Shown here: positions 1 to 64,000 of the stretch, piece by piece
How the letters are laid out: the number at the start of each line of letters is the position of its first letter
Numbering within the stretch: the first letter of the stretch is position 1
From: a phage
Sequence record: OZ336096.1
Reading direction: 5' to 3' (one strand)
DNA length: 64,000 nt
Made by a program: the position numbers and the translations under genes
The notes under the pieces: model-generated
What the model saw: the letters and a program-made list of their open reading frames with translations, nothing else
The model's database searches: none
What the model was told of the DNA's origin: nothing

Positions 1-1602
1 ATGGACTTAAATGCTGTTAAGCAGAAGCGAGTGGAAGATGTTAGGAAAGTCCTAGCTGGAGAGTTGGGGCTTTCTGATGAAGTAAAAGAAATTATCAAGT
101 CATTCGGTAAAGACCCCTCTAAATTCCTTCCAACTCAAATTCTGACTTTATTAAGATACACACCAGACCAAGTTCGCCTTATCTTTAAATTGATGACTGA
201 TAAGAACTATGTAGCCCCTCAACCGGGTTCTCAAGAGGTCTTTTTAAATACTAATGCTGACTTGGTTCTCTATGGTGGTGCTGCTGGTGCTGGTAAGACT
301 GCCGCATTGTTAATGGACTCTTTAAGATTTATTGAAGACCCTAACTATAATGCTGTATATTTCCGTCGAAACACAACACAGTTACAAGGTGGTTTATGGC
401 CTGCTGCAAAGAAACTATTTGGTAAGTTTGGTGGGATTCCTCACGAGCAGAAAATGACTATCACGTTCCCTTCTGGGGCAACTATCAAGTTTACCTACCT
501 AGAACTTGAAAAGCACGCTGAAGGTCATCAGGGTATTGAATACTCAGCTATCTACTTTGACGAAGGTACACACTTCTCTGCTTCACAGATTTCATACCTA
601 CAAACCCGTCTACGTTCTGGTGCTGAAGGCGATTCATACATGAAGATTTCCATGAACCCAGATAGAGACCACTTTATTTACGATTGGGTAGAACCATTCT
701 TAGACGAAGAAGGTTATCCAGACCCTGAAAAGTGTGGTCGTATTCGTTGGTATGTTATGAACGATGGTGTGATGGTTTCTGATTGGGAGAGAGACAAGAT
801 TCTTGAAATGTTCCCTCTTGAGATTCCTCAAACATACACATTCATCTCTGGTACGATTGATGATAACCCAATTCTTGACTTCTTAGAACCTAAATATCGT
901 GGTAAGTTGGAAAACAACACACCTGTAAACGTTGCAAGACTTCGTTTCGGTAACTGGAAGGCTCGTGCAGAAGGTTCAAATTATTGGCAAAGACAATGGT
1001 GTGAGATTGTTGATTCACTCCCAGAAGATGTGTTTGATGTCAGAGCATGGGACTTAGCAGCAACTTTACCATCTGAGATTAACCCTAATCCAGACTGGAC
1101 AGCAGGTGTTAAGATGGGTAAATCTAAAAAAGACGGTTGCTATTATATCATTGATGTAGTAAGATTTAGAGATAGACCCTCTGGAGTCGAAACACAAATT
1201 AATTTGACTGCTGAAAGTGACGGTAAGCGAACTGGTATTTTTATCCCTCAAGACCCAGGCGCTGCTGGTAAATCCTACGCAACATCCCTCATCAGGAAAC
1301 TTGCCGAGAAAGGCTATCGTGCAAGAGCTAAACCAACAAATAAAGATAAAGTTACCCGATTTGCGGGGTTTTCTGCTGCTTCTGAAGCTGGACTTGTAAA
1401 AGTCTTGAGAGGTAGTTGGAATGAAGCTTACTTCCAAGAGCTTGAAGGCTTTTGTGGTGATGGCAAAACTAAAGATGACCAAGTGGATGCTACCAGTGAT
1501 GCTTTCAACAGTCTTAACGAAGTTAAATTATTCAAGCCACCATCAATGGGTGCTCACACAGACTTAGTGAGAGGGAACCCATATGAGGGGCTTAGACGTT
1601 GA
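1..1602 (+). CDS. terL: terminase large subunit
   Basis: 533-aa ORF with Walker-A-like motif GGAAGAGKT near N-terminus; immediately upstream of portal gene; begins at window position 1 so N-terminus may be incomplete. Confidence 0.85.
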   Translation: MDLNAVKQKRVEDVRKVLAGELGLSDEVKEIIKSFGKDPSKFLPTQILTLLRYTPDQVRLIFKLMTDKNYVAPQPGSQEVFLNTNADLVLYGGAAGAGKTAALLMDSLRFIEDPNYNAVYFRRNTTQLQGGLWPAAKKLFGKFGGIPHEQKMTITFPSGATIKFTYLELEKHAEGHQGIEYSAIYFDEGTHFSASQISYLQTRLRSGAEGDSYMKISMNPDRDHFIYDWVEPFLDEEGYPDPEKCGRIRWYVMNDGVMVSDWERDKILEMFPLEIPQTYTFISGTIDDNPILDFLEPKYRGKLENNTPVNVARLRFGNWKARAEGSNYWQRQWCEIVDSLPEDVFDVRAWDLAATLPSEINPNPDWTAGVKMGKSKKDGCYYIIDVVRFRDRPSGVETQINLTAESDGKRTGIFIPQDPGAAGKSYATSLIRKLAEKGYRARAKPTNKDKVTRFAGFSAASEAGLVKVLRGSWNEAYFQELEGFCGDGKTKDDQVDATSDAFNSLNEVKLFKPPSMGAHTDLVRGNPYEGLRR

Positions 1603-1609
1603 TAGCTAG

Positions 1610-3085
1610 GTGAGAAGAATGGCAGATATTACAGAAACACAAGAAAGCTTACCACCATTTAGAATGGGTGAAGTAGGTTCTTTGGGTCTGAAGGTTAAGA
1701 ATGGAAGAATCTATGAAGAACCTCGTCAGGCACTAAGGTTCCCTGAAAGTATTAAAACTTTTCAATTAATGATGCGTGACCCTGCTGTAGCAGCATCTGT
1801 GAATATTATTAAGATGTTTGTCAGAAAAGTCAACTGGAGATTTGTACCTCCAAAGGGAAAAGAGCAAGACCCTAAAATGCTTGAAAGAGCAGACTTCTTT
1901 AATTCTTTAATGGATGACATGGAGCATGATTGGGCAGATTTTATTAACTCTGTAATGTCATTCTGCACTTATGGGTTCTGTGTTAACGAAAAAGTTTATA
2001 AGAAGCGACAGGGTAAAAAAGGAAAGTACCAGTCTAAGTTTGATGATGGTCTAATTGGGTGGGCTAAATTACCAATCAGAAACCAATCAACACTTGATAA
2101 GTGGTATTTTGACGAAGACTTTAGAAAAGTTACTGGTGTTAGACAGAATCTGAGAAATGTTTCACATATTGCTGGAGCAATTAATCTTGGGGAAAGACCT
2201 CTAACAAGAAAACTCCCACGAGCTAAATTCATGCTGTTTAAGTATGATGATGAATATGGAAATCCAGAAGGTCGTTCACCATTACTTAATGCTTATGTAC
2301 CGTGGAAATATAAAGTACAGATTGAAGAGTACGAAGCTGTTGGTGTTTCAAGAGACTTGGTAGGTATGCCAAAGATTGGTTTACCACCAGATTATCTGGA
2401 TGAAAATGCAGAACCTGAAAAGAAAGCTTTCGTACAATACTGCAAAACTGTTGTTAACGATATGATTGCTAATGATAGAGCAGGTTTAATCTGGCCTAGA
2501 TATATCGACCCAGATACTAAAGAGGATATTTTTGAGTTCTCATTAGTTTCTAGACAGGGTGCTAAAGCATACGATACAGGTTCTATTATTGACAGATATT
2601 CCAAGCAGATTATGATGGCATTTATGTCAGATGTTCTTGCTATGGGTCAGTCAAAATACGGTTCATTCTCTCTTGCAGATTCTAAGACAAGCTTACTAGC
2701 AATGTCGGTAGATATCCTGCTGAAGCAAATTAAGAACGTAATTAACCGTGATTTAGTTGCACAGACTTATGCTCTTAATATGTGGGACGATGAAGAACAT
2801 GTACAAATCACATATGATGATATCGAAACTCCAGACCTTGAAGCAATTGGTTCTTATATCCAGAAGACTGTTGCAGTAGGTGCTTTGGAAGTTGACAAAG
2901 AACTATCTAATAAGCTTAGAGAGCATATTGGTCTTCCTCCTGCTGATGAGTCTCAGCCAGTATCTGAAAAGCTTTCTCCAAATAGCCAAAGCCGTTCAGG
3001 AGATGGTTACAAGACCGCTGGAGAAGGTACTGCAAAGACACCTTCAGCGAAAGACCCAAGCACAGCAAATAAGGCAAATAAATAA
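1610..3085 (+). CDS. portal protein
   Basis: 491-aa ORF directly downstream of terL and upstream of prohead protease; size and synteny typical of portal. Confidence 0.7.
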   Translation: MRRMADITETQESLPPFRMGEVGSLGLKVKNGRIYEEPRQALRFPESIKTFQLMMRDPAVAASVNIIKMFVRKVNWRFVPPKGKEQDPKMLERADFFNSLMDDMEHDWADFINSVMSFCTYGFCVNEKVYKKRQGKKGKYQSKFDDGLIGWAKLPIRNQSTLDKWYFDEDFRKVTGVRQNLRNVSHIAGAINLGERPLTRKLPRAKFMLFKYDDEYGNPEGRSPLLNAYVPWKYKVQIEEYEAVGVSRDLVGMPKIGLPPDYLDENAEPEKKAFVQYCKTVVNDMIANDRAGLIWPRYIDPDTKEDIFEFSLVSRQGAKAYDTGSIIDRYSKQIMMAFMSDVLAMGQSKYGSFSLADSKTSLLAMSVDILLKQIKNVINRDLVAQTYALNMWDDEEHVQITYDDIETPDLEAIGSYIQKTVAVGALEVDKELSNKLREHIGLPPADESQPVSEKLSPNSQSRSGDGYKTAGEGTAKTPSAKDPSTANKANK

Positions 3086-3585
3086 TGGCTGAAGTTATCT
3101 CTATTTCAAATGCTACACGAGTGCATTCGTATAGAGGTGTTCTTATCATTACTGACAAGTTATCTGTAGAGGCTGGCTCAAGGGTCAGCCTTTCAGGTTA
3201 TGTAAGTGATGGTGGAACCTCTGACGTTTTCACTATTTGCAGGTTACTTGATGCTCCAATGAGTGGAAAACCGTTTATTTCAGGAAATTGTAGTGAAATT
3301 GTTAAAATTCCATTTGACAGTTCATGCCTTTTGGGTGTAAAGTTATATAACTGCGAGAATAAACGTATCAATGTTAATAGCATTGAATCCGCTTTCATTA
3401 CCCTCGACACTGCATTTCAATCTCCAATGACAGTTAATAAAGAAACAAACAGACTTGAATACATTTTTTCACAAAATGATTACAAAGTACTTGTCAAAGG
3501 TAAAGTATATGATATGATTGTAAATGTGGTAGATGAATCTGGTAACCATTCAACAGTCCTTAAACAAAAAGTAAGGTTTAATTAA
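3085..3585 (+). CDS. hypothetical protein (head module)
   Basis: 166-aa ORF tightly packed between portal and protease genes. Confidence 0.4.
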   Translation: MAEVISISNATRVHSYRGVLIITDKLSVEAGSRVSLSGYVSDGGTSDVFTICRLLDAPMSGKPFISGNCSEIVKIPFDSSCLLGVKLYNCENKRINVNSIESAFITLDTAFQSPMTVNKETNRLEYIFSQNDYKVLVKGKVYDMIVNVVDESGNHSTVLKQKVRFN

Positions 3586-3917
3586 TGGGAACATTAACTA
3601 TTGATGGTAAGAATAAAATCCTCGCCACGCTAACCCCAACGACTATTATTTTACACAATGTAGACCCAACGGCAGACCCTACAGCAAATAAGGTTACTCA
3701 GCCAGTGGCTATTTATTTTTCTGAACCGGATAATGGCTTAATTGCCTCAGAAGATACAGTTAATATTACTGTTCCAGCTTCTGCAACGGTCTCACACTAT
3801 AGCTTGTGGGATGCTAACGATAAATGCGTGGCAACTGGTGCTCTTAGCAAACCTCAATTCTTCGCTGAAGAAGGTATCTATGTTATCTCTTCAGTCTCTG
3901 TAGATTTAAACAAATAG
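3585..3917 (+). CDS. hypothetical protein (head module)
   Basis: 110-aa ORF, start overlaps stop of upstream ORF (ATGA-type coupling). Confidence 0.4.
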   Translation: MGTLTIDGKNKILATLTPTTIILHNVDPTADPTANKVTQPVAIYFSEPDNGLIASEDTVNITVPASATVSHYSLWDANDKCVATGALSKPQFFAEEGIYVISSVSVDLNK

Positions 3918-3928
3918 GGTGAGTAAAA

Positions 3929-5275
3929 ATGAGTTCGAATATCTTCAGACTTGCTGATAGATTATTCAACCAACCTTTACTAGCCACTGAATCATTAGCT
4001 CACTCAGCAGCAACTTATGTGAATAACAGATTGCTGGGTGATGTCCAAGCAGCAGTAAACTTTGATAAACCCAAAGGTGAAGCAAGAAGTCTTTTAAAAG
4101 TGAAAGATGACATTGCTATTATCCCTATTATGGGTGGCTTAACCCATCGTATGACATTCATTGATGCAATGTGTACAGGTGGATTAAGCTCTTATGAAGG
4201 TTTGCGTAGAGGCTTTGACGAAGCTTTAGCAGATGAGTCAATTAAGACTATCGTTCTGCATATTGATTCCGGTGGTGGTGAAGCTTCAGGTTGCTTTGAA
4301 TTAGCACGTCACATTATGGCTTCAAGAGGCCAAAAGAAAATTATTGCCTATGTAGATGAGTTCGCTTGTTCCGCTGCATATGCTCTTGCATCTTCTGCTG
4401 AAGAAATTATTGCATCACCAGATGCAGATGTTGGTTCTATTGGTGTAATTATGGTTCATCAGGAATTAACTAAGGCATTTGAAAAGAATGGCGTAACAAT
4501 TAACGTCATCAAAGCTGGTGAGTTTAAAGGTATGGGTTCACCATTCCAAGCACTCTCAGAAGAAAGCAAAGAAAGACTTCAAAAGAGAATTAATGATACC
4601 TACGCAACCTTTACAGGTTTTGTAGCCGAATCTCGTAATCTCTCTGAAGAAGCTGTAAAGAATACTGAGGCGAATGTTTATTCTGCTCAGGAAGCTCTTG
4701 AACTTGGTTTAATTAACTCAATCATGTCTCAAGATGATTTCTTAAATTACTTACAAGGTTCTGAAGAGGCTCCTGTAAGTTTAAACGTTAACAATTCAGG
4801 TGAAGAAATGACTGAACAAGAAAAGCAAGAACTAGAAGCTTTGCGTCTTCAGGTTGCTCAAATGAAAGCTAAAGAACAGGAAGCTGCTTTGTCAGATTTG
4901 ACTAATAAGATTTCTGCTTCTGCTGAAGCTTTTGGGTTTGATGCAAAAGAAGCTGCAACGACTATTTTAGGTGCTGGTCTTGACAACCCTCTGAGTGTTC
5001 TGTTTATGAATGCTATGGAAGGTGCTAACCAGAAACTTAATGAAACTATCGCGTCCCATGCTTCCGCAATGGAAGAAAAAGAATCAGAAATTACCAAGCT
5101 GAAAGAAACTGCTGGTGCTGTTCTTGAACATTCCAACGCTATGGAAGAAGTGGGTAATGACGGCGAAGCTGATTTGGTTGAAGAAGAAAAAGAACCAGCT
5201 AAGAATGCTTCCGAAGACACTGCTGAACAACGCAAACTGGCTCTCCAGAATGCTCTAAAATCTCTTATCAAATAA
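3929..5275 (+). CDS. prohead protease (S49/ClpP-like) with C-terminal coiled-coil scaffold-like domain
   Basis: N-terminal half resembles SppA/S49 peptidase (HIDSGGGEASG; VDEFACSAAYALASSA); C-terminal third is E/K/A-rich coiled coil; sits between portal and capsid genes. Confidence 0.75.
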   Translation: MSSNIFRLADRLFNQPLLATESLAHSAATYVNNRLLGDVQAAVNFDKPKGEARSLLKVKDDIAIIPIMGGLTHRMTFIDAMCTGGLSSYEGLRRGFDEALADESIKTIVLHIDSGGGEASGCFELARHIMASRGQKKIIAYVDEFACSAAYALASSAEEIIASPDADVGSIGVIMVHQELTKAFEKNGVTINVIKAGEFKGMGSPFQALSEESKERLQKRINDTYATFTGFVAESRNLSEEAVKNTEANVYSAQEALELGLINSIMSQDDFLNYLQGSEEAPVSLNVNNSGEEMTEQEKQELEALRLQVAQMKAKEQEAALSDLTNKISASAEAFGFDAKEAATTILGAGLDNPLSVLFMNAMEGANQKLNETIASHASAMEEKESEITKLKETAGAVLEHSNAMEEVGNDGEADLVEEEKEPAKNASEDTAEQRKLALQNALKSLIK

Positions 5276-5286
5276 GGAACACAATA

Positions 5287-5664
5287 ATGGCATATCAAGG
5301 TTTTACTAAGTTAGGTAAAAGAGAACCTCTGAATGATATCATTCTTTGGGAACAGGTTACCCCAACAGGCCACTCTCGTAAAGAGTACACCCCACAGGCA
5401 TCTACAGAATATCGTGTAGGTGAAGTTCTGAAAGCAGACGGTACTAAGGTTACAGCAGGGCAAGAAGCTCAGGCTGATTCAGTATGTATCGTTAACTTTT
5501 ATGCAGACCTGCAACTGTCTTATCATGGTCAGTTGAAAGTTGTTGGTATCCACCGTGATGCAGAACTAAAAGACCTGCTAATTCTTGAATCAAGCGTTAA
5601 TGCTGATGAAGTCAAGAAAGCTCTGGCTGCTAAAGGCATTGATTTCGTACCAACTGGCCTGTAA
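5287..5664 (+). CDS. hypothetical head protein (possible decoration protein)
   Basis: 125-aa ORF immediately upstream of major capsid gene. Confidence 0.35.
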   Translation: MAYQGFTKLGKREPLNDIILWEQVTPTGHSRKEYTPQASTEYRVGEVLKADGTKVTAGQEAQADSVCIVNFYADLQLSYHGQLKVVGIHRDAELKDLLILESSVNADEVKKALAAKGIDFVPTGL

Positions 5665-5697
5665 TAACAATAATAAGACATTCTGGAGAATTTTACA

Positions 5698-6804
5698 ATG
5701 TTGACTAATTCTGAAAAAAGCAGATTTTTCCTTGCTGACCTGACTGGTGAAGTCCAGTCTATCCCAAATACTTATGGGTATATTTCCAACTTAGGTCTGT
5801 TCCGTTCAGCACCAATCACCCAAACTACTTTCCTGATGGACTTGACTGATTGGGATGTTAGCTTGCTTGATGCGGTAGACCGTGATAGCCGTAAAGCAGA
5901 GACTAGCGCACCTGAGCGTGTTCGTCAAATCAGCTTCCCAATGATGTACTTCAAAGAAGTTGAAAGCATTACTCCTGATGAGATTCAGGGTGTACGTCAG
6001 CCAGGCACTGCAAATGAACTGACTACTGAAGCTGTAGTACGTGCTAAGAAGCTGATGAAGATTCGTACCAAGTTCGATATTACTCGTGAGTTCCTGTTTA
6101 TGCAAGCTCTGAAGGGTAAAGTTGTTGACGCTCGTGGTACTCTGTACGCTGACCTGTACAAGCAGTTCGACGTTGAGAAGAAGACTGTTTACTTCGACCT
6201 TGACAATCCGAACTCTGATATTGATGCTCACATCGAAGAACTACGTATGCACATGGAAGACGAAGCTAAGACTGGTACTGTAATCAACGGTGAAGAGATT
6301 CACGTAGTTGTTGACAGAACTTTCTTCAGTAAACTTACCAAGCATCCGAAGATTCGTGACGCATACCTTGCACAGCAGACTCCGCTGGCATGGCAACAGA
6401 TTACTGGCTCTCTGAGAACTGGTGGTTCTGATGGTGTTCAGGCTCATATGAACACTTTCTACTACGGTGGTGTTAAGTTTGTCCAGTACAACGGTAAGTT
6501 CAAAGACAAGCGTGGTAATGTTCACACTCTGGTGAGCATTGATAGTGTAGCAGCAACTGTTGGTGTAGGTCATGCTTTCCCTAACGTTTCTATGCTGGGT
6601 GAAGCTAACAACATCTTCGAAGTGGCATATGGCCCATGTCCTAAGATGGGTTACGCAAATACACTTGGTCAGGAACTATACGTATTCGAATACGAAAAAG
6701 ACCGTGACGAAGGTATCGACTTTGAAGCTCACTCTTACATGCTGCCATACTGTACTCGTCCTCAGTTGCTGGTAGATGTTCGCGCTGACGCTCAAGGTGG
6801 CTAA
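5698..6804 (+). CDS. major capsid protein
   Basis: 368-aa ORF following protease and small head protein; size and synteny typical of HK97-fold capsid; no motif check possible. Confidence 0.7.
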   Translation: MLTNSEKSRFFLADLTGEVQSIPNTYGYISNLGLFRSAPITQTTFLMDLTDWDVSLLDAVDRDSRKAETSAPERVRQISFPMMYFKEVESITPDEIQGVRQPGTANELTTEAVVRAKKLMKIRTKFDITREFLFMQALKGKVVDARGTLYADLYKQFDVEKKTVYFDLDNPNSDIDAHIEELRMHMEDEAKTGTVINGEEIHVVVDRTFFSKLTKHPKIRDAYLAQQTPLAWQQITGSLRTGGSDGVQAHMNTFYYGGVKFVQYNGKFKDKRGNVHTLVSIDSVAATVGVGHAFPNVSMLGEANNIFEVAYGPCPKMGYANTLGQELYVFEYEKDRDEGIDFEAHSYMLPYCTRPQLLVDVRADAQGG

Positions 6805-6824
6805 TAAACTTAGGAGGGTTATGA

Positions 6825-7274
6825 ATGTGTTATACAGGCGACCCAGCCAATAACCCTCTTGATAGAGTAAGAATCCTCTGCACAGACACTAATAATGATG
6901 AAATTCTTATTGAGCAGTCTGTGCTAGAGTGGTTCTATCTAGAATCTGGAAAGGATGAAAAGAAAGCAGCCATCAAAGCTCTTAAATATTTACTCTTTCA
7001 AGTAGCCAAGATGGGAGATGAGAAGGTTGGTGGTGTTTATTTACGTAACTCTTCCAGATTCAAGTCTCTGAAAGCTGTTTATGACGACCTTGTTAAAAGC
7101 TCTGTTTCAGGACTACCCTATGCAGGTGGTATTAATCAGTGTGATATTGACATGCGTCGTCAAAATCCTTGCTCTGTCAAGAAATACACAGAATATGGTG
7201 ATGCTGCCAGATACGAAGGCAGAGATTACTGCAACCGTGTTAATGGCGTATTTATTATCGAGCGAGATGAATAA
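6825..7274 (+). CDS. head-tail connector region protein
   Basis: 149-aa ORF in the capsid-to-tail joining block. Confidence 0.4.
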   Translation: MCYTGDPANNPLDRVRILCTDTNNDEILIEQSVLEWFYLESGKDEKKAAIKALKYLLFQVAKMGDEKVGGVYLRNSSRFKSLKAVYDDLVKSSVSGLPYAGGINQCDIDMRRQNPCSVKKYTEYGDAARYEGRDYCNRVNGVFIIERDE

Positions 7275-7756
7275 TGGTTAAAAGGGTTATTCACCCCGCT
7301 AGAGCAAAATTAGTCGGGGCTATGAAGAACTTGCAAACGGCTAATGCTCAAGTTGGGTATTTTCAAGAACAAGGTCAACATAGCTCTGGTTTTTCTTATC
7401 CTGCTTTAATGTATTTACAAGAAGTTATTGGGGTTCCTTCAGCTTCTGGTAAAGTATATCGTAGGTTGTTTGAAATCACTATGATGCTAAACAAACAGAC
7501 CTTGTTAGAGCAGACTAAGAAGAATCTATATAAGCAACTTAGCAGTCTCAACACAGACCCTTCAGATACCTTAGAAGCATTTGCAAAGAATGCTCAAAAG
7601 GCAATTAAAAGGGGCTTTGGTAACTCTGCTATCCTCCCTCCTAACGCACCTTCCACAGTCAAGAAAAAAGGCTTTAACGCACCTCTTGTTGAGACAGGTG
7701 ACTTAAGAGATAACCTTGCTTATAAAATTTCTACTAAGAAGGGTATTAAGAAATGA
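7274..7756 (+). CDS. head-tail connector region protein
   Basis: 160-aa ORF, translationally coupled to neighbours. Confidence 0.4.
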   Translation: MVKRVIHPARAKLVGAMKNLQTANAQVGYFQEQGQHSSGFSYPALMYLQEVIGVPSASGKVYRRLFEITMMLNKQTLLEQTKKNLYKQLSSLNTDPSDTLEAFAKNAQKAIKRGFGNSAILPPNAPSTVKKKGFNAPLVETGDLRDNLAYKISTKKGIKK

Positions 7757-8154
7757 GGCTCTTAAACAGACACAGCTTTGTAGTAAAGCGTAAAGTCTCT
7801 GAAGACGGTTATTATAATGATGATGGTGATTGGGTAGCTTCACAAGATGTTGTAGAGGTTAACTGTAAAGGTAATATCCAGCCATATATCAAAGGTTCTG
7901 TAAAGAATGGTACACAGATTGCTTTACCGGAAGGTATCAGGCTTACCGATACAAGAATCCTGTATACCACATATAAACTTAGAACTTCAGATGATGTAGA
8001 GTGGAATGAGTCTGATATTGTTATGATTGATGGTCATGAGTATGAAGTATTTATGACTATGGATTGGTCACAGCAATTAGCCCATACGTCCCATTATGAA
8101 TATATCATTATTAGAAGGGATAAAATGAATGCAGTTAGAAACAGCAGAACTTGA
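7753..8154 (+). CDS. head-tail connector region protein
   Basis: 133-aa ORF, overlapping start and stop with neighbours. Confidence 0.4.
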   Translation: MRLLNRHSFVVKRKVSEDGYYNDDGDWVASQDVVEVNCKGNIQPYIKGSVKNGTQIALPEGIRLTDTRILYTTYKLRTSDDVEWNESDIVMIDGHEYEVFMTMDWSQQLAHTSHYEYIIIRRDKMNAVRNSRT

Positions 8155-8728
8155 AAAAGGTCTAGTTAGAACCTTAGTGGATGTTATTGGTCACAGACTA
8201 GCTCGTGATAAAAATAATAGACCAAACGTAATTAGAGCTTACCCTTCTGATAACTCAAATGACAAAGGTTTAAAACCTGACCAGCCATTTATTACCGTAT
8301 ATTGTCAAGATGCCGCAACACCTTATGGTTGGGTTCTTGATAAGTTTGTTGAGGATGATGTAGTTTGCTACAGAATTGCTTTTCAGATTCCTGTATTGAT
8401 TACGGTAAATGGTAAAGGTGCTCACAGTATTATGCTTGAGCTTAAACAACGATTAGAGATGAGTTCAGTCAGAGATTTAATTCTTGAAGAGACAGGAGCT
8501 ACAGTACTAGACACTGGAGCCATCCCAAATGACTATACTTATCTCAATACAGATTTCGAAAATTCTGCGCCTCTTGTTGTAACTCTTGTAAAAAACTCAG
8601 TCCTGAAGGATGAACGTGGAAGTATTATTGAGCGTGTCATTGTTGATGGTGAGTTGGTTTATGAAGAAGGACAAGAGTCACCAGAATATACTATCCATCT
8701 AGATGTAGACTCCAAAGGGGTAAAATAA
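8129..8728 (+). CDS. tail completion / connector protein
   Basis: 199-aa ORF immediately upstream of the putative sheath gene. Confidence 0.4.
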   Translation: MQLETAELEKGLVRTLVDVIGHRLARDKNNRPNVIRAYPSDNSNDKGLKPDQPFITVYCQDAATPYGWVLDKFVEDDVVCYRIAFQIPVLITVNGKGAHSIMLELKQRLEMSSVRDLILEETGATVLDTGAIPNDYTYLNTDFENSAPLVVTLVKNSVLKDERGSIIERVIVDGELVYEEGQESPEYTIHLDVDSKGVK

Positions 8729-10081
8729 ATGTGGAATCCAATTGTTAATGTAGATATTACATTGAACACCGCAGGAACTACAAGAGAAGGTTTTGGCTTG
8801 CCACTATTCTTAGCTTCAACAGACAACTTTGAAGAAAGAGTACGTGGCTACACTTCCTTAACTGAAGTTGCTGAAGATTTCGATGAGAATACTGCTGCAT
8901 ATAAGGCTGCTAAACAACTTTGGAGTCAGACTCCTAAAGTAACTCAGCTTTATATTGGTAGACGTACTATGCAGTACACTGTATCAATTCCTAATACTGT
9001 TACCGAAAGTACAGACTACTCAATTACTGTAGCTGTTGGTGGTGGAATTTCTCAACCATATCAGTACACATCAAAAAGCTCAGATACTGCTGAGAAAGTT
9101 TTGCAACAGCTTAAAACACAGATTGAAGCTGACCCAACAATCAAAGATAAGGTTTCTGTGAACGTAACTGGTAGTGGTGCTTCTGCCACAATGATTATTA
9201 CCAAAGCTGGTGATAATGACTTTGTGAAAGTAACAACCACAGCACAGACTGTATATATTGCAAGTACAACTGCCGATACAGCATCAACTGCTCTGGCAGC
9301 TATCGAAGCTTACTCTACTGACTGGTATTTCATTGCAGCAGAAGACAGAACTCAACAGTTTGTCTTAGCAATGGCTTCTGAGATTCAGGCTCGCAAGAAA
9401 ATCTTCTTTACAGCTAACTCCGATGTATCAGCACTACAAGGCACAGAATTAAACAGTGCAAACGATGTTCCAGCACAGCTTGCTAAGAGTATGTATACTC
9501 GCACAGTTTGCTTGTGGCATCACACAGCAGCAGAAGACTATCCAGAGATGGCATACATTGCTTATGGTGCTCCATACGATGCAGGGTCAATTGCTTGGGG
9601 TAATGCTCAGTTGACTGGTGTAGCTGCTTCTCTACAGCCAGCTAATAAGAGACCTCTGACAAGTATTCAGAAGTCTGCTTTAGATGCACGTCACTGTAAC
9701 TTTATTGACCTTGATGGTGGTGTTCCAGTGGTTCGTAGAGGGATTACTTCTGGTGGGGAATGGATTGATATCATCCGTGGTGTTGACTGGTTAGAATCAG
9801 ACCTGAAAACTTCTCTGAGAGACTTGCTAATTAATCAGAAGGGTGGTAAGATTACTTATGATGATACTGGTATTACCCGTATTCGTCAAGTCATTGAAAC
9901 CTCTCTGCAAAGAGCAGTCAACAGAAACTTCCTGTCATCTTACACAGTTAATGTTCCTAAAGCCTCTCAAGTTGCTTTAGCAGACAAGAAAGCGCGTATC
10001 CTGAAAGACGTCACCTTCGCAGGTGTCTTAGCAGGGGCTATCTTGGATGTTGACTTGAAAGGTACAGTGGCTTACGAATAA
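8729..10081 (+). CDS. tail sheath protein
   Basis: 450-aa ORF directly followed by a 148-aa tube-sized ORF; canonical myovirus sheath-tube order. Confidence 0.6.
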   Translation: MWNPIVNVDITLNTAGTTREGFGLPLFLASTDNFEERVRGYTSLTEVAEDFDENTAAYKAAKQLWSQTPKVTQLYIGRRTMQYTVSIPNTVTESTDYSITVAVGGGISQPYQYTSKSSDTAEKVLQQLKTQIEADPTIKDKVSVNVTGSGASATMIITKAGDNDFVKVTTTAQTVYIASTTADTASTALAAIEAYSTDWYFIAAEDRTQQFVLAMASEIQARKKIFFTANSDVSALQGTELNSANDVPAQLAKSMYTRTVCLWHHTAAEDYPEMAYIAYGAPYDAGSIAWGNAQLTGVAASLQPANKRPLTSIQKSALDARHCNFIDLDGGVPVVRRGITSGGEWIDIIRGVDWLESDLKTSLRDLLINQKGGKITYDDTGITRIRQVIETSLQRAVNRNFLSSYTVNVPKASQVALADKKARILKDVTFAGVLAGAILDVDLKGTVAYE

Positions 10082-10096
10082 TAGAGGTAAATTGGA

Positions 10097-10543
10097 ATGG
10101 CTATGTATCAGCAATATTCCCCTAAAGACGTTGTATGTAGCTGGAATGGTATTGCCATTGAAGGCTTTGCCCCAGACTCATTCTTACGTCTACAGAGAAC
10201 ATCACCACTTGTGACACCAGTTGTTGGTGCAGGTGGTCAGGTTGCTCTGACAAGAAATGCAGACAAGACAGGTACTATTGAGATTGAGTTAATGCAGACC
10301 TCTCTCTCTAACCAGATGCTTTCTGCAATTCAAGCTAAACAAGACAATATGGAACTTGAAGAAGATATCTCTTCTAACTTCGTAATCTACGACCCATCAG
10401 GCTCTGTTCTGGCAACTGGTATCAATGCTTGGTTGCAGGAATTACCACAGGTTGAACTTGGTCGTGACCAGAACTCTAAAACTTGGATTTTTGGTTGTGA
10501 GAAGCTAGACTACACTTCTACAATTCCAGCGTCAAGTGTTTAA
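10097..10543 (+). CDS. tail tube protein
   Basis: 148-aa ORF after sheath, followed by a rho-independent terminator. Confidence 0.6.
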   Translation: MAMYQQYSPKDVVCSWNGIAIEGFAPDSFLRLQRTSPLVTPVVGAGGQVALTRNADKTGTIEIELMQTSLSNQMLSAIQAKQDNMELEEDISSNFVIYDPSGSVLATGINAWLQELPQVELGRDQNSKTWIFGCEKLDYTSTIPASSV

Positions 10544-10555
10544 TAAATCCTATAA

Positions 10556-10590
10556 GGGGGAGACTTTAAAAGGTCTTCCCCTTTTTTGTT
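10556..10590 (+). terminator. rho-independent terminator after tail tube gene
   Basis: GGGGAGAC...GTCTTCCCC stem followed by TTTTTTGTTTCTTTTT. Confidence 0.7.
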
Positions 10591-10617
10591 TCTTTTTAAA
10601 AGTATTAAGGAATCACA

Positions 10618-11016
10618 ATGAAAACAGAATCTAGAGTAATTAATGGCAAGAAAGTAAATATCGTTCTGCTTGGGGCAAGAGATGGTATTAAGATGTCTAT
10701 GAAGTTGGGTAAAATTGTTGTTCCAACTTTTGCACAGATGCTGTCAAGTCTGACTGACAAGGGTAAGAAGGAAGCTCCAACGGTTCCATTTAAAGAACTT
10801 GTTGAAGCTTGTTTTGACAGAATTGAAGAAATTAACCTTGAAGAAATGGCTACCCTGTTATTTCAAGGGGCAACTGTTGATGACTTCCCACTTAATATTG
10901 ATACGTACTTCCAAGCAAACTATGGTGAATTTATTGATTACTTAGCATTTGCGCTGGAGGCAAACTTCGGAAGTTTTTTCGAAGCAAGCATTTTCAAAAG
11001 CCTAACTTCTCAGTAA
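10618..11016 (+). CDS. tail assembly chaperone
   Basis: 132-aa ORF between tube and tape-measure genes. Confidence 0.45.
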   Translation: MKTESRVINGKKVNIVLLGARDGIKMSMKLGKIVVPTFAQMLSSLTDKGKKEAPTVPFKELVEACFDRIEEINLEEMATLLFQGATVDDFPLNIDTYFQANYGEFIDYLAFALEANFGSFFEASIFKSLTSQ

Positions 11017-11018
11017 AC

Positions 11019-11257
11019 ATGGGTAACACTCTACAGACACCACTAACTGATGCTGCTGTAGAGGCAACCTATGAAGAAGCAGACGAGATGAAATTTGTGC
11101 TTGCTATTTATGGTATGGAAGGGTGTAAAGAAACACTTGACCAACTCTTTGCTATGACATTCTCTGATTTATTATCATTGAGACAATTTCTTGAGATTCA
11201 GAGGTCGTATAAAGAGGAAATTGCTTACAACGAACTTAGAAGAGCAGGAAAAATGTA

Positions 11258-11258
<1 letters not shown>
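11019..11258 (+). CDS. tail assembly chaperone-associated small protein
   Basis: 79-aa ORF immediately upstream of tape measure; has its own ATG. Confidence 0.4.
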
Positions 11259-19253
<7,995 letters not shown>

Positions 19254-19255
19254 TA

Positions 19256-20428
19256 ATGGCAGTAGGTGAAATTCAAATTAGTGCCTTGCCTCAAGCAGCC
19301 TTACCAATTGAACTTAGTGATATCTTCCATCTTAAGCAGGGTATTGAGGATAAGAGATGTACTCTTGAGCAATTACTTGCTCCACACTCAAGCCTAAGAA
19401 ATAACCCTCATGGTGTTACTAAAACACAAATTGGTTTAGATAATGTTATTAACGCTCTTCAGTTAGTTGCTGCAAATAACTTATCAGATATTGTTAATGT
19501 AGCTGAGGCAAGAGCAAATCTACAGATTATGTCTTCAGAAGAGGTTAATAACCTTGTTCAACAGCATATTAATGATAAGAGTAACCCACACAATACAACT
19601 AAGGCACAGGTAGGGTTGAGTAATGTTCAGAACTGGACAACGTCGAACCTTTATAACGAAGATGCAGATAAGTATGCTACAGCAAGAGCAGTAAATAACT
19701 TGTACAAGGCTGTTCAGGCTTCTTATCCAGTAGGTACTATCCATCTCTCTATGAATCCTGCAAACCCTTCTACATATTTAATTTGTGGAGGAACTTGGGA
19801 GTTAGTTTCAAAGGGTAGAGCGTTGGTTGGTTATGACTCTGATACAAGACCAGCAGGTTCTGTATTTGGTGCTTCAACTGTCACTTTGTCAGTTAATAAT
19901 ATGCCTCAACACTCTCACTCTGTATCTCTTAGTGGTGGTGGTCATACCCATAATGCAACTGTGTCAATTTCAGCTTTTGACTATGGAACTAAGACTACCA
20001 ACTCTTTTGACTATGGAACAAAGGATACTAATACAACGGGTAACCATACGCACAACGTATCAGGTAACACAAGTACAAATGGTACTCACAACCACGATGT
20101 GTACCCTAGAGAAAATGATGGTACTGGTAATGCTGTAGCTGACTCCGATGGTGGTGGTGCAAGAAGAACATCAAGGACATCTAGTGATGGTGCACACTCA
20201 CATAGCTTTAATGTTACATCTGGTGCATCCGGTGACCACAGCCACACAGTCGGTATTGGTGCTCACAGCCACACAGTTGGTATTGGTTCACATACACACA
20301 GTGGTACTGTGACAGTTTCTTCTTCTGAGCATACACATAGTGGTAATACGAATAGTGTTGGTGGAGGTCAGGCAGTTAATATTGAACAGCCATCCTTTGT
20401 ACTGTATGTATGGCAGAGAACAGCTTAA
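19256..20428 (+). CDS. tail fibre protein with His-rich HxH tip
   Basis: 390-aa ORF; C-terminal region rich in HSHS/HTHN/GAHSHTVGIGAHSHTV repeats like T4 gp37/gp12-type metal-binding fibre tips; followed by terminator. Confidence 0.7.
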   Translation: MAVGEIQISALPQAALPIELSDIFHLKQGIEDKRCTLEQLLAPHSSLRNNPHGVTKTQIGLDNVINALQLVAANNLSDIVNVAEARANLQIMSSEEVNNLVQQHINDKSNPHNTTKAQVGLSNVQNWTTSNLYNEDADKYATARAVNNLYKAVQASYPVGTIHLSMNPANPSTYLICGGTWELVSKGRALVGYDSDTRPAGSVFGASTVTLSVNNMPQHSHSVSLSGGGHTHNATVSISAFDYGTKTTNSFDYGTKDTNTTGNHTHNVSGNTSTNGTHNHDVYPRENDGTGNAVADSDGGGARRTSRTSSDGAHSHSFNVTSGASGDHSHTVGIGAHSHTVGIGSHTHSGTVTVSSSEHTHSGNTNSVGGGQAVNIEQPSFVLYVWQRTA

Positions 20429-20437
20429 TTTCTTTAC

Positions 20438-20460
20438 AGGGGCTTGAAAGCCCCTTTTTA
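20438..20460 (+). terminator. rho-independent terminator after first tail-fibre gene
   Basis: Perfect 8-bp stem AGGGGCTT/AAGCCCCT followed by TTTTT. Confidence 0.8.
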
Positions 20461-20474
20461 GAGGAAAATTTATA

Positions 20475-22829
20475 ATGGCAGATTACAAGTTGAGTGAATT
20501 AAACTCAATCGACACAATCCGTTCAGATGACCTTCTTCATGTCAGAGTTAAAAAGAGACCTGAAATGCTGGGTGATGAAGACCGTCGAATGACCTATCAA
20601 GATTTCTTAGCATCTTTTAAACTTGAAAGATTTGTTCAGATTGCTGGTAGTACTATGACAGGTGACTTAGGGATTGTTAAGTTACTTTATGGTGGTAAGG
20701 TAGTATTTAACCCGACAGGCTCTTCTGAGATTAATATTGGGGATGTTTTAAAGACTTTTAAAATTAACGCAAATGGTCTTAAACTAACTATTGCAGATGC
20801 TTCAAGGTCGGCAACTGTTTATCATACTCTTAATAAACCAAGCCCTAATGAACTTGGGATGCGAACTAATGAAGAGAATGATGCAAGATACTCAAGATTA
20901 GCTGTAAATAACACATTTAGAGGTACTCAAGCTATTCTCTCTGACAATGAAGCTCTTATTGCTAAGAATATTACACAAGGAATGCCACTGTATATTCGTG
21001 GTCAAGATGCAGATGGTACTAATAGGTGGTATCTAGGTAATGATAATAGAGGAACAGACAACCTTGTTTTAAAAAACGTTAAATCTGGTGCATACGTAGC
21101 GATTTTAGCTAACCTAATCTCTGTGAACAAATCAATCCAAATCACTGGTCAAGTTAAACCTTCTGACTTCTCTAACTTAGATGCTAGATACTTTACTCAG
21201 ACAGCAGCTAATCAGAGATTTGCTCAGTTAACTGGTAATAACACATTTAGTGGCTCTAACACTTTCACTAATTTTGTTATTAAGAAGAATGCTAATGCTA
21301 TTACTATTCAAAATGTAGATACAACTACGGCTTTGTATATCCAAGCAAGAAAGTCAGATGGAACTAATAAATGGTACATTGGTAATGATGGTCGTGAAGA
21401 CATTGTAAACATCTATAACTATTTAGCAAAAACACAAATCTCACTAGGCGACACCATTACTATGAGTAGAACAGTCCAAATTGGTGGTCAAGTTCAACCT
21501 TCTGATTGGGCTAATATTGACTCTAGATATATTCCAGCAGCTACTTTGAATAATCTTCCTAAACTTAATGTGGCAAATACTTTTACAAATGTGCAGACTA
21601 TTGTATCTAACAATGAAGGTCTAGTATTGAGGAACTTAACACAGGGGCTTCCACAATATATCCGTGGTGTTGATACTGCGAATGTATCTAGGTGGTGGGT
21701 AGGTGTAGGTGGCGCAAACTCTAATGATGTAGCCTTAAACAACAGCTACTCTGGGACTCAAATTACTCTTATGCCTTCAGCGGTTAAGGCTAATAAGAAT
21801 CTAATCATTACTGGTCAAGTTCAACCTTCTGACTTCTCTAACTTAGATGCTAGATACTATACCCAAGCTGCCGCAAACTCAAGATATATGCTTGCAAGCA
21901 TCACTGGTTCGGCTTCTGAAGCAGATGGTGGTGATGGTGTTGCATGGGATGCAAAAACAGGTCTTTATAAGGTTACTAACACCACTGGACAGTCTTCTTC
22001 ACTTGTATATCACATGTTTTTAGGGGCTAGTTCTACACCATCTGCACAATTAAAGTTTTCGTTTAAAAATGGTGGGATGTGGTATAGAACATCAAGAGAT
22101 GCCTATGGCTTCGAAGTTAATTGGTCTAAAGTTTACACGGAAGCACAAAAACCAACCCCTTCAGAGATTGGTGCATACACTAAAGCTGAAACTGACCAGA
22201 AAATTGCAACAGCAATTAGTGACTCTACAGACCTTAACAAAATCTATCCAGTTGGTATTGTAACGTGGTTTAACAGTAATGTTGACCCTAATACAGCACT
22301 TCCTGGGTTGACTTGGACGTACCTGAACAATGGTGTTGGCAGAACTATCAGAATCGCAGCAGCAAACGGTTCAGATGTTGCTACAACTGGTGGTTCAGAT
22401 TCTGTGACGTTAGCTGTTGGTAACTTACCGTCACACACCCATAGTTTCTCTGCTACCACTTCATCTTTTGATTATGGTACGAAGAACACTAATAGCACTG
22501 GTGCGCACACCCACTCAGTTAGTGGTACTGCTGCATCTGCTGGACAACACGCGCACAAGATTTCACAGGGTGATAACGCTAACGTTCCATCAGGTAGAGT
22601 CGCGTCTTCAAACTCTAGACAGACCCATGTTGGTTGGACTGAAAATGATGGTGCACACACTCACTCAGTTAGTGGTACTGCTGCATCTGCTGGTGCTCAC
22701 ACTCACTCTGTAGGTATTGGTGCTCACAGCCACACAGTTAGTGGTAACACTGGTGGTACAGGTTCTGGTTCAGCATTTAGTGTTACTAACCAGTTCTACA
22801 AGTTAATGGCTTGGGTAAGAACTGCTTAA
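20475..22829 (+). CDS. long tail fibre protein
   Basis: 784-aa ORF with three internal ~110-aa repeats (ITGQV(K/Q)PSDFSNLDARY...) and the same C-terminal HxH region and ...W(V/Q)RTA ending as the upstream fibre gene. Confidence 0.75.
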   Translation: MADYKLSELNSIDTIRSDDLLHVRVKKRPEMLGDEDRRMTYQDFLASFKLERFVQIAGSTMTGDLGIVKLLYGGKVVFNPTGSSEINIGDVLKTFKINANGLKLTIADASRSATVYHTLNKPSPNELGMRTNEENDARYSRLAVNNTFRGTQAILSDNEALIAKNITQGMPLYIRGQDADGTNRWYLGNDNRGTDNLVLKNVKSGAYVAILANLISVNKSIQITGQVKPSDFSNLDARYFTQTAANQRFAQLTGNNTFSGSNTFTNFVIKKNANAITIQNVDTTTALYIQARKSDGTNKWYIGNDGREDIVNIYNYLAKTQISLGDTITMSRTVQIGGQVQPSDWANIDSRYIPAATLNNLPKLNVANTFTNVQTIVSNNEGLVLRNLTQGLPQYIRGVDTANVSRWWVGVGGANSNDVALNNSYSGTQITLMPSAVKANKNLIITGQVQPSDFSNLDARYYTQAAANSRYMLASITGSASEADGGDGVAWDAKTGLYKVTNTTGQSSSLVYHMFLGASSTPSAQLKFSFKNGGMWYRTSRDAYGFEVNWSKVYTEAQKPTPSEIGAYTKAETDQKIATAISDSTDLNKIYPVGIVTWFNSNVDPNTALPGLTWTYLNNGVGRTIRIAAANGSDVATTGGSDSVTLAVGNLPSHTHSFSATTSSFDYGTKNTNSTGAHTHSVSGTAASAGQHAHKISQGDNANVPSGRVASSNSRQTHVGWTENDGAHTHSVSGTAASAGAHTHSVGIGAHSHTVSGNTGGTGSGSAFSVTNQFYKLMAWVRTA
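21141..21200 (+). repeat. intragenic direct repeat in long tail-fibre gene (unit 1)
   Basis: ACTGGTCAAGTTAAACCTTCTGACTTCTCTAACTTAGATGCTAGATAC recurs near-identically at ~21810; coordinates approximate. Confidence 0.7.
21807..21866 (+). repeat. intragenic direct repeat in long tail-fibre gene (unit 2)
   Basis: Near-identical to 21141-21200; a more diverged third unit lies near 21481. Confidence 0.7.
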
Positions 22830-22836
22830 TCCCTTA

Positions 22837-22865
22837 TTGACTGATTGTTAAGATGGTGTTAATAT
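22837..22865 (+). promoter_or_regulatory. sigma70-like promoter (TTGACT-17-TAATAT)
   Basis: -35 at 22837-22842, 17-bp spacer, -10 at 22860-22865; upstream of 22908 gene. Confidence 0.5.
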
Positions 22866-22907
22866 TCTTTAGGGTATTCTCACCATCTTGGCTGATGAGG
22901 TGATTAA

Positions 22908-23102
22908 ATGCCTACAATCCTAGCAATTCTTCTAAAAAATCTAGGTAGCTTCTTCTGGAAACTCATTTTATCCCTTCTAAGTGAATACATGATTGAGAAA
23001 GTGTTCTTTAGGCTTGCAAGATACCTTGCGAGTAAGACAGACACACCTATTGATGATGAGTTCGTAGATAACTTAGAAAAAGCTTTTAAGGGGGAGAAAT
23101 AA
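22908..23102 (+). CDS. small hydrophobic protein
   Basis: 64-aa ORF with hydrophobic N-terminus; preceded by TTGACT-17-TAATAT promoter-like element. Confidence 0.35.
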   Translation: MPTILAILLKNLGSFFWKLILSLLSEYMIEKVFFRLARYLASKTDTPIDDEFVDNLEKAFKGEK

Positions 23103-23474
23103 ATGAAGTGGCTAGAGGAGGCTTTTAAAAATAATATTGGTGCAATTGTAGTTGGTATTTTTAGTGTTATTGGGATGTATACCACCATGCAAGTCTCGGA
23201 TGGTAAGCAAGAAGTGTCTATCACAACAAAGTTACAGCAGTTAGATAATTATTCCAAAAGTAATTATTCAGCTATTCGTGATTTACAGTCTGATATGAGG
23301 CTGCTTCAGCTAGGGATGGAGAACCAGAAAGTTCAGTTAGAGAATGTTAAGGGAGAGAACGCAAAACTTACTAAGACTCTTGATAAATTCTCTGATAGTG
23401 TGAACAATCTGGCTCAATCAGTATCAGCCCTCCAAGCTATTACTGAAAAGAACACAAAGAATACTGAAAAGTAA
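23103..23474 (+). CDS. membrane-anchored coiled-coil protein
   Basis: 123-aa ORF with N-terminal hydrophobic helix (IGAIVVGIFSVIGMY) and Q/L/N-rich coiled coil; followed by terminator. Confidence 0.4.
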   Translation: MKWLEEAFKNNIGAIVVGIFSVIGMYTTMQVSDGKQEVSITTKLQQLDNYSKSNYSAIRDLQSDMRLLQLGMENQKVQLENVKGENAKLTKTLDKFSDSVNNLAQSVSALQAITEKNTKNTEK

Positions 23475-23479
23475 AGTTT

Positions 23480-23512
23480 AAGGCTCCTTTTTACGGGAGC
23501 CTTTTTGTTTTA
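23480..23512. terminator. bidirectional rho-independent terminator between convergent blocks
   Basis: AAGGCTCC-loop-GGAGCCTT followed by T-run on + strand, A/T-rich on the other side; lies between + gene ending 23474 and thyA ending 23510. Confidence 0.8.
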
Positions 23513-24409
23513 TTTACCTACTGACAAAGGTGCTTCAATCTTTCCTGCATGTTGGTAATTGTTAATACCACCAATAAAGTCACTTGCAGTGAGATGTTTT
23601 AAGTCACTTAAAGTGTTAAGTGGGATACCAATCTCAAAAGTTGGTGCATGGAACTCTTCATTGTTCATCAGTTCATAAACCTGCTTCATATGATTATGAT
23701 AAATCTGAGTATCTCCAAAGACACCTATCAAGTACCGTGGAGTGTATCCAGTCATCTTACAAAGAACTTCCAGAATAAAACCATAAGATGCAATATTAAA
23801 CGGAAGTCCTAAAAAGGTGTCTACTGAACGCTGATACCATTGTAAGTCAACTTCACCCTCGTTAGTAATATAAATCTGAAACAGAACATGACAAGGTGCT
23901 AGAGCCATTGAGTTTGCTGCAATATCTGCTGCATTCCAAGCATTAACAAGCATGTAACGGTCTGTGATATCACCCTTCATCTTCGTTACTAAGGTTTCTA
24001 ACTGGTCTACAACACAACCATTATGACCTTCAAAGTTTCTCCACTGAACTCCGTAGATTCTTCCACCTGCATCCTCTAACCAATCTTGTTCAGAAGAATA
24101 ATTAGAGCTTAACCAGCGTTTAAAATCATCTGACCAGATAGTCCAGCGGTCTCCGTCATTTTCACCCCAAGTACGGTAACGAAGTTCACCCAGTTTATTC
24201 TCACCATTCAGGAACCATAAAGCTTCCCCGATAACTTGCCGTGTAAACACCTGTTTAGATGTTAAGAGTGGGAAACCAGTTCTCATATCAAAACGAAACT
24301 GTGGTGGAGCAAATGCAGAGATAACATCTCCAGTTCGTGTAGTACGCAGTTCACCAACGGATAAAACATGGTTCAGGATATTTTTGTAACTTGAATCTGC
24401 TTGTGACAT
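23510..24409 (-). CDS. thyA: thymidylate synthase
   Basis: 299-aa translation matches ThyA hallmarks (RTGTG-like RTTRTGD, FPLLTSK, EALWFLNGE); intact, no intron. Confidence 0.9.
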   Translation of the reverse strand: MSQADSSYKNILNHVLSVGELRTTRTGDVISAFAPPQFRFDMRTGFPLLTSKQVFTRQVIGEALWFLNGENKLGELRYRTWGENDGDRWTIWSDDFKRWLSSNYSSEQDWLEDAGGRIYGVQWRNFEGHNGCVVDQLETLVTKMKGDITDRYMLVNAWNAADIAANSMALAPCHVLFQIYITNEGEVDLQWYQRSVDTFLGLPFNIASYGFILEVLCKMTGYTPRYLIGVFGDTQIYHNHMKQVYELMNNEEFHAPTFEIGIPLNTLSDLKHLTASDFIGGINNYQHAGKIEAPLSVGK

Positions 24410-24410
24410 A

Positions 24411-24956
24411 TCAAAAGTGTCCTTTTACTTGTGGAACATAAATTTCAAAGGTTGCTTTACCATCATCTGAGGGTCTTGACTGCACCTTTGCAAATACACG
24501 GCTATCATACAACTTATCGAAGAAGTTTTCAAAAGGTAAATGCACAGTGGCCTCTTCAGTTACTTTATGGAAGACTGTGTGGAACACTACATCAGCATAC
24601 GGTAAAGCATTTACAAGGACACCTACACCACCAATTACAAAGACATCTTCATCAATAGAGCTATCAAGATACTTCAAAAATGCTCCAAAGGATTCTTTAC
24701 TGGCCTTAGCATACATTACATCATCTTTGTCAAAGTCTATACCTAAATATGGTACAGAGTTTGTTAAGACGAGGTTTGTACGTTCTGGTAAAGGTTTACT
24801 ACCCAGAGTCTTAAAAGTTTCATTACCCATGACTACTAAGTTGTCTTTAGTGAGTCTCTTAAACTCTTGCATATCCTGTTTATGTCGAGGCCACGGCATA
24901 CCAGTTGGAGTACCAAACTCCCCATTTTCACCACTTGCAAAGATTAATTTAATCAT
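24411..24956 (-). CDS. folA: dihydrofolate reductase
   Basis: 181-aa translation with DHFR pattern (MIKLIFA...GMPWP...VVMGNETFKTLG...PLPERTNLVLT); adjacent to thyA. Confidence 0.85.
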   Translation of the reverse strand: MIKLIFASGENGEFGTPTGMPWPRHKQDMQEFKRLTKDNLVVMGNETFKTLGSKPLPERTNLVLTNSVPYLGIDFDKDDVMYAKASKESFGAFLKYLDSSIDEDVFVIGGVGVLVNALPYADVVFHTVFHKVTEEATVHLPFENFFDKLYDSRVFAKVQSRPSDDGKATFEIYVPQVKGHF

Positions 24957-25213
24957 TTTGTAAATCCTTTCTTAATGAACCAGTTGATAACATTCTTCAC
25001 AGCTTTATTGCTATGGTAGATTAAGTGTGGTGTAGGTTGGTATGCACCATAAGCCCAGAAAGCAATGATTTCATTACACCCTGTACACCTTGTGCTCTCT
25101 TCAGCGATATGACCGTTGACTATTTCACTTACCTCACCTTGTAAGTCTGTACACCCACAATGTGGACATCGGATAGGTGTTCCATCAGACTCATAGCAGT
25201 GTTCAATTTTCAT
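24953..25213 (-). CDS. zinc-ribbon protein
   Basis: 86-aa ORF with CPHCGC ... CTGCN cysteine pairs. Confidence 0.5.
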   Translation of the reverse strand: MKIEHCYESDGTPIRCPHCGCTDLQGEVSEIVNGHIAEESTRCTGCNEIIAFWAYGAYQPTPHLIYHSNKAVKNVINWFIKKGFTK

Positions 25214-25735
25214 TTATTTAACCTCAAAAACTGGCTCAAGAACCAATATAAAGTCTACACAGTCATCTTCTTCATCCAGAATACCATCAAAGTTCTTAGG
25301 AACGAAGTCGAAGAGGCTCATAACAAAACAGTCAGAAGTGACCCTGATAGTCCCTCCAATATTCTCTACAGTTAACACTGTACGACTTTCTTTTACCTCC
25401 CTCAGAAGATTATCCACAAAGTCATCTAAGAAGTACTTCATCAGTGACTTAAAACCTTTAGGGTAATCTGTACCAGAGTATGTTTCAATCTGAGGCACAA
25501 GCTTAACATTTATACTAGTCTTTGTTAAGAACGTGTTAGAGAACATACTATCAGGTAACTTACAAACAGTCTTTCCAGTACCTTCATGTTCAATCTCAAC
25601 AAAACCAGCTTCGTCACCACATGTAGCTATTTTAAAAGATGCCTCATTCTCATACTGTGAAGCCATAAACTTTTTAAGCATTTCTTTAAGGAAATCTGCA
25701 TGAGCATCTTGTAAGTAGATATCAATCATAATCAA
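25214..25735 (-). CDS. hypothetical protein
   Basis: 173-aa ORF in leftward early block. Confidence 0.45.
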   Translation of the reverse strand: MIMIDIYLQDAHADFLKEMLKKFMASQYENEASFKIATCGDEAGFVEIEHEGTGKTVCKLPDSMFSNTFLTKTSINVKLVPQIETYSGTDYPKGFKSLMKYFLDDFVDNLLREVKESRTVLTVENIGGTIRVTSDCFVMSLFDFVPKNFDGILDEEDDCVDFILVLEPVFEVK

Positions 25736-25742
25736 TCACCTA

Positions 25743-26102
25743 TTATGGGAACAAGCACTTAATGTCATCGTTTTTGAAAACGAAGCTTGTGTAGTTATGA
25801 CCGTCAACATCCAGCCAAACAGCCTGAACATCTACACCATCAAGGTTGTGGTAAAGCTCTTTGATGAAGTGGTCTTTCACAATCTGACTGCTAGTAGTTT
25901 CCAGCTTAATGTTCGAGATTGCTGAACCTACAGCCATGTAGCCCATGACACGTTTCTTCTCAGTATGCTTAATCTTTCCATCTTTGTAAGCCATAATGAG
26001 ATTGGAAAGAATTTTTACACCATAATACTTTTCAAGGTGAGTAGGTACACCATAAAAGCCTAATGCGAAGTTTTCAGAGTGGATAATGTTTTCACGTTTC
26101 AT
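25743..26102 (-). CDS. hypothetical protein
   Basis: 119-aa ORF. Confidence 0.45.
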   Translation of the reverse strand: MKRENIIHSENFALGFYGVPTHLEKYYGVKILSNLIMAYKDGKIKHTEKKRVMGYMAVGSAISNIKLETTSSQIVKDHFIKELYHNLDGVDVQAVWLDVDGHNYTSFVFKNDDIKCLFP

Positions 26103-26103
26103 G

Positions 26104-26433
26104 TTAATCTGCCAACCTTAAATTGAAATTAACACCAAATTTTTCACATACTTCCAACATATACTCAAGGGAGACGTTACCAGTGAGATGGATTATGTTG
26201 GATACACGAGCCTGAGAGATACCACAAATTTTAGCGACTTGCTCTTGAGAAAGACCTCTGGATTTAATCTCTCTCTTAAAACGATGTGCAACGAAATCTC
26301 TCATTTCGTCTACATCCATTGGACAGATGTAATTTTCCATTTCAGCCTCTCTATCAGCCTCCCAATCATCTTGTGGAGCATAAGGGTCAAAAACCTCATT
26401 CATCTTTCTTCTTCCGTTTGCGTGAAGCATCAA
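26104..26433 (-). CDS. HTH (XRE-family-like) DNA-binding protein
   Basis: Contains LSQEQVAKICGISQARVSNI helix-turn-helix signature; real start may be the internal ATG near 26403. Confidence 0.55.
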   Translation of the reverse strand: MMLHANGRRKMNEVFDPYAPQDDWEADREAEMENYICPMDVDEMRDFVAHRFKREIKSRGLSQEQVAKICGISQARVSNIIHLTGNVSLEYMLEVCEKFGVNFNLRLAD

Positions 26434-26608
26434 TCAATGAATCTATGTTTGTAGCTCTAACCTTTTCACGTTCATCGTTAAGATAATCATCAAGAGCCTT
26501 TTCAATCTGTGAATCATCTTGACAGATAACTGTAAAGACTGTAAAGCCGTCTGTATCGTCAATTATCTTACCATAACCGCTTCTGGGATGTAACTTTTTA
26601 AGAGCCAT
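26396..26608 (-). CDS. hypothetical protein
   Basis: 70-aa ORF with basic C-terminus (RKRKKKDE). Confidence 0.4.
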   Translation of the reverse strand: MALKKLHPRSGYGKIIDDTDGFTVFTVICQDDSQIEKALDDYLNDEREKVRATNIDSLIDASRKRKKKDE

Positions 26609-26609
26609 A

Positions 26610-26993
26610 TTAGATACCTGTACAGCTTCTGTTTTCTAAGAAATACTCAACACCATACATAGCTTTTTGCATCAAATCTTCTTTAAACTGGATACGATGA
26701 TTGAGCATAGCCTGTACATCAATATCATCATGGTGTTTCTCTTTAATATTTGCAGATTGCAGGAAATACTCTGCAAGAACACGATATTGATAGTCAGTAA
26801 CCTTATCAGTCATCTCTGTTAAAGACTCTTCAGAGATTGGTTTAAGTAACTCACCATTAGCCAGAGCAACACCTTTTACAATCTGGCAAGTGTCTTCTGG
26901 AACACCTGATAAGTCCACATTTGGAAGTTCTGTTGCATTGACTGGTAAATTCATTGCCATAACCATTGCAGCAGCTAATAAAATCTTTTTCAT
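26610..26993 (-). CDS. secreted protein (signal peptide)
   Basis: 127-aa ORF starting MKKILLAAAMVMAMNLPVNA, a typical Sec signal peptide. Confidence 0.5.
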   Translation of the reverse strand: MKKILLAAAMVMAMNLPVNATELPNVDLSGVPEDTCQIVKGVALANGELLKPISEESLTEMTDKVTDYQYRVLAEYFLQSANIKEKHHDDIDVQAMLNHRIQFKEDLMQKAMYGVEYFLENRSCTGI

Positions 26994-27037
26994 AATGACC
27001 TCAAAGTTATATTAAATTTTGTATTACATTGAGTATA

Positions 27038-27084
27038 AAAATAAGCTATAACACCTGACTTGTCAACAGATTTTATAGCTTATT
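27038..27084. promoter_or_regulatory. 13-bp perfect inverted repeat flanking a TTGACA-containing 21-bp loop
   Basis: AAATAAGCTATAA ... TTATAGCTTATTT; on the - strand the hairpin is followed by a T-rich tract (possible ligase terminator) and encloses a -35-like TTGACA. Confidence 0.4.
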
Positions 27085-27426
27085 TGGCAGATTTTTTATA
27101 AGGCTACTGCCATCCTTCCATACCAGACTACACCATGCCAGACCAGACTTCACATCACCCTACCGTGCAATACATTACTTAAAAAACCTCTTAGAAAGAC
27201 TCTTAAGTGATGCTGGTGAGTACCCGTTGGTTTATGCTGCTCAGTATACTCACCAAATTTTCTATGTCAACAACTTTTATATAAAAGTCCTGATAGCTAT
27301 ATGTGTTACAAAACAGAAGATTGTGAACAAAACACCCATTGCAAAAGATGTGTCCAAAAGCTTACTTGCAATGTATGACAATACAAAGACAACCAGTATA
27401 AACAGAATGACTGTACTGAACATAGT

Positions 27427-28527
27427 TTACTCATAATCCCTAATAACTAGCCCTACAGGAAACTGTAAAGAACCCTTACGAGTCATCTTCTGGAACTGAA
27501 CAGTTAAAGGTTTCCCGATAAACTCTTCAGGATGCTCAGCAAGATACTGTTTCTTCTCATGAGTAGTCTTCCATGATACATCTACAAAGACGTTAGGAAG
27601 AGTCTCTACAACGAACTTGCCATGACCACGCTTATCAGTCTTTACACCAGTCACTTTAAACTCTTCAGTGTGCATCTTCTTGTGCTTAATCAAGAAGTAT
27701 GAACGGTGACAGCACTCATAGAAGGAGTCTTCAGAGATTGAACGGTACATTGCACCTTCAAACTGAGCTTCAACCCACTTATCATGGGCTTCATCAAACT
27801 CTTCCCAAGAATTTACACGGATAGTCTGTACAGGAACCACTCTACAGGTATCCCCAAGCTCAACAATAGGTGAACTATCAATAACTTCACGACGCTCAGG
27901 CCAAGATTTTGAATTGTCACAGATATCATACCAGTAGAATTTAAGAAGGTGACGGTCTGGATTGTCAGCATTCTTAATCATAGACACAATATCTTCTAAG
28001 TCCTGCCCATGAGCATAAATCTCACCATCAAAGTCTTCAACTTGTGGATGTAATTTAAGCAACAAAAGCAAATCTGGAATTAGTTCTGCTGGAACGTTGT
28101 AAACAGTATTCTCACGAGAATAAGCTGTGAAACTAACTGTATCAGCATCTCTTGAAATTCTACAACGTACACCATCAAGTTTTGGTTGAGCATCAGCAGG
28201 GAACTTCAAATACTTTGCATGGCTAACCTTTGCAGCATCATGAGCAAGCTGTACACCTACCTTCTCAGTATTCTGTGCAGACTCTTTTGTATAAGCATAA
28301 CCTTTACGGTCAACTTGCTTTTTATACTTAGCAGCAACTTCAAAGAGAGCTTGCTGTTCAGCGTTACGCTCATTCTTTTTACCGATGTTTTTAGGTTCTG
28401 CTGTATACTCTTCAAACATCATCTTGCCATTTTCTTTACCGTAGGTTGTAATAACTTTGTCACCTACAGCAACACATGACCAAACGTTAAAAGAGCCATC
28501 TTTATTTTGTTTGTACAGTATTGTCAT
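27427..28527 (-). CDS. ATP-dependent DNA ligase
   Basis: 366-aa ORF containing the ligase adenylation motif KLDG (PKLDGVRC). Confidence 0.85.
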   Translation of the reverse strand: MTILYKQNKDGSFNVWSCVAVGDKVITTYGKENGKMMFEEYTAEPKNIGKKNERNAEQQALFEVAAKYKKQVDRKGYAYTKESAQNTEKVGVQLAHDAAKVSHAKYLKFPADAQPKLDGVRCRISRDADTVSFTAYSRENTVYNVPAELIPDLLLLLKLHPQVEDFDGEIYAHGQDLEDIVSMIKNADNPDRHLLKFYWYDICDNSKSWPERREVIDSSPIVELGDTCRVVPVQTIRVNSWEEFDEAHDKWVEAQFEGAMYRSISEDSFYECCHRSYFLIKHKKMHTEEFKVTGVKTDKRGHGKFVVETLPNVFVDVSWKTTHEKKQYLAEHPEEFIGKPLTVQFQKMTRKGSLQFPVGLVIRDYE

Positions 28528-28730
28528 TTTCTCTTACCACCAATTTCTACGTCAATAACTTGAACATCACCAGCAACATCAAACTTATGAATGATGCTTT
28601 CCACAGTGTAAGTCCAACCATCAATGCGAACAAGCTCACCTTCTCGTGGGACTATTGGATTACGTTGAGCTACCGTTGTAGTAGAGTGAACAACATCATA
28701 ACGGTAGATATAGTTTACTAGGACTTCCAT
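28524..28730 (-). CDS. hypothetical protein
   Basis: Listed ORF 28524..28829 overlaps the lipoprotein gene; internal ATG at 28730 gives a 68-aa non-overlapping product. Confidence 0.3.
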   Translation of the reverse strand: MEVLVNYIYRYDVVHSTTTVAQRNPIVPREGELVRIDGWTYTVESIIHKFDVAGDVQVIDVEIGGKRK

Positions 28731-28740
28731 CGTGAAAACC

Positions 28741-28998
28741 TCACTCAATAACCGTAGTATGTGATTGACCATTTTTGCCGTAGCTATAAGATGTTGTTGT
28801 TTGAGAGTTTGGACATCTGACAACAACAATATCCCTACTTATAGCGTCACCATTGAGTTTGTAGATTTTGCAGTCTTGCATCTCTGGAGGGAGGCTATAA
28901 GAGGTATCTTTGTTTTCATAAGATGGGTTACAGCCAGCCAGAAAAATTACTCCAAGTGCAACCATTGCTTTCACACAACTCTTAACCTTATTGTTCAC
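28741..28998 (-). CDS. lipoprotein
   Basis: 85-aa ORF with signal peptide and lipobox (VIFLAGC). Confidence 0.55.
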   Translation of the reverse strand: MNNKVKSCVKAMVALGVIFLAGCNPSYENKDTSYSLPPEMQDCKIYKLNGDAISRDIVVVRCPNSQTTTSYSYGKNGQSHTTVIE

Positions 28999-29130
28999 GA
29001 TAGTCTACCTCTCTGTATGTTTTTAAATAGTGAGTGATGAGTTCTGGTAATTCACTACGTTTAACGTTTGAACGAAGAAGTGTCCAGTCAAAACCTTTAC
29101 CAACCCTTCCCCAGAGACTGTACATTTTCT

Positions 29131-29349
29131 TCATAGCAACTCCAGAATATCAATACGTTCACCCTTAAGGACTCCGGTGCGGTCTCTTGCAATCTTACCG
29201 TCAACGATAAGGATATGCGCGACCTTTAAAGCCTCACGATTAAAACCTTTTAAGAACTTACTAGGCATCACCACAATAAGCATCTCTTGAATCAACTCTG
29301 GAGTATAGCAGTTGTCGTGAAGTTGCTGAATAACGTCTGCAAGTGTCAT
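29131..29349 (-). CDS. hypothetical protein
   Basis: 72-aa ORF. Confidence 0.4.
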   Translation of the reverse strand: MTLADVIQQLHDNCYTPELIQEMLIVVMPSKFLKGFNREALKVAHILIVDGKIARDRTGVLKGERIDILELL

Positions 29350-29400
29350 ATAACCTCCTATATAAGATACAGTATAAGGTACTCTTCCCTGAGCACCTTG

Positions 29401-29934
29401 TCAACTTAGTTTTGCAAACTCTCCGTGGAGTTTAATAGCAGCTTCACAGTAAGCTTTATGGGCTTCTTCAGGGGTGTCATGGTGACCTAAAAACATCTTC
29501 TTACCTTTATAACTTATCTGTGCGACCCACTTACCAGACTTCTTCTTAAGACTTACACCCTTGTACCCAGATTTATTGGTGACTGGTTTACCTTTATTCC
29601 AAGCACTTTGAAAATCATCTGCTTCCCTTAAGTTTACAATCCTGTTGTCAAGCGAGTCTCCGTTGATATGGTCAATGATACCTTTTGGCATCTTGCCATA
29701 CACGTAAAGCCATGCGAGTCTGTGTGCTTTATGTGCTTTCTTGTCAAAATAGATACTAATCTGTTTATGACCACTTGAATCAGTCTGGATATTACCTGCC
29801 ACCTTTCCTGCATAATTACTGTTAAAAACACTAACAGCTCTTGATTTACCTTCTCTACGAAGCCAAGTAAAGACCCCTGTTTCGGGGTCATAGTGCAGCA
29901 GCTCCTTTAAACGTTTTTGTAAAATTAAGTCCAT
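29401..29934 (-). CDS. HNH-AP2 homing endonuclease (free-standing)
   Basis: HNH motif (IDHINGDSLDNRIVNLR) followed by AP2-type DNA-binding domain (YKGVS...KWVAQISYKGKKMFLGHHDTPEEAHKAY); sits immediately 3' of DNA polymerase exon 2. Confidence 0.8.
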   Translation of the reverse strand: MDLILQKRLKELLHYDPETGVFTWLRREGKSRAVSVFNSNYAGKVAGNIQTDSSGHKQISIYFDKKAHKAHRLAWLYVYGKMPKGIIDHINGDSLDNRIVNLREADDFQSAWNKGKPVTNKSGYKGVSLKKKSGKWVAQISYKGKKMFLGHHDTPEEAHKAYCEAAIKLHGEFAKLS

Positions 29935-29937
29935 TAA

Positions 29938-30494
29938 TCAATGTACCTCATACCAGCTCTTACCAACCTTTGCTGTACCAGTTACAAGTGTTTCTTTCCT
30001 CAAACCTAAGTTTTTTGAAGCTTGTCCATACATCCAGTCAGCAATTGCTTTCATATCCTGTGTCATACCCTCTGGACATTCCCAACTATTTTCATCGTGA
30101 TATGCCAGAAGTAACCTTGCTCCGATAGCTGGTTTTCGAGCATTCAGTTTTGTCAGGCCATCTTCACAGGCTTTTCTTGCTGCTAGGTTGATGGCCTCAT
30201 TCTGAATCTGTGCTTCCGAACTCATCAGGAGGTAGTTCAGTAGTTTATGTGGAGATTTGCACCATATCCATGCTCCAGCGACCCTGATATAACCACCTTT
30301 AGCAATTGAAGAATTCTTCCCAAAAACCTCTTCCAGAGCCTTTTTAGACGCCTTAAAATCGGCTTCTAAGCTATCAAGTAACTTCTTAATCTTTGGCAGA
30401 CGCATATAGTAAGTTTGTTTAGTCAATGCACCTTCTTCCGTAGATGATGCTTTGATAGTTTTTGCAAACTTCTCGTCACCTGCACCGAACAATA
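29938..30494 (-). CDS. DNA polymerase (family A, T7-like), exon 2
   Basis: Begins inside motif B (..LFGAGDEKFAK, cf. T7 FLYGAGDEKIG), contains HDE motif C and T7-like C-terminus (KSWYEVH); listed ORF starts with TTG, consistent with an exon rather than an independent gene. Confidence 0.8.
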
Positions 30495-30762
30495 CATCTG
30501 GTCAATACACTCGCAAGGTGTACCAGTTCTCTTATGAACTTCTCCGCATTTCTACGGAGTGTCGGACTATATCACGTAGTAGTAATACTACCGTTGCACT
30601 TGGGAATGGTCATTAGCTTACCACCCTACTCTACTCAGTTCATACATTAAGTATGCTTTTCGATAGTCTCTGAACGTTCCTCTTAAGAGGCTTCGCTGCT
30701 GATTACCATATCTTTTAAGACTTAGGCTTCCAGCAATTCACAACGTTTTACATGCGCCACTG
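30495..30762 (-). ncRNA. group I self-splicing intron (ORF-less) in DNA polymerase gene
   Basis: Conserved group I elements read on the sense strand in order P (AATTGCTGGAA; + coords 30728-30738), Q (AATCAGCAG; 30696-30704), R (GTTCAGAGACTATCG; 30661-30675), S (GATATAGTCC; 30564-30573); proposed boundaries put U at the 5' exon end, G at the intron end, and restore motif B as IYALLFGAGDEK; exact splice sites are inferred. Confidence 0.7.
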
Positions 30763-32935
30763 ACGCATAGATGCCATTTTTGCTCTTCTTACGACCTTTT
30801 GTAATCTCGTGAAGAAGTTCCTCATCCTGTGTCTCCCTACAACGAACAATATCTTCTTCCTTGTTCAGACCAAAGTAAATACTGTTCAGTGTATGCGCAT
30901 CAGTCCCTGTGTAGACTTCATAGAGGTCGTTCTCAGCATCATAACGAAGATACTTGTCAGTTTCTGGATTAAGATACTTATCGAGATGCTTGCAATAGTA
31001 TCTTCCATCCTCTTGCTTAGTGAACTCTACTGACTCTTTACCCTCAGTTACTGCTTTAGTGAAGTCTTCATCACCCATAAAGTTACAAAGAAGAACTAGC
31101 TGGGCTGAGTTCTGGTCAACGGAAACGATGTTAGTCCCCTCCTCACAAATCCACACCTCCCTCATAGGTGCTCCATAGACAGCAGCACCAGACGGTACGT
31201 TTACAATACCATATTGCGTCATACGTCCAGTTGAAGTACCAAACACCATTGCACCAGCACTAAGGCGACCATCTGGACGAATCTGGTTCAACCAACCTTT
31301 TTCATCATCCTTTGAGTTCTCAATAGTCCTGCGTCGGTGCATCAAAGTATAGTACTTAGCAATCTTCTGTCCAAGCTCACCTTCAATCGTATCATAAGAT
31401 GATTCAGTAAGTTTTGGTGAAGTACGGATTAAGCAAGGCTCAAGCAAATCTGTGTACTTCTTCACAGACCAGTTATGTTCAATGTACTGGACACCTTCAT
31501 GTTCAACATAACTCAAGCCGCACCGTTCAACCATCTCCTGCCACTTAGGATGCTTTGTAATCATCTTTTTGTTGTCTTTGAAACGACAAACTTTGACAGG
31601 GCGACCATCTGAATCTTTCTTGTAGTTCCAGTCATCTGGAATCCAGCCAACTGATTTCAAGTAGTCTTTAACAACTGCTACTTGAGTCATACGAGAAACT
31701 TCAAACTCAATTGGTGTATATGGTGCATCAATCAATCCTGTGTAGCGACTTGACTCCAGTCCAAAGTGGTTAACAACATGACTGTTATAGTACTTCACAG
31801 TTTTAACTGTTTTTACTGGCTTCCAGTCTTTGCATTTCTTACCAATCTTTGCGTTCAACTCATTGCAAATTGCACGAGCATCCTTCATTGCTACAAAACC
31901 CTCCTTGTACTCTTCACCAGTTACAGAGTTGGTTGGCGTATAGCAATTTCTCTTTTCAATGTTAAAAATCTTTGTAGTTGGCTTACCAAATGGTTTGATT
32001 TCGTATGTCTGCATCTCACCGTTACGTACCTGCTGACGATACTTTGTCTTAGGGTACTTGGTAATCCTCTTCAGTCCATCTGCATGACCAAATGTTTCAA
32101 CATACTCATTCCAAGCTTTTGCAAACTCTTCTCCAGTGACTTTACCTTTGGTCTTAATAGTTGGAGGAAGATGTGGTTCAACCTCTGAAGCAAGCTCATT
32201 AGTCAACTTGTCAAGTTCCTTTACATGGAACTCCATAAGTTCTTTATCAGCTTTCCAACCATTGATAGCTTGTTGACTCATCCAGAAAGATGTTTCTTTA
32301 GCTCGCATGTAGGTTTCATAAGTGTCTATGCCACACTTCTTAAGCTTGAGATACTCATTATCAAGTGCCCGTTTAGTTTTGGCGTTAATACGGATATCTT
32401 CTACAACACGAGTGAAGATTTCTGCATTCCACACACCCCAATGTTCAATCTCTGGTTTACGAACACCAACACGAGCACCCCATGCAGCCAAACCATGAGC
32501 ACCTTTATAACCCTTTGGAGTTGGTCTATCCATCCACTGAACACGAGACTGGATAAGAGAATCCTGAAAGAAGTTACTCCACGGTTTACACTTTGGATTA
32601 TCAAAGTTCCATAAATCAGGTGCAATGTGGTTGAAAACCCACCAGTCATAACCGAGACCATTATGGATGCAAAGACGTTTTGCCTTTAACGCAAACTCAA
32701 CACCTTCACGCAAACCACCCTTAATGTACTTGGTATACTTGTGACCGAGGATAGGCTCGTCTGTAAAGACCCATACAGGTGGCTCTTCATCGTCAGATTT
32801 ATAGTCTGCAAAGGCCATTACGTGAACTTTAGTGAACTCAAGGAGTAAACCATCAGTTTCTGTATCACCAACCAAATGTAAGTTTTTAAAATCTACGTTT
32901 TCCATTTTTACTCCCTCTAAAATCATTAACCACAT
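30763..32935 (-). CDS. DNA polymerase (family A, T7-like), exon 1
   Basis: 3'-5' exonuclease Exo I motif DTETDG near N-terminus; ends in first half of motif B (RKKSKNGIYA); probable true start at the ATG for MENVDFK (~32905); the listed ORF's last 13 codons are read-through into the intron. Confidence 0.85.
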
Positions 32936-32965
32936 ACATTACTGCAAAAAATTATAAAAAGCAAG

Positions 32966-32995
32966 TTGACAATACACTTGACAAGGTGTTAATCT
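32966..32995 (+). promoter_or_regulatory. putative sigma70-like promoter (TTGACA-18-TAATCT)
   Basis: In the AT-rich divergent intergenic region between the DNA polymerase start and the 33163 gene; -10 is weak; a second TTGACA lies at 32978. Confidence 0.4.
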
Positions 32996-33100
32996 TTGCG
33001 AAGTGGGTTTTTACTTAAAAGGTTACTTAACAGTTTAACTATACAGATACTTTAAAACTCTTAAAAGATTATTTAATAGCTTTTAAAAAGCTTTAAAGTA

Positions 33101-33119
33101 TAACGTATAGAATACGTTA
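33101..33119. promoter_or_regulatory. operator-like inverted repeat
   Basis: TAACGTAT-AGA-ATACGTTA, perfect 8-bp arms, in the divergent intergenic region. Confidence 0.3.
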
Positions 33120-33162
33120 AGATAAAAGATTAAAACTTAATAGTTACTTAAAAGAGGCTTAC

Positions 33163-33585
33163 ATGCAGAAAATGTTTGTTCACCCAGACATAGCTGACTT
33201 TGTTAGAGCTTTGCAGAAGTTGGAAGAACTTGACATTGCTGCTCAACGGGAATATGCTCACCATCACAGGAGAATGGTTGATATACAACATGAAATAGAG
33301 TTGTCTGAAAACTATGAAGATGACTTAAAATGCTCTGTATTTGAGCATATGAAAGATGTTGCTACAGCAAGACGTAAAGCTAAAGACACAGTTGCTTTAC
33401 TAGATTCTCTTAAAAAGAGGTTGCAAAGTGGTACAGACCTGTGTAACCTAGCGTCACTGATTAACGATGTTGAAACTTCTTGGGATAGGCACTATTATCC
33501 ACGTTCTGAAAAGACACTTGACTTTTCTTCATCCGAAAACTTAAAATGTTCTAGAAAGAAACTTAACCAACTGAGAGAGAAATAG
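33163..33585 (+). CDS. hypothetical protein
   Basis: 140-aa ORF, first gene of rightward block after AT-rich divergent intergenic region. Confidence 0.45.
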   Translation: MQKMFVHPDIADFVRALQKLEELDIAAQREYAHHHRRMVDIQHEIELSENYEDDLKCSVFEHMKDVATARRKAKDTVALLDSLKKRLQSGTDLCNLASLINDVETSWDRHYYPRSEKTLDFSSSENLKCSRKKLNQLREK

Positions 33586-33586
33586 T

Positions 33587-34387
33587 ATGAATATCGATGT
33601 AGAAAAGATGCTTGAAGAAAAAGGTGTTGACGAAGCGTTCTTAATCAATGCCGTAGAAAGCATGGCTATGATTCTTCGTGGCAACAACTACACAGAACAG
33701 TTTATGCCTGCAAGCTATAACTTGCCTGAAGACAAGTCTGATAACGGTGCTTTTGCAGAACAGGTTAACATAATGCTTTGCGACAAAACGCTTGCTTTAG
33801 CATCTATCGTTGTAGGTGTTGATGCTCTTGCAGAGTTCATTTTTCATAAGATGCAGAAAAATGACTATATTGCCATGACCACTGAAGAAAAAGACTTGCT
33901 ACTACTCGCAGGTAATGATGAACTAATTGACCTGTTAATTTCATCAACAAGTGCTGTTATGGCTGTTCTTGAGAAGCGAATGGAAGAGAAGTTGTCACGA
34001 TATGAAAAACTTGATTGGGGCGTAGAAGAATTAAACCCACGAATCAAAGAGATTATCCAGCAAACTAAAGAGTCTTTGGAAGAAGCTGTCGAAAATGACT
34101 CTGTAGCTGATATAGAACCACTTCAGGTGAAAGTTGCACTGATGATTCCAGCTATCTCTACGATGATGAATATCGTTGCACTAATCCAACTGTCACAGAT
34201 GATGGGTGTGAGTATGGAGTTCATTGAGGAGATGACTGGTGGTGTCAGTATGCAAGCAATCAATGATGTTTTGGTGAACATTGGTGCTTCAATCATTGAA
34301 GAGAAACTACGCATTAATTTCGGTGATGATTTTGTGAAGCAAATCTCAGCTATGGCTGAAAAAGAGTATGCTGACAAACTGCACTAA
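33587..34387 (+). CDS. hypothetical protein
   Basis: 266-aa acidic ORF followed by a terminator-like hairpin. Confidence 0.45.
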   Translation: MNIDVEKMLEEKGVDEAFLINAVESMAMILRGNNYTEQFMPASYNLPEDKSDNGAFAEQVNIMLCDKTLALASIVVGVDALAEFIFHKMQKNDYIAMTTEEKDLLLLAGNDELIDLLISSTSAVMAVLEKRMEEKLSRYEKLDWGVEELNPRIKEIIQQTKESLEEAVENDSVADIEPLQVKVALMIPAISTMMNIVALIQLSQMMGVSMEFIEEMTGGVSMQAINDVLVNIGASIIEEKLRINFGDDFVKQISAMAEKEYADKLH

Positions 34388-34404
34388 GTCTTTATAAATC
34401 TTAC

Positions 34405-34430
34405 AAGCCTCCTTAGTTGGGGGCTTTTTA
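34405..34430 (+). terminator. rho-independent terminator
   Basis: AGCCTCC...GGGGGCT stem (one G-U pair) followed by TTTTT. Confidence 0.6.
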
Positions 34431-34433
34431 GTA

Positions 34434-35192
34434 ATGAAGGGAGATAAAATGAGTAATATTATTGCATTTACTGGAAAGGCACGTTCTGGAAAAGACACCT
34501 CATGTTCTATTGTGAAGAACATCTTAGAGGATGAGTACGGCTACAATGTTGCAGTAATGGCCTATGCAGACAACCTTAAACTATCTGCATCAAAGATATT
34601 TGACCTGACTTGGAATGACCTGTATGGTGAAACTAAAGAGACTCCACAGGTTTTTGATTTATCATATCCTGAACTGTTGTTCAAAGTTACAGAAGCTATG
34701 GAGTTTACCTTCAAAGATGAACGTTACCATATGGATTTTAAGCTTATGTCAGAACTAACCGGACGATTAATCATGGAGCTTAAGAAGATTGCTAAACCGA
34801 CCTTGTTAACACGTCTGGGATTTAGTAACAAGTATAAATTCTCATCAAGACAAATTCAACAGATTTGGGGCACTGAAGTTGTCCGTAAAGTTCTGGGTGA
34901 CAAGTTCTGGGCTAAAGACCTCGAAAAACGAATGGTAAATTTCTTTGATGTTTGCTCGCTTAGAAATCAAGAAGGCGTTGTTTTAATCAGTGATTTAAGA
35001 TTTGACTCTGAAGCTGAGTGGCTGAGTAGATTTGCACACCAAACTATTGAAGTAAAAAGAGACAATGTGGACAAAGTTTCATCACATGTTTCAGAAAATG
35101 GCATTTCTACAAAATATGAGCGTGACATTATTCATAATAATGGTACTCTTGCAGACCTTGAGAGCAAGCTAAGAGCTATCCTGAAGATTTAA
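34434..35192 (+). CDS. deoxynucleoside monophosphate kinase
   Basis: P-loop at N-terminus (IIAFTGKARSGKDT) resembling T4 gp1 dNMP kinase (FLSGVKRSGKDT). Confidence 0.65.
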   Translation: MKGDKMSNIIAFTGKARSGKDTSCSIVKNILEDEYGYNVAVMAYADNLKLSASKIFDLTWNDLYGETKETPQVFDLSYPELLFKVTEAMEFTFKDERYHMDFKLMSELTGRLIMELKKIAKPTLLTRLGFSNKYKFSSRQIQQIWGTEVVRKVLGDKFWAKDLEKRMVNFFDVCSLRNQEGVVLISDLRFDSEAEWLSRFAHQTIEVKRDNVDKVSSHVSENGISTKYERDIIHNNGTLADLESKLRAILKI

Positions 35193-35200
35193 AAGAGAGA

Positions 35201-35401
35201 ATGAAGATGAGAGTAAAAGACAATTTTAAAGTTATTGACCACCGTTTAGTGGAACTCTCATCTCTTTCCAATGATGTAATGATTGAACGTCTTAAGAGAG
35301 TTGAATCACGAAGGAAAGAGATTGCAGATGAAATTCATGAACTGGACAAGATTGAGAATGGATTGAAGGCAGAACTACAACGAAGAGGTGCTAATGTCTA
35401 A
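35201..35401 (+). CDS. small coiled-coil protein
   Basis: 66-aa ORF overlapping start of primase-helicase. Confidence 0.35.
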   Translation: MKMRVKDNFKVIDHRLVELSSLSNDVMIERLKRVESRRKEIADEIHELDKIENGLKAELQRRGANV

Positions 35402-37379
35402 AGGTCGTAAATTGAAAGAGGCTGGGCAGTTTATTGGTCATTGTGCATGTCCACGTTGTGGTTCATCAGATGCTGGTTCAATCTATCATCATGACGATGA
35501 TTCTTATTCGATGACTTGCTTTAGTTGTAACAAAGGTTTCCCAGAGTGGGATTTTGATAAAGGACAAATCGTGAGCACTTATTCTACTGGTTCAGACAAT
35601 AAAAACCGTACTTTCCGTGGAATGGATTTAGACGATGTAAAAGAAAACCTTGAAGCAATGGACTTAAAGGACAGGAAGATTCCTGCAAAAGTTCTTGAGC
35701 GTTTGGGTATCAAGGTTGACATTGACAGTGACGGTGAAATTGATGCGCATTTCTATCCAACTTACAAACGTAATGAAGATGGTAAGCTAGAGCACGTTGG
35801 CTACCGTGTACGTCATCGCTATCCAGAAGACCACCCAAAAGAGCACCTACGTGGTAAGTTAAAAGACTTCTCAGGTGGTGTTGGAGACATTAAAGGCGAA
35901 CTGGCAATGTTCGGTTCATGGATTGCTCCAGAAGGTGGTAACCGTCTATTCATCTGGGAAGGTGAGATGGAATGTGCGACAGCAATCTATATGACTTCTC
36001 TTGCGATTAAGGATAAATCTCGTCGTAAGAATTACTGTCACGTATCTGTTCCATCGGGTGCAAACATTAAGTCTATCAAAGACAACTATCAGTACATCAC
36101 ATCATTTGACGAGATTTACTTGTGCTTTGATAACGATGAAGCAGGTGCTAAAGCTACCAAAGAGGCTGCTGGTATCCTCCCTATTGAGAAGGTTCGTTTA
36201 TTCCAGTATCCAGAGGGTGTAAAAGACCTTAATGAATGGTGGACAAAGTTCTATAAAGAGAAAGACACAGTTCTGGAAGGATTTAAACAGCGTATCTACA
36301 ACGCACCTCGTTACTGCCCTGCTGGTATCAAGAACTTCGCAGATGGTTTTGAGGCAATGAAGAATCGTGGTCAGATTCCATTGATTCCTTTCCCAGAATC
36401 TTTCGGAGATTTGAACAGGCTTACTTATGGCGGCTATGGTTTAGGTGAGATTACAACTCTGGCAGCACCATCTTCAGTGGGTAAATCAGCATATACTCGT
36501 GAGATGATTTACTCAGCTTGGAAAGAAACTGATTATAATATCGGTGTAATTCCTGTAGAAGATACCTATGAAGAGTTGATGGAGATGCTCTGTGCAATCC
36601 ACCTGAGCAAGCAGATTTCTGAGATTCCTTATGATGAACGGGATTGGGATGAATTAAAAGGAGCACACGCAGAACTATCTAAAGGCCGTCGTATCCATAT
36701 CGTTGACCATCAAGGGGCAATTGACCAAGATAACCTGCTAGAGTTTGTTGACTATCTTGTTAACAGTTTAGACTGTAAGATTATCATTCTTGACCCTATC
36801 ACGTTAGCCCTGTCACGTTCTGATACGGATGAAGAAGAAGTTTTGTCTGAGCTATTGCGTCGTTGCAAACGCTACCAGTATGCACAGGTAAACGTATGTC
36901 ACGTTCGTAAGAGTGCAGGTGGTCAGAAAGCTAACTCTGAAGGTGGGGATATCTCTGAAGAGGATATCAAGGGTTCTGGTGCGTATTTCCAGATTTCCAT
37001 GAATAATATTTTGTTAATGCGTAACAAGGTTGACCCAGACCCTGTTAAGAAAAACTTGACAAAAATCAAGCTAACTAAATGTCGTCGTCACGGTAAGTCA
37101 ACAGGTATTGCTGGTCATACTTGGTACAATCCAGATACAGGACGTCTCATTAAAGCCTCTGGTTGTGGAGTTGACATTGATGGTGCAGCAGAAAATATTC
37201 GCCAACAGTTTGGTATTGGTGAAGCTGAAGACCATTACGATGACTCTTTGCCACATTATGAGGATGAAGTGTTTGACCGTAATACTGGTGAAGTCTATAC
37301 TGAAGAGCAGCGTCAAAGCTCAACGATTCCACCTGTATTAAGTGAGGATGCAGATGACTGCCCATTCGAAACTGAGTGA
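35388..37379 (+). CDS. DNA primase-helicase (T7 gp4-like)
   Basis: N-terminal Cys4 zinc ribbon (CACPRCG...CFSCNKG), central TOPRIM-like acidic region (CFDNDEAG), C-terminal DnaB-type Walker A (AAPSSVGKSAYT). Confidence 0.85.
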   Translation: MLMSKGRKLKEAGQFIGHCACPRCGSSDAGSIYHHDDDSYSMTCFSCNKGFPEWDFDKGQIVSTYSTGSDNKNRTFRGMDLDDVKENLEAMDLKDRKIPAKVLERLGIKVDIDSDGEIDAHFYPTYKRNEDGKLEHVGYRVRHRYPEDHPKEHLRGKLKDFSGGVGDIKGELAMFGSWIAPEGGNRLFIWEGEMECATAIYMTSLAIKDKSRRKNYCHVSVPSGANIKSIKDNYQYITSFDEIYLCFDNDEAGAKATKEAAGILPIEKVRLFQYPEGVKDLNEWWTKFYKEKDTVLEGFKQRIYNAPRYCPAGIKNFADGFEAMKNRGQIPLIPFPESFGDLNRLTYGGYGLGEITTLAAPSSVGKSAYTREMIYSAWKETDYNIGVIPVEDTYEELMEMLCAIHLSKQISEIPYDERDWDELKGAHAELSKGRRIHIVDHQGAIDQDNLLEFVDYLVNSLDCKIIILDPITLALSRSDTDEEEVLSELLRRCKRYQYAQVNVCHVRKSAGGQKANSEGGDISEEDIKGSGAYFQISMNNILLMRNKVDPDPVKKNLTKIKLTKCRRHGKSTGIAGHTWYNPDTGRLIKASGCGVDIDGAAENIRQQFGIGEAEDHYDDSLPHYEDEVFDRNTGEVYTEEQRQSSTIPPVLSEDADDCPFETE

Positions 37380-37788
37380 TAGTTATAAAAGAGAGGGGTT
37401 CACACCCTTCTTTGAAGAAAAAAGTTTAAATAAATTTCAGGATGAGTGTTTGACAAAGATTGATAGGTTCTATAGAATGCTCTACATGAAATGTGATGGG
37501 GGCGTTGAGGTAGAAGAAAAGTTCCATCACAGTATTATTACAGTCACTATTACTATACCTCAGCATAATATTGGTTGGCTGTTTATAATGAAAGAGAATG
37601 TGTTTGAATATCAAGTATATCGGAGAATAGCATGAAACACTCTAAAGCATTTGAAAAAGTTTTTGGGGATTCCTTAAAATCCACTGCTGGAAAACCAGCA
37701 AAATACTATGAAGAAAAACGTGTAAGAACTGGAAAAACTGCACGTAAAGCAGCTTCTAAAGATAAGCACAACTTCCAGTAATTAGTAT

Positions 37789-37817
37789 TTGACAATAGAG
37801 TATCAACAAATTAGAAT
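37789..37817 (+). promoter_or_regulatory. sigma70-like promoter (TTGACA-17-TAGAAT)
   Basis: Consensus -35, 17-bp spacer, 5/6 -10, about 36 bp upstream of the SSB-like gene start. Confidence 0.6.
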
Positions 37818-37853
37818 TGGTACTCTTCATAAATTGAGATAGAGGTTTAAATA

Positions 37854-38711
37854 ATGTCTAAAGTTGTTAAAATGAAAGCTCCGGTAGAGAAGTACAACGG
37901 TACTGAACGTCAAACTCTGCGTTACCTGCTGAAAGATGTCTGGTTTTATTACCTGAACACTTCACCACGCCCGGGAAAAGGTAAGTCTATTGATAAGAAA
38001 TTCCCAGGAAAAGATTGTAACTACAGCGTATCAATTCTGGCAGAAGACGGTAACAAGCTCTTTAAAGAGTTTACTAAGTCTAAGAAAAATCCAGAAGGCT
38101 GGGATAAAGTCACTACTGAAGCAGTTGATGCAGACGACTTCGAAGAGAAGTTTGGTTGTAAACCACCTTTTGAAGCAGACACTTACTACATCTTGAAAGT
38201 AAGTCGTGCAGCAGCTTATAAAGATGGTGCTGTATGGACAGCTAAACAGTCATTCCCTGTTATGCTTATTGAAGAAGTAAATGGTAAGCGTGTAGCTGTT
38301 AAACAGCCAATGAAGAAAATCAAAGCTCAAGCATCTGATAAACATGAAGATGACAAGAACTATGATGTAATTCACCCAGATATTGCAGTTGGTAACGGTT
38401 CTTTTGGTAGTGTGATTCTTTCTACTCACTTCTACACTTTTGAGAACAATGTTCTGACAAAACCTATTCAGGAACAGTTTATCATTGATACTCTTGTACC
38501 TTACACTGGTGGTAACGGTGCTAATGGTGAACCTGAACTGGATGAAGATGAACTGGCTATGCTTGGTCTTGATGGTGTTGAAGATAATGGTGAAATCACT
38601 GAAGAAGACGCAAAAGACCACAAACCTTCGAATGATTCTGATGATGGTGACGATGAAGACTTGCCAGACCCAGATGACGAAGAAGATGAAGACTTCGATA
38701 CAGAAGACTAA
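37854..38711 (+). CDS. single-stranded DNA-binding protein-like (acidic C-terminal tail)
   Basis: 285-aa ORF ending in a strongly acidic tail (DDGDDEDLPDPDDEEDEDFDTED) as in T7 gp2.5-type SSBs; preceded by strong sigma70-like promoter. Confidence 0.5.
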   Translation: MSKVVKMKAPVEKYNGTERQTLRYLLKDVWFYYLNTSPRPGKGKSIDKKFPGKDCNYSVSILAEDGNKLFKEFTKSKKNPEGWDKVTTEAVDADDFEEKFGCKPPFEADTYYILKVSRAAAYKDGAVWTAKQSFPVMLIEEVNGKRVAVKQPMKKIKAQASDKHEDDKNYDVIHPDIAVGNGSFGSVILSTHFYTFENNVLTKPIQEQFIIDTLVPYTGGNGANGEPELDEDELAMLGLDGVEDNGEITEEDAKDHKPSNDSDDGDDEDLPDPDDEEDEDFDTED

Positions 38712-38728
38712 TCTCTAAAAGTTACTTT

Positions 38729-38757
38729 AAAGCCCTGTACTTAGTATGGGGCTTTTT
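38729..38757 (+). terminator. rho-independent terminator after SSB-like gene
   Basis: AAAGCCC-loop-GGGCTTT followed by TTTC. Confidence 0.65.
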
Positions 38758-38773
38758 CATATGGAGAGCCATA

Positions 38774-39814
38774 ATGGAGAAGTACACATTAACAAAACTT
38801 CCCGATTCAGTTACACATGTTTTTATTGACTCTGACAGTATTGCCTATAAAGGTGCTTGTGTAGTTGAGAAAGCAAAATATAAATATGTCAATAAACTCA
38901 CAGCAGAAGAATCTGAACCATTTGATAATGCGAAAGATGCTGCAAGATGGTTAGCAGACCAGAGAATCCTTGTGGAAGAACTTGGCCTGACATTTGATGA
39001 AGATGAATGGGAAAGACAGACTTGGAAAGAAGCTAAGAGTGAAAAAGAAGCTATCATGGCTACTCAACAGGTGCTTCAGGAATGGCTTAAGGTTGTTGGT
39101 AAAGAGAGAACTTGGGTAGGTTACTTAACAGAGAAAGGTGTGCATAAGCATAAAGACATTAAAGGTCTTGAGCACCAATATCAAGGTAACCGCAAAGATG
39201 CTGTCACACCAACACACTTAGTTGCTTGTCGTGAGTATCTTCTGTCAAGACCAGAGTTCAAACTAATTCTTGATGGATTTGAAGCCGATTCAATCGTAAT
39301 TGCTAAAGCTGAAAAGATGGGTAAGAAAGCTGCCTTAATGAGTATTGATAAAGACCTTCGCCAAGCTGAAGGAACTTATTGTATTGATATGACTTATGAG
39401 AAGTCACCTTTGATTTTCATTGCTGACAACAACGTAGGTGAAATTTGGGATTGCCCAATAAAATCAACACCAAAAGCTAAGAAGACAGTTGGTGTAGGTT
39501 TTAAATTCCTTTGTTATCAAGCTGTGGCTGGTGACAATGCTGATAATTATTTTGGTTTAAAGGGCGTTGGTAAGGCTACTGTAATGAAAGCCCTTGAAGG
39601 TAAAAATACTTATAAAGAGTGTCTTGATGCAATTTATGAGCTTTATGCTAAGAAAGAGTCATACACTTATGTCTCGTGGGATGGTCAAACAATTACCAGA
39701 ACACCTTTAGAGTTAATGCAGCAACACTTTTTCTTAGCTTATCAGGAAAGAAACAAGAAAGACGATTTCACTTTTAAGAAATATAATTGGGAGCCATGTA
39801 TGAATGAAGATTAA
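38774..39814 (+). CDS. 5'-3' exonuclease / flap endonuclease
   Basis: FEN-family motifs: VFIDSDSIAYKG, EADSIVIA, SIDKDLRQ, and helix-hairpin-helix region GDNADNYFGLKGVGKATVMKAL. Confidence 0.75.
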   Translation: MEKYTLTKLPDSVTHVFIDSDSIAYKGACVVEKAKYKYVNKLTAEESEPFDNAKDAARWLADQRILVEELGLTFDEDEWERQTWKEAKSEKEAIMATQQVLQEWLKVVGKERTWVGYLTEKGVHKHKDIKGLEHQYQGNRKDAVTPTHLVACREYLLSRPEFKLILDGFEADSIVIAKAEKMGKKAALMSIDKDLRQAEGTYCIDMTYEKSPLIFIADNNVGEIWDCPIKSTPKAKKTVGVGFKFLCYQAVAGDNADNYFGLKGVGKATVMKALEGKNTYKECLDAIYELYAKKESYTYVSWDGQTITRTPLELMQQHFFLAYQERNKKDDFTFKKYNWEPCMNED

Positions 39815-40301
39815 AGGATTTGGCAATTGCCCTACCTATGGTCATTGGGTATCTTTATGTGGGGAAGTTGACCCCACTAAACATTTTGGCTTTGTCTATT
39901 TAGTACACTGTAAGAAAACCGGACAATATTATATAGGAAAAAAACAGTTTAACAGTGTTACCAAAAGAAAAGTTGCTGGGAAGACTCGTAAGAAGATAGT
40001 CACTAAGGAAAGTGATTGGATGACTTACGAGACTTCTTCTGAGTATATTAAAAAAGATATTGAGAGCTTTGGAAAGGAGTCTTTTGACTTTTACATTATT
40101 CAAACCTACTACACAAAAGGTGGCCTAGTTTATGGTGAAGCAAACCTTCAACATAAATTCGATGTAATGACAAAAAGGATTGACTCGAAGCTCAGACTCT
40201 TCTACAATGCCAATATTGCAGCAATTAAGTTTATTACTAAAGAAACTTATGAAGACGCTGAAAAAAGAATCCATAAAGTAATGAAAGCAAATTGTGCTTG
40301 A
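39804..40301 (+). CDS. putative GIY-YIG-like endonuclease
   Basis: N-terminal FGFVYLVHCKKTGQYYIGKK resembles the GIY...YIG signature; rest of domain not verified. Confidence 0.35.
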   Translation: MKIKGFGNCPTYGHWVSLCGEVDPTKHFGFVYLVHCKKTGQYYIGKKQFNSVTKRKVAGKTRKKIVTKESDWMTYETSSEYIKKDIESFGKESFDFYIIQTYYTKGGLVYGEANLQHKFDVMTKRIDSKLRLFYNANIAAIKFITKETYEDAEKRIHKVMKANCA

Positions 40302-40307
40302 CAACTA

Positions 40308-40571
40308 TTGAGAGAGAATAAAATGTTTAACAAAAGCAAAGCTGTGAGTCATGTAGCAAAAGTTGACAGCAAGATTGAAGAACTTGGGCGCATCCTTGCA
40401 AATGCTAGAGAATCAATAATTAAAGAAGTCGAAGCTGTTGAATCACAAATGCAGCACCTAATGCTTAAACGTCAAGAGCTACGTGAGCATTTAGAATATA
40501 TTGAAACACGAGAGCTAAAAGTTAACAGATATTTTAAGGAGTCCAAATGTTTAACTCAAGAGAATCAGTAA
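40308..40571 (+). CDS. small coiled-coil protein
   Basis: 87-aa ORF. Confidence 0.4.
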   Translation: MRENKMFNKSKAVSHVAKVDSKIEELGRILANARESIIKEVEAVESQMQHLMLKRQELREHLEYIETRELKVNRYFKESKCLTQENQ

Positions 40572-41302
40572 AAAACTGGAACCTTCGTTGTGGAAACACT
40601 CAAAAGCAACCTTACAGTGATGAGTATTGGGAATCTTTAAAATCTCAATCTCTGTGTATGCTTGAAGAAGCAAAAGAGCTTGTAAAAGCAATTGAAGAGA
40701 AAGACCCCATTGAGACACTGGATGCTCAGGCGGATTTGCAATATGTTCTTGACGGGTTGATTTACCTGTCACAACATGACCATAACGGTGCTATGAAAGC
40801 CGTTTGCCATAATAATGACCTGAAGTACACAGATGACTATGAAGAAGCTTTAAAACGTCTTGCAGACATTGAAAAGCGTACTGGTCAAGAGTGTATTATC
40901 AGAATGTCAGTAGTTGATGGTAAAGAATGGTATGCCATTGTTCGTGTAGCAGATGGGAAGATTATGAAACAATCGAATCTCCCTAAAGTACAGCTTGGTG
41001 AATACATTGTAGAACTTGAAAGCCAAGAACTTTTTGTGGTAGTATCTGAGACATGCGTTATCTGCAAAGGTATTGTAGGTAGCTTAAAGGATTTGGGTGT
41101 AGATGGTTTTGTAGAAGTTAATCCAATTACCTCTAAAGCAGATAAAGACTTCTGTAAAGAGAATGGACTATGGATTGCAGATATTGTCTACTATGATGGT
41201 GAGCAGTTCCATGTAACCTCATACCCGAAACTGAATTATGATGCTAATAACCTGAAGTGCTGGTTAAAAGGGGTTGGTTATAATGGATTCACAGAACATT
41301 AA
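40547..41302 (+). CDS. hypothetical protein with MazG-like N-terminal region
   Basis: N-terminal EEAKELVKAIEEKDPIETLDAQADLQYVLDGLIY resembles MazG/NTP-pyrophosphohydrolase helices; weak. Confidence 0.3.
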   Translation: MFNSRESVKNWNLRCGNTQKQPYSDEYWESLKSQSLCMLEEAKELVKAIEEKDPIETLDAQADLQYVLDGLIYLSQHDHNGAMKAVCHNNDLKYTDDYEEALKRLADIEKRTGQECIIRMSVVDGKEWYAIVRVADGKIMKQSNLPKVQLGEYIVELESQELFVVVSETCVICKGIVGSLKDLGVDGFVEVNPITSKADKDFCKENGLWIADIVYYDGEQFHVTSYPKLNYDANNLKCWLKGVGYNGFTEH

Positions 41303-41606
41303 TAAAGAAGGTGTGGCTCAGAAGAGCCACTTCTCAAACTATAATATTTCTATGACGGTGTTTATGAATGACCCGTTACTTGAAAAGTATGGTGAGACTC
41401 CAGATACACTTCTGGATAATGAACAAGTTTTAAAAGCAGTCCTGTACAAATACGGGATTGACATTGAGAAAGAGTATTCTTTTGAAATCTGCCAACACAG
41501 GAATACTTTCGGTAAAGTTGTGATGGCTCCACTCTTTATGGGTGTAGAAAGGACTGACTATGGTTGGTTGTATCTAAAAAGAAACTTGGAGAAATACCGT
41601 GTCTAA
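41274..41606 (+). CDS. hypothetical protein
   Basis: 110-aa ORF. Confidence 0.4.
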   Translation: MVIMDSQNINKEGVAQKSHFSNYNISMTVFMNDPLLEKYGETPDTLLDNEQVLKAVLYKYGIDIEKEYSFEICQHRNTFGKVVMAPLFMGVERTDYGWLYLKRNLEKYRV

Positions 41607-41934
41607 AGCAAAAAAGCTATCTTATGATGACATTATCTCAGGTGCTAAATTAGGTGTTGATAGTATCGGACAAGATGTTAAGCACGGGGACACAGTTATG
41701 TACTGTGATGACCGAAGAGGCAGAAGTGCAATATTGTTTGGAAGAATTGTTTGCAAGATGCGAGGCAATTATGTTGTTGCAGACATGGATGAGAGCACTG
41801 CACAAGAGCTTGAAGCAATTATGAATGGTAATACACCATCGTGGTTCCTGAACTGTATGCACACTTCTTCAGTCACAAAGGTAAGTGATAAGTTTTACGA
41901 TATGTGGCAGAATGAGCAAATTTTCAAGATTTAA
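41599..41934 (+). CDS. hypothetical protein
   Basis: 111-aa ORF followed by GC-rich hairpin terminator. Confidence 0.4.
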   Translation: MSKAKKLSYDDIISGAKLGVDSIGQDVKHGDTVMYCDDRRGRSAILFGRIVCKMRGNYVVADMDESTAQELEAIMNGNTPSWFLNCMHTSSVTKVSDKFYDMWQNEQIFKI

Positions 41935-41939
41935 ACTAC

Positions 41940-41965
41940 GGAGCCTCTTCGGAGGCTCTTTTCAC
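41940..41965 (+). terminator. rho-independent terminator upstream of nrdA
   Basis: GAGCCTC-TTCG-GAGGCTC followed by TTTTC. Confidence 0.8.
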
Positions 41966-41980
41966 CTGTAGGATTCAAAA

Positions 41981-44215
41981 ATGATTAAGACAATTAAAAA
42001 ATCAAACGGTACAGTAGTAAGCTTTGACCCAGAAAGACTGAATAAGTGGGCATCATGGGCAGATAAACGTGGAATTATCTGGTCAGAAGTCACTATGGAA
42101 GCTATGAAACGTGTCTATGAGGGTTGCACTACAAAAGAGATGCACCAAGCCATGATTGATGTTTGTGTTGATAAGCAAACTCAAGAGTACTCAGATATGG
42201 CTGGACGACTACTTCTGGGTATTATCTACAAAGAAGCCTTTGGAGGCTTTACTAAGGTTCCTACACTTATTACCTTCGTTAAAAATATGGAGAGAGCAGG
42301 ACTTTGGGAGAAGATGGATTATTCACAGGAAGAGCTTGAATACCTGCAAGGTTACATCGTGCACTCAAAAGATATCTCTTACGGTTATGCAGTATTGAAA
42401 CAGTTCAGAGACAAGTATGGTATCCGTGATATTAAAACAGGAAGACTTTTTGAGTCACCACAATTTATGTTTATGGGTATGGCTATGAAAGCCTTTGAGA
42501 AGCAACCAAAGCACCGTAGACTGCAAGATGTTATCAAGCTGTACACTTACCTATCTGACCTGAAGATTAACGCTCCTACGCCTTATTTAAATGGTTTAAG
42601 AGCCACCAAGTCAGGCTATGCGTCATGCTGTTTGATTAAGGCAAATGACACTGCCGAATCTCTCGGTATTGCTGCAAAGGTTGCTTATGATATGACTACA
42701 AAGCAAGCCGGTATTGGTATGCTGATGGAGACACGTACTATTGGTGATGGTATCCGTCAAAACACGATTGAGCACATGGGTAAGCTACCTTATTACAAGC
42801 TTGTACGTTCATCTGTAGAGGCAAACAAACAGAAGAGTCGTGGTGGTTCAGCTAATAACTTCTACACTGCTCTAGACCCTCAGATTGAAGATTTACTGCG
42901 TTTGAAGCACCCTACAACGGTTCCTTCTAAACGTATTAACGAGATGGACTACTCATTCGGCACAAACGATTATTTCTGGCAGTGTGTTCAGTATGATACA
43001 GATTGGTTGCTGTTCTCTTACAAAGATGCACCAAAACTCTATGACATGTTCTACACAGCATCTGCTGATGAGTTTGCTATGGCAGTTGGTCACGCAGTAC
43101 ATTCAGGAGTTAAGCACAGACGAGTCAAGGCTCGTGAAATTGCTAAGCTGTTTATTCAACAGCGTTATGCTACAGGTCGTGTGTATCCATTCTTCACTAA
43201 CAATGCAAACACACATACACCATTTAAAGAACCATTGAAGATGTCAAACCTTTGCATGGAAATTGTATTACCAGTGTATGGGTTTGAGAAAGAGACAGAC
43301 CTTTACAGAGACGATGCTGTGAAAGAGGATGGTGAGGTGGCTCTTTGCTTCCTAGCTAGTTTGGTTGCAGGGAGAATTTCAGAAGATGAATACGCTGACG
43401 TTGCTTATTATGCTCTTGCAATGGTTGACTCCGTTATTGACCTTATGGATTATCCGTATCCGTCGATGCGTAACCATGTTCAGAAGCGTCGTTCTGTTGG
43501 GATTGGCCTTACAAATGTGGCTCATTACCTTGCGAAGAACTACGTGAACTACTCTTCACGAGCAGGTAAAACGAAACTTCATGAACTTGCAGAGATGCAC
43601 TCTTACTATCTGCATGAAGCTTCTCTGAGACTTGCTAAAGAGCGTGGCGTTCCAGAGTACATGAAGTTCACTAAGTATCCTGAAGGCTGGGTTCCCCCAA
43701 AGACAGCTAACAAGAAGATTGATGAAAAGCATGATGCAAAACTACGATATGATTGGGATGACTTAGCACAACGTATCAAAGAAAATGGTGGAATCCGAAA
43801 CTCTGTATTAGAAGCTTACATGCCTAATGAGAGTTCCTCACTAGCAACTAATACGACAAATGGCTTGTACCCAATTCGTGACTTTATTTTAACTAAAAAG
43901 TCTGCAACTGGTAACGTACTGTTTATTGTTCCAGATTACGAAGAGTTGAAGTATGTCTATGAGATTGCTTGGGATATTGACACCTTTGATATGATTGATT
44001 GTTATGCAATTGTTCAAAAGTTCACTGGTCAAGCTATCTCTTCAGACTTCTATGTTGACTATGCAAAAGCTAAGAAGGTATCATTGGCTCAAGCTTTGAA
44101 GTACATGATTTATGCCAACTCAGTAGGTATGAAAACCATGTACTACCTTAACAGTCGCATCGGTGTAGGTAAATCTGCACTGCAAGATGCTTATTGCGAG
44201 GGTTGTGGTGTTTAG
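41981..44215 (+). CDS. nrdA: ribonucleotide reductase class Ia, large subunit
   Basis: 744-aa ORF with N-terminal ATP-cone-like region and active-site motif SNLCMEI; followed by nrdB. Confidence 0.9.
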   Translation: MIKTIKKSNGTVVSFDPERLNKWASWADKRGIIWSEVTMEAMKRVYEGCTTKEMHQAMIDVCVDKQTQEYSDMAGRLLLGIIYKEAFGGFTKVPTLITFVKNMERAGLWEKMDYSQEELEYLQGYIVHSKDISYGYAVLKQFRDKYGIRDIKTGRLFESPQFMFMGMAMKAFEKQPKHRRLQDVIKLYTYLSDLKINAPTPYLNGLRATKSGYASCCLIKANDTAESLGIAAKVAYDMTTKQAGIGMLMETRTIGDGIRQNTIEHMGKLPYYKLVRSSVEANKQKSRGGSANNFYTALDPQIEDLLRLKHPTTVPSKRINEMDYSFGTNDYFWQCVQYDTDWLLFSYKDAPKLYDMFYTASADEFAMAVGHAVHSGVKHRRVKAREIAKLFIQQRYATGRVYPFFTNNANTHTPFKEPLKMSNLCMEIVLPVYGFEKETDLYRDDAVKEDGEVALCFLASLVAGRISEDEYADVAYYALAMVDSVIDLMDYPYPSMRNHVQKRRSVGIGLTNVAHYLAKNYVNYSSRAGKTKLHELAEMHSYYLHEASLRLAKERGVPEYMKFTKYPEGWVPPKTANKKIDEKHDAKLRYDWDDLAQRIKENGGIRNSVLEAYMPNESSSLATNTTNGLYPIRDFILTKKSATGNVLFIVPDYEELKYVYEIAWDIDTFDMIDCYAIVQKFTGQAISSDFYVDYAKAKKVSLAQALKYMIYANSVGMKTMYYLNSRIGVGKSALQDAYCEGCGV

Positions 44216-44270
44216 TTTTAATAACTATGAGGGTCGTAAAAGACCCTCTAAAATTAACTTTGGAGAAACT

Positions 44271-44528
44271 ATGAAAGACCTAATAGAAAAACATGAGAGA
44301 CCAATATACTTGTTCTACAAACCCCGCAAAACATTATACTACGTGAGCAGCACAGGCATCATGATAAAGCAGAATGATGACTTATGGGTAACTGGAGCCT
44401 CTTACATCTCTACAGCAGATGGTAAAATCTACGCAAGACCTTACGAGATGTTCAATGAAGAAAATTGGGAAGTTTTAGACAGAAAACAAGCCTTAGAGAT
44501 GATAAAGAAAGGAGAAATCACACTATGA
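44271..44528 (+). CDS. hypothetical protein
   Basis: ATG at 44271 with GGAG-containing RBS region; stop overlaps nrdB start (ATGA). Confidence 0.4.
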   Translation: MKDLIEKHERPIYLFYKPRKTLYYVSSTGIMIKQNDDLWVTGASYISTADGKIYARPYEMFNEENWEVLDRKQALEMIKKGEITL

Positions 44529-45598
44529 TTAACCAACACCCAATCTTTTTAGGTGGTGAAAGAAAAACATTTGACTCCCTTAATAAACACTACCCAAAAA
44601 TCTTTGAGCTATACAAACAACAAAAAGCGCAAGACTGGTCAGAAGATGAGTTCCCTTTTGAACAATCACGTCTTGATTTTGAGAGTGTGCCAGCATCAAT
44701 GTCAGGTGTAATGCTTGAGATTCTTAAGTGGCAGTGGGAAGCAGATACCCAAGTTGCTAAGAGTTTAGCGTTTGCCTTTGCACCATTTATCTCTGATGAC
44801 ATTTATGCAACTGCAATTATGAAGCAGTCTGAGATTGAAAACCTACATGCTCTCACTTACTCGGAGATTGTAAGGCAATGTATTAAAAACCCTGAAACAA
44901 TCTTAGATGAGATTAACCAGAATATTGCTGTGCAAGACCGATTAAAAACTGTGAATCGTGTTCTTGAAGAATTGCTGGACGAAGGTATAAACTATCGGCT
45001 GAGTTATGTCCGTGACTCACTTCTGGACAAAGACCCTTTACACTTCCATAAAGTGATTTTAAAAGGTCTATTTGCAGTGACTGCACTTGAAGGTATATCT
45101 TTTATGGCATCCTTTGCGTGTACTTTTGCACTTGATGCTCAAGATAAATTTCAAGGTATTGCTCAAGCTGTCCAGAAGATTATGCTTGATGAAATCCTTC
45201 ACACTAAAATTGATATTGAAGTTTTAAAAGAAACTTTAAGAGATGATGAGTGGCAGAAAGCTTTTCAACAAATTCTTCCAGAGATTAAAGTAATCTTAGA
45301 TGAAGTAGTTGAAAGTGAAGAGAAATGGTCGTATTATATCTTCTCCGAAGGACGTGCTGTAGTTGGCTTAAATACAAAGCTTCTTCATGAGTGGGTTTAC
45401 TATAATGCTGCCCCATTGTATGATATGTTTGGCATTCCCAGAGATTTTGTAGCTCCTAAAGAACCACCTTTAAAGTACATGATTAAGAAGATGGAAATTG
45501 ATAAAGAGCAGAATGCTAATCAGGAGCAACAGAACGGTGCGTACCTATTGAATACTGTTGTAGATGATTTGAATAGTGGATTTTTAGAGGTTCCTTAA
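44525..45598 (+). CDS. nrdB: ribonucleotide reductase class Ia, small subunit
   Basis: Size and position consistent with NrdB; probable start at ATG 44525 (MINQHPIF); motif not verified by eye. Confidence 0.8.
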   Translation: MINQHPIFLGGERKTFDSLNKHYPKIFELYKQQKAQDWSEDEFPFEQSRLDFESVPASMSGVMLEILKWQWEADTQVAKSLAFAFAPFISDDIYATAIMKQSEIENLHALTYSEIVRQCIKNPETILDEINQNIAVQDRLKTVNRVLEELLDEGINYRLSYVRDSLLDKDPLHFHKVILKGLFAVTALEGISFMASFACTFALDAQDKFQGIAQAVQKIMLDEILHTKIDIEVLKETLRDDEWQKAFQQILPEIKVILDEVVESEEKWSYYIFSEGRAVVGLNTKLLHEWVYYNAAPLYDMFGIPRDFVAPKEPPLKYMIKKMEIDKEQNANQEQQNGAYLLNTVVDDLNSGFLEVP

Positions 45599-45840
45599 TG
45601 ACTTATGTAATTTACTCCAAAACTGGATGCCCTCAGTGTGAGACTGCAAAGAATTTTGCAAAAGCTCGTGGTATTGACCATGTTGTGAGAATGTTAGGGC
45701 AGGACTATGAACTATCAGACCTGATGGATATTGCACAGATGCCAGTTCGTCAGATGCCGTTCATCATGAAAACTGATGGACAAAACCTAAAACCTGTTGG
45801 GACGCTACAGAATTTTATGGCAGAGGTGAATAATGCTTAA
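45598..45840 (+). CDS. glutaredoxin/NrdH-like redoxin
   Basis: 80-aa ORF with CPQC active-site motif (YSKTGCPQCE), immediately after nrdB. Confidence 0.7.
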   Translation: MTYVIYSKTGCPQCETAKNFAKARGIDHVVRMLGQDYELSDLMDIAQMPVRQMPFIMKTDGQNLKPVGTLQNFMAEVNNA

Positions 45841-46039
45841 ACGCATTTGGGAAGGTTTGGTTGTTGATGCACCAGCTATTGTGATTGGTATGCTTATTGT
45901 TAACCTATTTACTGACTTTGAACAAGGTTTGTTGTTTGGAGTCATGTTACTATGGGTTATATTTGAAATCCTAGAGATACATCTGGGCATCACCGAAAAG
46001 TTAAGAAAACTCTTTGTGAAGTTTTCTAAAAAGATTTAA
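45833..46039 (+). CDS. small membrane protein
   Basis: 68-aa hydrophobic ORF; followed by terminator. Confidence 0.35.
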   Translation: MLKRIWEGLVVDAPAIVIGMLIVNLFTDFEQGLLFGVMLLWVIFEILEIHLGITEKLRKLFVKFSKKI

Positions 46040-46045
46040 AATGAA

Positions 46046-46068
46046 AGGGTCTCTTCGGAGACCTTTTT
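46046..46068 (+). terminator. rho-independent terminator upstream of nrdD
   Basis: GGGTCTC-TTCG-GAGACCT followed by TTTTT. Confidence 0.75.
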
Positions 46069-46087
46069 AGCATGTAAAGGGGCAATA

Positions 46088-47284
46088 ATGAACAAAGTAC
46101 AAATTATTAAAAAGAATGGCTCACTTGAAGAACCGGATATCAAAAAAGTTTTAGTAGCAGTCACAAAGTCAGCTAACAGGGTTGGTTATAAAGAGCTTCC
46201 ACCAGATGTTACTCAAGCCCTTGAGTCAGCATTTATGAGGATTCTGGTAAAATCTACTAAGCAGAATAATTTACTCGTTTCAGTAAATGATATTCACAGT
46301 ATTGTTGAAGGTGCTTTGGCAGAGGTCAATCACGAGATTTATGAGTCTTACTCAACATACAGAAATTACCGTAAAGAGGTTGCTCAAAATTGGGACGAAC
46401 TCTACCAGAAGACTAAAGATACACTCTTCTTAGGTGACCGTGAAAATGCTAACTTTGACAGCAGTTTAATTTCTACGAAAGGTTCAATTATCCGTGGTTA
46501 CCTGACTAAAGAAATCTTTAAACAGTATCATCTAACACCAGAGGAACTTGAAGCCATTGAGAAAGGCTTTATCTATATCCACGATTTGAGAGACCTGATT
46601 TTTGGTGGTATTAACTGTTGCCTGTTTGACATTGGTAAAGTACTAAAAGGTGGCTTTGAAATGTCCGGCATTGAGTACTGTGAACCTAAATCTGTACTGT
46701 CAGCGTTGCAGGTTATCGGTGACGTAGTACTTTCAGCAACTGCACAGCAATTTGGTGGATTTACTTTAGCAGAGATTGATAAGGTACTTGTACCGTATGC
46801 TAAGAAGTCTCTACGCTATCATGCTGAGAAAGCAGCATCTTACGGTATTCCTAAAGAACATTACCATAATTATGTCATGGAGCAGCTACAGATTGAATTA
46901 ACTCAAGGTTTCCAGTCACTAGAGATGAAGCTAAATACTGTACCTTGTAGCCGTGGTGATTTCGCATTCACAACTTTAACATTTGGTTTACTTGACTCAG
47001 ACATGTCTAATGAAGACAACCGACTACAATACATGATTGCAAACACCATTCTTGATGTTCGCATGAATGGACAAGGTAAGAGCAAGAAGCCTGTTGTATT
47101 CCCTAAACTGGTTTATATTCATGACCAGAAGAGACACGATGAGAATATCTGTCAAGGTCAACTGTACAGTAAAGCTATTGAGTGTTGCTCTAAAGCTATG
47201 TATCCAGATTTCTTAAGTGTATCTGGTCATGGTGCTGTAGCAGAGGCTTTTGAGCGTTCTGGCAAGGTAATTTCACCGATGGGT
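46088..47284 (+). CDS. nrdD: anaerobic ribonucleotide reductase (class III), exon 1
   Basis: Class III RNR N-terminal region by overall resemblance; ends ...VISPMG just before the intron. Confidence 0.8.
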
Positions 47285-47600
47285 TAACAGGCTCTATAGC
47301 TCATCTAAAACGTGCCTAAACAGGGAAACTCTACAGATGTAGACAATCCTGTGCTAAATGATGTACGATGTAAGAAACTATACAACATAGGAGTCTTACA
47401 TGCCAAATAACTTCGAATATGAGTTTGAATACATCTAAATGCCGAACGACTAACCGTGATGAATGTAGCGGTGTAGGGTCAAGCGACTCGAAATGGTACG
47501 CTACTTAGAAATAAGTAGAAGATATAGTCTGGACTTACTGGCGACAGTAAGCAGCTTGAATAAAGCGGGGTAAGCTTAGCGAACTTACCTGAACAACAAG
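47285..47600 (+). ncRNA. group I self-splicing intron (ORF-less) in nrdD
   Basis: Exon 1 ends in U, intron ends in G; joining gives PMG-CRAFLSP, recalled as conserved in NrdD; intron holds P-like (AAACAGGGAAA, 47318-47328), Q-like (AATCCTGTG, 47345-47353), R-like (GAACGACTAAC, 47444-47454) and S (AGAAGATATAGTCT, 47517-47530) elements in canonical order; no long ORF. Confidence 0.75.
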
Positions 47601-48548
47601 TGTAGAGCGTTTTTATCACCATACCATAACGAATATGGTGAAGAGTTTTATGTAGGTCGTGCTAATATTGGTGCTGTATCTTTGAACTTACCAATGATTT
47701 ACCAGTATTCTAAAGAGAATGGTTTAGATTTCTGGAAAGAGCTTGATAAGTACCTAGAGATGATTCGCAGCTTCCACAAGAAACGCTACGAAATGATTGC
47801 TAATATGCCAGCAAGTTCTAACCCTCTTGCATTTACACAAGGTGGTCTGTACAAAGGGACTAAGAAACCTACTGATAAGGTTGGCTGGGATATTGTGAAG
47901 TCCTTCACAGCTTCTTTTGGGGTTACTGCACTAGACGAGCTATCTGTTCTTGCTGAAGGTAAGCGACTTCATGAAGTTGGAAGCTGTAGTTTTGCATATG
48001 ATGTTCTGGAATATATCAACATAAAGACTGAAGAGTTTAAAAATGAAGATGGTTTCTTATATGCAGTCTATGGCACTCCAGCAGAATCACTTTGTGGAAC
48101 TCAGCTAAAACAGTTCAGAGATATGTTTGGCGTTATCAAAGGTGTTTCTGATAAAGAATACTTTACAAATAGTTTCCATATGAATGTTGCAGCAGACATT
48201 ACACCATTTGAGAAGCAGGACTTAGAAGAACCTTTCTTCCATATCTGTAGAGGTGGCAGAATCCAGTATGTAAGGGTAGCTAACCCAGAAAACTTACCAG
48301 CACTTAAAAGTTGTATTACAAGAGGGATGTTGAAAGGTTTCTATCAGGGACTTAACTTTGACTTAGCAATCTGTGAACATTGTGGTAACAGACCAAAGGC
48401 TGATGTTGAAGAATGTGAGGTTTGCCATTCACACGATATCTCTGTGATTAACAGGGTGTGTGGGTACTTGTCATTCACAAAAATTAAAGGTCAGTCTCGA
48501 ATGAATGACGCTAAGATGGCAGAAATTAAGGATAGGGTTTCTATGTAA
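47601..48548 (+). CDS. nrdD: anaerobic ribonucleotide reductase (class III), exon 2
   Basis: Reading frame open from 47601 (CRAFLSPYHNEYGEEFYVGRANIG...); Cys cluster and C-terminal glycyl-radical motif RVCGYL. Confidence 0.8.
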   Translation, partial: CRAFLSPYHNEYGEEFYVGRANIGAVSLNLPMIYQYSKENGLDFWKELDKYLEMIRSFHKKRYEMIANMPASSNPLAFTQGGLYKGTKKPTDKVGWDIVKSFTASFGVTALDELSVLAEGKRLHEVGSCSFAYDVLEYINIKTEEFKNEDGFLYAVYGTPAESLCGTQLKQFRDMFGVIKGVSDKEYFTNSFHMNVAADITPFEKQDLEEPFFHICRGGRIQYVRVANPENLPALKSCITRGMLKGFYQGLNFDLAICEHCGNRPKADVEECEVCHSHDISVINRVCGYLSFTKIKGQSRMNDAKMAEIKDRVSM

Positions 48549-48610
48549 AACTTGACAAGGTGATGTGGGTCTTGATAGGCTTGCATCACCTTTTTATTTG
48601 GAGTTACACT

Positions 48611-48946
48611 ATGGACTTGTGGCTTTATGTAGCAGTTTGTGGGATTGCATGTCTGATAATCTTATTTATTCTTGGAGTAATGCGATTTAGAGACATCATA
48701 CAGTCAGATTTTTTGCCTGAGTTTGCCATGATAGTTGGGGTTATTATACTTTGTGTCTTGGCGGTGTTCTATTCGTACAAAACTGTGATATGGATGGATG
48801 CAAACAATTGTGTAAAAACTCATCAACATCGTGAGGTTACTTATTTTGTAAGTGTACTTAGTGGGAACACCACTATACTTGTCCCACAAACTTCTGTAGA
48901 GTATCTTTACACATGTGATAATGGTAAAACTATATGGTGGAATTAA
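48611..48946 (+). CDS. membrane protein
   Basis: Two hydrophobic helices (LWLYVAVCGIACLIILFILGV; FAMIVGVIILCVLAVFY); start taken at ATG 48611. Confidence 0.4.
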   Translation: MDLWLYVAVCGIACLIILFILGVMRFRDIIQSDFLPEFAMIVGVIILCVLAVFYSYKTVIWMDANNCVKTHQHREVTYFVSVLSGNTTILVPQTSVEYLYTCDNGKTIWWN

Positions 48947-49149
48947 CAATGACAACACTCTTGAAAGCATTGACACCCATACTACATATAGCAGTCTTCT
49001 TCTTTGGGGTTAGTGTTATGGTATGGGGTTTTTCAGACCCACAATGGAGTTTCTCATATCATGGTCAGATGGATTTATGGTCATGTTTCAAACCATTTTT
49101 AGGGTTAGCTATAGCATTCAGTGCATTACCAACTAAGGTGAAATTATGA
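48934..49149 (+). CDS. small membrane protein
   Basis: 71-aa ORF with two hydrophobic segments. Confidence 0.35.
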   Translation: MVELTMTTLLKALTPILHIAVFFFGVSVMVWGFSDPQWSFSYHGQMDLWSCFKPFLGLAIAFSALPTKVKL

Positions 49150-49541
49150 TTAAGTTGAACCAAAAACAGTTAGAGTGGATTAAAGATTATGCCTCAGAGT
49201 GTGGCTCTTGCGAAAAGAGTCACGTAAGATACTCAACATTCCACACGGTATTCACACTGTATGTCAGCGACAACGTTCTAAGTGATTCTGTAGAAGATGG
49301 TGTAGCATTGCCTAATGAATTGCTTGACAAATTAGCTGTAGTTACTGGAACGTGGAGTGAAGAAGATGGTCACGAGCTATCTGACGATGTTGTCTTCTAC
49401 AGTCTTGAAAACATTATGAATCCAGAGTACATTATGCTAATGACTTGTGCACAAGATTTTGTACCATTACAAAACTTCATTAAAGAGCACTGTGAAGAGT
49501 TTATTACTAAACAGGTTCCTTGTCAGGTGGTGTTTGAATGA
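49146..49541 (+). CDS. hypothetical protein
   Basis: 131-aa ORF. Confidence 0.4.
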   Translation: MIKLNQKQLEWIKDYASECGSCEKSHVRYSTFHTVFTLYVSDNVLSDSVEDGVALPNELLDKLAVVTGTWSEEDGHELSDDVVFYSLENIMNPEYIMLMTCAQDFVPLQNFIKEHCEEFITKQVPCQVVFE

Positions 49542-49837
49542 GTAAAACAATTCGAAGAAAAGGTTTAAAGAACGTTCATGGACTCTATGAGTGGAGAAAT
49601 AAGGTACGTAACAGAGAAAATGCTTCAGAGGTCTACTACCACTCTGATATGATGTCCAGAAAAGGTGGCTCTTACGACTTCACAAGTCAGCCTTGTAGAG
49701 AGATTAAGAAGGCTACTAAACGTCTTACAAGAACACAAATCAGGCAGCTTCCTAAGACATCCTTCTTAGATGAAGACTTTGACATTGATAGCAAGTCTCC
49801 AAAGAAAGCTGCTAAGAACACTTATATGTATTGGTGA
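49538..49837 (+). CDS. hypothetical basic protein
   Basis: 99-aa Arg/Lys-rich ORF. Confidence 0.4.
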   Translation: MSKTIRRKGLKNVHGLYEWRNKVRNRENASEVYYHSDMMSRKGGSYDFTSQPCREIKKATKRLTRTQIRQLPKTSFLDEDFDIDSKSPKKAAKNTYMYW

Positions 49838-49846
49838 GGTAACTAG

Positions 49847-50332
49847 ATGAATTACATGGAGATTAGACCATTTGACACAGCTAATGGTGAAGGGGTTCGT
49901 GTAAGCCTCTTCGTAGCTGGTTGTAAGCATCACTGTGAAGGCTGCTTTAACAGGGAGTCTTGGAAGTTTAATGCTGGTAAAGAGTTTACTTATGCAAACC
50001 TCTACGGAATCATCCAACTAATGGGTGATAATGCTGTCAGTGGTTTGTCAATACTTGGTGGAGAACCTCTGGATGATAGAAATATTCAAGAGGTTACCAA
50101 TATATGTAAACGTATTAAAACTGTTTACCCAGAGAAGTCTATCTGGCTCTGGACAGGTTTTCAGTTACACGAAAAGATTCACTTAGATGTGATGAAATAT
50201 GTTGACGTGGTGATTGATGGTAAGTATGATTCATCTAAACCAACAGTTAAACCATATCGTGGTTCTAATAACCAAAACCTCTGGAGAAAAGAGTATGGGT
50301 GGCAAGGTGATTGTCAGTGGAGAGCCGAGTAA
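49847..50332 (+). CDS. nrdG: anaerobic ribonucleotide reductase activating protein (radical SAM)
   Basis: 161-aa ORF with radical-SAM-type Cys cluster CKHHCEGCFN; size matches NrdG; near nrdD. Confidence 0.85.
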   Translation: MNYMEIRPFDTANGEGVRVSLFVAGCKHHCEGCFNRESWKFNAGKEFTYANLYGIIQLMGDNAVSGLSILGGEPLDDRNIQEVTNICKRIKTVYPEKSIWLWTGFQLHEKIHLDVMKYVDVVIDGKYDSSKPTVKPYRGSNNQNLWRKEYGWQGDCQWRAE

Positions 50333-50672
50333 GTCTCGTCGTAAAGTAGGTTACGGAAAAGGTGAAATAATGGTTCTTTCTTTTAACAGTGCTTTATTAG
50401 GTACTTACAAAGTTAAGACCGAACTACTTGATGAATGGAGAAAGTATACAAACTCACTTTTCGGTAATGTTGGAATGGAAGCCTTAGCAGAGATTGAGAA
50501 GGCTGGAACCTTTGAAGTTGTTGGTAAAGGTCACTACACAATGTTCTACAAAACAAATTTAAACGTTGGTGACAGTATTGTTGGTGTCACTGAAGAAGAA
50601 CTTAAAACATTTTGTGCAAAGATTGAGAGAGATATCAAATGGGAATCTGGAACAGTTTTAAATCAAAAGTAA
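50295..50672 (+). CDS. hypothetical protein
   Basis: ATG at 50295 within the listed ORF; alternative start at 50371 (MVLSF); overlaps nrdG 3' end. Confidence 0.35.
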   Translation: MGGKVIVSGEPSKSRRKVGYGKGEIMVLSFNSALLGTYKVKTELLDEWRKYTNSLFGNVGMEALAEIEKAGTFEVVGKGHYTMFYKTNLNVGDSIVGVTEEELKTFCAKIERDIKWESGTVLNQK

Positions 50673-50896
50673 AAGCAGCATTGGCATCACTAGGTATGCT
50701 CACTGGTGTTGACGTTACTCATCTCATGCAGAACTTCAAGATGGATGAGAAACTAGCTAATGAGATTATGAAAAGCATCTATGTAGGTCGTGGAAAAGGT
50801 GGTAAAAAACAAGCACATCGACCAACTGGTGCAGCAGCAATTAAACGTGCAGCTAAAAAAGCTCGTAACCGTAAACGTAATAAGAAGGCTAAATAA
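50639..50896 (+). CDS. hypothetical basic protein
   Basis: 85-aa ORF with Lys/Arg-rich C-terminus (KKARNRKRNKKAK). Confidence 0.35.
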   Translation: MGIWNSFKSKVKAALASLGMLTGVDVTHLMQNFKMDEKLANEIMKSIYVGRGKGGKKQAHRPTGAAAIKRAAKKARNRKRNKKAK

Positions 50897-50898
50897 TC

Positions 50899-51219
50899 AT
50901 GAGCAAAGTTTATAACACTCGTAAATTACAGATTTTCGTACTGTGCCAGTTTATGGCTAAAGAGTATAACTGCTACTATTGCGGTACAGGGTTCATCAGT
51001 GATAATGACGGCTCATATCTACCATTCAAAGAAGCTGTAAAACTCTTTAATGAAGAGAAAAGCTCTAAGAAAGATATTGAAAAGGTTAAACTAACCTACA
51101 GCAAGAAAGATAAGAAGATTATCTGCCTAGATAACTTTGTGAAAGTTACTGGAGAAGCAAAAGAGTTTATGGATGAGAGTGAGATTTCATTCACAAGCAT
51201 CTTGAAAGTAGCTCAGTAA
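50899..51219 (+). CDS. hypothetical protein
   Basis: 106-aa ORF followed by terminator. Confidence 0.4.
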   Translation: MSKVYNTRKLQIFVLCQFMAKEYNCYYCGTGFISDNDGSYLPFKEAVKLFNEEKSSKKDIEKVKLTYSKKDKKIICLDNFVKVTGEAKEFMDESEISFTSILKVAQ

Positions 51220-51231
51220 ACAGATACTATA

Positions 51232-51257
51232 AGGGGACTGTAAAGGTTCCCTTTTTA
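51232..51257 (+). terminator. rho-independent terminator
   Basis: GGGGAC-loop-GTTCCC stem (one G-U) followed by TTTTTATTTT. Confidence 0.6.
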
Positions 51258-51270
51258 TTTTGGAGATAAT

Positions 51271-51786
51271 ATGTATCTGTCAAACCTAAAACGTTCTGCT
51301 GCAATGTCAGTGCTAAGACTCAGCTTTGAGGAACGTCAAGAGTTCATTGACTCCCACCAATACGACCCCTCAAACTCCAATCACATGATTCTCTGGAATC
51401 GTGAAAGTACTCGTGAAAGAGCACTATTCCGTTATTACCCACACTACACTATAGATAACCTGTATGAATGTTTTGTTGTGAAGAACACCATTACAGTACT
51501 CAATAAACTTTGCAGATACACAGGTAGTCAATCCTTCACATTAGGCCACCACAAACCTGTTACAAAGGGTGGTGAGCATCACTGTGCAAACTGGTTTATC
51601 CAGACTAAACTTGATAACCAGAAGCAGGGAGATAACCTTCTAAGCACACCTAAGATGACCTACGAAGAACAAGAGAAATATATCAAAAATAATATGCCAG
51701 ATGTGCTTGACAACAACTATACAGATTTGGCAATATCTCTCCTGTTGAAGTTCGAGACAGTTTATAGGGCAACTTACAATGGCTAA
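51271..51786 (+). CDS. HNH endonuclease (free-standing)
   Basis: HNH-type motif LGHHKPVTKGGEHHCANWFIQTKLDNQKQG. Confidence 0.6.
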   Translation: MYLSNLKRSAAMSVLRLSFEERQEFIDSHQYDPSNSNHMILWNRESTRERALFRYYPHYTIDNLYECFVVKNTITVLNKLCRYTGSQSFTLGHHKPVTKGGEHHCANWFIQTKLDNQKQGDNLLSTPKMTYEEQEKYIKNNMPDVLDNNYTDLAISLLLKFETVYRATYNG

Positions 51787-52057
51787 AGAAAAGTGGGAGA
51801 TTTTACCATTAGTCAGTGAAGGTGGTAATGGTTGTGAGATGTACATGATACGTGGTCATGTTCCAGAACCAATTGCACTTGAGATGGTAAACAACTTTAC
51901 AGATGGTTCTTACAAAGACTTAGGAGAGCCAACTATAAAGCATCAATGGGTAAAACCTGTACCAGACAGCACAGGTAACTGTAGTGTACTTTACCACGTT
52001 GTAGACCCTGTAAAATGCAAATCTGCAATGGCAGTAACAAACGTAACTTTTGATTGA
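51779..52057 (+). CDS. hypothetical protein
   Basis: 92-aa ORF. Confidence 0.4.
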   Translation: MAKEKWEILPLVSEGGNGCEMYMIRGHVPEPIALEMVNNFTDGSYKDLGEPTIKHQWVKPVPDSTGNCSVLYHVVDPVKCKSAMAVTNVTFD

Positions 52058-52066
52058 GAGAAAATT

Positions 52067-52522
52067 ATGATTTTTTGCAGCTTCCAAAAAAGAATTATTG
52101 AGATTCTATACAATAAGTTTGGGACAGATAACACATTTGACTCAAATGAAGCTATTGAAGCCCTACAAGAAGGAAGTGATTACATCAAAAAACAGCCAAT
52201 AGCAAACATCAGGTACTACTTGACTCAGATGAGAAAGTGGGGTGTGCTCATCGTGGTAGGACAGATTAAGCAACAAGGGAGGATGCTCATCAACCAATTA
52301 AATAGAGGTTTTATTGAGAAGCACATTCAGCTAGACTATTTACTTAAAGAGCCACGAAACCAACGTGAAGAGCAGCAAAAAGACTTAAGTGGTGGTGTAG
52401 GTGTGTCTCCAGACATAAAATTCTTTATTGGTGAGTTGATGTTTGATACACTCCAAGATGCTGTTGAACACTGCAAAAAGTATGTTATCAAAGTAAAACG
52501 TGCAAAAATTATTTGGGAGTAA
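52067..52522 (+). CDS. paralog family protein, copy 1 (A-type)
   Basis: 151 aa; shares N-terminal MIFC.(F/L)QK..IEILY..FGT.NTFDSNEAI.AL and C-terminal A(V/I)EHCKK..IKVK.AK(I/V)IWE with copy 3. Confidence 0.6.
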   Translation: MIFCSFQKRIIEILYNKFGTDNTFDSNEAIEALQEGSDYIKKQPIANIRYYLTQMRKWGVLIVVGQIKQQGRMLINQLNRGFIEKHIQLDYLLKEPRNQREEQQKDLSGGVGVSPDIKFFIGELMFDTLQDAVEHCKKYVIKVKRAKIIWE

Positions 52523-52526
52523 TAAC

Positions 52527-52922
52527 ATGTTTGAGCTTCTGAAGGTTCTGTATATAAATTTTGGCTATGATAAAACATTTTCTGGCTCACAACTAACTAA
52601 GGTTTTTAATAAGTATCTACCACATGCTTCAATCAGGGATAAAGCTAATTGGTCTCACAGATTACGTAAAAGTGGGTATATTAGCGTTGTTGGAGCGACA
52701 GGCTTTAATAATGAGTATCTTATGAGAATCAATGAAGGCAAAGCTAAAAATGTGCTTTTAAATTGTAATGACCATCAACAAAAGGATGAAGAGGTTAGTG
52801 TAGGTGAAGTAGGGTACTTTATAGGTGACATGCACTTTACCAGTATGGAGGCAGCAGTTGAGCATTGTAAGAGAACGGTTATCCAAACAAAAAGAAAGCG
52901 TATTGTTTGGGAAGAAGTTTAA
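52527..52922 (+). CDS. paralog family protein, copy 2 (B-type)
   Basis: 131 aa from ATG 52527; shares M(F/I)ELLKVLY..FGYDKTF and C-terminal EA(A)VE(H/Y)CK..(V/I)IQ.KR.(R/K)(I/V)(V/I)WE with copy 4. Confidence 0.6.
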   Translation: MFELLKVLYINFGYDKTFSGSQLTKVFNKYLPHASIRDKANWSHRLRKSGYISVVGATGFNNEYLMRINEGKAKNVLLNCNDHQQKDEEVSVGEVGYFIGDMHFTSMEAAVEHCKRTVIQTKRKRIVWEEV

Positions 52923-52943
52923 ACATTTGATTAGGAATACACT

Positions 52944-53408
52944 ATGATTTTTTGCAATTTACAGAAGCACGTAATAGAGATTTTATACAAAACCTTCGGG
53001 ACAGAAAACACTTTTGACTCTAACGAAGCAATTGACGCATTAAGAGAGAATAGCCTTTTTATACGAGGCCAGTCAATCAGTAATACCCGTGGGTATCTAA
53101 CAATGTTAAGACAGTCTGGTGTACTGCTGACTGTAGGGCAGGTAAAAAGCAAAGGTAGACTAAGTATTAATCAATTAAATCGAGCCTTTATGGAGAAGCA
53201 CATACAACTGTCAAGGATGCTAGATAATACGCGTGAAGAGTTGGGGAGTTCACAAAAAGCAAGTTCATCTGATGTTAAAGAGGTGGATGTACAACCTGAC
53301 GTAAGATACTTTATTGCTGATGTTATGTTTAAAACACTCGATGAAGCTATTGAGCACTGCAAAAAGCATCTTATTAAAGTTAAATATGCAAAAGTTATTT
53401 GGGAGTGA
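52944..53408 (+). CDS. paralog family protein, copy 3 (A-type)
   Basis: 154 aa; clear paralog of copy 1. Confidence 0.6.
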   Translation: MIFCNLQKHVIEILYKTFGTENTFDSNEAIDALRENSLFIRGQSISNTRGYLTMLRQSGVLLTVGQVKSKGRLSINQLNRAFMEKHIQLSRMLDNTREELGSSQKASSSDVKEVDVQPDVRYFIADVMFKTLDEAIEHCKKHLIKVKYAKVIWE

Positions 53409-53412
53409 TGCT

Positions 53413-53793
53413 ATGATTGAACTGTTAAAAGTCCTGTATAATGAGTTTGGTTATGATAAAACTTTTACTTGTTCACAGATACGTAGTATCCATGATAAGG
53501 AATTTCCAAATGTATCCAAGACAAACAAGTCAACTCGGTTCAATCGTCTTCGCCAGAGGGGTTACATTAAAATAGTTGGATACAAGAATAACTCTTTCGA
53601 GTATGTAATGCAGATTAACAGAGAAGTATCAAGTAAAATACTTGAAGAGCCAACAGCCGAAGAACAAAAGATACAAGACGGTGAAGTTCGCTTCTTTGTG
53701 GAGAAGGAAAGTTTTGGGTCAATAGATGAAGCTGTCGAATATTGTAAAAAGAACATTATTCAGATAAAGCGTAGAAAGGTTATTTGGGAATAA
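53413..53793 (+). CDS. paralog family protein, copy 4 (B-type)
   Basis: 126 aa from ATG 53413; clear paralog of copy 2. Confidence 0.6.
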   Translation: MIELLKVLYNEFGYDKTFTCSQIRSIHDKEFPNVSKTNKSTRFNRLRQRGYIKIVGYKNNSFEYVMQINREVSSKILEEPTAEEQKIQDGEVRFFVEKESFGSIDEAVEYCKKNIIQIKRRKVIWE

Positions 53794-53808
53794 AGAGAGA
53801 GAGAAGCT

Positions 53809-54690
53809 ATGAAAACATCTATCCGTGTTACAGTTCATTCACCGACTAAAGGGACTCACGAAGAAGAGTTTAACATTATCCAATTCCCTTCTGGTGAGAT
53901 TGGTGGACACTTTTCACAAGAGCTTGTTGATTTCACTGCTTATGCAGCATCATCCATCAACAATGTGATTATGATTGTAAAGGGTTACGATAAGGATACC
54001 TTGTTTGCCCTAGCACTTGCTAAAGAGGTGGTGGATGACTTAGTACCTCATAAGTTTGCTATGAAGACTGTTATCTTTTACTATTTGCCAAATGCACGTT
54101 ACGACCGTCACATGTTTAAAGGTGATGCAGCAGCTTTGAAAGTGTTTGCACAACAGGTTAATGCAATGGGTTTTGATGCAGTCTGTGCAGTTGACCCTCA
54201 CAGCTATGTACCAGATAACCTGTTTAACTGCTTCCAGAGTATTCCTCAAAAGGAAATTGCAGTTCACTATGCAAATGACCCTCTGATTGATTACTTAGTA
54301 GCCCCAGATGCAGGTGCTGCTAAGAAGATTGCAGAGACTGCTAAAGAGGTGGATAAACCATATATCACAATGTCTAAAGTACGCAACCTTAAGACTGGTG
54401 AAATTACTGGTATGCGAATCCTTGATGATGTTGATTTGACAGATAAAACCGTCATGATTCTGGATGATATCTGTGATGGTGGTCGAACCTTCATAGAAGC
54501 AGCGAAACATCTTCGTGAAGCAGGTGCAAAACGTGTGGAACTATATGTAACACATGGTATCTTCTCTAAAGATGTTGAAAACCTTCTTGACAACGGTATC
54601 GACCATATTTACACTACAAACTCTTTAGGCGAAGCTAAAGACCGTGGCTTAACACATTATAGCCAAGTTACTGTAGCAAACCTTGATTGA
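53809..54690 (+). CDS. prs: ribose-phosphate pyrophosphokinase (PRPP synthetase)
   Basis: 293-aa ORF with PRPP-binding motif (VMILDDICDGGRT) and DPH motif; followed by terminator. Confidence 0.85.
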   Translation: MKTSIRVTVHSPTKGTHEEEFNIIQFPSGEIGGHFSQELVDFTAYAASSINNVIMIVKGYDKDTLFALALAKEVVDDLVPHKFAMKTVIFYYLPNARYDRHMFKGDAAALKVFAQQVNAMGFDAVCAVDPHSYVPDNLFNCFQSIPQKEIAVHYANDPLIDYLVAPDAGAAKKIAETAKEVDKPYITMSKVRNLKTGEITGMRILDDVDLTDKTVMILDDICDGGRTFIEAAKHLREAGAKRVELYVTHGIFSKDVENLLDNGIDHIYTTNSLGEAKDRGLTHYSQVTVANLD

Positions 54691-54699
54691 AAGTTTATA

Positions 54700-54720
54700 G
54701 GGGCTTAAAAGCCCCATTTT
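54700..54720 (+). terminator. rho-independent terminator after prs
   Basis: GGGGCTT-AA-AAGCCCC followed by ATTTT. Confidence 0.75.
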
Positions 54721-55077
54721 GAGAGAGATTAAAAGATGACTAAATCACTTTATGCAGTACCAGCAGGTTTAAACGCAGATGCTTACAAGTCATCGCATAT
54801 ATATCAGTATCCAGATGCTACACAGTATCTTATGCTGAACCTGACGCCACGTAGTGACAAATGGTTTAACAGCCCCTTAGCAATTGATGGTGTAGTAGCT
54901 TTTGGTATTCAACGTTTCGTTAAAGATTACTTGATAGACCACTGGAACGCCACTTTCTTTGAACGTGATAAAAAAGAAGCAATTGACGAAATCTTAGAAG
55001 TCATGAACGGTGTTCTGGGCAAAGATGCTATTGGTCGAGAGCATTGGGAAGCACTTCACGACTTAGGTTATCTGCCA

Positions 55078-55960
55078 GTCGAAGTATACGCTGTAGAAGA
55101 AGGCACAGTTGTTCCAATGCGTGTCCCAATGATTGTCTTCCAGAACACTGTTTCAGGCTTCCATTGGGTAGCAGGTTATCTGGAAGACGCTTTCTCTGCT
55201 GAGATTTGGAAGGCTTGTACCATTGCAACTATTGCATTGCACTACAAACGTATCTGTAAGAAGTGGGCTGACCTTACTTGTGACAACGACTTGCATTTAC
55301 CTTATCAGTGCCATGACTTTGCTATGCGTGGTATGTCCGGCTTTACTGATGACGCATTTAACGCTGTAGGCCACTTAACCAGCTTTAAAGGAACTGATAG
55401 CTTCCCTGCTGTATATACAGCTAAACGCATCTACGGGCAGTCTTACCCAATCTCTGATATTGGTGGTTCTGTACCAGCCACTGAACACTCTGTAATGTGT
55501 GCAAACATTGCTTGGGAAGGTGGTAATGAATTGATTGAAGAAGAAAGACGCTTCAAAGGTGAGTTGCAAACCTTCCGTCGCTTCTTAACAGAGACTTACC
55601 CAACTGGTATTGCAAGTGTTGTTTCAGACACTTATAACTTCTGGAGAACTGTGTCAGAAATCTTACCAGCACTCCGTAAAGAGATTATGGAACGTGATGG
55701 CAAACTGGTAATTCGTCCTGACTCTGGAGACCCTGTACATATTGTCACAGGTTATAAAGCAATCCACTTAGAGTGTGCTAAAAAGGCTTATTACGAGCAC
55801 CTAAGCAAGCTAGAGGCAGGTGATACAATGCTGAGCACCGTCCTGAACATGAAGCTTGAAGATATTAACTATGTTATGGCTGGGTGGTTACGTGCAGAAG
55901 GCTATGAAATGGTGGTTGACAGAGAAGACTTTGAAGTAGCCGATACAGTGTTGCTGAAAG
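55078..55960 (+). repeat. tandem duplication, copy 1 (883 bp)
   Basis: Identical to 55998..56880 at 920-bp offset wherever checked by eye. Confidence 0.85.
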
Positions 55961-55997
55961 CTTCATGTTCAGGACGGTGCTCAGCATTGTATCACCT
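55961..55997 (+). repeat. inverted 37-bp junction segment
   Basis: Exact reverse complement of 55818..55854; abuts the palindromic AAGCTT at the end of copy 1. Confidence 0.85.
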
Positions 55998-56880
55998 GTC
56001 GAAGTATACGCTGTAGAAGAAGGCACAGTTGTTCCAATGCGTGTCCCAATGATTGTCTTCCAGAACACTGTTTCAGGCTTCCATTGGGTAGCAGGTTATC
56101 TGGAAGACGCTTTCTCTGCTGAGATTTGGAAGGCTTGTACCATTGCAACTATTGCATTGCACTACAAACGTATCTGTAAGAAGTGGGCTGACCTTACTTG
56201 TGACAACGACTTGCATTTACCTTATCAGTGCCATGACTTTGCTATGCGTGGTATGTCCGGCTTTACTGATGACGCATTTAACGCTGTAGGCCACTTAACC
56301 AGCTTTAAAGGAACTGATAGCTTCCCTGCTGTATATACAGCTAAACGCATCTACGGGCAGTCTTACCCAATCTCTGATATTGGTGGTTCTGTACCAGCCA
56401 CTGAACACTCTGTAATGTGTGCAAACATTGCTTGGGAAGGTGGTAATGAATTGATTGAAGAAGAAAGACGCTTCAAAGGTGAGTTGCAAACCTTCCGTCG
56501 CTTCTTAACAGAGACTTACCCAACTGGTATTGCAAGTGTTGTTTCAGACACTTATAACTTCTGGAGAACTGTGTCAGAAATCTTACCAGCACTCCGTAAA
56601 GAGATTATGGAACGTGATGGCAAACTGGTAATTCGTCCTGACTCTGGAGACCCTGTACATATTGTCACAGGTTATAAAGCAATCCACTTAGAGTGTGCTA
56701 AAAAGGCTTATTACGAGCACCTAAGCAAGCTAGAGGCAGGTGATACAATGCTGAGCACCGTCCTGAACATGAAGCTTGAAGATATTAACTATGTTATGGC
56801 TGGGTGGTTACGTGCAGAAGGCTATGAAATGGTGGTTGACAGAGAAGACTTTGAAGTAGCCGATACAGTGTTGCTGAAAG
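55998..56880 (+). repeat. tandem duplication, copy 2 (883 bp)
   Basis: Identical to 55078..55960. Confidence 0.85.
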
Positions 56881-57450
56881 ATGCTTACATCAACGGCTCT
56901 GCAAACGTTGTAACACGTCCTGTAGCGGAGATTGATGGAGCTATCAAGACACTGTATAACATCTTTGGGGGAACTATTAACTCTAAAGGGTTTAAGGTAC
57001 TGGATGAGCACATCGGCCTTATCTATGGTGACTCTATCACACTGGAACGTGCAAACGAAATCCTGAAGCGTCTGTATGAAATGGGTTTTGCAAGCTCTAA
57101 CGTGGTGTTTGGTGTAGGTTCTTACACTTACCAGTACATGACTCGTGACACCTTTGCATTTGCTGTCAAAGCAACTCTTGCAAGCATTGGTGGTAAAGAG
57201 ATTATGCTTGCAAAAGACCCTAAAACAGATAGTGGTGTTAAAAAATCTGCCTTTGGTGGTGTAGCACCTATGTGGGATGGTGATAAGCTGAAAGCTGTAG
57301 ATGGCTATGGATTCCAGAGTTTTGCGGATGTACTTGACCACCCAGCTTGTGCTTTACGTTTAGTCTTTAGTGACTCTGAGCAGTTCGGTTACACAACTCT
57401 TGGTGATATTCGAAATAATATTGACAAGCAGCTTTAAAAGTATATGATAA

Positions 57451-57476
57451 GAGGCTCCTACGGGAGCCTTTTTAAT
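57451..57476 (+). terminator. rho-independent terminator after nadV
   Basis: AGGCTCC-TACG-GGAGCCT followed by TTTTTAATTT. Confidence 0.8.
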
Positions 57477-57490
57477 TTCTGGAGAAAACT

Positions 57491-57826
57491 ATGAAAATCA
57501 AAGAGATGAACATCAACATTGTCTTAGAAGAACGTTGGGAGAACATTAAGAAACCTGAAGATGGTAAAAAGTTCCTTAACAAAATTTTAGTAGCAGCTAA
57601 AGAAGAACTGACTGGCAAGATTGCAGCAGCAATCACAATAAAAGTCTGTGTAAAAGGTCTTCCAGACAACCACCAATTTGCGCTTGACGAGTTTAAAGAA
57701 AGCTTCTACAATCCAAACAAACAGATGCTTGAAAGTAACTTTGCAGTATCTACAAGTATCGTCCATGACAGAAGCTTTATCCTTTACAAAAATATGAGAG
57801 GTGAGTCATGCAAGCATATTGGATAG
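57491..57826 (+). CDS. hypothetical protein
   Basis: 111-aa ORF after terminator. Confidence 0.4.
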   Translation: MKIKEMNINIVLEERWENIKKPEDGKKFLNKILVAAKEELTGKIAAAITIKVCVKGLPDNHQFALDEFKESFYNPNKQMLESNFAVSTSIVHDRSFILYKNMRGESCKHIG

Positions 57827-57984
57827 AAATTTTACTGTCACTTGGTAGCGTAGCAGTACTTGTTTACCTTCTTTGTAAGTACTTTGCAGAACACAAGAAG
57901 TGTGATTACTGCAACGGGGAAGGGTATACAAGAGCAGGTTGTTGCCCTATGTGTGGCGGTTCTGGTAAAATGTTTAATAAGTAA
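57808..57984 (+). CDS. small membrane protein with C-terminal zinc ribbon
   Basis: 58-aa ORF absent from the supplied track (<60 aa): MQAYWIEILLSLGSVAVLVYLLCKYFAEHKKCDYCNGEGYTRAGCCPMCGGSGKMFNK; hydrophobic helix plus CxxCxGxG...CxxCxGxG; purine-rich RBS-like stretch (GAGAGGTGAG) upstream. Confidence 0.4.
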   Translation: MQAYWIEILLSLGSVAVLVYLLCKYFAEHKKCDYCNGEGYTRAGCCPMCGGSGKMFNK

Positions 57985-58012
57985 TTTAACAGTAAACTAA
58001 GAGGAAAGTATT

Positions 58013-60379
58013 ATGCGCATGGTAAACGACCACGCAGAAGTGATTAAGAGTTCAACTTCTTTAGAGACGTCTCAAGCACAGATTACAATGACACCTGAAA
58101 TGTTCAGCCTTTTGAGTTCTGGTGTATATACCTTTAAAGAAAGGGCAGTGATTCGTGAACTGTCATGTAACGCAGTAGATGCTCAGAAAGAAGCTGGAAA
58201 AGAGAATATTCCGTTCCATGTGCATTTACCTACTCGTTTTGAACCTTACTTTGAAGTCCGTGATTTTGGAACTGGATTGACTCATGATAAAGTTATGAGT
58301 TTGTACCTAAACTACGGGGCTTCTACGAAGAATGACTCTAATGACTACATTGGTGCAATGGGTATCGGCTCAAAATCTCCATTTGCAATTGCTCAGTCAT
58401 TCACAGTGTCTAGCTATGTTGACGGTGTTGTTAATAAGTATTCTGTTTATCTTGAGAATGGTATCCCTCAAGTAACTAAGCTGACCACTAACCCAACAAA
58501 AGAACCTAACGGTTTAGCTGTACGTGTGGCAGTTGCTGACCACCGTATTTCAAAGTTCTTTGAAGAGGCTGGTAATGTATACTCATACTTTGCTGTAAAA
58601 CCAGAGAGTAATGTGGAGTATAATGATATATTAGCAGATATGGATGTGATTGCTCGTGAAGAAGGTGTCTATGATGCCATGACTCATAAGCATAGCTGGC
58701 GTTCAAGCAGCAATAGAACAGAGTTTAACGTGGTTATGGGTAATATTGCCTACCCAGTTAATATGGAGGCATTACTTGGTGATGATTTCTTCAAAGTCTT
58801 GCCAGAATTTTTCCGTAGGAGCGTAGACCTTGTAAACATCTACATGCCTATTGGCTCAGTTGCTATTGCAGCTTCTCGTGAAGCATTGCAGATGAATGAT
58901 ACGACAAAAAATGTTATCATTGAGGCTACTAAAAAGATAACTGAAGCGATTACAAAGGATGTTATCAAGAAAGTTAATAGTCAACCTACACTCATGGATG
59001 CTGCACAGGCTTATGCTGAGTTACGCTTGAACTCACGAGAGATGTTTAATGCTGTGTGTCCAAAGCTAGAGTGGGGAGGTGTTAAGCTTGATTCTCTGGA
59101 AGAAGAATTACTAAACATTCGTCGTGGAATTATCTACGCAGAAGACGGCTCAGTCATTTACGAACGTGACGGTAAAGGCAATATTAAGGTTGATAGGAAC
59201 GGGAACAATATACCTAAAGTAGACTACCTTTATGACCCAGTTGCTTATGTCAAGTTCAACTCTTTAGAGAGTAAGATTCGTGCAACATCGCTTTCCTACA
59301 CTCAAGAGGCAAGTATGTTCAATATCTTTGGCGCAATGCGTAAAAGCCAAATTGAACAGTTTTTGTTTGTTATAAACGACCGTCGCAATAAAAATGGTAC
59401 TGAGAAGACTGTAGGACGCAATCAGATTCTGCGTGGTGCATGTCGAGACTATGCCAGTGAGTCTAGTCTGTTTCACAGATACAACGGTATCGTCTTTGTA
59501 TTCTCGACTGAAAAAGAGTTAGACAACCTAATCAATCTGCACAAACTTGATAAAAGCTTGTTAAAGATTGTGAAGATGTCTGATAAGGAACATCATTATC
59601 AGCGTAAAGAAGCTGTAAGAGGTGTTGTAAAACTTTGGAAAGCTGTTCCAGCAGAAGGTGTAGCTTCATACAAAGAGGTGTCAGAAGACTTAGATACGAT
59701 TGAAGAGCCTCAGCTTTATATTAAGGCAGTAGGCGACACAGTTGATGGCGAATGTTTTTGCTCATCTCCAGAAGATGTAGCTAAGTCAGTTGCCAATGTC
59801 ATTGGAAAGACAGTATATGTTTTCCGAAAAGCAAATTGGAAAAAGATACCAGAAGACTGGATTGAAGTAGATGAGAAGCTCTTGAACGACAGCTTAACTG
59901 ATGTTCATTGGATTAATCATAACAGATATATGACACGTATCTATATGAATGGTGTCCTCGACCTTACAAGCAGTTGGATTATTGCCAGAAACTTTACGTT
60001 CAATAACAGAAAGATTTCTCGTGGCTATTGCTATTCACGAGACACAAACAAAACCATCTTCTTAGAAGGTAATGAAGATGCTGTTGAGGCAATGTTTGGT
60101 AAAATCCAATACGTTGCTGCACCGTTTGCATACACTTATACTATTAGTAGATTGCAAACTTTGAAAGAATGTCTTGACAACGATACAAAGCTGTACAAGA
60201 AAATCAAGAAAGCTGGTGACCGTATGGTCATTAAGGTGACAAACTACCTTTCAAAAAGAAAACAAGAAAACTTCTTGCTTTCTCATTTAGATTGGAATAA
60301 AGTGTCACCCATCGAAGTGAGTAAGTTCTTGGGCTTTGATGTGAAGTGTGTTCCAGAAGGGACTACAATTTACGATTAA
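58013..60379 (+). CDS. rIIA: rIIA-like protein with GHKL (Bergerat-fold) ATPase domain
   Basis: 788-aa ORF; N-terminus carries GHKL boxes (ELSCNAVDA; DFGTGL; GAMGIGSKSPFA) as in T4 rIIA; rIIA assignment is by domain and size only. Confidence 0.5.
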   Translation: MRMVNDHAEVIKSSTSLETSQAQITMTPEMFSLLSSGVYTFKERAVIRELSCNAVDAQKEAGKENIPFHVHLPTRFEPYFEVRDFGTGLTHDKVMSLYLNYGASTKNDSNDYIGAMGIGSKSPFAIAQSFTVSSYVDGVVNKYSVYLENGIPQVTKLTTNPTKEPNGLAVRVAVADHRISKFFEEAGNVYSYFAVKPESNVEYNDILADMDVIAREEGVYDAMTHKHSWRSSSNRTEFNVVMGNIAYPVNMEALLGDDFFKVLPEFFRRSVDLVNIYMPIGSVAIAASREALQMNDTTKNVIIEATKKITEAITKDVIKKVNSQPTLMDAAQAYAELRLNSREMFNAVCPKLEWGGVKLDSLEEELLNIRRGIIYAEDGSVIYERDGKGNIKVDRNGNNIPKVDYLYDPVAYVKFNSLESKIRATSLSYTQEASMFNIFGAMRKSQIEQFLFVINDRRNKNGTEKTVGRNQILRGACRDYASESSLFHRYNGIVFVFSTEKELDNLINLHKLDKSLLKIVKMSDKEHHYQRKEAVRGVVKLWKAVPAEGVASYKEVSEDLDTIEEPQLYIKAVGDTVDGECFCSSPEDVAKSVANVIGKTVYVFRKANWKKIPEDWIEVDEKLLNDSLTDVHWINHNRYMTRIYMNGVLDLTSSWIIARNFTFNNRKISRGYCYSRDTNKTIFLEGNEDAVEAMFGKIQYVAAPFAYTYTISRLQTLKECLDNDTKLYKKIKKAGDRMVIKVTNYLSKRKQENFLLSHLDWNKVSPIEVSKFLGFDVKCVPEGTTIYD

Positions 60380-60384
60380 AGTAT

Positions 60385-60414
60385 TTGACAAGGGGCTTTG
60401 AAGCCCCTTAGAAT
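60385..60414 (+). promoter_or_regulatory. sigma70-like promoter with palindromic spacer (TTGACA-18-TAGAAT)
   Basis: The 18-bp spacer is itself a perfect hairpin (AGGGGCTT-TG-AAGCCCCT); upstream of the 60459 gene. Confidence 0.45.
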
Positions 60415-60458
60415 AACCTCACAAAATGATTTATTAACTAACAAGAGAGAGTAACAAG

Positions 60459-61568
60459 ATGACTACTAAAACTAAAGCACAGATTGACGCAGAAATTTAC
60501 AAACTGGTTAAAGAAGGCAAGCTGACTAAAACAGCTATTGCACAGAAGTTCAATACTTCAACCCGTTCAGTTGGTCGTGCTGTAGAGCGCCATGAAGCAA
60601 CCTTAAAGGGTAAGAAAAAGATAGCTTCTAAACCAGCTACGAAGACTTTGAAGCAAGTTGCTAAATCAGTTAAAAAGAAAACTGGAAAACCAGTTGAAAA
60701 GGCCGTTAAAGACACTGTACAAAAGGCTCCGGTAAATAAACTGCATGAAGCTATGCAGAAAGATAACAAGATTGAGTACATGATTACTGGTGACTCTGTA
60801 ATTATGACTTACGGTTCAGAATCTGAAATTGTTGAGTCTACTCATCCGAACTATCAAGAGATTGTAGTTCATGTTGTGAAAGGTGAGTTCAAGAAAGCTT
60901 TCGAACTGATGAACATTCGTAAATCTATCGAAAACTTCACTCAGGGTACTATCACAATCAAAGGTGACAAGTTATTCTACGGTGCTGTTGAGATGCGTTC
61001 TACTCTGGTTGACCGTATTCTTCACATGATGAAGACTGGTGATAAAGGTTTTGAACGACTTGTAATGTTCTTCGAAAAACTGATGGAAAACCCATCTAAA
61101 GACTCTGTAGAACAACTTTGGGGATTTGTATCTCACCTTGATGTTGAAATTGATGAAGAAGGCTACATCATTGGTTGGAAGAAAGTCTCTACTCGTGAAG
61201 GCAAGCTGGTTGACTCTCACACCTACAAAGTACCTAATGATTTGGGTAACATTGTAGAAATGCCACGTTGGATGGTTGATAACAACCGTAACGTGACTTG
61301 CTCTCAGGGTCTTCATGTTGGTGCTTGGGACTATGTCCGTTGCTTCTCAGGTGATACAATCCTGAAGGTTCGTGTCAATCCACGAGATGTTGTATCTGTT
61401 CCGACTGATTACAACGATATGAAGATGCGTTCATCCCGTTATGAAGTTGCAGCAATCGTTGATAATCAACGTAAAGTGCTGAAAGCATGGGATGGTAAGA
61501 CTGAGGCTTTGCATGTCATCGTTGGCACTGATGGCGAACTCATCTCTCAACGTAAGCGTGAAATCTAA
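60459..61568 (+). CDS. hypothetical protein (possible rIIB-like partner)
   Basis: 369-aa ORF immediately downstream of the rIIA-like gene; no diagnostic motif recognised. Confidence 0.3.
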   Translation: MTTKTKAQIDAEIYKLVKEGKLTKTAIAQKFNTSTRSVGRAVERHEATLKGKKKIASKPATKTLKQVAKSVKKKTGKPVEKAVKDTVQKAPVNKLHEAMQKDNKIEYMITGDSVIMTYGSESEIVESTHPNYQEIVVHVVKGEFKKAFELMNIRKSIENFTQGTITIKGDKLFYGAVEMRSTLVDRILHMMKTGDKGFERLVMFFEKLMENPSKDSVEQLWGFVSHLDVEIDEEGYIIGWKKVSTREGKLVDSHTYKVPNDLGNIVEMPRWMVDNNRNVTCSQGLHVGAWDYVRCFSGDTILKVRVNPRDVVSVPTDYNDMKMRSSRYEVAAIVDNQRKVLKAWDGKTEALHVIVGTDGELISQRKREI

Positions 61569-61584
61569 TAAGTAATTTCTTAAA

Positions 61585-61612
61585 AGGCTGCTTCGGCGGC
61601 CTTTTTTATTTG
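61585..61612 (+). terminator. rho-independent terminator
   Basis: AGGCTGC-TTCG-GCGGCCT followed by TTTTTTATTT. Confidence 0.75.
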
Positions 61613-61668
61613 TATTTTGTGCAGAGTGCTGTATAATTGTTGTCACGATAAACTAAACAGGAGAACCA

Positions 61669-62217
61669 ATGAAGAAATTGATTCTAGGTTTGTGCTTAAT
61701 GTTTACAGCACACTTATCTTATGCAGTTGACTGCCCAGAGCTATCAATTAGCCAAAAAGTAAACATGTTAAAAGCTTACCAGTATGGTGAGAACAACATG
61801 GGTAAAGGTTGGGGTATCACTCTAGCTGCTATAGCCTTACAAGAGTCAGAGTTAGGTCTGAAGGTAGAGAATAAAAAGACACATGATTATGGTATTTTCC
61901 AGAATCACTTGAAGACTGTTGTAAAGCGTAACAAAATTAGTCCTAATGTGGCTAAAAAGAAACTCTTAAAAGACTTTAACTATGCTGCGAAGGAAACTCA
62001 CAAAGAGCTTGAGTTTTGGACAAAGGTGCATGGTCAGCCAAAGTCAAAGAAGACTTTACAAAAAGTTTTAGCATCATATAATGCTGGGTATTCGTACAAA
62101 ATCCCTAAAGCTAAGAAATATTCTCAAGATGTCTATAACAACATGAAAGTCATTGCTCAATGTGAATTTGCAACAAACATTTCTAAGGTAAACCATGAAA
62201 AAATTAAAAAAGTCTGA
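61669..62217 (+). CDS. secreted lytic transglycosylase-like protein (candidate endolysin)
   Basis: Signal peptide (MKKLILGLCLMFTAHLSYA) plus Slt-family-like motifs (ALQESELG, GIFQNH, SYNAGYS). Confidence 0.55.
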   Translation: MKKLILGLCLMFTAHLSYAVDCPELSISQKVNMLKAYQYGENNMGKGWGITLAAIALQESELGLKVENKKTHDYGIFQNHLKTVVKRNKISPNVAKKKLLKDFNYAAKETHKELEFWTKVHGQPKSKKTLQKVLASYNAGYSYKIPKAKKYSQDVYNNMKVIAQCEFATNISKVNHEKIKKV

Positions 62218-62890
62218 TGAAGTACTGTGTCATGCTTACGACTTACATCCTCATGAGTTAGGTCTTGATTCCTGTGTATGGACTCCAGAACAGTGTAGGG
62301 ATTTTGAAGACACTGCAAGAGAAGTTGTATGTTCACTCGAAGAGTTCCACACATCAGAGCCAATTGTGAATGTTGTAGATAAAGAGACTGGACAAACTAT
62401 AGGTGTAAGTCGTGATAGCTTAGTCATAGTCAATAAAGACCTTGTAGAAAAAGGTAACCTCATCTTAGCAGATATTGATGGTGTTCTTACAAATTTTAAT
62501 CACGAAGATTGCTCAACGGAATTGACTGATGGGTCATTCTCACAGTACACTAATCTTCTTGACTCTGTAAGAGCAAAACCAACGTATGTCTTTAGTATTA
62601 TTGATGCAATTGCTAATCATGCTGCTGTTGGACTCTTGACAGCGAGAGGTGAATCTCAGAGAATACCTACTGAGATGTTTTTAAGGCATAACACAGAGCA
62701 TGGCTACATGCTTTTTATGCGTGGTTTTGGGACTAACTCTATAAGTGCAGAAAGTTTGAAAGTGAGGATGATTCAGTCTTGCATTCTGCCTTACTTTAAT
62801 ATAGTATGTTTTATAGAAGACACAGAGAAGAATGTGCAGAAGGTGAACAGAATCCTTCCACACATCAAAACCATGTTAGTTAAACATTGA
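62195..62890 (+). CDS. HAD-superfamily phosphatase-like protein
   Basis: HAD motif I (LILADIDGVL), motif II-like (VGLLTARG) and C-terminal FIEDTEKN; start may be an internal ATG. Confidence 0.45.
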   Translation: MKKLKKSDEVLCHAYDLHPHELGLDSCVWTPEQCRDFEDTAREVVCSLEEFHTSEPIVNVVDKETGQTIGVSRDSLVIVNKDLVEKGNLILADIDGVLTNFNHEDCSTELTDGSFSQYTNLLDSVRAKPTYVFSIIDAIANHAAVGLLTARGESQRIPTEMFLRHNTEHGYMLFMRGFGTNSISAESLKVRMIQSCILPYFNIVCFIEDTEKNVQKVNRILPHIKTMLVKH

Positions 62891-62900
62891 GAGAAAACTT

Positions 62901-63365
62901 ATGAACAATATCATTACGGTAGCACTGGACGTTACGGCAAACAAATCTGAAGTAGTTCGTAACATTATCAAGAGCAACTTTGAGGGTAAAATTTTCCGTG
63001 CTGTCAACGTAAAAGCAGACGGTAACATCCGAGAGTATCGTGCTCTTTTGAATGTTAAGAAACACGTAAAAGGTTCTGGCTCAACTACAGCACACAAAGA
63101 AAACCTGATGACTATCTATGATATGGGTATGGCTTCAGAATTAGGTGCTGAAGGTATCGTTAAAGAAGGTGCTCCGTATCGCTCTTTCAATCTGGAAACT
63201 GCTCTTATGCTTTCCTTCACAAGTGGTTCTAAAACAACTACTTACCTCTTTACTGATGCTGCAACGGTATCTGCTATCAAGGATAGCACTGTCAAAGCTG
63301 GGGTAGCTGCTGCTGCAAAAGCTTCTTCGATGGCTGCAAATGTCCTTGCTAAAGTCCTCGGTTAA
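62901..63365 (+). CDS. hypothetical protein
   Basis: 154-aa ORF followed by terminator. Confidence 0.4.
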   Translation: MNNIITVALDVTANKSEVVRNIIKSNFEGKIFRAVNVKADGNIREYRALLNVKKHVKGSGSTTAHKENLMTIYDMGMASELGAEGIVKEGAPYRSFNLETALMLSFTSGSKTTTYLFTDAATVSAIKDSTVKAGVAAAAKASSMAANVLAKVLG

Positions 63366-63376
63366 GGTTAAGATAC

Positions 63377-63400
63377 AGGCTCCTTCGGGAGCCTTTTTCA
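63377..63400 (+). terminator. rho-independent terminator
   Basis: AGGCTCC-TTCG-GGAGCCT followed by TTTTTC. Confidence 0.8.
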
Positions 63401-63417
63401 TTTCAGGAGATTGTTAA

Positions 63418-63765
63418 ATGACATTTAAAGAGTTCTGCCAAGCTACTTTCATAATTGTTTTCTTAGTTGGAGCAGGTGTCTGGGGAGGATACTCTTACAG
63501 AGACTACCAAGTTGCTGAAGCTGAGCTAAATAATGAGAAACTAATAAGTGTTGCTAAAGATGCTTATCAGGAAGGTTTAGCCACACTCAGCACCAATTAC
63601 AAAAATGATTTGAAAGACGTGCTTGCTAAGAATAAGCACACAAAAGAGGTACTAACATATGAAAAGACTAAGCCAGAGTTTTATAATGTTTGTGTTACTG
63701 ATAATTATGTCAGGGTGTTCAACGAACAAAGTGAACAGTACATTCAAAAACTCCCAAGTAAGTGA
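63418..63765 (+). CDS. i-spanin-like protein (Rz-like)
   Basis: N-terminal transmembrane helix (ATFIIVFLVGAGVWGG) followed by charged helical periplasmic-type domain; contains an embedded out-of-frame lipoprotein ORF. Confidence 0.5.
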   Translation: MTFKEFCQATFIIVFLVGAGVWGGYSYRDYQVAEAELNNEKLISVAKDAYQEGLATLSTNYKNDLKDVLAKNKHTKEVLTYEKTKPEFYNVCVTDNYVRVFNEQSEQYIQKLPSK

Positions 63766-63928
63766 GAGTGACAAGTACACTCAAGAAGAGTCAAGATTCA
63801 CTGTCAAAGGTAATACTGGTAGTGATGTGGCAGCAGCCCTTGAGTTTTATCGTGATGGTTTTTACCAGTGCACAATCAAAGCTAATAACCTTATTGACAT
63901 GATTTTATTAGGGAACAAACAGCAATGA
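63659..63928 (+). CDS. o-spanin-like lipoprotein (Rz1-like), embedded/overlapping
   Basis: Starts inside the Rz-like gene in another frame; signal peptide with lipobox (LLIIMSGC). Confidence 0.5.
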   Translation: MKRLSQSFIMFVLLIIMSGCSTNKVNSTFKNSQVSESDKYTQEESRFTVKGNTGSDVAAALEFYRDGFYQCTIKANNLIDMILLGNKQQ

Positions 63929-64000
63929 CAGAGAATGAAGACACTTTCTATGTAGAAGGGTACTTACTGCTACCACGACCAAAAGAAACTTATATGCGGG
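63925..64000 (+). CDS. hypothetical protein (5' fragment, runs off window)
   Basis: ATG at 63925 overlapping upstream stop (ATGA); open to window end. Confidence 0.3.
   Translation, partial: MTENEDTFYVEGYLLLPRPKETYMR

Follow-up and report, generated by a model that had tools for sequence, protein, structure and literature searches.

Two tail-fibre genes and their genomic setting

We analysed a 64-kb stretch of phage DNA (the window; record OZ336096.1), in which all features described below lie on the plus strand. Both open reading frames that a first-pass annotation had read as tail-fibre genes were present, one at 19256-20428 (390 amino acids [aa]) and one at 20475-22829 (784 aa). Judged by homology, they are the short and long tail-fibre genes (STF and LTF) of a Felix O1-like Escherichia coli phage, a Felixounavirus myophage. 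The STF protein matched the tail fibre family phrog_2097 (E = 1.5e-137) and is the orthologue of Bas63 gp26 and VpaE1 gp74; STF orthologues in relatives carry a tail fibre annotation. The LTF protein matched the tail fibre family phrog_4277 over its full length (1329 bits) and is the orthologue of Bas63 gp27 and VpaE1 gp75; its Pfam matches were gp37_trimer (three times), gp37_C, and Phage_fiber. The open reading frames that precede the STF gene encode 489, 285, and 100 aa, the sizes of wedge protein 2, wedge protein 1, and the LTF platform protein. Two upstream proteins matched chains of the Bas63 baseplate structure (PDB 9NDY), namely, Wedge protein 1 (gp024; E = 8e-184) and the LTF platform protein (gp025; E = 2.5e-63), and the STF gene lies directly downstream of these orthologues. 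Because the upstream genes match these two Bas63 proteins, they support the orthology of the fibre genes with gp26 and gp27. At the DNA level, the best matches of the fibre genes were all Felixounavirus genomes (ULIM8, ULIM3, VpaE1_ev108, ASO1A, and EcoM2), with 100% coverage and 91-92% identity.

The LTF shaft contains three repeats of ~110 aa (20895-21890): R1 at 20895-21221 (aa 141-249), R2 at 21225-21560 (aa 251-362), and R3 at 21561-21890 (aa 363-472). Three such internal repeats had been proposed in the first-pass annotation, and both a repeat HMM (i-E values from 6e-61 to 9e-53) and the triple gp37_trimer match recovered them. The accompanying claim of near-identical DNA at about 21141 and 21807 held for a 71-nt junction box (87% identity, with 36 nt exact at 21157 and 21823) but not for the whole repeats, which are 48-59% identical in DNA and 31-48% identical in protein. 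The junction boxes, at 21141-21211, 21480-21550, and 21807-21877, are conserved, and mosaic breakpoints among relatives cluster at them. The shaft repeats are followed by a gp37_C domain (21912-22229, aa 480-585) that resembles phage Mu fibre S (Pfam PF12604, E = 2.7e-20; PDB 8JU3, Mu tail fibre S, E = 1.6e-20).

Collar, needle, and head at the fibre tips

The N-terminal part of the STF collar (19715-19909, aa ~154-218) matched Pfam Gp10_C (E = 1.5e-16) and T4 gp10 chains (E ~ 1e-6), and it aligned to the T4 gp10 C-terminal domain and to the gp37 D10 collar in PDB 2XGF, the structure of the T4 gp37 tip. Alignment to 2XGF placed the ascending needle strand at 19910-20095, with HxH motifs at aa 219, 230, 264, and 278 and two FDYGTK boxes (19974-20001 and 20004-20031). 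The His-free head (20096-20194, aa ~281-313), the predicted receptor-binding apex, lies inside a variable cassette and is followed by the descending needle strand (20195-20338), for which 2XGF and the aligned STFs gave HxH motifs at aa 314, 328, 337, 346, and 359. The C-terminal strand (20339-20425) runs back to the collar and ends in PSFVLYVWQRTA; it is the counterpart of T4 gp37 D10 residues 1010-1026 and is conserved in the aligned STFs.

The LTF collar (22236-22433, aa ~588-653) aligned to the STF collar, and its own match to Gp10_C was weak (E = 1.4e-4; 23.3 bits, below the Pfam curated cut-off of 27 bits). Alignment to 2XGF gave an ascending needle strand at 22434-22556, with HxH motifs at aa 654, 678, and 692 and one FDYGTK box (22465-22492), and, together with the aligned relatives, a descending strand at 22656-22733, with HxH motifs at aa 728, 742, and 751. 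Between them lies the head (22557-22655, aa ~695-727), again the predicted receptor-binding apex and again inside a variable cassette. A 58-nt direct repeat (22499-22556 and 22649-22706; 86% identity, with 32 nt exact at 22512 and 22662) encodes G-A-H-T-H-S-V-S-G-T-A-A-S-A-G in both needle strands and brackets the LTF head.

The first-pass annotation had pointed to dense HxH motifs near both C termini and to similar W(Q/V)RTA ends, and we counted nine motifs in the STF and six in the LTF, with ends VWQRTA and AWVRTA. The literal string that it quoted, GAHSHTVGIGAHSHTV, is absent; the STF has GDHSHTVGIGAHSHTV and the LTF has GAHTHSVGIGAHSHTV. Its suggested likeness to T4-type tips goes beyond resemblance and is true homology: STF aa 146-362 aligned to 2XGF residues 18-228 (E = 1.3e-28), LTF aa 648-763 aligned to residues 93-218 (E = 2.5e-14), and the HxH motifs of both fibres aligned onto the iron-binding HxH motifs of T4. 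T4 gp37 has seven iron ions, and its H929/H931 are essential (PMC6957217). The T4 gp37 motifs lie at 883, 915, and 929 before the head and at 966, 980, 989, and 998 after it, and their spacings (32, 14 | 37 | 14, 9, 9) match those of the STF (11, 34, 14 | 36 | 14, 9, 9, 13) and the LTF (24, 14 | 36 | 14, 9). Both fibres have two HxH series in conserved register with a His-free head loop between them, and the register was strictly kept across 39 aligned homologues and among the aligned phage fibres. However, the His-rich part is the needle shaft and not, as had been assumed, the apex. Because the chain doubles back, the receptor-binding apex is predicted to be the His-free loop, and the W(Q/V)RTA terminus lies back at the collar.

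We considered whether the His-rich stretch might be low-complexity sequence without a defined fold. Its composition is biased toward G, S, T, and H, and an AF2 monomer of the STF was confident in the collar only (pLDDT 82-88; the collar matched 2FKK and 2FL8), with pLDDT values of 50-70 in the needle and <50 in the head. The low confidence is that of a monomer-only model, from which little can be expected for an intertwined trimer. Furthermore, the significant full-length alignment to a crystal structure, the strictly conserved motif register, and the cryo-EM density that Bas63 shows for this module (PMC12609058) effectively refute the low-complexity reading, to which we assign a negligible probability.

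By homology with T4, each fibre would be a homotrimer with a T4 gp37-type receptor-binding module in its C-terminal ~200-240 residues. Each chain would pass from a gp10/gp12-like collar into a thin six-stranded beta needle, form the head at its far end, and return along the needle to the collar, where it ends in W-x-R-T-A. One HxH motif from each of the three chains would supply the six imidazoles that coordinate one axial metal ion (Fe2+ in T4), and the motif counts predict nine stacked metal sites in the STF and six in the LTF, compared with seven in T4. The Bas63 cryo-EM structure lends indirect support to such a trimeric, metal-centred needle. The metals would rivet the needle without a receptor-binding role, and the ~33-residue head that separates the two HxH series is predicted to recognise the host. 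By analogy with other members of the genus, the receptor is probably an LPS core structure.

Metal occupancy and identity are what we infer from these alignments, and it is unlikely, though conceivable, that the sites bind another metal (e.g., Zn2+) or are partly occupied. Metal identity is not readable from sequence, and the two extra STF motifs at aa 219 and 359, which adjoin the collar, are by count unmatched in T4 gp37. T4 gp12 uses an HxH motif for zinc in its collar. In contrast, in 2XGF, the closest homologue of known structure, the seven irons sit on motifs that pair one-to-one with those of the window.

Head cassettes and the conserved boxes around them

We compared the window with 20 relatives, as the first-pass annotation had proposed for detecting tip swapping, and found discrete head types, breakpoints at conserved boxes, and shared cassettes. 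On these alignments, the head is a swappable cassette of ~170-180 bp. In the STF (cassette 20049-20230), megablast homology with phages of other head types stops at 20046-20048 and restarts at 20231; in the LTF (cassette ~22527-22700), it stops at 22526-22543 and restarts at 22688-22704. The STF head was the least conserved part among aligned STFs (0.48-0.57; minimum over aa 275-325), and head types were visible in the alignment. The LTF head (0.43-0.56; minimum over aa 683-744) showed at least six types among aligned relatives.

The two cassettes of the window had different best matches. For the STF cassette, the best match was AYO145A (98.9%), whose LTF head region was 47-63% identical to that of the window (60-nt windows). 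The LTF cassette matched EcoM2 best (99.1%) and is of the ULIM8/EcoM2/ASO1A head type; the STF cassette of EcoM2 was more distant (92.2%) than its LTF cassette. Moreover, the LTFs of VpaE1, REP12, and NBEco005 were 93, 92, and 89% identical, respectively, to T4 g37 over 287-288 bp, in a block that begins at the FDYGTK box and finishes at the His box (corresponding to 22455-22738 in the window). Within each of the genomes of PMBT20, VSe11, and Mushroom, the STF and LTF have the same head type, and those of PMBT20 share 115 bp exactly (84% identity over 267 bp). What these data show is the homology, the motif register, the cassette boundaries, and the mosaic patterns, and the natural mosaic breakpoints coincide with the conserved boxes. 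T-even phages provide a precedent: their adhesins exchange specificity by recombining at conserved motifs (Tetart 1996, 1998, cited in PMC3157838).

The His box on the 3′ flank of both head cassettes is an exact 27-mer, GGTATTGGTGCTCACAGCCACACAGTT, which encodes GIGAHSHTV. We confirmed the identity noted in the first-pass annotation: the 27-mer occurs exactly twice in the window, at 20252-20278 in the STF and 22713-22739 in the LTF, each time in the reading frame of the gene. No other exact STF-LTF match is as long (the next has 14 nt), and the longest match across 200 codon shuffles had a mean of 11.5 nt and a maximum of 17 nt. In both genes, homology returns downstream of the variable cassette, and the 27-mer sits 10-25 nt beyond that point. 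Across the window and 18 relatives, only the window and LF82P9 carry the exact 27-mer in both genes. The exact STF-LTF run is 27 nt in VpaE1 (offset by 10 nt), 24 nt in Z31, and 14 nt in ULIM8, the closest relative overall, and the exact identity at the box is just 14-17 nt in most relatives. These comparisons indicate that the match is one form of a box conserved across the genus and T4 and is not special to the phage of the window.

The 27-nt identity could be without function, the paralogous needle segments merely sharing wobble bases under protein constraint on GIGAHSHTV and head diversity arising mainly from point mutation or from recombination elsewhere. The box varies at wobble positions only across the compared genomes and T4, both window copies are the commonest form, and the short run in ULIM8 fits as well. 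In addition, the two tips use the same codon at 60% of their aligned identical residues, and synonymous sites are evenly and highly conserved along the genes without detectable excess at conserved runs (mean pairwise codon identity among orthologues, 0.80; the His box is outside the scored positions). However, nine identical codons, given the same peptide and the codon usage of both genes, have a P value of ~1e-3, and one of them is the rare AGC, which the two genes use for 7% of their serines. The Ser codon is AGY in all Felixounavirus copies that have Ser here, and the single TCA is in the LTF of the Mooglevirus Michonne. Furthermore, the box coincides with the place where the T4-derived block ends and with the cassette boundaries of the STF and LTF genes alike. 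Discrete head types also recur across lineages and in both fibres with DNA identity as high as 100%, a pattern that point mutation could not generate. We therefore regard the functionless alternative as rather unlikely.

Still less probable is that the 27-mer is the footprint of a recent STF-LTF gene conversion in this phage. Its 27 exact nucleotides exceed the 14 of the nearest relatives, and STF-LTF conversion clearly happens in the genus (PMBT20). In contrast, identity stops at the box (in the flanks it is 76% over 102 nt, and the preceding codon is GTC in one copy and GTA in the other), and LF82P9 has the same 27-mer in both genes with different heads. Since each window copy is the genus consensus, no transfer is needed.

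The first-pass suggestion that the 27-mer marks a recombination site gained support from these data: the 27-mer lies just past the 3′ end of the cassette in both genes, and it marks the end of the T4-derived block in VpaE1-type LTFs. We infer that recombination at the boxes is the exchange route. The conserved needle DNA flanking the head would serve as a pair of short homology arms, with the FDYGTK…G-x-H-T-H box as the 5′ arm and the V-G-I-G-A-H-S-H-T-V box, which contains the 27-mer, as the 3′ arm, so that homologous recombination could replace the cassette and change host range. Exchange partners might include other phages, the other fibre gene (STF with LTF), and even T-even phages. Exact runs of 14-17 nt are short for homologous recombination to work efficiently, so longer stretches of imperfect homology may be used in some swaps. 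The LTF junction boxes may serve the exchange of shaft modules in like manner. Overall, we consider it highly probable that these are a Felix O1-like STF and LTF built on a gp37-type metal needle with a swappable receptor-binding head.

More tentatively, and with clearly less than an even chance of being right, the FDYGTK and GIGAHSHTV boxes could form a shared docking system that moves head cassettes between the phage's own STF and LTF, as PMBT20 appears to have done recently by own-genome copying, and that imports foreign heads from unrelated phages, for example T-evens and ~52-kb phiEcoM-GJ1/ST32-like phages. Cassette traffic would then keep the box DNA uniform beyond what protein constraint alone would do, and whether the two fibres of one virion have the same or different specificities would be a rapidly switchable trait.

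Diagnostics and therapy for Salmonella and E. coli make use of this phage group, whose host range is likely determined by the head cassettes. If specificity does reside, as predicted, in a loop of ~33 residues with a conserved DNA box on either side, host-range engineering or prediction becomes practical, with 20049-20230 (STF) and 22527-22700 (LTF) as the swap units between the boxes.

Relation to known fibre systems

The finding is real but ordinary and opens no new biological question, because the architecture, the metal-binding motifs, and motif recombination have already been published for close relatives or T4 (VpaE1 in 2015, Bas63 cryo-EM in 2025, and T-even motif recombination in 1996/1998). 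In Bas63 (Escherichia phage JohannRWettstein), gp26 (STF) and gp27 (LTF) each have a collar, an HxH needle, and a T4 gp37-like head (cryo-EM, Sci Adv 2025, PMC12609058). Bas63 and the window share the gene order wedge 2 (489 aa), wedge 1 (285 aa), LTF platform (100 aa), STF, and LTF, an LTF with six HxH motifs, and variability concentrated in the tips and the LTF shaft repeats. They differ, as far as the published description of Bas63 goes, in the STF motif count (seven reported in PMC12609058 and nine counted in the window) and at LTF residues 692-695 (HHxH in Bas63 and QHAH in the window). The LTF shaft has three clear repeats in the window by Pfam and the repeat HMM, whereas the Bas63 paper describes five beta-helix repeat domains, of which the two outer ones are sequence-degenerate.

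In VpaE1, the C termini of gp74 and gp75 were already reported to have BLASTP homology to the T4 adhesin (Viruses 2015, PMC4690856). This orthologous pair has the same STF head type as the window, but the VpaE1 LTF carries the T4-like head cassette.

T4 gp37 (2XGF, with the D10 collar and the D11 needle and tip) shares with the window fibres the collar, the FDYGTK boxes, the HxH register, a head loop of ~36-37 residues, the VGIGAHxHTV box, and the C-terminal strand returning to the collar. However, the window heads are unrelated in sequence to that of T4, and the module sits on much shorter, single-protein fibres (390 and 784 aa) instead of the four-protein long tail fibre of T4. T4 gp37 needs the gp38 chaperone, and no gp38 homologue was found by tblastn and phmmer in the window, outside which lie ~24 kb of the genome; trimerisation with the help of gp38/gp57A-type chaperones is a property of T4 assembly and not of the fold.

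Lastly, in T-even adhesins, as described by Tetart (1996, 1998) and cited in PMC3157838, short conserved motifs also flank hypervariable segments, with exchanges in or near the motifs. Relative to the T-even case as cited there, the present one shows the pattern in the Ounavirinae, between the STF and LTF genes of a single genome, and between families (T4 to VpaE1), and is built on comparative evidence instead of crosses.

Two fibre genes and their HxH needles

ORF calling confirmed the two fibre genes of the first-pass annotation, one for the short tail fibre (STF; 19256-20428, plus strand, 390 aa) and one for the long tail fibre (LTF; 20475-22829, plus strand, 784 aa). The fibre region is 91-92% identical in DNA, over its full length, to the Felixounavirus phages ULIM8, ULIM3, VpaE1_ev108, ASO1A and EcoM2, in which both genes carry a tail-fibre annotation. 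Upstream lie ORFs of 489, 285 and 100 aa. The first encodes the Baseplate_J-like wedge 2; the other two, for wedge 1 and the LTF platform, have counterparts among the protein chains of 9NDY, the Bas63 baseplate structure (E = 8e-184 and E = 2.5e-63, respectively). Because of this synteny, we regard the genes as orthologues of Bas63 gp26 (STF) and gp27 (LTF). The fibre tip feature is already described for the genus and for T4: in the Bas63 cryo-EM paper, a T4 gp37-like tip terminates both fibres (PMC12609058), and BLASTP homology of both VpaE1 proteins to the T4 adhesin was noted in 2015 (PMC4690856). In the N-terminal half of the STF, the motif N-P-H-x-x-T-K-x-Q-[IV]-G-L-x-N-V occurs twice, about 60 aa apart (19391-19465, aa ~46-70, and 19571-19645, aa ~106-130); just this segment was matched by several unrelated PHROG tail-protein families.

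HxH motifs number nine in the STF and six in the LTF. STF aa 146-362 and LTF aa 648-763 align with PDB 2XGF, the T4 gp37 tip (residues 785-1026), at E = 1.3e-28 and E = 2.5e-14. T4 gp37 has seven HxH motifs, at 883, 915 and 929 before the head and at 966, 980, 989 and 998 after it; they bind seven iron ions, and H929 and H931 are essential (PMC6957217, which together with PMC12609058 is the source of the tip domain limits and the number of irons). The spacing flanking the head, a His-free loop between the ascending and descending needle strands, is kept among the three proteins: 14 residues before the head, 37 across it and 14, 9 and 9 after it in T4 gp37; 14, 36 and 14, 9 and 9 in the STF; and 14, 36 and 14 and 9 in the LTF. 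Compared with T4 gp37, the STF has two extra motifs, one beside the collar on either needle strand (aa 219 and aa 359), and the LTF has no counterpart of the last T4 motif. From this spacing and the 2XGF alignment, it follows that the His-rich sequence is the needle shaft. The earlier reading of both proteins as ending in T4-type HxH fibre tips is supported by the homology to 2XGF, except that the HxH motifs belong to the needle; it is the head loop that forms the tip. The loop is predicted to be the receptor-binding apex, at 20096-20194 in the STF (aa ~281-313) and 22557-22655 in the LTF (aa ~695-727). The W(Q/V)RTA end of both fibres is the strand going back to the collar, as is ...YIVRLA in T4. 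For both fibres, we infer rather than observe which metal is bound, which receptor is recognised and how the protein folds.

An AlphaFold2 monomer of the STF tip (aa 146-390, 39-sequence alignment) had a mean pLDDT of 63.6 and a pTM of 0.32, with the collar as its sole confident part (pLDDT 82-88), the needle at 50-70 and the head below 50. Foldseek of this monomer against the PDB returned only T4 gp10 C-terminal domains (E ~ 0.04), with 2XGF absent. Weak modelling as a monomer is what an intertwined trimer would be expected to give. The STF tip is matched by 401 database proteins at E ≤ 1e-5, many enterobacterial prophage fibres among them, and the tip module is widespread.

A T4 gp38-like chaperone had no homologue in the whole 64-kb window. 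Two ORFs downstream of the LTF gene found no support as fibre chaperones: that of 64 aa (22908-23102) matches phrog_402, of unknown function, and that of 123 aa (23103-23474) matches another PHROG of unknown function and carries a holin annotation in VSe11, nataliec and Sf15. After the LTF stop comes an imperfect inverted repeat (22850-22889), where ASO1A has an annotated rho-independent terminator at the equivalent position, and further on, at 23480-23503, there is a strong hairpin resembling a terminator. Just 3' of the fibre/lysis block, on the opposite (minus) strand, are genes for thymidylate synthase (299 aa) and dihydrofolate reductase (181 aa) (23510-24956), as annotated in ULIM8. ARAGORN detected no tRNA gene across the 64 kb of the window; since 22 are reported for VpaE1 (PMC4690856), the tRNA cluster lies outside it.

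Repeats in the long tail fibre shaft

The three internal repeats proposed for the LTF were recovered at aa 141-249, 251-362 and 363-472, with three Pfam gp37_trimer matches (E = 6.5e-64); a repeat-derived HMM scored them at i-E values of 6e-61 to 9e-53. The near-identical DNA proposed at about 21141 and 21807 is confined to a 71-nt junction box (87% identity, 36 nt exact); whole repeats are only 48-59% identical in DNA. These boxes (21141-21211, 21480-21550 and 21807-21877) encode I-T-G-Q-V-x-P-S-D-x-x-N-x-D-x-R-Y, and the mosaic breakpoints of relatives cluster at them, with breakpoints at 20905-20917, 21140, 21254-21265, 21485, 21541-21570, 21807-21862 and 22149. The clustering fits published work on the genus, in which the LTF shaft was unexpectedly variable. 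Degenerate domains flank the repeats (aa ~55-137 and 480-585); the HMM of the three repeats did not detect them, and they have only a terminal KP-x-P-x-E motif in common with the repeats. The second of these domains is of the gp37_C type and has a further match in the fibre of phage Mu (8JU3, E = 1.6e-20). With the same HMM, the sequence of the window LTF gave no confirmation of the "five repeats" described for Bas63.

Head cassettes and the shared 27-mer

We aligned both fibre genes from 18 relatives with those of the window, and later added two more relatives, EcoM2 and AYO145A, for identity profiles. Protein conservation among the aligned relatives reaches its minimum at aa 275-325 in the STF and aa 683-744 in the LTF, and the heads sort into discrete types. 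DNA homology to phages of other head types stops at 20046-20048 and resumes at 20231 in the STF gene, and it stops at 22526-22543 and resumes at 22688-22704 in the LTF gene. The 27-mer GGTATTGGTGCTCACAGCCACACAGTT, confirmed to occur exactly twice in the window (20252-20278 and 22713-22739), is in frame in both genes and encodes GIGAHSHTV, the His box. In both it sits 10-25 nt inside the resumed homology and is therefore the 3' flank of a head cassette of ~170-180 bp, which the FDYGTK…GxHTH box borders on its 5' side. The comparison of relatives for tip swapping, proposed from the sequence, thus yielded a head cassette with discrete types and breakpoints beside the 27-mer in both genes.

A 58-nt direct repeat (22499-22556 and 22649-22706; copies 86% identical, with an exact run of 32 nt at 22512/22662) brackets the LTF head. 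Its copies encode the same peptide, GAHTHSVSGTAASAG, once on the ascending needle strand and once on the descending one, and the repeat is also found in relatives sharing the window LTF head type (ULIM8, VpaE1_ev108 and ASO1A). As the copies are 150 nt apart and in frame, slippage or recombination between them would remove the LTF head exactly.

No exact match shared by the two genes is longer than the 27-mer, and the runner-up has 14 nt; in codon-shuffled genes, the longest match averaged 11.5 nt and reached at most 17. Given the peptide and the codon usage of the two genes, the probability of nine identical codons is ~1e-3. In almost every STF and LTF copy the box reads GGTATTGGTGCTCAY-AGY-CAY-ACA-GTT, the T4 sequence is similar, and both window boxes carry the commonest wobble bases. 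Among the window phage and the 18 relatives, only the window phage and LF82P9 have the 27-mer in both genes; elsewhere, the exact STF/LTF run is 27 nt in VpaE1 (with a 10-nt offset), 24 nt in Z31 and 14 nt in ULIM8. The exact 27-nt identity is not especially remarkable. The box Ser codon is AGY in every Felixounavirus copy having Ser there, and this, with the codon identity, agrees better with common descent or homogenisation than with convergence. We rejected a recent conversion tract peculiar to the window phage: identity ends where the box does, and both copies match the consensus. No evidence emerged that the DNA of the His box is under extra conservation: among orthologues, synonymous codon identity is ~0.8 throughout the genes, and the box, which varies in the alignment, went unscored.

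Probable exchange of head cassettes

Over 287-288 bp, the LTF genes of VpaE1, REP12 and NBEco005 are 93%, 92% and 89% identical to T4 g37 (in VpaE1, LTF nt 2047-2333 versus T4 g37 1501-1787). The FDYGTK box and the His box are the exact limits of this block (window equivalent, 22455-22738), and the T4-like cassette of VpaE1-type LTFs comprises the head and the inner needle. Matches of the window LTF to T4 g37 are confined to the two flanking boxes (77% and 82%). The 2015 VpaE1 paper gave protein-level similarity only and termed the proteins distantly related (PMC4690856). In the Salmonella Felix O1-like phages PMBT20, VSe11 and Mushroom, one head type occurs in both fibres of a genome; the PMBT20 genes share 115 bp exactly (STF 831-945 versus LTF 2070-2184) and are 84% identical over 267 bp. 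This sharing implies exchange between the two fibre genes.

The two window heads are unrelated to each other. The STF cassette is closest to that of AYO145A (98.9%), whose LTF head region reaches only 47-63% (60-nt windows), and the LTF cassette is closest to that of EcoM2 (99.1%), whose STF cassette is at 92.2%. Window LTF nt 21880-22283 are identical to ULIM8 at 403 of 404 positions. At the sequence level, the T4-like blocks, the heads shared within genomes and the affinities of the window cassettes point to real exchange. The suggestion that the 27-mer is a recombination site is supported, as it is the cassette 3' flank in both genes and the T4-like block ends at the His box.

At a fine scale, 19256-22829 is a mosaic of relatives: 19889-20181 is near-identical to AYO145A and 22588-22669 identical to EcoM2. 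Identity to ULIM8, EcoM2 and ASO1A, the closest three of the five relatives profiled, drops to 63-78% at 21056-21175 and 21716-21835, with the remaining two no better. Parts of 22527-22700 match, at 72-88% DNA identity, tail-fibre genes of TH53, EcoM1, ST32, phiEcoM-GJ1 and Bp7, which are unrelated E. coli phages of ~52-53 kb; this suggests that the head-cassette pool is common to phages beyond the Ounavirinae and T-evens. In T-even adhesins, exchanges are reported to fall in or near conserved motifs (PMC3157838), and the window fibre locus and its relatives show the same pattern.

Follow-up and report, generated by a model that had tools for sequence, protein, structure and literature searches.

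The gap of 433 bp between the ligase gene and the gene for a 127-aa secreted (signal-peptide) protein in a Felixounavirus (Felix O1-like) carries what its sequence identifies as a vrRNA gene of a type II, SUSP1-clade VIPR system. Because the partner protein is lacking and the guide spells the partner's gene in rival phages, we favor, with a probability of about 0.6, the reading that this orphan gene is a guide-only anti-VIPR element, which would borrow the Vipr protein of a co-infecting rival and direct it against the rival's own vipr operon. The window, meaning the whole stretch of DNA analyzed, covers 64 kb of a genome of ~83–88 kb.

The VIPR systems of phages, first described in 2026, bind DNA under RNA guidance with minimal machinery and may be older than CRISPR; in the account of the two papers, their guide RNAs (vrRNAs) consist of 9–16 YNNGG repeats followed by a pseudoknot tail and follow a 1-nt-skip code (10.64898/2026.04.26.720920; 10.64898/2026.04.26.720927). 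The tail is described there as invariable, ~40 nt long and folded into the pseudoknot. Vipr is presented as a minimal RAMP of ~20 kDa, with vap1 as the accessory gene of type II systems, and structures are available (10.64898/2026.04.26.720927, PDB 36pp). For SUSP1, one protomer is reported to bind each GGY, the exposed NN pair with double-stranded DNA with every third base skipped, and the bound filament blocks transcription; natural targets are given as having at least an 80% NN match and as placing the skipped base, in most cases, at the wobble position of the codon. SUSP1 vrRNAs were found as ~100-nt RNAs by sRNA-seq and co-purified with Vipr in pull-down, and the native SUSP1 vrRNAs tested in the paper repressed GFP (10.64898/2026.04.26.720920).

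Array detection in the gap recovered a vrRNA repeat tract of 12 NNGGY pentamers at 27117–27176 on the minus strand, with the units AATGT, ATTGC, ACGGT, AGGGT, GATGT, GAAGT, CTGGT, CTGGC, ATGGT, GTAGT, CTGGT, and ATGGA. Position 4 is G in every unit and position 5 is a pyrimidine in 11 of the 12, the last unit being the conserved ATGGA; five units have a base other than G at the first position of GGY, a repeat quality equal to that of SUSP1 vrRNA4. Scored over eight units, the array reaches 20/24, where the mean across the window is 5.5 (sd 2.0); no other such array exists in the 64 kb. As RNA, the tract is unstructured (fold z +0.86). The GTCTGGT-type direct repeats noticed in an earlier, sequence-only reading of this gap are real and belong to this strictly in-register minus-strand array. 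Most of 35 related loci scanned contain 7–19 in-register NNGGY units at the same locus. Across 84 arrays, 99% of units have G at position 4, position 5 holds T in 91% and C in 8%, and N1N2 takes the form of all 16 dinucleotides; between phages with ~95% identical flanks the NN are hypervariable. The unit is 5 nt long with two variable bases, where a CRISPR array has repeats of 24–40 nt and spacers of similar length, and the gap contains no such long repeat-spacer structure. Translation of the arrays was considered and rejected, since they show no avoidance of TAA or TGA after GGT, and the most frequent NN are AA and GA. The informative element of the gap is this pentamer array and not the inverted repeats, a point that the sequence-only reading missed.

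Upstream of the tract is a lead-in hairpin, CACTTAAGAGTCTTTCTAAGAGGTTTTTTAAGT (27177–27209, minus strand), recognized by folding and by its recurrence as repeated copies in SUSP1 and VpaE1; in relatives, many vrRNA arrays follow this hairpin, SUSP1 vrRNA1 and vrRNA4 among them. Downstream, the 3′ tail (27085–27117, minus strand) forms an H-type pseudoknot with stem 1 AAGG/CCTT and stem 2 TGGCAG/CTGCCA. This pseudoknot is supported by covariation: among 18 distinct tails, 99.4% of cells are paired and 8 of 9 pairs have changed on both sides, a result equaled by none of 500 shuffles, and slid controls were 30–45% paired. From ATGGA through the downstream hairpin and TATACT, the letters are the same as in the SUSP1 vrRNA4 tail when the printed sequences are compared by reading.

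The minus-strand promoter proposed from sequence alone is matched by two strong sigma-70-like sites. Putative promoter P1 (27243–27270, minus strand; TTGACA-16 nt-TATACT, 11/12 against the consensus) is identical in sequence in SUSP1 (locus L013) and VpaE1; in SUSP1 the identical site precedes vrRNA1, vipr, and vap1, and in the window it sits straight upstream of the orphan vrRNA. Putative promoter P2 (27038–27066, minus strand; TTGACA-17 nt-TATTTT, 10/12) is annotated as a promoter in phage ASO1A and precedes an operon encoding the 127-aa signal-peptide protein, a 70-aa protein, and an HTH regulator; the ribosome-binding site GAGG and ATG of the 127-aa gene, read from the sequence, mark the end of the non-coding region (26991–27002, minus strand). 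A minus-strand terminator had also been suggested, and the gap does hold a 19-bp inverted repeat followed by TTTTTAT (27035–27085, minus strand) that is identical in SUSP1 and resembles an intrinsic terminator ending the vrRNA unit. It contains the 13-bp perfect inverted repeat reported earlier, AAATAAGCTATAA/TTATAGCTTATTT, which lies at 27039–27051/27073–27085, one base from where it had been put; it does enclose TTGACA, in the loop on the minus strand, and extends to 19-nt arms that are 89% complementary (27039–27057/27067–27085). The tail region with this repeat folds at −24.9 kcal/mol (z = −4.8, 0/200 shuffles as good); the hairpin before the T run is A+T-rich, where the stem of an intrinsic terminator is G+C-rich, and it is stable in folding but was not called by a terminator scan. 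The loop and 3′ arm of the same hairpin carry P2.

The second hairpin reported earlier, with 8-bp arms GGTGAGTA/TACTCACC, exists but lies at 27215–27222/27247–27254 and not at about 27225–27265; overall, the positions in that reading were off by 1 to about 10 bases. Counting the flanking T/A it becomes a 9-bp inverted repeat, TGGTGAGTA...TACTCACCA (27214–27255, no strand assigned; fold z = −2.9, 1/200 shuffles as good), which flanks on both sides the −10 box and the initial ~25 nt transcribed from P1 and could serve as an operator or form a structure in the leader. It is invariant among relatives, so covariation provides no test of it. No repeat of the gap sequence was found elsewhere in the 64-kb window. 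A covariance scan for tRNAs and known sRNA families, which had been put forward as a check, listed five Rfam matches (E 4–9), all far below their gathering scores, and 0 tRNA or tmRNA in the window. The small RNA envisaged by the sequence-only reading is supported in the form of a vrRNA gene on the minus strand, whose SUSP1 homologs are the ~100-nt RNAs detected by sRNA-seq and whose expression here we infer from sequence.

The assignment to VIPR draws also on the genes that adjoin such arrays. Of 46 array-bearing loci, 30 encode a family of ~195-aa proteins next to the arrays, most of them on unrelated IMG/VR contigs, and the profile of this family matches PDB 36pp, 'SUSP1 Vipr protein', with an E-value of 1.6e-79 (AlphaFold model of Vipr: pLDDT 95.8). 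Locus L013, which is SUSP1 itself, has, in agreement with the publication, a single array upstream of vipr-vap1 and three downstream; the window shares with it the same P1, the same tail, and a near-identical lead-in. The match of the neighboring family to the solved structure of Vipr, and to the mechanism given in the papers, led us to drop several earlier candidates for the period-5 GGT array: a protein-binding RNA of the TRAP or CsrB kind, a replication origin working through R-loops in the way of Ig switch pentamers, G-quadruplexes, primase sites, Chi-like decoys, and T7-like repeat arrays near a packaging site. A genome terminus at the gap was also set aside, as the starts of the pinkbiff and KhF3 records appear to be arbitrary assembly breaks and in other records the locus lies ~26 kb or ~57 kb from the start. 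The Felix O1 genome paper and the other papers searched do not mention the element.

We consider it very improbable that the gap is an ordinary control region, that is, the terminator of the ligase operon plus the promoters of the next operon, with repeats that are incidental or structural (for example, a replication origin or an R-loop zone). Promoter-like and terminator-like elements are indeed present, the G-rich sense strand could favor R-loops, and annotators of related phages marked only 'promoter', 'terminator', and 'repeat_region'. Such a region would not account for a strict period-5 register and an invariant G that are tied, across unrelated viral contigs, to one RNA-guided family of solved structure, and it leaves the 20/20 gapped match to vipr described below inexplicable.

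The partner genes were searched for by tblastn. SUSP1 Vipr and 30 diverse members of its family gave no match in the window, SUSP1 Vap1 gave none in the window or in locus L157, and neither SUSP1 protein matched the window or positions 60000–83202 of LF82P3, the closest record by BLAST, which stand for the stretch past the window end; the positive control, L013, was recovered at E 6e-138. From this one close relative we infer that vipr is missing from the rest of the genome as well. With neither vipr nor vap1 in the window or in the remainder of the nearest complete genome, the vrRNA is classed as an orphan. In relatives, the same gap measures 273–608 nt without the vipr and vap1 genes and 1.7–2.1 kb with them. 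Orphan status alone does not imply a role against vipr, since guides against satellites are retained in other vipr-less relatives, those that have two arrays.

The evidence for such a role comes from the guide itself. Units 2–11 supply the NN series AT AC AG GA GA CT CT AT GT CT, which decodes to ATx ACx AGx GAx GAx CTx CTx ATx GTx CTx and corresponds to the vipr codons ITREELLMVL. Under the 1-nt-skip rule these 10 central dinucleotides match vipr at 20 of 20 bases in three loci (L007, L009, and L170); the bases skipped are the third, wobble positions of the codons, and ATCACCAGAGAGGAACTTCTGATGGTTCT is the candidate target sequence for Vipr repression. An exact scan with the same dinucleotides found a single metagenome match, inside vipr of a Felixounavirus-like contig. 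In every vipr-carrying locus the best site of the guide is at the same vipr codons (18–20/20), and in vipr-less loci its best scores are at background (15–16/24); a null distribution from shuffled unit order had a maximum of 17/20 and attained the observed value in 0/200. As a control on the decoder, the published satellite targeting was reproduced, with 47 of 77 guides reaching at least an 80% NN match and SUSP1 vrRNA4 scoring 23/24.

Guides of other vipr-less phages also point to vipr, at different sites. In the single-array phages EC6 and JN01 they match the site FLSHADTL (16/16 and 15/16), and in JH2, likewise single-array, the site KLLNIKITG (17/18). For ph2-2 and L006, the guides do not reach significance individually, and no target was identified for the ASO1A guide. 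None of the guides from vipr-carrying loci match vipr; mutual exclusivity of the window's own guide family and vipr was checked on sampled records.

Other targets were sought for the window guide. The 64-kb window contains no site within 3 mismatches of the 11-dinucleotide pattern, and no VIPR guides aimed at the window were found (best 19/24). Among 11 satellite variants, a very diverse group, no target emerged (17/24, null maximum 19). The full-length exact guide pattern had 0 matches in IMG/VR, and a scan of GTDB genomes gave one, in a Bacteroidales MAG, where a rough estimate expects about one by chance. BLAST of the SUSP1 vrRNA flanks against E. coli genomes returned no match. The known SUSP1-clade guides are aimed at a satellite, not at other Felixounaviruses.

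The conservation in related phages that the sequence-only reading had put forward as a check is present: the guide family occurs in 47 records of Salmonella and E. coli phages, Felix O1 included, at 87–99% identity, and in the annotated records no annotated feature lies under the match. VpaE1_ev78 (LR597663.1), an evolved phage, carries this family, although VpaE1 has the cassette. Its sole NN polymorphisms fall in unit 4 (AG/AA/CG) and unit 8 (CT/TT), and they mirror the target codons AGA/AAA/CGA and CTG/TTG, respectively; three guide variants each have a partner vipr allele with a perfect 20/20 match. The remaining substitutions affect the first G of GGY (3 sites) or exchange T and C at Y (5 sites), and the second G never varies, a pattern that fits the published Vipr contacts. 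Together, the matched guide and target polymorphism and the GGY quality are signs, at the sequence level, of ongoing function.

These patterns bear on an alternative that we regard as unlikely, in which an ancestral VIPR phage gained a guide against its own vipr, silenced itself, and lost the cassette, leaving a vrRNA that persists without function. The gap has the layout that a deletion between copies of the lead-in or array would leave, no locus in the sample combines vipr with an anti-vipr guide, and there is no clear benefit in silencing a rival's anti-satellite system; self-targeting CRISPR spacers, by analogy, go together with degraded cas loci. A relic would hardly explain at least three independent anti-vipr guide families, nor a guide family kept at such identity in so many records, with NN changes only where the target is polymorphic, other changes at positions that the protein tolerates, and an invariant second G and tail; a consensus promoter has also been retained straight upstream. 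Less probable again, in our estimation, is a decoy, an orphan vrRNA that mainly soaks up the rival's Vipr (~12 protomers per RNA) and under-loads the rival's guides, the vipr match being secondary. Repeat-mimicking RNA anti-CRISPRs do act as decoys, the full Vipr-binding scaffold of GGY repeats and pseudoknot is present, and the promoter straight upstream is near-consensus for sigma-70. A pure sponge, however, needs no set NN, yet here the NN are conserved, match vipr at all 20 bases, and co-vary with the target alleles, and three independent guide families converge on vipr.

For the preferred reading, a guide-only element directed at rival VIPR systems, we propose the following course of events. 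P1 would transcribe the minus strand through the lead-in hairpin, the 12 YNNGG repeats, and the pseudoknot tail and stop at the hairpin and T run, giving a product of ~100 nt. The phage would have lost, or never had, vipr and vap1, a loss for which the likely cause is recombination between copies of the lead-in or of the array, such as those on either side of the cassette in relatives. Lacking both genes, the vrRNA would be unable to act alone. In a cell shared with a VIPR-carrying Felixounavirus or Suspvirus, the rival's Vipr would load the orphan vrRNA, and the complex would sit on the rival's vipr ORF and repress vipr together with co-transcribed downstream genes; the orphan phage would itself offer no target site. 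A broader proposal, to which we give a little short of an even chance, is that the orphan vrRNAs of vipr-less Felix O1-like phages, Felix O1 too, are RNA-only anti-VIPR elements, the full cassette and the anti-vipr orphan being competing alleles in an arms race that would show itself in the matched polymorphisms of guide and target. A roadblock on vipr might in addition bias recombination or replication toward the orphan allele.

Among the closest known counterparts is SUSP1 vrRNA4, the last guide RNA in the type II VIPR locus of Escherichia phage SUSP1, which has the same position (ligase to a 126/127-aa secreted-protein gene), the same lead-in hairpin, twelve YNNGG units with equal GGY degeneracy, and an identical pseudoknot tail and downstream hairpin/promoter. 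Unlike the window, SUSP1 encodes vipr, vap1, and three more vrRNAs; its vrRNA4 guide matches an E. coli satellite (23/24) where the window guide matches vipr (20/20), and in the window, unlike SUSP1, the locus promoter P1 is fused straight to the last vrRNA. The E. coli satellites targeted by SUSP1-clade VIPR are described as carrying vrRNAs without vipr or vap, which target other satellites (10.64898/2026.04.26.720920). Of 11 analyzed, all without vipr and vap, three (L165, L167, and L168) carry a vrRNA with a SUSP1-type tail. These resemble the window in being guide-only, with no vipr or vap and a SUSP1-clade pseudoknot tail, and for those reasons must use a helper phage's Vipr in trans; they differ, as far as they are described, in residing in a satellite rather than a full-size lytic phage, in having a vrRNA1-type tail, and in not targeting vipr. 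VIPR-against-VIPR targeting is itself reported for a Pseudomonas fulva clade, whose vrRNAs target other VIPR systems as a 'shield' in phage conflict (10.64898/2026.04.26.720920, fig. S15, as cited in its text). Those guides belong, as far as described, to complete systems with their own Vipr, whereas the window guide would have to borrow that of its victim.

Mini-CRISPR arrays borne by viruses and RNA anti-CRISPRs (solitary repeat units) likewise comprise the RNA half only and exploit the proteins of another genome, and the window element, like them, would target a competitor or disable a system through borrowed proteins. The differences are that the spacer is contiguous there and a gapped NN code here, that the borrowed proteins are the host's there and would be a co-infecting phage's here, and that the target here is the effector gene itself. 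TRAP-binding Bacillus leader RNAs, with 11 G/UAG triplets and spacers of 2–3 nt, share a conserved triplet at period 5, free spacers, an unstructured tract flanked by hairpins, and one subunit per repeat. The present array differs from them in carrying GGY instead of (G/U)AG, in a helical RAMP filament instead of an 11-mer ring, and in spacers that hold information, with DNA recognition rather than attenuation as the output.

The RNA half of VIPR thus occurs alone in many well-studied phages, among them Felix O1, a classical typing phage, and there its guide is directed at the effector gene of the system. The two VIPR papers, as far as their account extends, describe no comparable guide-only counter-measure (10.64898/2026.04.26.720920; 10.64898/2026.04.26.720927), and the origin of new guides is not addressed in the same account; the co-variation of guide and target alleles constitutes a ready natural data set on VIPR guide evolution. 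For annotation, the array supplies a simple rule to recognize vrRNA genes without a nearby vipr gene.

The gap also holds a protein-coding candidate that is not part of the vrRNA. A 48-aa ORF, MFSTVILFILVVFVLSYIASKLLDTSFAMGVLFTIFCFVTHIAIRTFI (27277–27423, minus strand), begins 4 nt past the ligase stop and is predicted to encode a two-helix membrane protein. The sequence-only reading had dismissed the ORFs of the gap as short and unconvincing; for this one that judgment does not hold, as it matches phrog_22006 (E 2e-32) and its variable columns number 10/2/17 at codon positions 1/2/3. The most divergent pair differs by 14 synonymous and 9 mostly conservative codon differences, and the ORF is an annotated CDS in UAB_Phi87 and VpaE1. 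Among relatives it is present, absent, or swapped for another short segment, and it is probably a real small membrane-protein gene.

The window is from a Felix O1-like myovirus (Felixounavirus), with positions 26400-28000 sharing 92-97% identity with more than 100 phage records, the best match being Felixounavirus LF82P3 (OZ035779.1). The 433-bp gap at 26994-27426 separates an ATP-dependent DNA ligase gene (27427-28527, minus strand) from the gene of a 127-aa signal-peptide protein (gp127; 26610-26993, minus strand), which is followed by genes for a 70-aa protein and an HTH regulator; because all surrounding genes lie on the minus strand, the gap was read in that sense. The sequence-only reading had reported a 13-bp perfect inverted repeat, a GGTGAGTA/TACTCACC hairpin and GTCTGGT-type direct repeats here. 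All three are present, displaced by 1 to ~10 bases, and exceed chance expectation: the short hairpin folds at z = -2.9 and the long-hairpin tail region at z = -4.8 relative to shuffles, and the direct repeats are the visible portion of an in-register array of NNGGY pentamers, the only one in the 64 kb of the window (20/24 vs. a mean of 5.5, sd 2.0). The same reading dismissed all ORFs as unconvincing, which fails for one of 48 aa (27423..27277, minus strand) that is probably a real gene: it belongs to phrog_22006, starts 4 nt past the ligase stop, and has variable columns distributed 10/2/17 by codon position, the third varying most and the second least. Among relatives this ORF is present, absent, or replaced; SUSP1-type loci (L008, L013, L020, L021, and L031) have a different segment of ~190 nt between the ligase stop and the next promoter-like site, which in SUSP1 contains a 62-aa ORF that begins with GTG. 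Three alternative states therefore exist just downstream of the ligase.

Further along the minus strand in the 5′-to-3′ direction, the gap contains a promoter-like site, P1 (TTGACA-16-TATACT, 27270..27243; 11/12 consensus match), with a 9-bp inverted repeat around its -10 box and the early transcript (27255..27214), a lead-in hairpin (27209..27177), twelve pentamers (27176..27117), a conserved tail (27117..27085), and a 19-bp hairpin with a T run (27085..27035). A second promoter-like site, P2 (TTGACA-17-TATTTT, 27066..27038, minus strand), occupies the loop and 3′ arm of the last hairpin, and the ribosome-binding site of the following gene lies 3′ of it. Folded as RNA, the array shows no excess of structure over shuffles (z = +0.86), and stable hairpins lie on both sides of it.

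An exact scan of IMG/VR with a pattern of six GGTNN units uncovered, among the matches listed, clusters of similar degenerate arrays in many unrelated viral contigs. ORF clustering near arrays gave one dominant family of ~195 aa, found in 30 of 46 array-bearing loci (mostly unrelated IMG/VR contigs from these listed matches), on the same strand as the arrays and usually directly upstream. The family includes the 200-aa protein of long Felixounavirus locus forms and has >500 database relatives; no Pfam domain was found in it. A profile of 44 members matches PDB entry 36pp, “SUSP1 Vipr protein” (E 1.6e-79), and H17, K33, R138, D177, and R179, named as essential in the text of two 2026 preprints on VIPR (Viral Interference Programmable Repeats; 10.64898/2026.04.26.720920,.720927), are invariant or nearly so in the family alignment. 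As described in that text, the VIPR guide RNA (vrRNA) consists of 9-16 YNNGG repeats and a conserved pseudoknot tail, each GGY is bound by one Vipr protomer, pairing to double-stranded DNA is through the NN dinucleotides and skips every third base, and the bound Vipr filament represses transcription on either strand; the targets of SUSP1-clade guides are mostly an E. coli satellite (10.64898/2026.04.26.720920,.720927). Unrelated environmental IMG/VR contigs (L037-L156) carry up to 13 consecutive vrRNA-like arrays adjoining a vipr homologue (e.g., L072 2215-3404, L060 4602-5049, and L081 2095-2616), whose conserved first and last units are particular to the lineage, such as CAGGT...AAGGC or ...AAGGA ATGGT. 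A second small family (~160 aa) that accompanies seven of these contigs may be a different vap (the accessory gene of VIPR systems).

In 27 related loci with both flanking genes anchored, the ligase-to-gp127 interval measures 273-2132 nt, and seven further loci have a longer one; short forms contain one or two arrays, long forms up to five together with genes of about 200 and 146 aa. Between phages the flanks are ~95% identical and the array NN positions almost wholly different, with GGY and the 5-nt register kept. Across 894 units, position 3 is G in 81%, T in 12%, and A in 6%, position 4 is G in 99%, and position 5 is T in 91% and C in 8%; all 16 N1N2 dinucleotides occur, and no stop-codon avoidance was seen. 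In SUSP1 (L013), vipr-vap1 is preceded by one array and followed by three, in agreement with the publication. Its P1 and tail are identical to those of the window, the downstream hairpin with P2 is shared, and the lead-in differs at two positions. The tail pseudoknot is independently supported by covariation in the tail alignment: in 18 distinct tails, pairing holds for 99.4% of cells and 8/9 pairs have changed on both sides, a value that no shuffle equals, and slid controls are 30-45% paired. At 27214-27255, the TGGTGAGTA/TACTCACCA inverted repeat is the same in all relatives, as is a second partial palindrome that has the -10 box at its centre (TGGTGAGTATACTGAGCA); a DNA-binding protein, such as Vap1 or the downstream HTH regulator, could use them as an operator.

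As a decoding control, the published rule was re-implemented (NN, one base skipped, both strands, gapless) and applied to 11 E. coli satellite variants, located via a ‘phage baseplate protein’ gene whose DNA is 91-95% identical to window positions 13486-14050 (gene 13465-14262, phrog_3721). At least an 80% NN match within the satellites is reached by 47 of 77 unique guides, far above shuffled guides, and the SUSP1 vrRNA4 guide scores 23/24 NN positions; the window's guide has no match in the 11 variants (17/24; null maximum 19). This chromosomal satellite (L158-L168), the target of SUSP1-clade VIPR guides, is present in 474-552 of 5426 complete E. coli genomes (baseplate gene, 474/5426). It is about 10-14 kb long and very mosaic, with genes for a tape-measure protein, the baseplate protein, serine recombinases, an N6-adenine methyltransferase, and an HTH protein, and its integration sites are several (mdtG, near yciI/tonB, a DUF72 gene, and near wrbA). 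Three of the 11 carry their own vrRNA, 10-15 units long and ending in a pseudoknot tail of the SUSP1 vrRNA1 type (L165 3994..3920, L167 4209..4135, and L168 5979..5930, minus strand of each locus), and no vipr or vap was found in these three, as the text of 10.64898/2026.04.26.720920 also states for E. coli satellites. Their guides have no convincing match in the window, comparison locus L157, or related phage loci (16/24 and 12/14). Satellites that carry a vrRNA without vipr or vap thus set a precedent for guide-only use of a helper's Vipr.

The window's guide leads elsewhere. Exact matching of its 10 central dinucleotides to public metagenomes gave just one contig, which is Felixounavirus-like, with the match inside vipr at ATC ACC AGA GAG GAA CTT CTG ATG GTT CTG (ITREELLMVL), the skipped base always being the wobble position. 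These codons are the guide's best site in all vipr-carrying loci examined (18-20 of 20); its best score in vipr-less loci is at background (15-16/24), and no unit-order shuffle exceeds 17/20. Guides of other single-array, vipr-less phages also match vipr, those of EC6 and JN01 at FLSHADTL (16/16 and 15/16) and that of JH2 at KLLNIKITG (17/18); the ph2-2 and L006 guides likewise have their best matches there, individually not significant, while no target was found for the ASO1A guide. None of the guides of vipr-carrying loci match vipr. Members of the window's guide family were located in 47 phage records, among them Felix O1 (NC_005282, 57750-57813), and no annotated feature sits beneath the match.

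Nine members of this family were compared for co-variation with the target. Their NN differences fall only at unit 4 (AG, AA, CG) and unit 8 (CT, TT), and the vipr target is polymorphic at exactly the corresponding codons (AGA, AAA, CGA; CTG, TTG). Three of the guide variants find a partner allele that matches 20/20, the alleles of SUSP1, SUSP2, and Moogle among them. The remaining differences are T<->C at Y (5 sites) or the first G (3 sites), with the second G and the tail unchanged in all nine, a pattern that agrees with what the cryo-EM contacts described in the preprint text permit (10.64898/2026.04.26.720920,.720927). The GGY degeneracy of the window's array equals that of SUSP1 vrRNA4; the native SUSP1 vrRNAs tested each repressed GFP, according to the text of 10.64898/2026.04.26.720920. 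At the level of sequence, the window carries a complete vrRNA gene beneath a consensus promoter, without vipr or vap, and its guide makes a perfect gapped match to the vipr of relatives and co-varies with it.

Searches with SUSP1 Vipr and Vap1 (tblastn) gave no match in the 64-kb window, with the positive control detected, and none in positions 60000-83202 of LF82P3 (OZ035779.1), the closest BLAST record, which cover sequence beyond the window's end. About 118 close records in the phage collection, mostly Felixounavirus-type, contain a gene for a Vipr with ≥90% identity to the query, against ~260 that share the window's region, so both locus states are common. The layout of P1 and lead-in, one array, and a vrRNA4-type tail is what a deletion between repeated lead-in or array copies in a SUSP1-like locus would leave. 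The main rival explanation, that the element is the non-functional scar of a self-silenced, deleted cassette, seems less likely to us, as both guide conservation and guide/target co-variation argue against it; the latter, with the substitution pattern, would instead point to present function. A pure protein-sponge role is more doubtful still, and leaves the specific NN code unexplained.

We favor an orphan vrRNA directed at vipr. In a mixed infection, a rival's Vipr would load the window phage's vrRNA, the complex would bind the rival's vipr ORF, and vipr with its downstream genes would be shut down; the guide has no target of its own within the window. The proposal is weakest on selective advantage: the SUSP1-clade guides known so far are directed against satellites, not against other Felixounaviruses, and a search for VIPR guides matching the window found none. 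VIPR and vrRNAs are already known (10.64898/2026.04.26.720920,.720927), and the text of the former mentions satellite-borne vrRNAs and a Pseudomonas clade with guides against other VIPR systems. In the text of the two preprints, we found no description of vipr-targeting orphan vrRNAs in vipr-less full-size phages; the published SUSP1 clade is defined there by Vipr presence, and vipr-less phages would therefore have escaped sampling.

Some related loci (L002, L004/L029 (UAB_Phi87), L008, L016, L031, and L032) have two arrays and no vipr, with guides matching the E. coli satellite at 80-92% of NN positions; since these phages keep satellite-matching guides, not all orphan vrRNAs are anti-vipr. 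In VpaE1_ev78 (LR597663.1, 59667-59735), a derivative of Escherichia phage VpaE1, the anti-vipr guide family of the window is present at 95.7% identity; VpaE1 itself has a full VIPR cassette at the locus, and allele replacement by recombination may account for the difference. Elsewhere in the window, a 177-aa ORF (29401-29934, minus strand), with other minus-strand ORFs on either side, has the look of a candidate HNH/AP2-type homing endonuclease (...IDHINGDSLDNRIVNLREA...YKGV...KWVAQI...). Two overlapping plus-strand ORFs (54736-56016 and 55965-57437) both match nicotinamide phosphoribosyl transferase families, one over the N-terminal and the other over the C-terminal part with the middle common to both, which suggests a frameshift, duplication, or insertion in this gene.

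What the first reader, a model, noticed from the sequence alone, without database searches (positions are those of the whole stretch)
28741..28998. Phage-encoded lipoprotein in the early leftward block
An 85-aa protein with a clear lipobox (LAGC) sits among early genes, far from the lysis genes at 61.6-63.9 kb. Small phage lipoproteins in early regions are classically superinfection-exclusion factors that mask the receptor (for example T5 Llp); this is a candidate of that kind.
Basis: inference. Interest (0 to 1): 0.45.

Follow-up and report, generated by a model that had tools for sequence, protein, structure and literature searches.

The report
Conserved small phage lipoprotein, function unknown
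The ORF is a real gene for a small membrane-anchored lipoprotein from a large family found almost only in virulent phages; nobody knows its function, and it does not look like the receptor-masking lipoproteins of phage T5 or T1.

Summary
Observation confirmed. Window 28741..28998 (-) encodes an 85-aa lipoprotein precursor with a GTG start, a Lys-rich n-region, a hydrophobic core and lipobox LAGC (Cys23, Asn at +2).

The window is a Felix O1-like myovirus (Felixounavirus). The gene lies in the leftward DNA polymerase-to-ligase block.

It belongs to PHROG 902 and Pfam DUF4884. The family has 654 clusters at 50% identity. Members are 75-110 aa with a lipobox Cys, two further invariant Cys at fixed spacing and a VVRCPNSxTTT..GK core. 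They occur in Felixouna-, Moogle-, T4-like, jumbo, Vibrio, Acinetobacter and T1-like phages. The family is almost absent from bacterial genomes and plasmids.

AlphaFold2 gives a five-stranded beta-meander (pLDDT 79) with no specific fold match.

The Llp/Cor-type receptor-masking reading fails every test I could run:
- No homology once signal peptides are removed.
- The gene is not next to the tail-fibre genes.
- It does not co-vary with the tail fibres.
- A T1-like phage carries both a Cor gene and a DUF4884 gene.

The related, syntenic phage SUSP1 lacks the gene, so it is accessory.

Best guess (inferred): a periplasm-facing lipoprotein that binds a conserved envelope component. It may give receptor-independent exclusion or envelope protection. 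The function is untested.

The parts
28741..28998 (-). CDS of the lipoprotein precursor: 85 aa, GTG start, TGA stop at 28741..28743. Member of PHROG 902 / DUF4884.
28933..28998 (-). Signal peptide, residues 1-22. The n-region is MNNKVKSCVK and the h-region is AMVALGVIF. Predicted to be cleaved by signal peptidase II before Cys23.
   Evidence: Read from the sequence. Found by the pattern scan. The signal peptide varies between relatives while the mature part is conserved.
28930..28941 (-). Lipobox L-A-G-C, residues 20-23. Cys23 is the predicted lipidated first residue of the mature protein. Residue +2 is Asn.
   Evidence: The Cys is invariant across the family alignments. Lipobox consensus L[TASV][GA]C across the 244 of 251 family members that match the three-Cys core pattern.
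28744..28932 (-). Mature domain of 63 aa. It is predicted to form a five-stranded antiparallel beta-meander. It contains the family core LPPEMQDC...VVRCPNSQTTTSYSYGK.
   Evidence: AlphaFold2 with 117 sequences gave pLDDT 79.2. Invariant and near-invariant columns are listed.
28870..28872 (-). Cys43 (mature Cys21). Invariant. Predicted disulfide partner of Cys62.
   Evidence: Invariant in alignments A2, A3 and A4. Spacing from the lipobox Cys is 18-20 residues in 194 of 244 members. The disulfide is inferred.
28813..28815 (-). Cys62 (mature Cys40), inside the invariant VVRCPNS motif.
   Evidence: Cys43-Cys62 spacing is 16-18 residues in 223 of 244 members.
29008..29013 (-). Shine-Dalgarno-like AGAGG/GAGG, 9 nt upstream of the GTG start. 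It lies inside the 3' end of the upstream 48-aa ORF (28988..29134), which overlaps the start by 11 nt.
   Evidence: Read. ORF table.

Best explanation
The ORF is a genuine accessory gene of a Felix O1-like virulent phage. It encodes a small lipoprotein of the DUF4884 / PHROG 902 family.

Proposed pathway, inferred from the sequence and from the standard E. coli lipoprotein route:
- The gene is transcribed with the DNA polymerase-to-ligase block.
- The precursor is exported by Sec.
- Cys23 is lipidated and the signal peptide is cut by signal peptidase II.
- Cys43 and Cys62 form a disulfide in the periplasm that staples a 63-aa beta-sheet domain.

Proposed function, inferred and not shown: the domain docks onto an envelope component that is conserved across Gammaproteobacteria, rather than onto this phage's own receptor. 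This alters the envelope of the infected cell. The most likely outcome is a receptor-independent block to later-arriving phages, or protection from damage from outside, until lysis. It acts as a single stand-alone protein.
For: Real gene with a lipoprotein signal.

Family size and shape:
- 654 clusters at 50% identity have E<=1e-3, and 102 have E<=1e-10.
- 244 of 251 collected members have the three-Cys architecture. Spacing between the lipobox Cys and the next Cys is 18-20 in 194 of the 244. Spacing between the two core Cys is 16-18 in 223 of the 244.
- The lipobox Cys, Cys43 and Cys62 are invariant. P, D, VVR, PNS and GK are nearly invariant.
- Invariant paired Cys in an exported protein argue for a periplasmic disulfide.

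Fold: a compact beta-meander at pLDDT 79.

Almost only in virulent phages:
- 588 phage records match, from Felixouna/Mooglevirus, Vibrio, Aeromonas (Straboviridae), Serratia BF and 121Q-type jumbo phages, Acinetobacter and Pantoea.
- Longer metagenome and assembly contigs show phage-type gene context.
- One locus was found in 185,579 species genomes using the core motif.
- Two weak hits were found in 72,556 plasmids.
- No hit was found in 5,426 complete E. coli genomes.

Strong purifying selection on the mature part: mean identity 89%, against 91% for ligase, 88% for thymidylate synthase, 61-71% for tail fibre and 66-73% for the neighbouring small ORFs.

Independence from the receptor-binding proteins. 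Coexistence with Cor in Henu8.

Accessory status: SUSP1, a syntenic member of the same subfamily, lacks the gene entirely.

No conserved neighbour gene in distant phages, which fits a stand-alone protein.
Against: - No experiment bears on the function, and no paper in the searchable library assigns one.
- The fold search gave only generic beta-sheet matches, so no target can be named.
- About 12% of family members have Asp at +2. Under the E. coli sorting rule they would stay in the inner membrane. That fits poorly with a target that must be reached from the outer membrane.
- Expression timing is inferred from gene order only. The promoter scan was no better than shuffled sequence.
- The disulfide and the lipidation are predicted, not shown.
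- The co-variation test used only 9 genomes.
Confidence: 0.4

Rival explanations
1. Llp/Cor/Rtp45-type superinfection exclusion. The lipoprotein binds the periplasmic face of this phage's own outer-membrane receptor and changes its surface loops so that virions can no longer adsorb.
For: It has the same general build as Llp, Cor and Rtp45. All are lipoproteins of about 60 aa when mature, with a short tether and an internal Cys pair, made by virulent phages (PMC9586334; PMC12685063). The tightly fixed tether length would suit docking at a membrane-proximal site.
Against: - No homology without the signal peptide.
- Not adjacent to the tail-fibre genes at 19256..22829. It is on the opposite strand and in a replication gene block.
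- No co-variation with tail fibres.
- The family core is 35-50% identical across phages of Enterobacteria, Vibrio, Aeromonas and Acinetobacter.
- Henu8 has a separate Cor gene as well.
- From my own knowledge, Felix O1-type phages use the LPS core, which a periplasmic protein cannot mask directly.
Confidence: 0.12
2. Periplasmic inhibitor of a cell-wall hydrolase, working like T4 Spackle. It would block the tail lysozyme of incoming phages or a host lytic transglycosylase. This would prevent lysis from without or premature lysis. It is a specific version of the receptor-independent reading.
For: A conserved enzyme target would explain the strong conservation across hosts and the independence from tail fibres. 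Most carriers are large contractile-tailed or jumbo phages.
Against: - No sequence or fold similarity to Spackle, or to Ivy-, MliC- or PliC-type inhibitors, among the best PDB matches.
- The family is also annotated in T1-like siphoviruses.
- No direct evidence.
Confidence: 0.15
3. Host-takeover or counter-defence factor in the envelope. It would silence an envelope stress pathway or an envelope-located defence, or alter lipoprotein or LPS traffic to help the infection, with no effect on other phages.
For: It is an accessory gene that a syntenic relative lacks. It is a stand-alone gene among small early-region ORFs in all the contexts examined. Its single bacterial homologue sits in an island-like region.
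Against: No match to PADLOC defence models. No named family matches. A counter-defence gene would be expected to vary more between phages than this one does.
Confidence: 0.2
4. A second lysis lipoprotein: a spanin-like or lysis-timing component.
For: A weak match to the Rz-like spanin PHROG 456, E 0.18, over residues 7-48.
Against: - The phage already has an overlapping Rz/Rz1 pair at 63418..63928.
- There is no partner membrane protein next to this gene.
- The mature part is a folded beta domain with an internal Cys pair.
- The weak match covers mostly the signal peptide.
Confidence: 0.03

Closest known systems
DUF4884 (Pfam PF16225) / PHROG 902, an uncharacterised small-lipoprotein family
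   Same: Direct membership. PHROG 902 matches at E 2.8e-18. PF16225 is recorded on every relative returned. Length, lipobox and the three invariant Cys all match.
   Different: Nothing structural differs. No function is known for the family. The local Pfam-A copy returned no hit for this protein or its close relatives, and I cannot explain that.
T5 Llp and the Cor proteins of T1/phi80 (PHROG 1119), receptor-masking lipoproteins that bind FhuA
   Same: A small lipoprotein with a short tether and an internal Cys pair, made by a virulent phage and facing the periplasm (PMC9586334).
   Different: No detectable homology without the signal peptide. Not encoded next to the receptor-binding protein. 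No co-variation with the tail fibre. Different Cys topology: the second Cys of Llp is near its C-terminus.
Rtp45 of phage Rtp, a lipoprotein that binds LptDE (PMC12685063)
   Same: A lipoprotein of about 6 kDa that binds at the periplasmic outer-membrane interface. It shows that such proteins can target an essential, conserved outer-membrane machine.
   Different: hhalign probability is 0.1%. rtp45 lies beside the receptor-binding gene rtp44, unlike this gene.
T4 Spackle (Sp), a periplasmic inhibitor of the gp5 tail lysozyme
   Same: A receptor-independent exclusion factor that acts in the periplasm. This is the kind of mechanism I favour here.
   Different: From my own knowledge, Spackle is not a lipoprotein and is helical. 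It is not among the best sequence or fold matches here.
Rz1-type o-spanins
   Same: A small outer-membrane lipoprotein encoded by a phage.
   Different: No partner i-spanin. The true Rz/Rz1 pair is at 63418..63928. This protein is a folded beta domain.

Membership tests
DUF4884 (PF16225) / PHROG 902 | Significant match to the family profile. | tested here: met
   PHROG 902 E 2.8e-18, residues 2-83. PF16225 is precomputed on all relatives returned, and named DUF4884. Caveat: the local Pfam-A scan gave no hit.
DUF4884 (PF16225) / PHROG 902 | Length 75-110 aa, an N-terminal lipobox, two further invariant Cys at fixed spacing, and a VVRCPNSxTTT..GK core. | tested here: met
   The window protein has Cys23, Cys43, Cys62 and VVRCPNSQTTTSYSYGK.
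Llp / Cor superinfection-exclusion lipoproteins (PHROG 1119) | Sequence or profile homology of the mature protein. | tested here: not met
   PHROG 1119 is not matched at E<=1, while Llp matches it at 1.1e-19. Mature-only hhalign probability is 1.3%. The 87% result is a signal-peptide effect.
Llp / Cor / Rtp45 superinfection-exclusion lipoproteins | Gene directly adjacent to the receptor-binding protein gene. | tested here: not met
   Tail-fibre genes are at 19256..22829 (+). The lipoprotein is at 28741..28998 (-), inside the polymerase-ligase block. The same position is kept in 8 relatives. rtp45 is adjacent to rtp44.
Llp / Cor / Rtp45 superinfection-exclusion lipoproteins | Sequence tracks receptor specificity, that is, it co-varies with the receptor-binding protein. 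| tested here: not met
   Spearman rho is 0.08-0.16 inside Felixounavirus. Identical lipoproteins occur with tail-fibre C-termini only 59-78% identical. Only 9 genomes were used, so power is low.
Llp / Cor / Rtp45 superinfection-exclusion lipoproteins | Small lipoprotein with an intramolecular disulfide. | tested here: inconclusive
   The lipobox and two invariant extra Cys are present. The disulfide and the lipidation are predicted only.
Llp / Cor / Rtp45 superinfection-exclusion lipoproteins | Expression blocks adsorption by binding the phage's outer-membrane protein receptor. | not testable with these tools
   This needs plating, adsorption and binding experiments. From my own knowledge, Felix O1-type phages use the LPS core.
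Rtp45 (LptDE-binding lipoprotein) | Sequence homology. | tested here: not met
   Mature-only hhalign probability 0.1%.
o-spanin (Rz1) | Lipoprotein gene embedded in, overlapping or next to an i-spanin gene in the lysis cassette. | tested here: not met
   The neighbours are a 48-aa and a 68-aa soluble ORF. The Rz/Rz1 pair is at 63418..63765 and 63659..63928.
Plasmid entry-exclusion lipoproteins (TrbK, EexN) | Match to the NCBIfam models above their cutoffs. | tested here: not met
   The window protein has no hits. Relatives have only sub-threshold hits over the signal peptide. Only 2 weak hits were found in 72,556 plasmids.

The most novel reading that the evidence does not exclude
DUF4884 proteins would be a third class of phage periplasmic lipoprotein effector, and a receptor-independent one. 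Instead of jamming the phage's own receptor as Llp, Cor and Rtp45 do, they would bind an envelope component conserved across Gammaproteobacteria. Candidates include a part of the lipoprotein, LPS or beta-barrel assembly machinery, the Tol/Ton systems, or a cell-wall hydrolase. The result would be a generic block to entry by other phages, or stabilisation of the infected cell. That would explain why unrelated virulent phages keep nearly the same 60-residue domain.
Probability: 0.3. Interest if true: 0.65.

Novelty: new member of a known kind. Interest (0 to 1): 0.38.

Why it matters
This small protein family has no known function, yet hundreds of sequenced virulent phages of Enterobacteria, Vibrio, Aeromonas and Acinetobacter keep it, and it is as conserved as their replication enzymes. 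A stand-alone, exported 63-residue domain is easy to test.

If it blocks superinfection without touching the receptor, or binds an essential envelope machine, it would matter in three ways:
- It would add a new way for phages to compete with each other.
- It would bear on phage-cocktail design, because Felix O1-like phages are used in Salmonella and E. coli biocontrol.
- It could point to a new vulnerable site in the Gram-negative envelope.

If it does nothing measurable in the laboratory, it is one more conserved accessory gene of unknown role.

Tried and rejected
- **Named families.** Pfam-A, NCBIfam and PADLOC scans gave no named family. The weak TrbK, EexN and LptM hits on relatives cover only the signal peptide.
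- **Solved structures by sequence.** The family profile against PDB sequences gave only a chance 'CPNS' match in a human receptor.
- **First structure model.** The model from 9 sequences was too poor to use, at pLDDT 53.
- **Llp homology.** The 87% hhalign probability disappeared once signal peptides were removed, so I rejected it. Rtp45 was rejected the same way.
- **Spanin.** Rejected because the real Rz/Rz1 pair is elsewhere.
- **Conserved neighbour gene.** None is shared among distant phages.
- **Gene-fitness data.** I hoped to use the SUSP1 CRISPRi-ART screen (PMC11879866), but SUSP1 has no homologue.
- **Literature.** Searches for DUF4884, PF16225, phrog_902, Felix01p170, phage lipoproteins and Felix O1 transcriptomes found only 'hypothetical protein' listings.
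- **Promoter and terminator scan.** No better than shuffled sequence, so it is not used as evidence of timing.
- **Exact-sequence look-up.** The window protein is not in the collection.
- **Genome scan.** It was rerun with a narrower alignment.

Full report
**The observation**

The ORF at 28741..28998 on the minus strand is present exactly as described. It has 85 codons and a GTG start. A GAGG lies 9 nt upstream, and the start overlaps the end of the upstream 48-aa ORF by 11 nt.

The N-terminus is a standard lipoprotein signal. It has a Lys-rich n-region (MNNKVKSCVK), a hydrophobic core (AMVALGVIF) and lipobox LAGC with Cys23.

The internal Met12 is used as the start in several GenBank records, giving a 74-aa product. 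That start would leave an 11-residue uncharged leader, which I judge too short to work as a signal. The GTG start is therefore the better choice.

A six-frame pattern scan found only two lipoprotein-signal ORFs in the window and none in 30 shuffles. The second is 63659..63928 (+). It overlaps the Rz-like gene at 63418..63765 and matches spanin PHROGs. The phage's o-spanin is thus accounted for elsewhere.

**Where the gene sits**

The window is a Felix O1-like myovirus. A 4-kb query around the gene matches 260 phage records, the best being Escherichia phage L27 at 95.8%, classified as Ounavirinae, Felixounavirus.

Structural genes run rightward from 1 to 22829. A leftward block covers 22904..32935. 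Relatives annotate thymidylate synthase and dihydrofolate reductase in this block. It also holds:
- ATP-dependent DNA ligase, 27427..28527;
- an HNH-AP2 endonuclease, 29401..29934;
- a split DNA polymerase.

The lipoprotein gene lies between the polymerase/HNH genes and the ligase gene. It keeps this position in eight Felixounavirus and Mooglevirus genomes. 'Early' timing is inferred from these neighbours only. The promoter scan did no better than shuffled sequence.

**What family it belongs to**

The protein matches PHROG 902, function unknown, at E 2.8e-18. Every relative returned from the large protein collection carries a precomputed hit to PF16225, which names DUF4884. The local Pfam-A copy gives no hit. 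I cannot explain this discrepancy.

A profile search of 1.84 billion representative proteins found 654 clusters with E<=1e-3 and 102 with E<=1e-10. The 150 best listed are 61-137 aa long, mostly 75-110.

Of 251 collected members, 244 share one architecture:
- a lipobox with consensus L[TASV][GA]C;
- a second Cys 18-20 residues later, in 194 of the 244;
- a third Cys 16-18 residues after that, in 223 of the 244.

The three Cys are invariant in the alignments. The stretch LPxELxDCK...VVRCPNSxTTT.Y..GK is nearly invariant. An invariant Cys pair in an exported protein points to a periplasmic disulfide, but this is inference.

**Who carries it**

tblastn finds the family in 588 phage records:
- Felixounavirus and Mooglevirus of Escherichia, Salmonella, Shigella and Citrobacter;
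- 295 Vibrio phages;
- an Aeromonas phage of Straboviridae;
- Serratia phage BF and 121Q-type jumbo coliphages;
- Acinetobacter and Pantoea phages.

A T1-like phage, Henu8, is annotated with a DUF4884 protein.

The longer metagenome and assembly contigs that encode members look like large virulent phages. They carry ribonucleotide reductase, Thy1, MazG and a jumbo-phage prohead protease.

The family is nearly absent outside phages:
- A scan of one genome from each of 185,579 bacterial and archaeal species with the core motif confirmed a single locus, in Hylemonella gracilis.
- 72,556 plasmids gave two weak hits.
- 5,426 complete E. coli genomes gave none at the DNA level.

No neighbouring gene is shared between distant carriers. 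The protein therefore most likely works alone.

**Structure**

With nine sequences the AlphaFold2 model was poor, at pLDDT 53. With 117 sequences, the 63-aa mature part folds as a five-stranded antiparallel beta-meander at pLDDT 79.2 and pTM 0.56.

Fold searches were uninformative:
- Foldseek against the PDB returns nothing below E 0.4.
- BFVD returns only family members, some labelled 'lipoprotein'.
- No solved structure is related by sequence.

The known receptor-masking lipoproteins share a set of features. They are small lipoproteins with an internal disulfide. They are encoded beside the receptor-binding protein gene. They bind the periplasmic face of the phage's outer-membrane protein receptor: Llp binds FhuA, and Rtp45 binds LptDE (PMC9586334, PMC12685063, PMC11990801).

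This protein shares only the general build.

- *Homology.* T5 Llp falls in PHROG 1119, which this protein does not match. A profile comparison with Llp gave 87% probability, but the aligned columns were the signal peptide plus about ten residues. With mature parts only, the probability is 1.3% for Llp and 0.1% for Rtp45.
- *Position.* The gene is 5.9 kb from the tail-fibre genes, on the other strand.
- *Co-variation.* Across nine genomes, mean identity of the mature lipoprotein is 89%. This compares with ligase at 91% and thymidylate synthase at 88%. The tail fibre averages 61-71%, and the flanking small ORFs 66-73%. Two pairs of phages have identical lipoproteins but tail-fibre C-termini only 78% and 59% identical. 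Inside Felixounavirus the rank correlation with the tail fibre is 0.08-0.16. Nine genomes give low power, but there is no sign of tracking.
- *Coexistence with Cor.* Henu8 carries both Cor (ORF45) and DUF4884 (ORF6) at separate loci.
- *Receptor type.* From my own knowledge, Felix O1-type phages adsorb to the LPS core, which a periplasmic protein cannot cover.

I conclude that the receptor-masking reading is unlikely, though not excluded. I give it a probability of about 0.12.

**Is the gene essential?**

SUSP1 is a syntenic member of the same subfamily, in the genus Suspvirus. It was screened gene by gene with CRISPRi-ART (PMC11879866). It has no homologue anywhere in its genome by tblastn or by a family HMM over all six frames. 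A different small gene, agp043, occupies the equivalent slot. The lipoprotein is therefore an accessory gene, not part of the core replication or assembly machinery.

**Most likely mechanism**

Established lipoprotein biogenesis predicts the pathway, although no step has been shown for this protein. [quoted passage not shown] DsbA would then form the Cys43-Cys62 disulfide.

I infer that the domain binds a host envelope component conserved across Gammaproteobacteria. Four observations support this:
- The same core is kept at 35-50% identity in phages of very different hosts and types.
- The gene evolves as slowly as the replication enzymes.
- It ignores tail-fibre change.
- It needs no partner gene.

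Given how virulent phages are known to use such proteins, the most probable outcome is receptor-independent exclusion of later phages, or protection of the infected cell envelope. A Spackle-like inhibitor of cell-wall hydrolases is one concrete version. An envelope-directed host-takeover or counter-defence role is the main alternative.

One observation fits poorly with a strictly outer-membrane site of action. About 12% of members have Asp at +2. My overall confidence in the mechanism is 0.4.

**Novelty and verdict**

This is a new member of a known but uncharacterised family, already catalogued as DUF4884 and PHROG 902. The Llp analogy holds only at the level of 'small phage lipoprotein'.

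The family's size, conservation and restriction to virulent phages make it a reasonable experimental target. Nothing found here is startling. Interest 0.38.

Noticed in passing
window 30542..30774 (-), within 29938..32935: A group I intron (Rfam RF00028, 64.5 bits, E 5.8e-15, full-length model match) interrupts the DNA polymerase gene. This explains why the gene appears as two ORFs, 30722..32935 and 29938..30492. Relatives such as wV8, ASO1A and radambza have one uninterrupted 2721-nt polymerase ORF.
   Followed up: partly
window 29401..29934 (-): A free-standing HNH-AP2 homing endonuclease (PF13392 at 9.1e-15, PF00847 at 1.4e-12) sits directly after the intron-containing polymerase gene. This is a possible intron-plus-endonuclease homing arrangement. 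The endonuclease is present in some relatives and absent in others.
   Followed up: no
window 63418..63765 (+) and 63659..63928 (+): An overlapping i-spanin/o-spanin pair. It holds the only other lipobox ORF in the window.
   Followed up: partly
window 23103..23474 (+): The ORF whose homologues are annotated as holin lies just after the tail-fibre gene. It is about 40 kb from the spanins and 5 kb from the lipoprotein. The lysis genes of this phage are therefore scattered.
   Followed up: no
L014 9534..9758, L016 9534..9758, L017 8101..8352: Public records annotate this gene inconsistently. Several start it at the internal Met12, giving 74 aa and losing the charged n-region of the signal peptide. 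Phage radambza does not annotate it at all.
   Followed up: partly
L011 6004..6282 (Hylemonella gracilis ATCC 19624, NZ_AEGR01000062.1): This is the only bacterial-genome homologue found with the core motif among 185,579 species genomes. It is a 92-aa lipoprotein, 42% identical. It lies in an island-like region with a helix-turn-helix-type regulator-like ORF, another lipoprotein and a large secreted protein.
   Followed up: partly
L012 31008..31220 (SUSP1 agp043): In the syntenic phage SUSP1 an unrelated 70-aa ORF occupies the slot that holds the 48-aa ORF and the lipoprotein gene in the window. The flanking genes agp042 and agp044 are homologues of the window's neighbours.
   Followed up: partly
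window 28741..28998; proteins P0001-P0251: PF16225 (DUF4884) is precomputed as a confident hit on every relative. The local Pfam-A hmmscan finds nothing for the window protein or four close relatives, even at E<=10.
   Followed up: no
family members P0021, P0024, P0033, P0043 and others: 72 of 251 family members carry a C-terminal extension of the form (I/V)(D/E)G..Y, which the window protein lacks. A further 32 carry an extra CGKxC Cys pair. These look like subfamilies.
   Followed up: no

Follow-up and report, generated by a model that had tools for sequence, protein, structure and literature searches.

What separates the two reading frames into which this phage's DNA polymerase gene is divided, and does the endonuclease-like gene directly behind them account for the presence of whatever lies between? 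The window (the whole 64,000-nucleotide stretch of phage DNA that was analyzed, OZ336096.1) comes from a Felixounavirus (a Felix-O1-like phage; 98% to phage L27). It had been proposed in an earlier note that the gap is a group I intron without an open reading frame (ORF) of its own and that its arrangement beside an HNH-AP2 gene recalls collaborative homing. We think that the locus is probably best described as one member of a polymorphic mobile-intron family that occupies a single site, next to a separate HNH-AP2 selfish element. Comparisons were based on about 55 loci and on search tables, from roughly 260 Felixounavirus genomes, with 49 related loci classified for intron state. Rfam model RF00028 (length, 253; gathering score, 50 bits) was used for the intron, and domain calls came from Pfam, PHROG and PDB sequence matches; the mapping of the intron, and what is said of its splicing, draws on DNA-level evidence. 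The polymerase gene is laid out as follows.

30763..32905, minus strand: DNA polymerase exon 1 (family A, T7-like), from the ORF list, the sequence and tblastn
30495..30762, minus strand: ORF-less group I intron, 268 nt, subgroup IA-like, from RF00028, a pairing check and intron-less alleles
29938..30494, minus strand: DNA polymerase exon 2, from the ORF list, the sequence, Pfam and a T7 alignment

Exon 1 begins with an ATG at 32905, preceded by GAGGGAG, which is also the polymerase start annotated in L27, and is collinear with its relatives in tblastn searches. It contributes 714 codons and nucleotide 1 of codon 715 (Leu), and its frame then continues into the intron for 13 codons, up to a TAA at 30724-30722. 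On the other side of the 268-nt gap, exon 2 completes the Leu715 codon with 2 nucleotides and adds 184 codons and the stop; it lacks both an in-frame ATG and its own Shine-Dalgarno sequence, and offers no more than a TTG as a start. Joining the two at 30763|30494 gives a predicted ligated-exon sequence of ...GGCATCTATGCGT|TATTGTTCGG... and a product of 899 amino acids, in which Pfam DNA_pol_A spans residues 703 to 897. The predicted splice yields ...RKKSKNGIYALLFGAGDEK..., which aligns with T7 ...RDNAKTFIYGFLYGAGDEK... (T7 518-621) through motif B. In that alignment, the insertion site falls in the O-helix/motif B, at the codon equivalent to T7 F528, which, by the standard O-helix correspondence, we take to be approximately Pol I position 764. 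Independent proof of the junction is provided by the 39 intron-less alleles found among the 49 classified loci, since these are contiguous exactly at the predicted junction, inside the Leu codon. Thus, the two polymerase frames about 268 nt apart, the exon ending in U30763 and the intron ending in G30495, and the motif B restored by the splice all stand as they had been described. On this reading of the DNA, the polymerase gene carries a genuine group I intron, whose excision would be required to join motif B and to give the predicted 899-residue polymerase, since the exon 1 frame ends after 13 intron codons and exon 2 lacks signals for a start of its own.

The structure of the RNA, as predicted from the model alignment and the pairing check, includes the following elements.

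30751..30769, minus strand: P1 (RF00028 alignment and pairing check)
30679..30690, minus strand: P6a hairpin, CCUC-UUAA-GAGG (genus alignment)
30565..30675, minus strand: catalytic core, 3' half (RF00028 alignment and pairing check)
30675-30664, minus strand: R element/P7 5' strand
30655-30641, minus strand: P7.1
30626-30602, minus strand: P7.2
30598-30592, minus strand: P3 3' strand
30591-30576, minus strand: P8
30569-30565, minus strand: S element/P7 3' strand

The covariance-model search that the earlier note had named as a check returned a match to RF00028 above the gathering score, at 30542-30774 on the minus strand (64.5 bits; E=4.6e-14), covering positions 1 to 253 of the 253 of the model without truncation. 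In its alignment, which includes the P4 5' and 3' strands (GUUCAGAGACUA and GAUAUAGUCC), the P, Q, R and S elements are seen in the canonical order claimed for them. P1 consists of 7 bp between the end of exon 1, UAUGCGU (30769-30763), and the internal guide GCGCAUG (30757-30751), with U30763.G30757 (intron G6) as the pair at the 5' splice site and the omega-G at 30495; intron nucleotides 2 to 5 (AGUG) could form a P10 with UAUU of exon 2. TATGCGT| at the 5' splice site is conserved in all 12 alleles with the intron; the exon flanks read TATGCGT|...|TATT in intron-containing alleles and GCAC|TGCT or GCCC|TGTT in intron-less ones. A total of 76 canonical pairs were checked across P1 to P9.2, including the P3/P7 pseudoknot; intron nucleotide 237 is common to P9.1 and P9.2, so that one of the two has one pair less. 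Two compensatory double changes were seen across the genus (U-A<->C-G in P8 and C-G<->U-A at the base of P6a), and the remaining single changes give wobble or Watson-Crick pairs, in a sample of 11 distinct intron variants whose low sequence diversity limits the support from covariation. The assignment as IA-like is tentative and refers to two hairpins at the P7.1/P7.2 position and the absence of P2, as judged from the RF00028 alignment and the pairing check. No endonuclease ORF is present in the 268-nt intron, which the ORF list shows to be overlapped by two antisense ORFs (54 and 62 aa) only, so that the description of the intron as ORF-less was correct. As a separate observation, blastn searches with the ribozyme core retrieved relatives in an RNA polymerase gene of Schitoviridae and in a DNA polymerase gene of crAss-like phages.

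Elsewhere in the genus, the full intron was found in about 97 records from isolated phages, and the single site occurs in five states: empty, with an ORF-containing (ORF+) intron, with a frameshifted ORF, with the ORF deleted (311 nt) and with the minimal 268-nt form. The ORF+ introns of sister phages measure 801 to 805 nt and carry, in the P6a loop within a 12-bp extended stem, a 160-aa ORF of the Endonuclease_7 family (Pfam, E=1e-19), of which there are two lineages, 79% identical to each other. VpaE1/L022 has a frameshifted copy of this ORF, and the 311-nt intron of phage Mushroom equals the ORF+ form minus the ORF, which would have been lost by deletion between short CTAA repeats. The ribozymes of ORF-less and ORF+ forms are 96 to 99% identical. 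A simple deletion from the long form would not give the P6a of the 268-nt form, and the minimal intron may be either a precursor or a decay product. Within the window, neither an Endonuclease_7 homologue nor a second HNH-AP2 gene was found. VpaE1_ev78, considered as a laboratory-evolved swap of the intron for an HNH gene, was rejected, as this phage was isolated from nature and takes its name from its closest relative.

The exon sequences next to the intron carry traces of its history. Intron-less sites are of two types, the common or consensus 'A' type (...TATGCAC|TGCTGTTCGGTGCAGG...) and the divergent 'B' type (...TACGCCC|TGTTATTTGGAGCCGG...). The window belongs to a polymerase haplotype, here called W, that reads TACGCCC|TGTTATTTGGAGCCGGAGA in its intron-less state; 'B' is the native intron-less sequence of the whole W haplotype family, and the intron-bearing genomes hold an imported tract. 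In the window, A-family-like sequence is limited to -5..+17 around the intron, and the lengths of the imported tracts vary among genomes (L001, L002/L007 and L052). One genome, L009, matches the window almost completely between about 31000 and 29400, except for the intron and some 10 flanking synonymous differences. A 'recoded, endonuclease-resistant' patch, suggested by the synonymous differences between the window and L009/L003, was rejected by the wider alignment. As far as can be read from these alignments, the short donor-type exon tracts beside the intron in a different polymerase haplotype show past transfers. Pairwise breakpoints among 43 distinct polymerase genes were frequent at -1700, -700 and -400, around 0, and at +100 to +350; in this set, the insertion site is not a unique hotspot, and the pattern does not discriminate between explanations.

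Downstream of exon 2 lie the following two features.

29401..29934, minus strand: free-standing HNH-AP2 homing-endonuclease-like gene, 177 aa (Pfam, PHROG and PDB)
29131..29349, minus strand: conserved ORF, 72 aa, phrog_4230, function not assigned, the right-hand neighbor of the HNH slot

That an HNH-AP2 gene lies immediately 3' of exon 2 was borne out: the protein contains HNH_3 (E=9e-15; 54.5 bits) and AP2 (E=1.4e-12; 48.1 bits) domains, both above the Pfam cut-offs, and belongs to PHROG 99, HNH endonuclease; its AP2 part is homologous to plant ERF structures. The gene starts 4 nt after the polymerase stop, approximately 560 nt from the intron insertion site, with its Shine-Dalgarno sequence (GAGG) within the final polymerase codons and its stop codon overlapping a conserved TTGACA of the downstream intergenic sequence. 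The slot that it fills, bounded by the polymerase stop and TTGACAAGG..., is either empty (61 nt) or occupied by one of at least four HNH-AP2 allelic types, all of which share one insertion point. In empty-slot phages, the junction reads ...GGCTTGAAGTACACTAATTAGTATTGACAAGG... and the 72-aa ORF begins 61 nt past the polymerase stop; the final polymerase codons co-vary with the occupancy of the slot, which is mostly empty in phages with an ORF+ intron. The most fitting view of the HNH-AP2 gene is that of a free-standing and independent endonuclease gene in a hypervariable slot, and the likeliest target of its product, we infer, would be the empty slot or the polymerase 3' end in phages without the gene.

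Could the HNH-AP2 protein nevertheless mobilize the intron in trans? It would then cut or nick the intron-less polymerase gene near motif B, with its carrier protected by the intron or by a recoded site, and repair from the carrier's own genome would bring over the intron together with exon 2 and the HNH gene, in one block. The spacing of ~560 nt is typical for free-standing endonucleases and their targets, as in T4 mobE and S-PM2 F-CphI (PMC2988022, PMC3984707), and the introns of the W haplotype, all ORF-less, would need a trans-acting nuclease if they were acquired by homing. All sampled 268-nt introns are in the W haplotype and every W-haplotype genome has some HNH-AP2 gene, so that a helper role is still conceivable. 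Moreover, not one of the 42 database records with the window-type HNH-AP2 allele (defined as ≥94.8% nucleotide identity) has the common 'A' site, all being intron containing or of the divergent 'B' type. However, the same allele stands beside an uninterrupted polymerase gene in 10 of these 42 records (the other 32 have the intron), which does not support the collaborative homing suggested in the earlier note. Phages bumzen and HY02 are examples of an HNH gene in an intron-less genome. The co-inheritance in these records is, in addition, muddied by the ~560-nt linkage and by near-clonal sets (REP5-12, SUT and BPS), which confound the association. A further window-type HNH-AP2 gene with an intron-less polymerase is found outside the 42 records, in L009, and the 'B' site is native W haplotype sequence and not a local recoding. 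L038 carries an 87%-identical HNH-AP2 gene, with scattered conservative differences, alongside a consensus 'A' site. Given the 10 records and L038, each intron-less site type coexists, in a viable genome, with a close variant of the enzyme; the confinement of the endonuclease to intron-protected genomes that would be expected for trans homing was thus not found in this sample. The intron, for its part, also occurs with a different HNH-AP2 type (ORF-less, in L052, phage Meda), and sister phages, JH2 among them, combine the same ribozyme with their own Endonuclease_7-family ORF and an empty HNH slot.

Two further observations bear on the same explanation. Among six genomes with the window-type HNH gene, diversity is 6 to 10% around the insertion site and drops to 0 to 2% over a stretch that begins at about +100 and takes in the whole HNH gene. 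Co-conversion driven by the HNH protein, with its starting point close to the insertion site, could also account for this block, yet it is only suggestive, since choosing genomes by HNH similarity creates such a block through linkage alone. Against this explanation, breakpoints occur all along the polymerase gene and do not cluster where the intron is inserted. I-HmuI and other HNH nickases reportedly cleave the very allele that contains their intron (PMC3428280), and because nickases can tolerate self-targets, a link between intron and HNH gene could exist despite the distribution described above. All in all, we regard homing of the intron through the HNH-AP2 protein as unlikely. The related proposal that an HNH-AP2 nickase acting near motif B drives the block from the insertion site through exon 2 to the HNH gene, together with the intron, through Felixounavirus appears to us improbable as well. 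If it were true, the low-diversity block with its sharp edge at about +100 would be the trace left by the nickase, the group would offer a further natural case of collaborative homing in easily grown coliphages and Salmonella phages, and two routes of intron mobility (by HNH-AP2 and by an intron-encoded Endonuclease-VII-type enzyme) would be competing at one site.

We favor, with the probability indicated at the outset, a mobile intron that is independent of its neighbor. The intron would be a member of one mobile family circulating in Felixounavirus at a single site; because the window's copy encodes no endonuclease, it would persist by vertical inheritance and move only by recombination in mixed infections, at most aided by an endonuclease supplied in trans, for which the enzyme encoded by sister introns would be the most economical candidate. 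The downstream HNH-AP2 gene would be a separate selfish element. A point against this reading is that ORF+ donors should mostly have passed their ORF to recipients, whereas the recipients are without one. One might go further and regard the intron as an immobile relic, a neutral passenger spread by vertical descent and general recombination, without recent help from any endonuclease. The window has neither an ORF in the intron nor an Endonuclease_7 homologue, and the polymerase gene is mosaic throughout, so that ordinary recombination is frequent; furthermore, the shortest flanking tract (-5..-1) is the minimum that keeps P1 intact, and selection for splicing alone could thus shape the tracts. 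Nonetheless, we consider this very unlikely: many sister phages have intact, diverged endonuclease ORFs (79 to 100% identity) in the same intron, whose persistence argues for homing that would be ongoing at this site in the population, and there are several distinct short co-conversion tracts centered on the insertion site. Finally, two CDSs named 'DNA polymerase' are found in most GenBank records, but that two separately translated polypeptides assemble and the intervening RNA is irrelevant is scarcely credible, given a break within the O-helix/motif B, an exon 2 that offers only a TTG without a Shine-Dalgarno sequence, a spacer that matches a group I ribozyme over its full length and has both the proper U.G pair at the 5' splice site and the omega-G, and an uninterrupted gene in relatives that is joined exactly at the predicted splice point.

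These results have a direct consequence for annotation, as most Felixounavirus records give the polymerase as two CDSs, in some cases along with a spurious antisense ORF, and should carry the joined 899-aa product instead. The original Felix O1 paper described introns as absent, which is true of Felix O1 itself and untrue of roughly one-third of the genus. At a single site in an essential gene, these phages display a natural series (no intron, an intron whose endonuclease is intact, one whose endonuclease is decaying, and ORF-less introns of two kinds) and, with a hypervariable endonuclease slot ~560 nt away, form a convenient cross system for homing, trans-homing and co-conversion.

The intron itself is already known from the sister phage Meda, the 2019 announcement of which described an intron in the polymerase gene without an HNH endonuclease and reported no splicing experiment (PMC6486253). 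The Meda polymerase CDS is annotated as a join, and its intron is the same 268-nt element, inserted into this gene at an identical nucleotide position and only a handful of substitutions apart; it differs in having another HNH-AP2 type downstream, its own P8 variant and its own flanking co-conversion tract. Other introns in family A polymerase genes of phages are those of SPO1, SP82 and Bastille (with I-HmuI/II and I-BasI), Pf-WMP3 (I-PfoP3I), phiL7, and the T7-like PhiI and W31 (I-TslI). They are of the self-splicing IA type, to which the present intron may also belong, and, like it, interrupt a highly conserved polymerase motif; in PhiI, W31 and Pf-WMP3, the endonuclease ORF, when present, is in P6a (PMC3428280), as in the sister phages. 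Their positions correspond to E. coli Pol I residues 674, 676 and 881 (PMC3428280), whereas that of the window is in motif B; the intron endonuclease of sister Felixounavirus phages is of the Endonuclease_7 type rather than the I-HmuI-type HNH, and the window's copy has no ORF.

The precedents for collaborative homing, the S-PM2 psbA intron with F-CphI and T4 mobE with the nrdB intron and its defunct I-TevIII, likewise combine an intron with a missing or defunct endonuclease in an essential gene with an adjoining free-standing endonuclease gene (PMC3984707, PMC2988022, PMC2790892). For those systems, experiments have shown that the endonuclease cleaves at or near the insertion site, which for the window would be a prediction. 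The distribution of endonuclease and intron also argues against an obligate link here, because the endonuclease is found in intron-less genomes, the intron is found next to other endonuclease types, and relatives have the intron with its own, unrelated endonuclease gene. Nothing in the evidence departs from established mobile-intron biology. In the homing cycle of Goddard and Burt, invasion is followed by fixation, endonuclease decay and loss; although the order of stages in Felixounavirus is deduced solely from comparing sequences, all of them coexist at one site in one genus.

The 3.8-kb polymerase region matched 262 phage records, nearly all of them Felixounavirus (Felix O1-like myoviruses), with Escherichia phage L27 as the top match (98.1%). 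Two records labeled Campylobacter phage A132/A126 (MG065664/MG065668) and one labeled Staphylococcus phage SA1 (GU169904) also contain stretches 95-100% identical to the Felixounavirus polymerase, intron or HNH gene, which suggests contamination, chimeric assembly or mislabeled hosts. The minus strand of the window reads as follows:

32905-30763 (-), polymerase exon 1
30762-30495 (-), group I intron, 268 nt
30494-29938 (-), polymerase exon 2
29401-29934 (-), HNH-AP2 gene, 177 aa
further downstream (-), small ORFs and then the gene for an ATP-dependent DNA ligase

The exon 1 frame opens at ATG 32905, runs to U30763 and continues through 13 codons of the intron to a TAA, while exon 2 starts at 30494 without a start signal of its own. 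The covariance-model search proposed in an earlier note on this DNA returned a full-length match to the Rfam group I intron model RF00028 at 30542-30774 (-) (64.5 bits, E=4.6e-14), above the gathering score of 50 bits. The predicted join, 30763|30494, yields a 2700-nt coding sequence for an 899-aa protein containing ...RKKSKNGIYALLFGAGDEK..., spanned by Pfam DNA_pol_A at residues 703-897; phmmer aligned residues 705-811 with residues 518-621 of T7 DNA polymerase (RDNAKTFIYGFLYGAGDEK), crossing the junction without a break, as expected from the claim that splicing restores motif B. The strongest evidence for this junction comes from intron-less relatives: among 49 classified loci, drawn from IMG/VR, metagenomes and GenBank, 39 carry an uninterrupted polymerase gene, and all 39 are contiguous precisely at the predicted splice point, within the Leu codon following Tyr-Ala. 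Felix O1 likewise has an uninterrupted, 906-aa polymerase gene (PMC3185647). The earlier reading of a polymerase split over two frames by a group I intron is correct and well supported.

The intron could be written out from P1 to P9.2 with 76 of 76 proposed pairs canonical, although nucleotide 237 is common to P9.1 and P9.2, so that one of these helices is a pair shorter:

P1, exon UAUGCGU with intron GCGCAUG, including U30763.G at the splice site
remaining elements, P3, P4-P6, the P3/P7 pseudoknot, P7.1, P7.2, P8, P9, P9.1/9.2 and omega-G at 30495

The presence of both P7.1 and P7.2 is an IA-type feature, and a 4-bp P10 with exon 2 UAUU is possible. Among 11 distinct variants from the genus, compensatory double changes were found in two helices (U-A<->C-G in P8 and C-G<->U-A at the base of P6a), all other changes lying in loops or preserving pairing. 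As had been noted earlier, the window intron encodes no endonuclease; its sole overlapping ORFs are two on the antisense strand. One of these, a 62-aa ORF (30462-30650, +), appears in L27 (BBJ27117.1) and similar records as a hypothetical protein. It almost certainly reflects an annotation error, made because the intron was not recognised.

The element was already known at the annotation level, since the 2019 announcement of phage Meda describes an intron lacking an HNH endonuclease in the polymerase gene (PMC6486253), the Meda gene, which carries the same 268-nt intron, is annotated as a two-part join, and a noncoding-RNA scan in the later SPJ41 paper reports "two introns" (PMC9951933); we found no splicing experiment on it in the literature examined. 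A second group I intron in the window (47201-47551, +; RF00028, 52.7 bits, E=1.6e-10), also free of an endonuclease ORF, lies within nrdD, the gene for anaerobic ribonucleotide reductase, and splits it into exon ORFs 46088-47287 and 47682-48548. Relatives are intron-less there (~316 nt shorter), collinear with the window, or longer by ~426 nt with an annotated HNH homing endonuclease.

With the polymerase intron as blastn query, its full length was recovered from about 97 records, in three size classes:

268 nt, the window form
780-805 nt, with an insert between intron nucleotides 77 and 80 (P6a loop) carrying a 160-aa ORF
302-311 nt

P6a aside, the ribozymes of these forms are 96-99% identical. 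The 160-aa product matches Pfam Endonuclease_7 (E=1e-19) and has zinc-ribbon-like motifs at its N terminus, its ORF lying inside the loop of a P6a extended to a 12-bp stem (UCUCUGUUAGGA/UCCUAACAGAGA). In the 311-nt form of phage Mushroom, the extended stem is kept and exactly the ORF is missing, between short CTAA repeats. The VpaE1 ORF (L022 5860-6317) is in two frames and likely a pseudogene, and that of EC6 (L008 5864-6343) is just 79% identical to its JH2 counterpart. Judged by these alleles, a single site in the genus shows every stage expected of a homing cycle; the 268-nt form may be a precursor or another decay product. The window intron is an ordinary, previously reported member, without an ORF, of a family of mobile introns that is polymorphic. 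Which Endonuclease_7 ORF lineage is present correlates with the P8 variant and with the flanking 3' exon sequence, implying that recombination has occurred within the intron, somewhere from P6a to P8. Blastn also recovered ribozyme cores with 75-79% identity to intron nucleotides 14-138 from Shigella phage Moonfish (Schitoviridae; L055 2501-2617), in an N4-like virion-RNA-polymerase-region gene interrupted by an HNH ORF, and from crAss-like phage cr3_1 (L056 2501-2629), in a DNA polymerase gene whose parts lie on either side of a 237-aa ORF; this family of ribozymes has thus spread over unrelated phage groups and host genes.

At the intron site, polymerase haplotypes fall into two families, W (window-like; intron-less state TACGCCC|TGTTATTTGGAGCCGGAGA, here B-type) and A (intron-less state TATGCAC|TGCTGTTCGGTGCAGGTGA). 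ORF-containing and 311-nt introns are all in A-family genes; the sampled 268-nt introns are all in W-family genes, each between short A-like tracts: the window's tract covers -5 to +17, those of L001 and Meda reach farther upstream, and that of L002/L007 goes as far as +20. From ~31000 to 29400, intron-less locus L009 differs from the window in essentially nothing but the intron and these ~10 flanking synonymous changes. P1 requires exactly the changes at -5 to -1; with B-type flanks, two P1 pairs would be lost along with the U.G pair. The A-like flanks are co-conversion tracts of differing length, so recombination has occurred repeatedly, with the insertion site at its centre. The polymerase gene as a whole shows strong mosaicism in the genus (seen in window 30400-31200 and homologous parts of L003-L047); its two haplotype families differ at ~20% of synonymous sites, with many switch points (~-1700, -700, -400, 0 and +100 to +350 from the intron site).

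The gene following exon 2 encodes HNH_3 and AP2 domains, as the earlier note had it, the latter homologous to plant ERF domains; neither a second HNH-AP2 gene nor an Endonuclease_7 homologue was found within the 64-kb window. In relatives, the slot between the polymerase stop and the conserved TTGACAAGGTGCTCA... is either empty (61 nt) or holds an HNH-AP2 gene, of which there are at least four types, alike only in overall architecture and in their last 25 residues. The last polymerase codons vary with it: TGG CTT GAA GTA CAC TAA when empty, TGG TAT GAG GTA CAT TGA when occupied, where TAT GAG GTA (window 29938-29960, -) supplies the HNH gene with its Shine-Dalgarno sequence, GAGG. The TGA that ends the HNH gene sits within the conserved TTGACA that opens the downstream intergenic sequence (29399-29404, -). 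The cassette edges are functional signals; a promoter scan called no sigma-70 promoter there. Such a pattern is typical of free-standing homing endonuclease cassettes, which disrupt their insertion site by being present in it. An additional ~206-nt block with a 69-aa ORF separates the HNH gene from a 72-aa ORF in L27 and several relatives and is absent from the window (insertion point 29352, relative to L001 5253-5462; also L009), and the whole polymerase-to-ligase stretch varies as small ORFs are inserted or deleted.

Such a gene beside an ORF-less intron had raised the idea of collaborative homing, with HNH-AP2 targeting the intron insertion site. When intron state and HNH type were cross-tabulated from the search tables, the 268-nt intron was present in 32 of 42 records with a window-type HNH (≥94.8% nucleotide identity), the other 10 (bumzen, FGS030, ULIM9, AN17P8, ph2-2, Z31, ECOH1, CRP22 and two of HY02) having an uninterrupted B-type polymerase and none of the 42 an A-type site. 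A variant with 87% protein identity and scattered conservative differences does adjoin a consensus A-type site (L038), 84% variants adjoin A-like sites in SUSP1/2, and each intron-less site type thus has a viable genome with a close variant of HNH-AP2. Conversely, in Meda the 268-nt intron goes together with another HNH type, and among phages with ORF-containing introns the slot is empty (61 nt) in EC6, JH2, VpaE1 and L021, a 267-nt gap without HNH gene in L023, and occupied by a type-2 HNH in Si3. Intron and window-type HNH-AP2 are therefore separable in both directions, which tells against an obligate link. Coexistence with intron-less alleles is no strict refutation, since HNH nickases like I-HmuI reportedly cleave even the allele that contains their own intron (PMC3428280), and if homing brought the W-family introns, all ORF-less, some nuclease acted in trans. 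In six genomes with window-type HNH, moreover, diversity is 6-10% around the site, 0-2% from ~+100 to the HNH end and then >19%, but linkage and the sampling of near-clonal isolates could explain this block, and breakpoints are frequent along the whole polymerase gene. On the single criterion testable by sequence, the pair falls outside collaborative or trans homing, which we consider improbable here; most likely, the adjacent HNH-AP2 is a selfish element in its own right.

These results are of value mainly as an annotation correction and as a neat natural setting in which to study homing experimentally. The Felixounavirus intron interrupts motif B at the equivalent of T7 F528, roughly Pol I 764 when the O-helices are matched in the standard way, and so occupies a different site from the known group I introns of family A polymerase genes. 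Those are found in SPO1, SP82, Bastille, Pf-WMP3 (Pol I 674), phiL7 (676) and PhiI/W31 (881), with HNH endonucleases, where present, in P6a (PMC3428280), whereas the enzyme encoded by the intron of sister phages is of the Endonuclease_7 type. For the collaborative-homing idea itself, the closest functional analogues are the collaborative or trans homing of S-PM2 F-CphI and T4 mobE (PMC3984707, PMC2988022, PMC2790892).
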